A DNA stretch of 20,597 nt, from contig JBIOIY010000055.1 in the NCBI GenBank assembly GCA_044450345.1, positions 1-20,597 on the forward strand, written 5' to 3'. Shown here in pieces: positions 1-20,597 of this stretch. The position numbers were made by a program, and so were the translations under genes. Numbering within the stretch: position 1 is the stretch's first letter; every line of letters begins with the position of its first letter. The notes beneath the pieces were generated by a model. That model saw only the letters and a list, made by a program, of their open reading frames with translations, had not been told where the DNA came from and ran no database searches. This DNA comes from Thermodesulfovibrionales bacterium (GTDB lineage Bacteria; Nitrospirota; Thermodesulfovibrionia; Thermodesulfovibrionales; UBA6898).

Positions 1-778
1 ACGCAAGATGCAAAGTGATCAGCGTATTGTAGAGTTCATCCGTGAGTACCGCAAGAAGTACGGGCGGATTGGCAAAGAGAAGCTTAAGGTACTTCTGGAC
101 GCATACTGTGCTGAGAAAGCTATGGTATCGGTATCTGAGTCCACAATTGGCAAGATCATAAAAAGAAACAAGTTCTTTCGGCAAAGCAACCCTGGGCGTG
201 TGTATCACGACCCAAGCATAAACAGACCAGAACAGCCCAGGCGGCAGCGTGTAAAGAAGGCACCACGGCATACTGAGCCTGGTCACATGCAGGCCGACAG
301 TTCAGTGGTCCACGAGGTTGGTACCACTCGTTATTTGATCTCAGCCGTTGATGTTGCCGCCAAGTTTGCTCTGACTGCCTGCTATAGCAGTCTTTCGAGT
401 CGCACAACTACGGATTTCATGAAGCGTCTGCTTTCGATAACGCCTGTTCCTATCAGATCAGTCCAGAGCGATAACGGGTCTGAGTTCCTAGGAGAGTTTG
501 ATGCATATCTCAACGCAATGAAAATCGAGCATCGCTTTAGTTACCCTCGCTGCCCGAAGATCAATAGCTGCGTGGAACGGTACAACAGAACTATCAAGGA
601 TGAGTTCGTAGCCCAAAATCTTGATGTGATACACGATCTCAGACTCTTTCGTCAGAGACTTGCTGAGTATCTCATCTTCTACAATTACATCCGTCCCCAT
701 AAAAGCCTATTCAAAAAATCCCCTATCCAAGCCCTCGCCGAAATTGGGGCAATGTCGAAAATGTTTGCAACTCATACA
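1..778 (+). mobile_element. Right part of an IS481-like insertion sequence; putative right end ...ATGTTTGCAACTCATACA
   Basis: The transposase runs into a sequence ending in ACA at 776-778, matching the 5'-TGT...ACA-3' ends of the IS481 family. The left end is outside the window, so the inverted repeat cannot be confirmed. Confidence 0.6.
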
Positions 779-787
779 CGTTCTTGA
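1..787 (+). CDS. IS481-like DDE transposase (integrase core), probably 5'-truncated by the window edge
   Basis: rve-type motifs HMQADS (D), VQSDNGSEF (D), SCVERYNRT (E) and YNYIRPHKSL. The frame is open upstream of ATG 8 to the window edge. Visibly more AT-rich than the downstream genes. Confidence 0.85.
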   Translation, partial: RKMQSDQRIVEFIREYRKKYGRIGKEKLKVLLDAYCAEKAMVSVSESTIGKIIKRNKFFRQSNPGRVYHDPSINRPEQPRRQRVKKAPRHTEPGHMQADSSVVHEVGTTRYLISAVDVAAKFALTACYSSLSSRTTTDFMKRLLSITPVPIRSVQSDNGSEFLGEFDAYLNAMKIEHRFSYPRCPKINSCVERYNRTIKDEFVAQNLDVIHDLRLFRQRLAEYLIFYNYIRPHKSLFKKSPIQALAEIGAMSKMFATHTRS

Positions 788-812
788 CAAGCGCTGAGGG
801 TTGCGCGAAAAT
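784..812 (+). promoter_or_regulatory. Putative sigma70 promoter of the aldehyde dehydrogenase operon
   Basis: TTGACA (784-789), 17-bp spacer, GAAAAT (807-812). RBS GGAGG precedes ATG 871. Confidence 0.5.
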
Positions 813-870
813 TTGGGCAGGTTTACTACCGGCAATTTTTTTTAGTCGTACCAGGCCGTGGAGGTGCTTA

Positions 871-2361
871 ATGAAGATGTTCATAAAAAATTTCATTGAC
901 GGCCGGTGGGGCGACTCCGGCGCAGGAGAGACCTTCGAACGCATCAACCCGGCAGATACATCTGAAATCGTTGCGGTGGTCAGCAAGGCCGGCAACCGTG
1001 ACGTCGACAGGGCGGCAGAGGCGGCAAGAAAGGCGTATAACGGGTGGAGACATACCCCTGCGCCCAAAAGGGGGGAGATACTTTTCAGGGCGGGCGAGAT
1101 ACTCATGAAGAGGAAGAATGAACTCGGCGAACTCATGACGCGCGAGATGGGCAAGGTTCTTCCGGAGGCCCTCGGAGACGTGCAGGAGGCCATCGATATG
1201 GCCTTTTACATGGCGGGTGAAGGACGGAGGCTTTCAGGAGAGACAATCCCCTCGGAGCTTCCCGATAAGGACTGCAAGTCCGTACGCGTGCCGATAGGCG
1301 TCTGCGGGCTCATCACACCCTGGAACTTCCCCATGGCGATACCGGCCTGGAAGATCATGCCGGCCCTCGTCTCAGGCAATACGGTCGTTTTTAAGCCGAG
1401 CAGCCACACCCCTGCCTGTGCGGCCGGGCTGGTAGAAATACTTCAGGAGGCCGGACTGCCGGAAGGGGTATTGAACCTTGTGAACGGCAGCGGCGAAGAC
1501 ACAGGAAACTATCTTGCCTCCCATGAAGGGATAGGCGGCATTTCCTTTACAGGCTCGACTGCGGTAGGGTTGGGGATAGCGAAGATCTGCGCAGAGACTG
1601 GAAAGAAGGTGTCCTGCGAGATGGGCGGCAAAAACGCCATTATCGTTATGGACGACGCGGACCTGGACCTTGCGGTCGAAGGCGCGGTATGGGGCGGCTT
1701 CGGGACGAGCGGTCAAAGGTGCACCTCATCCAGCCGGATTGTCGTACACAGAAAGGTTTACGAAACATTCCTGCAGATGTTCTCTACGGCTGCATCAAAG
1801 CTTAGACTTGGAAACGGTCTCGATAAAAAGACCGATGTCGGTCCTGTCGTCAACGAGACACAGATGAAAAGGATACTTGACTACATAGAGATCGGAAAGA
1901 AAGAAGGGGCCGAACTTGTGACAGGGGGCGTGGCATGTAGGGAAGGCGAGTGCTCGCGTGGTTATTTCATCCTTCCTACAATCTTTTCCGGAGTTGCCCC
2001 CGGCATGAGGATCGCACAGGAAGAGATCTTTGGCCCTGTGGTCGCGGTGATCAGGGCAGAGGACCTGGACGATGCGATCCGGATAGTCAACGGCACTCCT
2101 TACGGACTCGTCTCCTCCGTCTATACGAGGGACGTGAACAAGTCCGCCGTCGCAGAACGCGAGCTCGATACCGGCATCGTCTATATCAATGCCTCAACGA
2201 TAGGCGCCGAGATCCAGATGCCCTTCGGCGGAACGAAGAAAAGCGGCTACGGGCATGAAGAGGCAGGGGGAAGGGGCGGCGCCCTCGACATGTTCACGAA
2301 GTGGAAGGTGATCTACAGAGACTTCAGCGGGAGGCTCCAGAAGGCCCAGATAGACAGATAG
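871..2361 (+). CDS. NAD(P)-dependent aldehyde dehydrogenase (possible glutamate-5-semialdehyde dehydrogenase)
   Basis: Motifs ITPWNFP, FTGSTAVG, CEMGGKN (catalytic Glu), GQRCTS (catalytic Cys), EEIFGPV and PFGG. Start moved to ATG 871 after GGAGG. Confidence 0.93.
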   Translation: MKMFIKNFIDGRWGDSGAGETFERINPADTSEIVAVVSKAGNRDVDRAAEAARKAYNGWRHTPAPKRGEILFRAGEILMKRKNELGELMTREMGKVLPEALGDVQEAIDMAFYMAGEGRRLSGETIPSELPDKDCKSVRVPIGVCGLITPWNFPMAIPAWKIMPALVSGNTVVFKPSSHTPACAAGLVEILQEAGLPEGVLNLVNGSGEDTGNYLASHEGIGGISFTGSTAVGLGIAKICAETGKKVSCEMGGKNAIIVMDDADLDLAVEGAVWGGFGTSGQRCTSSSRIVVHRKVYETFLQMFSTAASKLRLGNGLDKKTDVGPVVNETQMKRILDYIEIGKKEGAELVTGGVACREGECSRGYFILPTIFSGVAPGMRIAQEEIFGPVVAVIRAEDLDDAIRIVNGTPYGLVSSVYTRDVNKSAVAERELDTGIVYINASTIGAEIQMPFGGTKKSGYGHEEAGGRGGALDMFTKWKVIYRDFSGRLQKAQIDR

Positions 2362-2388
2362 ACGCAGAGACAGGAGGACAGGCAGCCC

Positions 2389-3672
2389 ATGGACGAGTAC
2401 ACCGACAGGGCGAAAGAGGTATTGACGAACGCCCTTGTTATGCATACCGGCATCGTCGCAAAAAAGGCGGACGGCATCTACGTCGAAGACCTGAGCGGCA
2501 GAAGGTATATGGATTTTACGTCCGGTCTCGCCACCGTGAATATCGGACACAACCACCCCGGTGTCGTTGAGGCGATAAAGAAGCAGGCCGAAAAATTCAT
2601 CCATTCCGGATGCATCTTTTACTACGAACCGCTGATCGTCCTTGCCGAGAAACTCGGGCAGGTGACTCCCGCCGGCCTCGATATGTTCTTCTTCAGCAAT
2701 TCAGGGGCAGAAGCGGTCGAAGGCGCGATGAAACTCGCACGGTACAGCACAGGACGGCAGGGCGTCATCGCGTTCACCGGCGGGTTCCACGGCAGGACCT
2801 TCGGCGCGATGAGTCTGACCACCTCGAGCATCAGATACCGAAGGGCGTATCATCCCTTTGTCCCTTCAGTCTATCACTCTCCTTACCCCTATTGTTACCG
2901 GTGTTTCTTCGGCCAGAAGCCGGCCACCTGCAGCATGGACTGTTATGAATATCTGGAGAGGCTTTTTACACATCTCATCCCTCCTGAGGAAGTGGCCTGC
3001 ATGATAATCGAACCGGTGCTTGGCGAAGGCGGTTATGTAGTGCCGCCGGAGGAGTTTCTTACGAGACTGAGGGCCCTCTGTGACCGATGGGGTATCCTCC
3101 TTGTACTGGATGAGGTGCAGGCAGGCATGGGAAGGACGGGGAAGTGGTTTGCCTCGGAGCATTTCGGGGTTGTCCCGGATATCATGACCGTCGCCAAAGG
3201 CATCGCGTCGGGCATGCCTCTGAGCGCGGTGGCATCAAAAAAAAGGATCATGGAGAAATGGCCCAAAGGCGCGCACGGTACGACTTTCGGGGGCAATCCG
3301 GTTTCATGCGCCGCCGCTGTTGCGACAATCGAGATCATAGAGAAGGAGGGTCTTCTCGCGAAGGCCATTCGGACCGGCGGGCATACCATGACAAGGTTGA
3401 GATCAATACAGGAGAGATCCCCGGCTATCGGTGATGTAAGGGGACTCGGCCTTATGATCGGCATAGAGTTTGTAACGGCATCGGGAGAACCCGACACCGC
3501 GGGCCTCAACAAGGTGATGCGGTACTGCCTTGAAAAAGGTCTGGTGCTTCTGGACTGCGGGGTGGATAAAAATATCATAAGACTGGCGCCTCCGCTGGTG
3601 GTGAAGGCTGAAGAGATAGACACGGGACTCGATATATTAGAGGAGGCGCTCAAAGCGGCGTATGGGGTCTGA
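2389..3672 (+). CDS. Class-III PLP aminotransferase (GabT / ornithine omega-aminotransferase-like)
   Basis: Motifs NSGAEAVE, FHGRT, EPVLGEGG, LDEVQAGMGRTG, AKGIASG (PLP lysine) and GTTFGGNP. RBS AGGAGG upstream. Confidence 0.92.
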   Translation: MDEYTDRAKEVLTNALVMHTGIVAKKADGIYVEDLSGRRYMDFTSGLATVNIGHNHPGVVEAIKKQAEKFIHSGCIFYYEPLIVLAEKLGQVTPAGLDMFFFSNSGAEAVEGAMKLARYSTGRQGVIAFTGGFHGRTFGAMSLTTSSIRYRRAYHPFVPSVYHSPYPYCYRCFFGQKPATCSMDCYEYLERLFTHLIPPEEVACMIIEPVLGEGGYVVPPEEFLTRLRALCDRWGILLVLDEVQAGMGRTGKWFASEHFGVVPDIMTVAKGIASGMPLSAVASKKRIMEKWPKGAHGTTFGGNPVSCAAAVATIEIIEKEGLLAKAIRTGGHTMTRLRSIQERSPAIGDVRGLGLMIGIEFVTASGEPDTAGLNKVMRYCLEKGLVLLDCGVDKNIIRLAPPLVVKAEEIDTGLDILEEALKAAYGV

Positions 3673-5014
3673 AATTCTGAAGAGACAGAAGGTCCTTATA
3701 ATGGGTGCTGCCGGCAGGGACTTCCATAACTTCAACATGGTATACAGGGGCGATCCCTCTTATGAGGTGGCGGCATTTACCGCGGCCCAGATCCCATTTA
3801 TCGGGGGAAGGACCTACCCTCCTGACCTCGCCGGACCGCTTTATCCGGAGGGGATCCCGATCTTTCCCGAAGAAGACCTGGAGAGGCTTATCCATCTGCA
3901 CGGCATAGAACAGGTGGTTTTTGCATACAGTGACGTATCGCATGAATATGTCATGCACAAGGCCTCCCTATGCCTTTCTCTCGGGACCGATTTTGTTCTT
4001 CTCGGCCCGGACAAGACATCGCTTGAATCAACCCTGCCGGTCATCTCCGTATGCGCCGTAAGAACAGGCTGCGGAAAGAGCGGGGTCACGAGATATATCC
4101 TTGGCGTGCTTAAGCAAAGGGGGGTGGTGCCCGTTGCGATACGACATCCCATGCCCTATTGCGACCTGGCGAAAAGCCGTACACAGCGGTTTGTGAAGAT
4201 GGAGGACCTGGACGAGCAGAGCTGCACGATAGAAGAGCGGGAAGAATTCGAGCCGCTCATCGAGGCGGGCGTCACCGCATACGCCGGCGTCGATTACGGG
4301 GCTGTTCTGAAGGATGCAGAGAAGGACGGCGGGGTCATCGTTTGGGACGGGGGGAACAATGACCTGCCCTTTATAAGGTCGGGTCTTGAAATCGTGTTGC
4401 TCGACCCTCACCGGCCGGGTCACGAGTTGTCCTTCTATCCGGGTGAGGCCAATCTGAGAAGGGCGGACATAGCGGTGATCAACAAGGTGGATACGGCAGA
4501 TGAGAGAAAGGTGAGTGAGGTAGCGGGAAACATCAGGATGGTCAATCCGGAAGCGATTATAGTCTATACAACCTCACCGATTAGGGCCGACTATCCTGAT
4601 AAGATAGCGGGAAAGAAGGTCCTCGTGATAGAGGACGGGCCGACGCTCACCCATGGCGGCATGGCGTACGGAGCGGGTTTTCTGGCAGCCGGGAAATACG
4701 GGGCGGCCGAGATCGTAGACCCGCGTCCCTACGCGGCAGGGTCGATCAGGGCGACCCTGGAAAAGTACCCCGGCATAAAGAATGTGTTGCCTGCGATGGG
4801 TTACGCCCCCGAGCAGGTAAGAGAACTGAAAGAGACGATAGAGCATGCGCCCTGTGATCTTGTGGTAATCGCCACTCCGATAGACTTGCGGCGGCTGCTG
4901 GACCTGAAAAAGGAATCGGTGCGAGTCAGTTACGAAATAGAGGAGCTCGACGGCATGGAGTTGAAAGGGTGTATCGAGGGCTTTATCGACAGCCACCTCC
5001 ATCTGGAGAGATAG
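3662..5014 (+). CDS. COG2403-type P-loop protein (often annotated GTPase or cyclic 2,3-diphosphoglycerate synthetase-like); likely arginine synthetase
   Basis: N-terminal GAAGRDFHNFN, P-loop VRTGCGKS, RHPMPY, CTIEEREE, WDGGNND and EDGPTLTHGGM. Overlaps the aminotransferase stop and lies directly before carbamate kinase. Confidence 0.8.
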   Translation: MGSEILKRQKVLIMGAAGRDFHNFNMVYRGDPSYEVAAFTAAQIPFIGGRTYPPDLAGPLYPEGIPIFPEEDLERLIHLHGIEQVVFAYSDVSHEYVMHKASLCLSLGTDFVLLGPDKTSLESTLPVISVCAVRTGCGKSGVTRYILGVLKQRGVVPVAIRHPMPYCDLAKSRTQRFVKMEDLDEQSCTIEEREEFEPLIEAGVTAYAGVDYGAVLKDAEKDGGVIVWDGGNNDLPFIRSGLEIVLLDPHRPGHELSFYPGEANLRRADIAVINKVDTADERKVSEVAGNIRMVNPEAIIVYTTSPIRADYPDKIAGKKVLVIEDGPTLTHGGMAYGAGFLAAGKYGAAEIVDPRPYAAGSIRATLEKYPGIKNVLPAMGYAPEQVRELKETIEHAPCDLVVIATPIDLRRLLDLKKESVRVSYEIEELDGMELKGCIEGFIDSHLHLER

Positions 5015-5046
5015 CGCGATGATAGAACAGAGACATCCCTCATAGC

Positions 5047-6006
5047 ATGAACGGACCCCTGAAAAACAGACTCTGCGTCGTATCCCTTGGGGGCAACGCC
5101 CTGATACGAAGGGGCGATAAGGGTACTATCGAGGAACAGTTCGCACACACCCGCGCATGCACAAAGCAGATATCCCGGATGGTCATGGACGGGTTCCGGA
5201 TTGTCATCACCCACGGCAACGGCCCGATCGTCGGAAACATCGTTATTCGGAACGAGGCAGCGAGAAATACTATTCCTCCCATGCCCCTGTATATCTGTGA
5301 TGCGGACTCAGAGGGCGGGATAGGGTATATGATCCAACAGACACTCTACAACAGCCTCAAGGGTATTCACGAGGTGAGAGACGTGGCTACGATCATTACC
5401 CAGGTCCTCGTCGATGGACAAGACCGCGCCTTCGAGGAACCGTCGAAACCCATAGGACCTTTTTATACGGAAGGCGAAGCAGGCGAGCTTGAAAGGACGA
5501 GGGGATGGATATTGAAGGAAGACAGCGGGAGGGGGTACAGAAGGGTTGTCCCATCGCCCCGGCCGAAGAAGATAATAGAGACGGAGGTGATCAGGCGTCT
5601 CGCCGCTCTCGGCGTCATCACGATAGCGGCAGGGGGCGGGGGTGTGCCGGTCGTCGAACTGGCTTCCGGCGATCTTCAGGGAGTGGATGCGGTTGTCGAC
5701 AAGGACCTTGCGACAGGTCTCCTAGCAAGGGAACTGGGAGCGGAATGCATTATCAACCTTACGCAGGTTGACAGCGTCTATGTCAATTACGGAAGGGACG
5801 GACAGAGGGCGCTGCGGGAGGTCGGTCTGGAAGAGATCGGCGCGTACTATGAACAGGGCCATTTCCCCCCTGGAAGCATGGGGCCCAAGATAGAGGCGGC
5901 CATCGGGTTTCTGCGGGCAGGCGGGAAAGAAGTTATCATCACCAGCCCGGAGCTTGTCGGAGAGGCGATGGAGGGAAGGGCAGGGACGAGGCTGCGGGCG
6001 GCTTGA
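5047..6006 (+). CDS. arcC: Carbamate kinase
   Basis: Motifs VSLGGNAL, THGNGP, KPIGPFY, RRVVPSPRP, GGGGVPV, DAVVDKDLA and GSMGPKIEAA. Confidence 0.95.
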   Translation: MNGPLKNRLCVVSLGGNALIRRGDKGTIEEQFAHTRACTKQISRMVMDGFRIVITHGNGPIVGNIVIRNEAARNTIPPMPLYICDADSEGGIGYMIQQTLYNSLKGIHEVRDVATIITQVLVDGQDRAFEEPSKPIGPFYTEGEAGELERTRGWILKEDSGRGYRRVVPSPRPKKIIETEVIRRLAALGVITIAAGGGGVPVVELASGDLQGVDAVVDKDLATGLLARELGAECIINLTQVDSVYVNYGRDGQRALREVGLEEIGAYYEQGHFPPGSMGPKIEAAIGFLRAGGKEVIITSPELVGEAMEGRAGTRLRAA

Positions 6007-6073
6007 TTCTATGTCAAAATGCCCGATAATAGTTGGTGAGAGAGCGATGAATTTATGAAGGGGGAATTGCAGG

Positions 6074-6934
6074 ATGCCTAAGAAGACAGAAACTCGTGCA
6101 CGTTTGACAAAGGATGAAAGGGCCTTCTCGTTCATTCCGCTCAATGACCGCGAAGGCAAACCGAGGAAACAGGGGATTACGGAAATGAGAGGCCCATACT
6201 ACACGCCAATGGGAAAGCGCTATCTTGAGGACATCCTTGAGACCATGGGGGCCTATGTCGATATCCTCAAGTTTGCGGGGGGGGCCTTCAGTCTCATGCC
6301 CCGCAAAGCGGTAAAAGAGCTCATCGATCTATGCCACAGGTACGATGTGCAGGTCGACACAGGAGGCTTTATCGAACATGTGCTTACGCTCGGCGCAGGC
6401 GCGGTCGATCGCTACATCGAAGAATGCAGGAGCCTTGAATTCGATATAGTCGAGATATCGGGCGGTTTCCTAAGTATCCCCGCAGATGACCTTGTTCGCC
6501 TTACTGAAAAAGTGCGGAAAAAGGGGATGAAGCCCAAAGCCGAGGTGGGTATCCAGTTCGGGGCAGGGGGAGCGAGCACGGTCGGGGAACTCGAGGCCGA
6601 GGGGACAGGGGATGTCGATTGGGCGGTCATGAGGGCGAAGAAGCATCTCGATGCCGGAGCATATATGATCATGATCGAATCAGAGGGTATAACAGAAAGC
6701 GTTAGTACCTGGAAGACGGATGTGATCTCTAAGTTCATCCGGGAGCTGGGGATCGAAAAGACGATGTTCGAGGCCGCGGAGCCGGAGGTGTTCAACTGGT
6801 ATATCAAGAACTACGGGCCGGAGATGAATCTTTTTGTCGACCACAGCCAGATCGTGCTTCTTGAATCTCTCAGGTCGGGCATCTGGGGGACGAAGAACCT
6901 CTGGGGAAGGGTCCTGACCTATAAGGGCCGCTAA
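6074..6934 (+). CDS. Phosphosulfolactate synthase family protein (ComA / HSA32-like)
   Basis: Motifs KPRKQGITE, VDILKFAGG, IMIESEG, MFEA and YGPEMNLFVDHSQIVLLESLRSG fit the ComA TIM-barrel family. Confidence 0.85.
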   Translation: MPKKTETRARLTKDERAFSFIPLNDREGKPRKQGITEMRGPYYTPMGKRYLEDILETMGAYVDILKFAGGAFSLMPRKAVKELIDLCHRYDVQVDTGGFIEHVLTLGAGAVDRYIEECRSLEFDIVEISGGFLSIPADDLVRLTEKVRKKGMKPKAEVGIQFGAGGASTVGELEAEGTGDVDWAVMRAKKHLDAGAYMIMIESEGITESVSTWKTDVISKFIRELGIEKTMFEAAEPEVFNWYIKNYGPEMNLFVDHSQIVLLESLRSGIWGTKNLWGRVLTYKGR

Positions 6935-6968
6935 AAGGCTTACAATTCTACATGAGAAGGTATTTCGG

Positions 6969-7104
6969 CACAGGAAGGGACTATCTCCTAGCTCATTCTC
7001 GTCCCGATAAACCGGGACTCCGAGGCTTTTGCCTCTTGAAATAAGAACAATTTAGTGTAGGAATATCGGCAAAAGAAACCGCTAGGAGACAGTCCCTCCC
7101 CGTG
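6969..7104. repeat. 136-bp element bounded by a 24-bp imperfect inverted repeat, with internal hairpins (REP/MITE-like or structured RNA)
   Basis: CACAGGAAGGGACTATCTCCTAGC (6969-6992) vs GCTAGGAGACAGTCCCTCCCCGTG (7081-7104), 21/24 complementary. Internal hairpins GTCCCG-N6-CGGGAC (7001-7018) and GAGGC-TTTT-GCCTC (7022-7035). Confidence 0.7.
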
Positions 7105-7145
7105 TCTTTATTGCCTTCGCATAGCGGTTATGGATTGAAATAGGG

Positions 7146-7308
7146 GCGGCAGGGAGGCCGGAAAAAGCTTTATCTGCGACACCTTTAATACCCAAGAGTA
7201 GGGCAGATGGACCTTTGTTAGTAATACGCTGTGCGTGAAATCAGCCCCAGAATTTCCGGCTACGGATTCATGTCGTCATTAAAAAGTTTTTTCCGGACTT
7301 CATGCCGC
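7146..7308. repeat. 163-bp element bounded by a 26-bp imperfect inverted repeat
   Basis: GCGGCAGGGAGGCCGGAAAAAGCTTT (7146-7171) vs AAAGTTTTTTCCGGACTTCATGCCGC (7283-7308): 22 Watson-Crick pairs, 2 G-U pairs and 2 mismatches. Confidence 0.65.
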
Positions 7309-7327
7309 ACCGCCTCACGTTCGCTGG

Positions 7328-8569
7328 TTAGACGAAGAGGCTTACTACGGCCCCTGTCATGCAGGTGGCCAATGTCCCGGCGACGAGGGCCTTTATGCCG
7401 AGGGACACCACTTCTGTCCTCCGTTCAGGGACCATGCTTCCCAGCCCCCCTATAAGTATCCCGAGGCTCCCGAAGTTGGCAAAGCTGCAGAGGGCGTATG
7501 TCATGATCAGCCGGGACCGCGGGCTCAGCAAGCTTGCTGGGGTCTTTGCGAGTTCGAGGAAGGCAAGCAATTCGTTGAGAATTGTTTTGGTCCCCATGAG
7601 ATAGCCTGCTGTTTGCGCCTCTGCCCAGGGGATGCCGAAAAGCCAGACGATAGGGGCCATGACGTACCCCAGGAGCATCTGCAGCGTAACCGCCCTGCCC
7701 GCTATCGCTGGGAGCAGGCCGAGCCCCTGATTCACGAGGTTGACCAAAGCGACGGCAACAATGAGCATCGCCACGATATTTATAAGGAGGGTAAGGCCGT
7801 CCAGGGTCCCTTTTGCGATCGCATCCATAGGGCTTTTCGCCGTCTGCGGCGGGGCAAGCGTCCCGGCGGTCTGTGCGCCGGTCTCAGGGATAATAATCCG
7901 TGAGACCGTTATCGCAGCCGGGATATGGATAAGTGAAGCTATCAGGATATGCCCGAGTGGGTCGGGGATGATCCCTTTCAGGATCGTAGAATAAAGCACC
8001 ATCACAGTGCCTGCTATAGATGCCATGCCGCAGGCCATCAGGGAAAAGAGTTCGCTCCTCGTCATCTCGCGCAGGAATGGTTTGATGATAAGCGGCGCCT
8101 CCACCATGCCGAGAAAGATCGTTGTCGATGCGCCCAGACTCAGCGCCCCCCCGAGGTTCAATGTTTTCCGAAAGAGAAGGGAGAACGCCCTGACTACTGC
8201 CGGCAGGATACGCCAGTAAAAAAGAAGAGACGATAACGCCCCGACCAATAGTACAAGGGGCAAAGCCTGGAATGCCAGCGTGTAACTCATGCCCGGGCTT
8301 TTTTCATCGAACGGGAGGGGGCCGCCTCCCAGATAGCCGAAGACGAAGGAAGTCCCTGCCCTTGTCGCTTCTTCGAGCGAAAGCACAAGGCCGTTCAAAA
8401 ACAAAAAAATCTGTTTGAAGATGGGAATGTTCAGAAGTATTGCGGCGATGACGAACTGGAGCACTACCCCTGCGAATATACCCTTATAGTTGACGCCCCT
8501 TCTGTTTTCGCTGACGGCCCAGGCTATGCCCAGCAGTACGACCAGTCCGGCTATCCCTTGAAGATGCAT
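7328..8569 (-). CDS. nupC: Concentrative nucleoside transporter (CNT/NupC family)
   Basis: Polytopic membrane protein with FVFGYLGG, FLGMVEAPL, MASIAGTV, GTKTILNELLAF and LCSFANFGSLGILIGG. Start set at ATG 8569 after a GGGGGA RBS. Confidence 0.92.
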   Translation of the reverse strand: MHLQGIAGLVVLLGIAWAVSENRRGVNYKGIFAGVVLQFVIAAILLNIPIFKQIFLFLNGLVLSLEEATRAGTSFVFGYLGGGPLPFDEKSPGMSYTLAFQALPLVLLVGALSSLLFYWRILPAVVRAFSLLFRKTLNLGGALSLGASTTIFLGMVEAPLIIKPFLREMTRSELFSLMACGMASIAGTVMVLYSTILKGIIPDPLGHILIASLIHIPAAITVSRIIIPETGAQTAGTLAPPQTAKSPMDAIAKGTLDGLTLLINIVAMLIVAVALVNLVNQGLGLLPAIAGRAVTLQMLLGYVMAPIVWLFGIPWAEAQTAGYLMGTKTILNELLAFLELAKTPASLLSPRSRLIMTYALCSFANFGSLGILIGGLGSMVPERRTEVVSLGIKALVAGTLATCMTGAVVSLFV

Positions 8570-8745
8570 TTCCAGTCCCCCGTGAGATGCGATTACTGTC
8601 AGTTTTGAAAATGGTAGATCTATGATAAATGCAGACCGCGAATAATTCAAATGAGAATATGGACCTTCTTAATAGCAGGACCGCCGCGAAGAGAACAATG
8701 TGGGCCGTAACCATCGGCTGGTCTTAGGCGTCTTATTTGATATAA

Positions 8746-8910
8746 AGTAAGGAAGGTGAAGACACTCAGCGAGTCCATATGATCCAGGACGTTCGTAGGC
8801 TGCTTACGCCGCAGCAGGTCCAGGAGCTGGCAGCAGTTAATGACGATGTAGTGAATATGAAGATTGACCGTCTCCTTTTGAGACTTGCGGGCATTGGAAG
8901 AAGGGGTTAA
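8746..8910 (+). pseudogene. 5'-truncated remnant or small protein of the Spy/CpxP (LTxxQ) family
   Basis: Frame absent from the ORF track: ...RVHMIQDVRRLLTPQQVQELAAVNDDVVNMKIDRLLLRLAGIGRRG*. ATG at 8779, in-frame stop upstream at 8743, ends 12 bp before the ECF sigma gene. Confidence 0.5.
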
Positions 8911-8922
8911 CACCAGGGTGGA

Positions 8923-9480
8923 ATGAGCGCACCAGAGGAGATGACAGACGAACGCCTCATCGAAATGGTCCTTTCAGGCAATGATGAGGCGTTCGCCGAA
9001 TTGGTGCGGCGGCATAAGAGGAAAGTGTTTACCATCGTTTCCAGACATGCCAGGGACGATGGCGAGCTCGATGATGTCTGTCAGGAGATATTTATTAAGG
9101 TATACCAGAACCTGAGAAAATATCGCGGCGACGCGCCATTTGAGCACTGGCTGTCCAAGATAGCGGTCAACGCGTGCTATGATATGCTTCGCAGGCGCCG
9201 GCCTGCCGGCGAAGAGGTGCCGTTTGAGACTGTTGAGTATTCACTGAGCAGTCCTTCGGGTGAAGAGATGGGGGGCAATGAGGCATGGGCGATCCTGAGA
9301 AATGCGCTGGCCAAACTATGTCCGGAGGACCGGATGGTGATTACCCTCCTGCATCTCGAGGAGAGGTCTGTGAGCGAAATCTCGGCCCTTACCGGATGGA
9401 GCGGGGCCAAGGTCAAGGTGCGTGCATTCAGGGCACGGAAGGGACTTAAAAGAATCTTGGAGGATAATGATGGAAGATGA
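8923..9480 (+). CDS. ECF-family RNA polymerase sigma factor (RpoE/SigW-like)
   Basis: Region 2 (DDVCQEIFIKVY, FEHWLSKIAVNACYD) and region 4 (SVSEISALTGWSGAKVKVRAFRAR). Confidence 0.93.
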   Translation: MSAPEEMTDERLIEMVLSGNDEAFAELVRRHKRKVFTIVSRHARDDGELDDVCQEIFIKVYQNLRKYRGDAPFEHWLSKIAVNACYDMLRRRRPAGEEVPFETVEYSLSSPSGEEMGGNEAWAILRNALAKLCPEDRMVITLLHLEERSVSEISALTGWSGAKVKVRAFRARKGLKRILEDNDGR

Positions 9481-9778
9481 TCCGAAGGATATAAAGCTTG
9501 AAAAGCTTTTTTCCGCTGCGCGACGGGCCGAGCTTTACGATACGAACATGGAATACGGATTTGAAACGCGCGTTATGGCAAAGATCCGGATGACGCGCGA
9601 AGCGGAGAAGCCGGTCCTTGTATGGGCGTGGAGACTCATCCCCGTCTTTCTCTCGCTCGTTGTTCTTCTGGGGATCTGGACCTCCGCGTCGGAGCCTCCG
9701 CATCTGACCGACCTGAGCGAGGTTGCCGCGATCGGCAATGAAGAGGCGATGCTCATGGCCTCTCTGACGGGTGAGTGA
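9470..9778 (+). CDS. Putative single-TM anti-sigma factor
   Basis: Overlaps the sigma stop, GGAGG at 9459-9463, GFETRVMAKI motif followed by a hydrophobic helix (LIPVFLSLVVLLGIW). Confidence 0.7.
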   Translation: MEDDPKDIKLEKLFSAARRAELYDTNMEYGFETRVMAKIRMTREAEKPVLVWAWRLIPVFLSLVVLLGIWTSASEPPHLTDLSEVAAIGNEEAMLMASLTGE

Positions 9779-9779
9779 G

Positions 9780-10169
9780 ATGAAACAATGGAAAGCGATA
9801 GCGAGCGTTATCCTGGTGTTTTTGCTCGGCGCGATGACGGGCGCTCTGGTGACCCATACTATTTACAGGCAAAAAATGGAAAACATAATCAAAGATGAAC
9901 CAAGGACAATAAGGGAGGTCATTGTCCAGAGGCTGGACCGAAAGCTTAGCCTCGACCCGGCTCAATTAGAACAGGTGCGCGCGATCGTAAGGGAGACACA
10001 CTCTGAGATGAAGAACGTGCGCAAACAGATCAGGCCCCAGATAGATGAGATACTGACGCGTTCTCAGGCCAAAGTTCGTGCCATACTGCGTCCTGACCAG
10101 CTTGAGAAGTATGAAAAAATACTCGCTGAACGAAAGAAGAGACGTGAGACTGAGGAAAATAATAAATAG
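9780..10169 (+). CDS. Exported helical protein, Spy/CpxP or periplasmic heavy-metal-sensor-like
   Basis: N-terminal hydrophobic anchor, LSLDPAQ and ILRPDQLEKY (LTxxQ-like) motifs. Third gene of the ECF cluster. Confidence 0.7.
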   Translation: MKQWKAIASVILVFLLGAMTGALVTHTIYRQKMENIIKDEPRTIREVIVQRLDRKLSLDPAQLEQVRAIVRETHSEMKNVRKQIRPQIDEILTRSQAKVRAILRPDQLEKYEKILAERKKRRETEENNK

Positions 10170-10289
10170 GCAGCAGAGGTTTTTTGTTAAAAAAAAGTTA
10201 AGAAATTGACGGAAATGTACGATAATGGCATTAAGGATTGTGAGTCGCTCGAAAAACGGCGGCAGTTGACAAAAAGAAAGGGGGTTGAG

Positions 10290-10634
10290 ATGTATTATTC
10301 ACGAGACAGGATTTTGTTGTGCAACGTCTGTAAGCGGGAATACACTTCCTTTCACTTTGAAGCCAGACCTGGGCACAAGGTGTACGTCTGCAAGGACTGC
10401 CTCGACTCGGCAATGTCCAATTTTATCTGGATATGCCTCAACTGCGGGAACTCCTATCACAGGCCCAAGGAAGTAGTTATGGGCAGGATCTATGATTACG
10501 GCATCAAGGAGGCTTCTTTCCTTTGTGAAAGCCAGATCATCCAGGGGATCGATGCCTGCATGCAGTGTAATCCTGAGCTAATAGCAGAATATTCGGGCAA
10601 GTTGAGGGATTGTGCGTTATTACCCTCGAAATAA
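10290..10634 (+). CDS. Hypothetical Cys-rich (4 x CxxC) metal-binding protein
   Basis: CNVC, CKDC, CLNC and CMQC. ATG 10290 follows AAAGGGGG. Confidence 0.7.
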   Translation: MYYSRDRILLCNVCKREYTSFHFEARPGHKVYVCKDCLDSAMSNFIWICLNCGNSYHRPKEVVMGRIYDYGIKEASFLCESQIIQGIDACMQCNPELIAEYSGKLRDCALLPSK

Positions 10635-10723
10635 TTAATTTCCAAAAATCCTGAAGGACGCTCATTCGCATCCGCACCGGCGAATACAAGATATTCGGCT
10701 TTCTTTCCCACAGGTTCCTATCC

Positions 10724-10764
10724 TTTACCCCGTTAGAATGTCGATGGCCTTCTAACGGGGTTTA
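10724..10764. repeat. 41-bp palindromic dispersed repeat, copy 1
   Basis: TTT-ACCCCGTTAGAA-N11-TTCTAACGGGGT-TTA with a perfect 12-bp stem. Same arms at 19603-19643. Confidence 0.9.
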
Positions 10765-10816
10765 CAAAGAGTTCCCTTTTATTTATCATTGTACATATGC
10801 GAAAAGGACGACCCAC

Positions 10817-12550
10817 GTGAAGACCCTCCGGCTTGCCCTTGCCCAGATCAATCCCACGGTCGGAGACCTTGCCGGCAATTCAAAAAAAATCCTTGAATAT
10901 GTGAAAAAGGCGAAACGTAAAAAAGCGGATATCGTTGTCTTTCCCGAGCTTGCAGTTACAGGGTACCCGCCGGAAGACCTCGTGCTCAAGCCGCAGTTTA
11001 TATCTGATAATATCGCTGCAGTAAAGAAGATCAGCCGCGGGATATCCGGGATAGTCGCGGTGACCGGGTTTGTCGACCGGGGGAAGGGCGGAGATATTTA
11101 CAATGCAGCGGCCCTTATCGCGGAAGGACGTATCGCAGATGTCTACCACAAGATACTGCTTCCGAACTACGGGGTCTTCGACGAGTTCAGATATTTCAGG
11201 CCCGGCCGGAGGTCGCCGGTTTACCAGCTCGGCAGGGCAAAGGTCGGGATCAATATATGCGAGGACATTTGGCACAGTCAGGGGCCCGCCTGTGCGCAGT
11301 CCCTTGCGGGGGCCGAGCTTATTTTGAATATAAACGCTTCGCCGTACGAGCGGGGGAAACCCGAGACCCGTGAGAAGATCCTTTATAAGAGGTCGACAGA
11401 AAACTCCCTGATGATAGCATATGTGAATACCGTCGGCGGCCAGGATGAGTTGGTATTCGACGGGCTCAGCATGGTCTTTGACCACAGGGGCCGCAAGATC
11501 GCCGCGGGAAAGCAGTTCGTGGAGGAGATGATGGTTGTCGACTTGGACCTGGGGGAGACAAGAAAATTCAGAAGAGAAAAGGCATCAAAAGAGGGGCGTG
11601 TGTCACGGGCCTTGACCTGCCCCGCGAAAAAAGTGCGGATACCTTCGCCTGAATTCTCCTGCCGTAGGCCCGCGCCCTGTTCGGTGGAACCCCGTCTGGC
11701 AAAGGATGAGGAGATTTACAGGGCCCTCGTGCTCGGTACTTCAGACTACGTAAGAAAGAACGGATTTAAGTGGGTCGTTATAGGCCTCAGCGGCGGGATC
11801 GACTCTTCTCTTGTTGCAGCGATAGCAGCCGATGCAATCGGGAAAGAAAATGTGACCGGCCTTTTTATGCCTTCGCAGTTCACTTCACGTGAAAGCAGGG
11901 AAGACGCGTATGGACTTGCAAAGGGTCTGGGCATCGGGATAAGGGAAATATCCATCAGCCGCGTCCTGGAGGGATATCTGAAGGAACTCAACCCCCATTT
12001 CAAGGGAAGAGAGAGGGACATCACTGAGGAAAACCTCCAGGCCAGGATAAGAGGGAACCTCCTTATGGCCTTTTCTAACAAATTCGGCTGGCTCGTCCTC
12101 ACGACGGGGAACAAGTCGGAGATGAGTGTGGGGTACGCCACTCTCTATGGCGACATGGCAGGCGGTTTTGCGGTTATAAAAGACGTGCCGAAGACTCTCG
12201 TGTACGACCTCTGCAGGTGGAGAAATTCAGCCCGTGAGGCGCCGGTGATACCAGCCAGGGTCTTATTGAAGGAGCCGACGGCGGAACTGAGGCCGGGACA
12301 GAAAGATACCGATACGCTTCCGCCCTATGAGGTCCTCGATCCTGTGCTTAAGGCCTATGTAGAGGATGAATTGAGTTTCGAGGAGATCCTGAAGCTGGGC
12401 TGCGATAATGAAAGTGCGCGCAAGGTCATCCGCATGGTGGATAAGAGCGAATATAAGCGTAGACAGTCACCTCCGGGCATAAAGATCACCGCCAGGGCGT
12501 TCGGCAGGGACAGGCGCTTTCCTATAACAAACAAGTACAGGAGTTACTGA
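10817..12550 (+). CDS. nadE: Glutamine-dependent NAD+ synthetase
   Basis: Nitrilase domain with E-K-C triad (FPELAVTGY, YHKILLPNY, ICEDIW) fused to a synthetase domain (GLSGGIDS, ENLQARIRG, TGNKSE, GYATLYGD). GTG start. Confidence 0.96.
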   Translation: MKTLRLALAQINPTVGDLAGNSKKILEYVKKAKRKKADIVVFPELAVTGYPPEDLVLKPQFISDNIAAVKKISRGISGIVAVTGFVDRGKGGDIYNAAALIAEGRIADVYHKILLPNYGVFDEFRYFRPGRRSPVYQLGRAKVGINICEDIWHSQGPACAQSLAGAELILNINASPYERGKPETREKILYKRSTENSLMIAYVNTVGGQDELVFDGLSMVFDHRGRKIAAGKQFVEEMMVVDLDLGETRKFRREKASKEGRVSRALTCPAKKVRIPSPEFSCRRPAPCSVEPRLAKDEEIYRALVLGTSDYVRKNGFKWVVIGLSGGIDSSLVAAIAADAIGKENVTGLFMPSQFTSRESREDAYGLAKGLGIGIREISISRVLEGYLKELNPHFKGRERDITEENLQARIRGNLLMAFSNKFGWLVLTTGNKSEMSVGYATLYGDMAGGFAVIKDVPKTLVYDLCRWRNSAREAPVIPARVLLKEPTAELRPGQKDTDTLPPYEVLDPVLKAYVEDELSFEEILKLGCDNESARKVIRMVDKSEYKRRQSPPGIKITARAFGRDRRFPITNKYRSY

Positions 12551-12732
12551 TGGAAGAGCTGAGGGTTTGTCAGAGCTGTGATTACCAGAAGGGTTTCCAT
12601 CTCTATTTCAAGAAGGTCAGGGGACGGATCAGGATATGTCTTATCTGTCCGAAATGCGGGCAGTCATATGATGTGGGTTGGTCGACCTCGACCATCAAGT
12701 CATTTAAGACAAAACAGGGGATAATCTACTGA
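12550..12732 (+). CDS. Small zinc-ribbon-like hypothetical protein
   Basis: CQSC and CLICPKC. 1-nt TGATG overlaps with both neighbours. Confidence 0.7.
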   Translation: MEELRVCQSCDYQKGFHLYFKKVRGRIRICLICPKCGQSYDVGWSTSTIKSFKTKQGIIY

Positions 12733-12983
12733 TGAGGCCGGCGCATATACTCCTGACGGCGACCCTGCTGCTCTTCTCTGCGTTCCCCGCATTTCCCTCG
12801 GCGAAAGAGGACTTTCCCATTAAAAAACAGCCTGAGCTCCAGCAGATCAAACCGAAAAAACCCGTCAAGATCAAGCTGAAGAGGACCGCCAAAGACGAAT
12901 ACAGCTGGGAGCTCAGCGGCGACGACGTCGAAGAGATCGTCAGGACCGACCACCGGCTGAGAAAGCTGCTGAATGTCAAATAA
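12732..12983 (+). CDS. Small exported hypothetical protein
   Basis: Signal-peptide-like N-terminus (MRPAHILLTATLLLFSAFPAFPSA); coupled to the upstream ORF. Confidence 0.7.
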   Translation: MRPAHILLTATLLLFSAFPAFPSAKEDFPIKKQPELQQIKPKKPVKIKLKRTAKDEYSWELSGDDVEEIVRTDHRLRKLLNVK

Positions 12984-13007
12984 TCCGTCCCGCATTCTCA
13001 AATAGAC

Positions 13008-13838
13008 ATGGCCAAAGGCACGCTGTACATTGTATCCACGCCCATAGGCAACCTGGAGGACATCACCCTTAGGGCAATTCGCATCCTCAAAGAGGTCGAC
13101 GTGATCGCTGCGGAAGATACGAGACACACACTTAAACTTCTGAACTATTACGGAATATCAAAGCCCCTGATCAGCTATTGGGGGGAAAAGGAAAGGGCGA
13201 AGGCTGAAGAGGTAATGGGGAGACTCAGTACGGGGAATTCAGTCGCGCTCGTATCCGACGCGGGGACGCCCGGCATCTCCGACCCGGGGAGTGTGCTGAT
13301 AAAGAGGGCCATCGAGGAGGATATTCAGGTAGTGCCCGTGCCCGGGCCGACCGCCCTGATCGCAGCGCTTACCATATCAGGGTTTTCAACCGAGGAGTTT
13401 GTCTTTTGCGGGTTTCTGCCTGCGAAGCAGTCCCAAAGAAGGAAATTTCTGGAAGAGTTGAGCCTCGAACGAAGAACCGTCGTAATTTATGAGTCGCCGC
13501 ACAGGGTCCTTGAGTCCATGGCTGAAATAGCGGATATTTTCGGCGAAAGGAGCATGGTCCTGGCGAAGGAGATCACGAAACTTCATGAGGAGGTCTTAAG
13601 AGGAACCGTGTCCGGGGTATTCGCGAGCCTCGGGGAGTCAAAGATCGTAGGTGAATATGTCCTGGTCATCGAAGGCAACCCGGGGGTGGAAAGCGGACAT
13701 CGGGAGGAAGACGCGATAAGGGAGATCAGGTCGCTTATGAGAAAGGGCCTGGGCAGAAAAGATGCGGTCAAACGAGTTGCCGAGCAGTATGGACTGAGCA
13801 GGAAAGAACTCTACGACCGGAGTCTGGAAGGGGATTGA
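13008..13838 (+). CDS. rsmI: 16S rRNA (cytidine1402-2'-O)-methyltransferase
   Basis: Motifs LYIVSTPIGNLEDITLRA, AAEDTR, LVSDAGTPGISDPG, YESPHR and EITKLHEE. Confidence 0.96.
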   Translation: MAKGTLYIVSTPIGNLEDITLRAIRILKEVDVIAAEDTRHTLKLLNYYGISKPLISYWGEKERAKAEEVMGRLSTGNSVALVSDAGTPGISDPGSVLIKRAIEEDIQVVPVPGPTALIAALTISGFSTEEFVFCGFLPAKQSQRRKFLEELSLERRTVVIYESPHRVLESMAEIADIFGERSMVLAKEITKLHEEVLRGTVSGVFASLGESKIVGEYVLVIEGNPGVESGHREEDAIREIRSLMRKGLGRKDAVKRVAEQYGLSRKELYDRSLEGD

Positions 13839-13842
13839 CATT

Positions 13843-15369
13843 ATGCTCCTCCACCAACATTTTGTCCGCATCGCAAAGAGATTCGGCGGTAAGCCCGCTT
13901 TTATAGACCGGAGCGCAGACAGGCGCGTCACGTATTCAAAGGCCCTCATCACTTCTCTCATCCTCGCCGAGAAATTCAGGAGATATGAAAAGAGACACGT
14001 GGGCATTATGATCCCGACTTCGGCCGGCTGTTCACTTTCGGTCCTCGGCGTGCTGATGAGCGGGAGGACGCCTGTCATGATCAATTATTCAACGGGTGCG
14101 GAACGGAACGCCCGGTACGCCCAGAAGAAGTGCGGGTTCAAAACTATCGTCACGTCAAAGGCACTGCTTGAGAAGATCGGTTGCCGTGCAGTCGACGGGA
14201 TGGTCTTTCTTGAAGACATCATGGCAGGGGTGTCGATTACAGACAAATTGAGGGCTTGCCTTATCGCTAAACTTCCGGTCCCGCATATCCTCAAAAGGAT
14301 TCACGCAGGAGATGAAGATGACGACATTGTCATCCTCTTTACGAGCGGGAGCGAAAAAGACCCGAAGGCGGTCGAGCTTACGCACAGGAATATCGCTTCG
14401 AATATCCGAAGTTTCAGCAAGGTCGTGACGCTTTCCCATGAAGACCGGATGCTCGCCAATCTCCCTTTCTTCCATGTGTTCGGCCTGACTATCAACATGT
14501 GGACGCCCTTGTTCCACGGGATGACGGTTATCACCTATGCCGACCCGCTCGATTACCGGGTGATCTGCGATATTACAAGGGAAGAAAAACCTTCGATAAT
14601 GGTCGGCACCCCGAGTTTCTTATGGGGGTACCTTCGCAGGTCCGAAAAAGGTGATTTCAAGAGTCTGCGCCTTGTCATCAGCGGTGCGGACAAGTGTCCG
14701 GAAGCGCTCAGGGAAGGATTTTACAGGGAACACGGCATAACACTTCATGAAGGTTACGGGGCGACCGAGACGTCTCCGGTGATCTCGACCAACACCCCTG
14801 ACTGCAACAGGCAGGGCAGCATCGGCAAAGTACTGCCGGGCGTGCAGGTGAGGATCGAAAACTATGAGACCGGCGGGGACTGTCTTCCCGGGGAATCGGG
14901 GCGGATCATGGTAAAGGGCGACATTGTGATGAAGGGTTACTTCAATGACTTCGAAGAGACCTCAATGCGCATCCGTCACGGATGGTACGACACCGGAGAC
15001 ATGGGGTTTGTCGACGAGGACGGGTTCCTCTGGCATGCGGGAAGGCTCAGGAGGTTCATAAAGATCGGCGGGGAGATGGTCTCCCTCGTCAACGTGGAAA
15101 ACGTGTTGGAAAGATTCCTTCCGGAAAACGTGTCCTGCTGCGTGGTCGAGGTCCCGGACCCGGGCAAAGGTGCGAAGGTTGTTGCGGCCGTGACGAAGCC
15201 GATCGACGGGAAGAAGATAGTGAAGCAGATGGCCGGACATCTTCCGAATATCGCCCTCCCGAGGCAGATGGTGGTCATAGAAGAGCTCCCTAAGATGGGA
15301 AGTGGAAAGATAGATTTCAGGGCCGTGACGGAAATGGTGAACGAACGGCTGCGGAAAAAGTGTCCCTAA
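13843..15369 (+). CDS. AMP-binding acyl-ACP/acyl-CoA synthetase, Aas C-terminal-domain-like
   Basis: Motifs LFTSGSEKDPKAVELTHRN, LPFFHVFG, EGYGATETSP, WYDTGD, KIGGEMVSL and LPKMGSGKIDF. Confidence 0.9.
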   Translation: MLLHQHFVRIAKRFGGKPAFIDRSADRRVTYSKALITSLILAEKFRRYEKRHVGIMIPTSAGCSLSVLGVLMSGRTPVMINYSTGAERNARYAQKKCGFKTIVTSKALLEKIGCRAVDGMVFLEDIMAGVSITDKLRACLIAKLPVPHILKRIHAGDEDDDIVILFTSGSEKDPKAVELTHRNIASNIRSFSKVVTLSHEDRMLANLPFFHVFGLTINMWTPLFHGMTVITYADPLDYRVICDITREEKPSIMVGTPSFLWGYLRRSEKGDFKSLRLVISGADKCPEALREGFYREHGITLHEGYGATETSPVISTNTPDCNRQGSIGKVLPGVQVRIENYETGGDCLPGESGRIMVKGDIVMKGYFNDFEETSMRIRHGWYDTGDMGFVDEDGFLWHAGRLRRFIKIGGEMVSLVNVENVLERFLPENVSCCVVEVPDPGKGAKVVAAVTKPIDGKKIVKQMAGHLPNIALPRQMVVIEELPKMGSGKIDFRAVTEMVNERLRKKCP

Positions 15370-15426
15370 TTCATGTATCATTTTGATAAGAGAATATATC
15401 TGAGGATTGTTTTTTAAGGAGCGGAC

Positions 15427-16548
15427 ATGTCAAAAGTCTATTTTGCATCTGCACGGGTTAGGAAATGGAGATATGAAGAGAGCATGCCGGGAAAACTCGA
15501 GTCGCTCCTGAAGGAGATCGGGCTGATGAATTACTTCAGCCCCGAAGAGTGGGTGGCGGTGAAGACCCATTTCGGTTCCGAGGGGGCGCACAGGACCGTG
15601 AGGCCGGTTTTCCTCGGAAAGGTCGTCGAAGCGCTGAAGAGAATTGGGGCAAAACCCTTTGTGACGGACACCGTGAGGATCAAGGGCCTTGATTATCTGG
15701 AAGTCGCCAACCGAAACGGGATAAACCATCTTTCTGTGGGAGCACCTGTAGTCATCGCAGACGGGCTTTACGGAAACGATAACGTGATCGTGAAGGCCGG
15801 CGAACTGCTCGGCGAGGTGGCGGTGGCGTCTCTCATCCATGACGTTCCGGCAATGGTCGTATGCTCGCACGTCAAAGGCCATATCAACGCGGGATACGCC
15901 GGTGCGATCAAAAACCTTGCGATGGGAGGGGTGAGCGCCTCCCACCGCACCTGCGGGTGGAAATGCGGAAGGGGCGCGATGCATACGATCGGGGAAGGAG
16001 ACTTAGTCTGGGACGCGGAAAAATGTGAACTCTGCTACCAATGCAGGGACATCTGTCCCATGGACTCTATACAGTTCAAAGAAGACGAGCTCGTGTGGGA
16101 AGGCGACAATTGCTGGAGGTGCGGCAGGTGCGAAAGGGTATGCCAGGCCGAAGCGCTCACCATGCCCGGTGATAATGATAGGTTTATGAAGTCTCTTGCG
16201 GAATCCGCCGCAGCGGTGCTGGGGACATTTGAGCCGAATAAGGTGATCTTTGCGAACTTTTTGACGGAGATCCAGCCTGAATGCGACTGCATGCCCGCAG
16301 CAGACGTCCCCGTGATACAGGATGCGGGGATACTTCTTTCCGACGACCTCGTGGCGATAGAACAGGCGAGCATCGATATCCTCCTCAATTCTGAGCCGTT
16401 GCCCGGTTCCCTTGCTTTTGACAGACAGGCAACCGCCGGCGAGGACGTCCTGCTGAAACTTCACGACAAACCCTATCTGCTTCAGGTGGAAGAGGCCGCG
16501 AGACTCGGGCTGGGTGACAGGAAATATGAGCTGAAAGAGATTGGTTAA
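15427..16548 (+). CDS. DUF362-domain Fe-S protein with a 2x[4Fe-4S] ferredoxin-like insert
   Basis: MSKVYF, AVKTHFG, SHVKGH, GAIKNLAMG, CELCYQCRDICP, CWRCGRCERVC and PECDC. Confidence 0.88.
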   Translation: MSKVYFASARVRKWRYEESMPGKLESLLKEIGLMNYFSPEEWVAVKTHFGSEGAHRTVRPVFLGKVVEALKRIGAKPFVTDTVRIKGLDYLEVANRNGINHLSVGAPVVIADGLYGNDNVIVKAGELLGEVAVASLIHDVPAMVVCSHVKGHINAGYAGAIKNLAMGGVSASHRTCGWKCGRGAMHTIGEGDLVWDAEKCELCYQCRDICPMDSIQFKEDELVWEGDNCWRCGRCERVCQAEALTMPGDNDRFMKSLAESAAAVLGTFEPNKVIFANFLTEIQPECDCMPAADVPVIQDAGILLSDDLVAIEQASIDILLNSEPLPGSLAFDRQATAGEDVLLKLHDKPYLLQVEEAARLGLGDRKYELKEIG

Positions 16549-16585
16549 AAAAAAGTGCTGCTGCCCGTGGGATGTGGGCAGCAGC
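16547..16585 (-). terminator. Intrinsic terminator oriented for a minus-strand transcript
   Basis: Perfect 10-bp stem GCTGCTGCCC/GGGCAGCAGC (16557-16585). The A8 run at 16547-16554 gives a U8 tail on the minus strand; the plus strand has only TT after the stem. Confidence 0.75.
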
Positions 16586-16611
16586 TTAGGGGAGGTAACG
16601 AGGCGCTTAAT
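16547..16611 (-). ncRNA. Candidate ~65-nt small RNA with an anti-SD motif
   Basis: Minus-strand promoter TTGACT-N17-(TGg)TTTTAT at 16646-16618, a body containing ACCTCCCC, then the terminator. No ORF. Confidence 0.5.
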
Positions 16612-16736
16612 GGTTATATAAAACCAAACTCTGGGGGCAAAGTCAAGTAAAAAAAACAGGTAGCCTATTAATTCTAACTTTAGAAACTTTTTGCCTTTTT
16701 TTGTTTCGGCAAGTGTCAGGCCTTTCCCTTTCGGCG

Positions 16737-16765
16737 TTGTAATTTGGCATGATATTGATTATGCT
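16737..16765 (+). promoter_or_regulatory. Putative sigma70 promoter giving a leaderless transcript
   Basis: TTGTAA (16737-16742), 17-bp spacer, TATGCT (16760-16765). Predicted +1 falls on the A of ATG 16772; no SD present. Confidence 0.45.
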
Positions 16766-16771
16766 ACTTTT

Positions 16772-17440
16772 ATGTTCGACGTGAGGCAGGTTGCGATTTT
16801 CAACACCTTGAGTGCGCAGGAGGCCAAGGAGATATCGCCCTATTTTCTGCAGGGTAAGTTCCGGAAAAAAGCGGCCATCTTCTCAGAAGGCGACCCCTCT
16901 GAATGGTTTTACATCGTCGAGAAGGGGAAGGTCAAGATCACCAAACTATCGCATGAGGGCAAGGAGATCATCCTGGAAATCATATCTCCCCTGGATTTTT
17001 TCGGGGGCATCGCGGTATTAAGAGGTTTCCCGTACCCGGCTAACGCGGTGGCGATGGAGGACACAGAGGTGTTGAAGATATCGCGGAAGAACCTGATGGG
17101 CGTCATCGACAGGTTCCCAAACCTCATGTACTGCATGGCGACGAACATCGGCGACAGGGTAAAAGGATCTCATGAAACGCTCAAGAGCATCGCGCTGGAA
17201 AAGGTCGAATCCAGGATCGCCTCGCTTCTCATTAAATTGTCCGATAAGGCCGGGGAAAAAACCCCGGAAGGCGTGGCGATCAATATGAAGCTTACGAAAC
17301 AGGACATAGCCGAGATGGTCGGGACGACCGTCGAGACATCGATACGGACCATGAGCAAGCTGTCGAAGGCGGGACTGGTGAGTTCGAAGGCGGGCAAGAT
17401 CGTTATCAGAGACCTTGAAAGACTCAAATCCCTGACTTAG
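16772..17440 (+). CDS. Crp/Fnr-family transcriptional regulator (HcpR/Dnr-like)
   Basis: Cyclic-nucleotide-binding fold (IFSEGDP, GKVKITK, DFFGGIA, YPANAVA) and HTH LTKQDIAEMVGTTVETSIRTMSKL. Lacks the N-terminal Fnr Cys cluster. Confidence 0.92.
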   Translation: MFDVRQVAIFNTLSAQEAKEISPYFLQGKFRKKAAIFSEGDPSEWFYIVEKGKVKITKLSHEGKEIILEIISPLDFFGGIAVLRGFPYPANAVAMEDTEVLKISRKNLMGVIDRFPNLMYCMATNIGDRVKGSHETLKSIALEKVESRIASLLIKLSDKAGEKTPEGVAINMKLTKQDIAEMVGTTVETSIRTMSKLSKAGLVSSKAGKIVIRDLERLKSLT

Positions 17441-17625
17441 CAGGGCGGCATCGTCGGTCCCATTGGAGTATAGGTTCGTTAACCAAGCACTTTTCCTGCA
17501 CCACGCCACAGGTCAATGATTTTCGATTAAACAGCCTTTCAGACTTAATGATTGACAAGGGAAGTTTTTATATGATAATTATGATAATTAGTCTTATAAA
17601 GGAATGGTCTTTTAAGGAGGAAGAA

Positions 17626-18558
17626 ATGATTTTGTTCAATTTTCAGGGGGTCACCAGCCAGGTGAAAGAGATGATGAGAGTGATGCTGAGAAAAACCCCT
17701 TATTATTTTATTGCGATGACATTTTTGCTGTCCTCTTCCATAATGCTCGGTTCAACCGCGCCGGCTTATTCAGCGGACAATCCAACTGACTTGTATAACA
17801 AGGCAATCGGATTAAGCCAAGCCGGCAAATATGAAGAGGCTATAAAGGCTTTAGATAAGGCTATAAGCCTTGGCTTGACGCGGGAAGATGAGGCTATGGC
17901 GTGGAATATGAAAGGGTTAAGCCTGGGAAAGTTGGGCCGGCATAAAGAAGCGATAAAGGCTTACGACAAGGCGATAAGCCTCGGCCCCAGGAAGGATTTA
18001 GAGGCCTATGCATGGTATTCGAAGGGGTCGAGCCTCGGAAGTTTAGGGCGAAATGAAGAGGCGATAAAGGCTTTCGACAAGGCGATAGGCCTTGGTTTGA
18101 AGAAAAGGGACGAGGCCTATGCGTGGTACTTTGAGGCATTCACCCTTGGAACTTTAGGCCGGAATGAAGAGGCGATAAAGGCTTTCGATAAGGCGATAAC
18201 CCTTGGTCTGAAAAAGGAATATGAGGCCTATGCGTGGTATGGGAAGGGGTCGGGCCTTGGAAGTTTAGGACGAAATGAAGAGGCGATAAAGGCTTTCGAT
18301 AAGGCGGTAAGCCTTGGCCTGAAGAAGGAAGACGAGGCGTATGCGTGGTATTCGAAGGGGTCGATCCTTCGGACTTTAAGCAGGCATGAAGAGGCGATAA
18401 AGGCTTTCGACAAGGCGATAAGCCTTGGTCTGAGCGACAGAGATGAGACGTATGCGTGGTATTATAAAGGCCGAAGCCTTCAAGTGTTAGGACGAGATGA
18501 AGAGGCGAAGAAGGCTATCGATAAGGCAATAAGCCTTGACGTAGAGCCCATTAAATAG
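17626..18558 (+). CDS. Exported tetratricopeptide repeat protein with seven 37-aa repeats
   Basis: RBS AAGGAGG before ATG 17626 (a later ATG is possible), signal-like segment ending AYSA, repeated AWY-KG..LG.LGR.EEAIKAFDKAI.LGL units. Confidence 0.88.
   Translation: MILFNFQGVTSQVKEMMRVMLRKTPYYFIAMTFLLSSSIMLGSTAPAYSADNPTDLYNKAIGLSQAGKYEEAIKALDKAISLGLTREDEAMAWNMKGLSLGKLGRHKEAIKAYDKAISLGPRKDLEAYAWYSKGSSLGSLGRNEEAIKAFDKAIGLGLKKRDEAYAWYFEAFTLGTLGRNEEAIKAFDKAITLGLKKEYEAYAWYGKGSGLGSLGRNEEAIKAFDKAVSLGLKKEDEAYAWYSKGSILRTLSRHEEAIKAFDKAISLGLSDRDETYAWYYKGRSLQVLGRDEEAKKAIDKAISLDVEPIK
17833..18540 (+). repeat. Intragenic tandem repeat, 111-bp period
   Basis: GAAGAGGCGATAAAGGC-like cores at 17833, 17944, 18055, 18166, 18277, 18388 and 18499. 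Confidence 0.9.
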
Positions 18559-18607
18559 TGCCTCTAAGCAGAGCTTTCGGGCAAAAATAACAAAGAGGAG
18601 GCTCTCT

Positions 18608-19582
18608 TTATAGCTTTCCCTCTTGCATCAGCCTCAGCAGCGCCTTTGCATATCTGGACGAAAATGAATATACGTTCGTTTCTATGCTTTTATTGAAGAA
18701 CTCCCTGGCCCCCTTTATATCCTTTTCCATAAGTTTCTTTTCACCGATGGAATAATATGCATCACAAAGTCTGTGTTGCACTACTTTTTCATCCTTGCCA
18801 TTTCGCGCCTCGTCAAGCAATTTAGTATCCGTCAAGTCCCCCATCCCCAAGTAATATTTTGAAACGTTCCGCCACCATTTTTCGTCGTCAGACGATGCAT
18901 CGTGAGATAATACATAGCTCCGGAGTTCTGTGAGGACTTTGTCGTATTCGTCTTTAGAAAGCTTCCCCGAGGAATTCAAAAGACGCACATAAATAAGATC
19001 TAATTTCAGATCGGGGTGCACCTTCATAAATATTTCTATCAATTTCCTATAGTCCCGGACACTATCTCCGAATGCCCCCCTTTCATAGTAAGCTGCCGAG
19101 CGTAACCAATAGCCTTGGGCCTTCTCAGGATCCAACCTAATGATGTTGCTGTAATCCGCGTTGGCCTCATCATATTGTCCCTTATCACGATAGAGACGTG
19201 CACGATTAAGATAATTATATTCTCCGGGAGCAACCGCAATAGCTTTACTCCAGTCACTAATAGCTTTATCATATTTCTTAGTGCTCTCATAAGCGGATGC
19301 CCGTGCTTGGTAAATACGCTCATTTTTGGGATCCAGCTCAATTGCTGAAGTGTAATCCGCAATGGCTTTGTCATATTGCCCTTTCTTAGAATAGGCGAAA
19401 CCGCGATTGTAGTAAGTTAAATAATTCAGCCCGTTTCGTGAGCTAATCTTGGCGGTGCATGCATCAATTGCTTTATCATATTCTCCTTTGTTCAAATATT
19501 CTTGACACCAATCAGTTCCATAGCTCAGAGAAGCTATAGAGAGAATCAGCAAGACCATGGAAGCGACGAATCTTGATTTCAT
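18608..19582 (-). CDS. Exported TPR protein with an NlpI-like C-terminus
   Basis: Signal peptide, TPRs (YYNRGFAYSKKGQYDKAIADYTSAIELDP) and C-terminal LCDAYYSIG...FNKSIETNVYSF resembling NlpI. GGGAG RBS. Confidence 0.85.
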   Translation of the reverse strand: MKSRFVASMVLLILSIASLSYGTDWCQEYLNKGEYDKAIDACTAKISSRNGLNYLTYYNRGFAYSKKGQYDKAIADYTSAIELDPKNERIYQARASAYESTKKYDKAISDWSKAIAVAPGEYNYLNRARLYRDKGQYDEANADYSNIIRLDPEKAQGYWLRSAAYYERGAFGDSVRDYRKLIEIFMKVHPDLKLDLIYVRLLNSSGKLSKDEYDKVLTELRSYVLSHDASSDDEKWWRNVSKYYLGMGDLTDTKLLDEARNGKDEKVVQHRLCDAYYSIGEKKLMEKDIKGAREFFNKSIETNVYSFSSRYAKALLRLMQEGKL

Positions 19583-19602
19583 TGGACTCCCTTTATAGAA
19601 GA

Positions 19603-19643
19603 TTTACCCCGTTAGAAAGACGAAGGTCTTCTAACGGGGTTTA
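19603..19643. repeat. 41-bp palindromic dispersed repeat, copy 2
   Basis: TTT-ACCCCGTTAGAA-AGACGAAGGTC-TTCTAACGGGGT-TTA; arms identical to copy 1, different loop of the same length. Confidence 0.9.
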
Positions 19644-19739
19644 TTGAAACAATAATATCAAACATAAAGCTTGAAAACAAGGTGGTTGACTCCAGCTCTT
19701 TTTCGTGAGCAAAAGGGATCGGTCTTAGTCAGCGTATAA

Positions 19740-20147
19740 TCAATGCGCCACCTTTGGCAGAAGCGTTGCCAGCATATTGTAAAGGAACAGCACGATCGAG
19801 AAGACCTCGACTGCTGCGAAGGCTACGGACAACATCTTGTAGGTTTGAGACGGGTTGTAGACCCCCATTGCGTAGAAAAGAAGCATTCCGATAAGCCCTA
19901 TGTTGGCGGTCCAGAACTGCAGTTCCCCCATTTTTGGATGCTTGAGCGGCCTGCCTGAAAACCTCGGCAGTACGTGATACCCGACACCGTATATCATCAT
20001 CGATACCCAGCCGAGCAGATTCAGATGTGAGTGCACAAACTTCAAGGAGAGCAGCGATTCGTTCCATAACATACACACTCCAAGGACGGATGCGGCGCCA
20101 AGATAGACGATGCTCACGATGATAAAGTTTCTTACAAAGCGGTCCAT
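19740..20147 (-). CDS. Small 4-TM membrane protein resembling a fragment of heme-copper oxidase subunit I
   Basis: Four hydrophobic helices, HSHLNLLGW and YHVLPRF motifs, strong RBS GAGGAGG. Confidence 0.8.
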   Translation of the reverse strand: MDRFVRNFIIVSIVYLGAASVLGVCMLWNESLLSLKFVHSHLNLLGWVSMMIYGVGYHVLPRFSGRPLKHPKMGELQFWTANIGLIGMLLFYAMGVYNPSQTYKMLSVAFAAVEVFSIVLFLYNMLATLLPKVAH

Positions 20148-20209
20148 GATTCCTCCTCAATTGGTCTTTGATTGTTGGTTAGAGTATACCGCGACGAGTA
20201 GGGCTGTTC

Positions 20210-20225
20210 TATGACAGCGGTCATA
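20210..20225 (-). promoter_or_regulatory. Crp/Fnr-type binding site 1 (class II position for the minus-strand gene)
   Basis: Palindrome TATGAC-AGCG-GTCATA centred 41.5 bp upstream of the +1 predicted from minus-strand TATACT at 20188-20183. Confidence 0.8.
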
Positions 20226-20252
20226 CACGGTTTTCCGCCGGTATCCTGTCAG

Positions 20253-20268
20253 TATGACCTACGTCATA
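20253..20268 (+). promoter_or_regulatory. Crp/Fnr-type binding site 2 (class II position for the plus-strand gene)
   Basis: Palindrome TATGAC-CTAC-GTCATA centred 41.5 bp upstream of the +1 predicted from TATACT at 20290-20295. Confidence 0.8.
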
Positions 20269-20327
20269 AACTTTTATTTTTTCCCGGCCTATACTTTTAT
20301 TAAGAACAATAAAACCGGGAGGACGAT

Positions 20328-20558
20328 ATGAACGCAACAAAAAAACTTATTACGAAGGACTCAGTTATCGGGGACGTGATCAGGGAAAACCCTGGGGCCA
20401 GGGAAGTGATACAGAAATATTTCGGGGGCGGATGCTTCACATGCCCGGGTATCAATATGGAATCTATCTCCTTCGGTTCCATGATGCATAACCTCGATCC
20501 TGAAAAGATCGTCAAAGAGATAAATGAGCTGCCGGATTCACCCGGCTCGCCGGAATAA
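20328..20558 (+). CDS. DUF1858-domain (hybrid-cluster-protein-associated) small protein
   Basis: ITKDSVIGDVIRENP...GCFTCPG...ESI...MHNLDPEKIVKEIN pattern; RBS GGGAGG. Confidence 0.85.
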   Translation: MNATKKLITKDSVIGDVIRENPGAREVIQKYFGGGCFTCPGINMESISFGSMMHNLDPEKIVKEINELPDSPGSPE

Positions 20559-20572
20559 GGAGGAAGAACGAC

Positions 20573-20597
20573 ATGTCGGCAAAATGCTTTGTATGCG
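20573..20597 (+). CDS. Start of the next gene (MSAKCFVC...), truncated by the window edge
   Basis: AAGGAGG RBS then ATG 20573; a CxxC within the first 8 codons. Confidence 0.55.

Follow-up and report, generated by a model that had tools for sequence, protein, structure and literature searches.

What does a bacterium do with an aldehyde dehydrogenase (ALDH) and an aminotransferase packed against a P-loop protein and a carbamate kinase (CK)? The genes lie in a window of 20,597 nucleotides, i.e. the whole stretch of DNA that we analysed, from a contig of a Thermodesulfovibrionales bacterium. A sequence-only reading had proposed that they break down arginine with ATP gain through the arginine synthetase ArcE. 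Our analysis indicates that the operon is probably an arginine-to-glutamate catabolic route built on this enzyme.

Table 1. Features in and around the operon, with positions in the window.
Feature	Position	Strand	Details
IS481-family element, 3' part, outside the pathway	1..778	+	NF033577 match for ORF 8-787
Putative sigma-70-like promoter (TTGACA, 17 nt, GAAAAT)	784..812	+	10/12, top site of scan
ALDH gene	871-2361	+	496 aa; PF00171
Class-III aminotransferase gene	2389-3672	+	427 aa; PF00202/NF005993 (634 bits, cut-off 574)
Gene 3, P-loop protein, predicted ArcE orthologue	3662-5014	+	450 aa
Carbamate kinase gene (ArcC)	5047-6006	+	319 aa; TIGR00746 (378.1 vs cut-off 358.25)
ComA (phosphosulfolactate synthase)-family gene	6074..6934	+	PF02679 262.8 bits

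The four open reading frames are intact and in the same orientation, with intergenic gaps of +27, -11 and +32 nt. The tight packing and coordinates given by the sequence-only reading were borne out, as were, by profile matches, the families of the ALDH, the aminotransferase and CK (Table 1). A mechanical call starts the ALDH frame at TTG 784; the ATG at 871 is supported by a GGAGG at 860-864 and by the starts in relatives. Overall, the promoter scan finds no more sites than expected by chance (4 vs 4.2 in shuffled sequences), but 8 of 10 aligned upstream regions retain TTGACA and a TTGCG..AAAT element downstream of it. The insertion sequence ends directly upstream of this promoter, and similarity to the relative L053 starts at position 779. 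A terminator scan, also at chance level overall, gave no convincing terminator delimiting the operon. The ComA-family gene (TIGR03849 just 89.5 vs a cut-off of 280) starts 67 nt 3' of the CK gene; among 20 related regions, 6 have such a gene behind the operon. It is a possible fifth operon gene, but may be independent because a promoter-like site (9/12) precedes it at 6003-6030.

Gene 3 had no NCBIfam match and only a sub-threshold one to Pfam CobW. It is 58.4% identical over 435 aa (541 bits) to the product of L083, a gene carrying exactly both published primer sites of TK2200, the ArcE of Thermococcus kodakarensis. L083 is thus our stand-in for TK2200, recognised by these sites and not by a named TK2200 record. 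The exact forward primer had no match in a scan of genome contigs; a looser pattern matched 14 loci, two of them in Thermococcaceae, and 9 of 97 family genomes reached via the latter matched the primer. A plasmid search returned three haloarchaeal records only. ArcE homologues have been delimited by BLASTP E < 1e-100 and a length above 380 aa (PMC11032458), and gene 3 shows such high full-length similarity to the stand-in. The two proteins are identical at 145 of the 149 columns with at least 80% conservation, and a quick IQ-TREE of 57 rows places gene 3 inside the ArcE clade. An AlphaFold model from a 48-row alignment reached a pLDDT of 94 (38.6 from the single sequence); structure searches found no solved ArcE that would define substrate residues. 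Gene 3 is an ArcE orthologue and is predicted to act as an ATP-forming arginine deiminase.

The clustering of ALDH, aminotransferase and arcE is not due to chance. Of 20 regions around arcE matches from the same phylum, 13 have the three genes side by side, and a fourteenth, cut by a contig end, retains aminotransferase and arcE. They are the core conserved in relatives, where CK is often lost. Among 41 relatives, arcE occurs in 14 genomes, the aminotransferase in 13, both in 12 and CK in 10; these counts overstate the co-occurrence because kin are not independent. All 10 genomes with CK have arcE, and CK was not found in 4 of the 14 with arcE. In the window CK adjoins arcE, and we found both the co-occurrence with ArcC and the complementarity with ArcA expected of ArcE.

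The association extends to another phylum (251 genomes), in which 54 genomes encode arcE, and 16 of the 21 with a window-type ALDH also have arcE. There, NF005993 exceeded its cut-off in five genomes, all with arcE and an adjacent ALDH. The same search in 201 genomes of a Chloroflexota-centred phylum gave no match, for controls as well, and is thus uninformative. Elsewhere, the slot next to arcE is taken by a RocD-type ornithine aminotransferase (TIGR01885, 550 vs 378; in G433), an NPN ornithine cyclodeaminase (TIGR00300, 500 vs 411), an ornithine carbamoyltransferase (OTC) or aminotransferases with a GTDF loop. In three genomes (G478, G508 and G006), the ALDH-aminotransferase-arcE operon includes the only proline dehydrogenase, which is monofunctional. 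No match above the cut-off for the canonical P5C dehydrogenase (TIGR01237) was found in these three, the best being the operon ALDH.

The aminotransferase is a class-III PLP omega-aminotransferase of the NF005993/PRK08117 subfamily. It scores below the cut-off for PRK05769 (536.5 vs 552), and TIGR01885 (RocD-type) is absent from the best 25 families listed. Its nearest counterpart among those compared is the TK2101-like protein of G210 (44-45% identity), ahead of a racemase-like paralogue (42%), ArgD (40%) and the RocD of L141 (32%). In a FastTree built from 42 rows, the window-type proteins form their own clade (13 rows, support 100), grouping with neither TK2101, RocD nor ArgD. The protein has the residues expected for transfer from an omega-amino acid to 2-oxoglutarate: K270, R136 (in FHGRT), E213 and R398, which we take to be the PLP lysine, the carboxylate-binding arginine and the Glu/Arg switch. 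Where PH1423/TK2101 have a Thr-Asp loop (HAAGTDYY/SLTDFFY), whose residues presumably bind the alpha-amino group, it has HSGCIFYY instead, and the RocD TSRAF/Tyr and ArgD SN motifs are absent from the window type. Because the clade is separate and devoid of known ornithine-binding motifs, we read its role from gene context, by which it is probably an ornithine delta-aminotransferase. Database names for its homologues (4-aminobutyrate aminotransferase), like those for homologues of gene 3 ('predicted GTPase', 'cyclic 2,3-diphosphoglycerate synthase'), give no hint of this, and the expectation that standard annotation misses the operon's function was correct.

The ALDH falls below the cut-off of every NCBIfam family listed, including the glutamate-semialdehyde dehydrogenase (GSALDH) models TIGR01237 (420 vs 660) and NF002852 (451 vs 648). 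Its closest PDB entries are the Thermus enzyme ALDHTt (6FJX/6FKU), and it is 39% identical to the GSALDH domain of PutA from its own genome. Residues E106, F153, R283-C284-T285, G445-A446 and F452 align with that domain. Across 11 rows including it, E106, F153, C284, G445 and F452 are invariant and R283, T285 and A446 are at least 90% conserved. They match the set that binds glutamate semialdehyde, i.e. a Glu, a basic residue before the Cys and a Ser/Thr after it, a Gly-Ala anchor loop and two Phe (PMC5786444). These features do not separate this substrate from aminoadipate semialdehyde, because the anchor loop is common to GSALDH and ALDH7A1 (PMC5786444). Residues and context suggest that the ALDH is a probable non-canonical glutamate-5-semialdehyde (P5C) dehydrogenase.

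The aminotransferase and ALDH could instead handle GABA, 5-aminovalerate or lysine (2-aminoadipate semialdehyde) and simply be co-regulated with an ArcE-CK pair working as proposed, which we regard as unlikely. Such omega-amino acids may arise, e.g., from polyamine or lysine turnover. The aminotransferase loop is hydrophobic and, like that of GABA aminotransferases, has no Asp. In the ALDH, the anchor loop (GAEI), a Phe at +7 and W160 presumably resemble ALDH7/aminoadipate-semialdehyde dehydrogenase. The host genome (G000) has a Lys/Orn decarboxylase gene beside a spermidine-synthase-like one on contig C69, 10 of the 11 relatives that carry the operon ALDH already have PutA with its own GSALDH domain, and TK2101 and PH1423 accept lysine too (PMC9986279, table). 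However, the ALDH retains the alpha-amino-contacting Glu and a basic residue ahead of its catalytic Cys, and scores far under the cut-offs of the succinate-semialdehyde and P6C dehydrogenase models. Proline dehydrogenase joins the operon where no other P5C dehydrogenase was found, and proven ornithine enzymes occupy the same slot beside arcE elsewhere. A lysine side activity is compatible with ornithine as the main substrate.

The host genome, 91% complete, has no match to arginine deiminase (arcA; PF02274), in line with the predicted absence; the one match among 41 relatives, a 293-aa protein, covers profile positions 122-289 only. ArgG, ArgH, CarA and CarB are above cut-off, and ProB and ProC are present. 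ArcE has been argued to be catabolic where the ArgG, ArgH, CarA and CarB set is present (PMC11032458), hence a catabolic direction is likely here. The sequence-only reading had ArcE work with OTC and CK. All three are encoded, and the operon CK is the only copy; the OTC, in turn, is an unlinked, biosynthetic argF. This sole OTC (C32:19675-20568, above cut-off) lies beside argD, none occurs in the 20 related regions, and each of five genomes tested has one copy. Hence, only this ArgF could run backwards, and with ArgG/ArgH also present it must work both ways. The operon contains no arginine transporter. Cyanophycin was dropped as an arginine source since no synthetase was found in the host. Motifs of arginase, agmatine deiminase, urease and ArgR were not found there, in a weak search that also missed those of ProA, ArgC and ArgJ.

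Together, these genes would form a five-step route. ArcE would catalyse Arg + ADP + Pi -> citrulline + NH3 + ATP, a reaction shown for TK2200 (PMC11032458), with which the sequence-only reading's account of the T. kodakarensis reaction and partner enzymes agrees. ArgF, in reverse, would convert citrulline + Pi to ornithine + carbamoyl phosphate, and CK, judging from its family, would yield ATP + NH3 + CO2 from carbamoyl phosphate + ADP. The aminotransferase, by its context, would turn ornithine + 2-oxoglutarate into glutamate-5-semialdehyde + Glu, and the ALDH, by residues and context, would oxidise the semialdehyde to Glu with NAD(P)H formation. Phosphorolysis of citrulline is the thermodynamically unfavourable direction of OTC. 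The last three steps would remove both OTC products and pull this reaction, which explains why their genes travel with arcE. The predicted net reaction is Arg + 2-oxoglutarate -> 2 Glu + 2 NH3 + CO2 + 2 ATP + NAD(P)H. Of the ATP gain proposed earlier, the first part stands by ArcE orthology, whereas the second ATP is lineage-specific because CK lies outside the conserved core. Where CK is lost, carbamoyl phosphate may feed pyrimidine synthesis or the maturation of hydrogenases, two uses demonstrated in T. kodakarensis. The proposed flow of ornithine to glutamate agrees with context and ALDH residues, less so with an aminotransferase devoid of the Thr-Asp loop.

The operon could also be mainly anabolic, with ammonia assimilated by ArcE and CK into carbamoyl phosphate and then arginine for little ATP; in a variant, the main task of ArcE is not to yield energy but to provide ornithine, proline and carbamoyl phosphate. 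The ArcE reaction runs both ways, in vitro as well as in vivo (PMC11032458), and is a source of proline and carbamoyl phosphate in T. kodakarensis; CK is dispensable among relatives, ProC is present and a transporter is missing from the operon. We nonetheless consider this quite improbable, as the host already has ArgG, ArgH, CarAB and ProB, and CK did not replace carbamoyl phosphate synthetase (CPS) in T. kodakarensis. The first operon gene encodes an oxidative ALDH, and an oxidative proline dehydrogenase joins it elsewhere. The ALDH reaction is essentially irreversible.

A shift of substrate is a further alternative. The aminotransferase-linked ArcE of Nitrospirota and related anaerobes may have moved to another guanidino compound, e.g. 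4-guanidinobutyrate, whose product would enter a GABA-type shunt formed by the aminotransferase, with its GABA-type loop, and the ALDH. In this subclade the otherwise conserved QT behind the P-loop GKS is gone (G141/V142 for Q/T), C167 replaces G and Q172 is missing (22 aminotransferase-linked vs 28 other ArcE), and the gene-3 tree contains a 14-row ArcE clade with support 99. But the same clade includes arcE genes without a window-type aminotransferase, the conserved columns are nearly all those of the TK2200-primer gene, and TK2200 rejects agmatine, guanidine and D-Arg (PMC11032458). No enzyme to split carbamoyl-GABA was found, since the host has only the OTC and one weaker ATCase-like carbamoyltransferase. 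We judge this shift very improbable; if true, it would add a hitherto undescribed way of degrading such compounds while conserving ATP. Finally, that gene 3 is a cyclic 2,3-diphosphoglycerate synthetase (cDPGS) or generic GTPase, as database names and the nearest solved folds of its model suggest (Foldseek: cDPGS E 5.5e-19, LpxK 3.9e-9, 15% identity), can be practically dismissed at the sequence level, as it matches solved cDPGS only at E 3e-4 over ~160 aa (a true cDPGS scores 1e-153), has 22-26% local identity to six cDPGS vs 57-58% to Thermococcales ArcE, and in the 57-row tree groups with ArcE, as the sequence-only reading had supposed, apart from the six on a long branch (SH-aLRT 100).

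Bacterial homologues of ArcE, Nitrospira included, were already listed in 2024 (PMC11032458), and the one curated enzyme for the ArcE reaction is archaeal (PMC13763154). The legend of Fig. S2B in PMC11032458, as far as available, names arcA-D, arcR, nhaC3 and arcE in arcE gene clusters. In the literature searched, in which subscription journals were sparsely covered, we found no ArcE operon of bacteria that includes an aminotransferase and an ALDH, the matches being the two papers on T. kodakarensis and one on modelling. The operon is a variant of a known pathway, not a new kind of system, and the gain is incremental because the central enzyme, its bacterial spread and the pathway logic are published. 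We lean, by little, towards the view that it gives functions to a third structural type of ornithine aminotransferase and to a non-canonical P5C dehydrogenase family related to ALDHTt. If so, two mis-annotated groups, the aminotransferase clade labelled GABA-AT and the ALDH group, would acquire substrates, and the latter would fill the missing P5C dehydrogenase step where only monofunctional proline dehydrogenase exists. It would show that arginine-making bacteria use ArcE in a two-ATP breakdown ending in glutamate, with a borrowed biosynthetic OTC. The label 'cDPG synthase/GTPase' would be put right in many genomes, such as the 54 of 251 with arcE in one sampled phylum. With four soluble proteins, the role of ArcE outside T. 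kodakarensis, a question raised in PMC11032458, can be put to the test. A presumably mesophilic ArcE would also interest arginine engineering.

How does this route compare with known systems? Bacillus has a roc-type arginase route, in which RocF, RocD and RocA convert arginine via ornithine and glutamate semialdehyde to glutamate. The window's route would share the passage from ornithine to glutamate, and a RocD-type enzyme adjoins arcE in G433, but entry would be through ArcE and OTC instead of arginase, and the aminotransferase and the ALDH fall outside the RocD and RocA families. With GSALDH enzymes at large (ALDH4A1, the PutA domain, RocA/TIGR01237), the ALDH shares the Glu, the basic residue-Cys-Ser/Thr triplet, the Gly-Ala anchor loop and an aromatic box, in spite of its low TIGR01237 score and distance from its own PutA domain. 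Its relative ALDHTt has broad specificity, with no physiological substrate named in the available text of PMC6127216. cDPGS and LpxK are distant P-loop fold relatives of gene 3 but a separate family, and cDPGS is the source of its misannotation. As in the arginine deiminase pathway (arcABC/D), arginine would pass through citrulline to ornithine and carbamoyl phosphate, with ATP from CK. However, the operon lacks ArcA, a catabolic ArcB and the ArcD antiporter, and ornithine would be oxidised rather than exported, with one ATP more. The closest parallel is T. kodakarensis, with ArcE (TK2200), ArcB/OTC (TK0871), ArcC (TK2158) and OrnAT (TK2101) (PMC11032458, PMC13260591). Both have orthologous ArcE, CK, a single unlinked OTC, no arginine deiminase found and an omega-aminotransferase that, here, would act downstream of ornithine. 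In contrast, the system of the window is bacterial and operonic, its host has ArgG, ArgH and CPS, CK is variably lost and the aminotransferase comes from a different clade than TK2101. Ornithine is apparently oxidised to glutamate by the linked ALDH, instead of being used for proline.

The sequence-only reading had described four tightly packed genes, encoding an aldehyde dehydrogenase (ALDH), a class-III aminotransferase (AT), a P-loop protein (gene 3) and a carbamate kinase (CK). The arrangement was borne out: all four open reading frames are intact and co-oriented, with gaps of 27, −11 and 32 nt. The window is contig C55 of the G000 assembly (3.19 Mb, 91% complete), and close homologues carry Nitrospirota names (Nitrospiraceae, Candidatus Sulfobium, Thermodesulfovibrionales).

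Features of the operon, its flanks and related loci (window coordinates unless a locus, L, is named)
Feature	Position	Strand	Remarks
IS481-family element, 3' part	1-778		contig begins inside the element; end at ~778, 5 nt before the -35 box
TTGACA-17-GAAAAT site	784-812		promoter-like; retained in 8/10 aligned upstream regions
ALDH, gene 1	871-2361	+	PF00171
Class-III aminotransferase, gene 2	2389-3672	+	NF005993 above cut-off
Gene 3 (arcE)	3662-5014	+	matches no family in profile searches
Carbamate kinase, gene 4	5047-6006	+	TIGR00746 above cut-off
ComA-family gene	6074-6934		80-95% identical in relatives, above the conservation of the operon genes
Rubrerythrin-family gene	L135:4824-5321, L136:2902-3408, L176:990-1472		
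Cys-rich ORF, 82-83 aa	L174:3577-3825		no Pfam match; between ALDH and AT in several loci

The IS481 element, present in a single copy in G000, cuts off the upstream sequence found in relatives, and regulation of this operon copy may therefore differ. Three relatives, L053 (at about 4640-4790), L054 and L055, share a G+C hairpin with a flanking A run, conserved at a distance of 100-350 nt upstream of the operon; after it comes a conserved stretch bearing AGGAGG and an AT-rich motif. The hairpin could serve as terminator for a gene on the minus strand, or be a small RNA; blastn gave no match to it in G000. Downstream, the ComA-family gene scores far under the archaeal phosphosulfolactate synthase cut-off, and six of 20 regions have a homologue of it after arcE or CK, one of these regions being from another family. 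Between 7328 and 20147 lie a NupC-type nucleoside transporter, an ECF sigma factor with small neighbours, a glutamine-dependent NAD synthetase, an AMP-binding enzyme, a DUF362 ferredoxin protein, a Crp/Fnr regulator and a small COX1-like membrane protein. Two TPR-like proteins were recognised by eye, 13008-13838 is presumably an RsmI-like gene, and ORFs 10206-10634 and 12732-12983 have no Pfam match.

PMC11032458 describes Thermococcus kodakarensis ArcE (TK2200) as an L-Arg-specific enzyme (Arg + ADP + Pi <-> citrulline + NH3 + ATP) and as having low similarity to cyclic 2,3-diphosphoglycerate synthetase (cDPGS), and lists homologues in many bacteria, including Nitrospira, Geobacter and Desulfovibrio. 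We anchored ArcE identity on the TK2200 primer sites from its supplement, searched in 97 Thermococcaceae genomes. The forward primer matched in nine; in four of the nine genes the reverse primer site is exact as well, and in three of these both sites are. Gene 3 is 56.8-58.4% identical to all nine (58.4% over 435 aa with L083, one of those three) and agrees with the L083 gene in 145 of the 149 alignment columns that keep their residue in 80% or more of 48 rows. By its sequence gene 3 is thus an ArcE orthologue, as the sequence-only reading had proposed. That it is a cDPGS is ruled out at sequence level: six such enzymes (one confirmed against PDB, E 1e-153) gave only local matches of 22-26%, and a quick tree separates them from gene 3 and ArcE by a long branch (support 100). 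The nearest folds to the predicted structure (pLDDT 94) are cDPGS and LpxK, and PMC11032458 found the resemblance to LpxK for TK2200 too. The assignment is qualified by several positions at which the 22 ArcEs linked to the aminotransferase depart from 28 others, above all the QT following the P-loop GKS, which the linked ones have lost. Three cluster representatives (P0127, P0134, P0140) are longer homologues, of 650-770 aa, and may be fusions.

Co-occurrence was counted over related genomes, which is not a statistical test: among 41 relatives, 14 have arcE, 13 the aminotransferase, 12 both and 10 CK, all of the latter with arcE; in the phylum of G283 (Candidatus Zymogenus; Desulfobacterota), 54 of 251 genomes have arcE and 21 a window-type ALDH, 16 of them with arcE. 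The AT subfamily exceeds its cut-off in 5 of the 251; each of these has arcE as well as an adjacent ALDH, and in these five a rubrerythrin-family gene separates ALDH and aminotransferase. Of 20 fetched regions, 13 have ALDH, AT and arcE side by side. At L054 and L062 the ComA gene directly follows arcE, and CK was not found in these genomes (93% and 96% complete). Hence, the core is ALDH-AT-arcE, with an optional second ATP. A complete operon of arcE, arcC and the gene for ornithine carbamoyltransferase (OTC) stands at L045:3992-7312, on a contig of Candidatus Nomurabacteria (Patescibacteria).

In the proposed pathway, gene 3 very probably converts Arg to citrulline with gain of ATP, ArgF in reverse would yield ornithine and carbamoyl phosphate, and CK would draw ATP from the latter; AT would convert ornithine to glutamate-5-semialdehyde (GSAL) and ALDH would oxidize GSAL to Glu. 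The genes may be grouped because CK and AT with ALDH drain both OTC products. ArcE had been expected to stand in for arginine deiminase (arcA), and no match to the latter was found in G000 (91% complete); one of the 41 relatives has a partial match, in a 293-aa protein. G000 encodes PutA, and its ArgG, ArgH, CarA, CarB, ArgB, ProB and ProC all exceed their cut-offs. ArcE alongside ArgG and ArgH is catabolic by the reasoning of PMC11032458. The sole OTC of G000 adjoins argD on contig C32, away from the operon, five other operon-bearing genomes have exactly one each, and none occurs in the 20 regions around related arcE genes. As a consequence, the pathway requires the biosynthetic ArgF to run in reverse. 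Aspartate ammonia-lyase-like genes neighbour arcE at L102, L111 and L125; Asp and Arg are the breakdown products of cyanophycin, and no cyanophycin genes were found in G000, the sole genome checked.

Ornithine enzymes are interchangeable in the slot beside arcE, which holds a RocD-type OAT (L141), an NPN-dependent ornithine cyclodeaminase (L148), OTC (L142, L045) or, downstream of arcE in four genomes (L137-L140), a class-III aminotransferase that is divergent, has an AGTDF (GTDF) loop and an 11-residue insertion, and is a candidate for another type of ornithine aminotransferase. AT itself shares 44-45% identity with a TK2101-like protein and 42% with a racemase-like paralogue; the figures for ArgD and RocD are 40% and 32%, so that identity does not settle its substrate. 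It forms a separate clade, and membership tests place it in neither known ornithine aminotransferase type. Its loop reads HSGCIFYY, versus GTDYY in PH1423 and LTDFF in the TK2101-like protein; the Thr-Asp pair of these archaeal enzymes reportedly contacts the alpha-amino group of ornithine. In AT, H18-T19, T49 and S73 are candidate residues for such a site. A role in polyamine or GABA metabolism is a live alternative, as G000 encodes a Lys/Orn decarboxylase next to a spermidine-synthase-like gene. AT retains the carboxylate-binding Arg, which argues for an omega-amino acid and against a diamine. According to PMC6047364 and PMC9986279, PH1423 and TK2101, which use Orn and Lys, were annotated as GABA aminotransferase or hypothetical until assayed, so the database label on AT weighs little. 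Conversion of ornithine to GSAL remains its probable role.

For ALDH, part of the evidence comes from proline dehydrogenase. The order is ALDH, a rubrerythrin-like gene, AT, arcE and proline dehydrogenase in G478 and G508 (the latter with one extra gene inserted), and ALDH, AT, arcE, CK and proline dehydrogenase in G006; in G386 proline dehydrogenase directly follows ALDH. In the first three genomes this monofunctional enzyme is the sole PF01619 match, and no canonical dehydrogenase of P5C (cyclic GSAL) exceeds the TIGR01237 cut-off (completeness is given for G006 alone, 98%). Their best TIGR01237 match is the operon ALDH; second matches (four of five scanned) are lactaldehyde-dehydrogenase-like. 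This link argues for ALDH as a non-canonical P5C dehydrogenase. ALDH also retains the GSAL-binding set (E106, F153, R283-C284-T285, G445-A446, F452) described for PutA and ALDH4A1 in PMC5786444. There, the anchor loop is common to GSAL and aminoadipate-semialdehyde dehydrogenases, so a lysine-derived substrate is possible. Against a GSAL role, ALDH scores below every GSALDH cut-off, and 10 of 11 relatives carrying it also have PutA. A tunnel in PutA carries its intermediate (PMC5786444), which could leave a place for a free-standing enzyme. In an arcE-less genome, a window-type ALDH (57%) forms one protein with an enoyl-CoA hydratase domain (L182:493-3192), which shows that the ALDH group serves other pathways too. 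We consider GSAL oxidation likely, slightly more so than the AT step, and an arginine-to-glutamate catabolic operon as a whole a little less likely than either.

ArcE, its pathway and its bacterial occurrence are already published. In the literature covered, which excludes most subscription journals, we found no account of this operon or of any bacterial ArcE assay. New here are an identity test anchored on primer sites, the recognition of ALDH-AT-arcE as the core and of CK as optional, the association with proline dehydrogenase, which argues for a non-canonical P5C dehydrogenase, and an AT outside both known ornithine aminotransferase types. According to PMC11032458, T. kodakarensis likewise uses one unlinked OTC, but it lacks the ArgG and ArgH that would compete with it.
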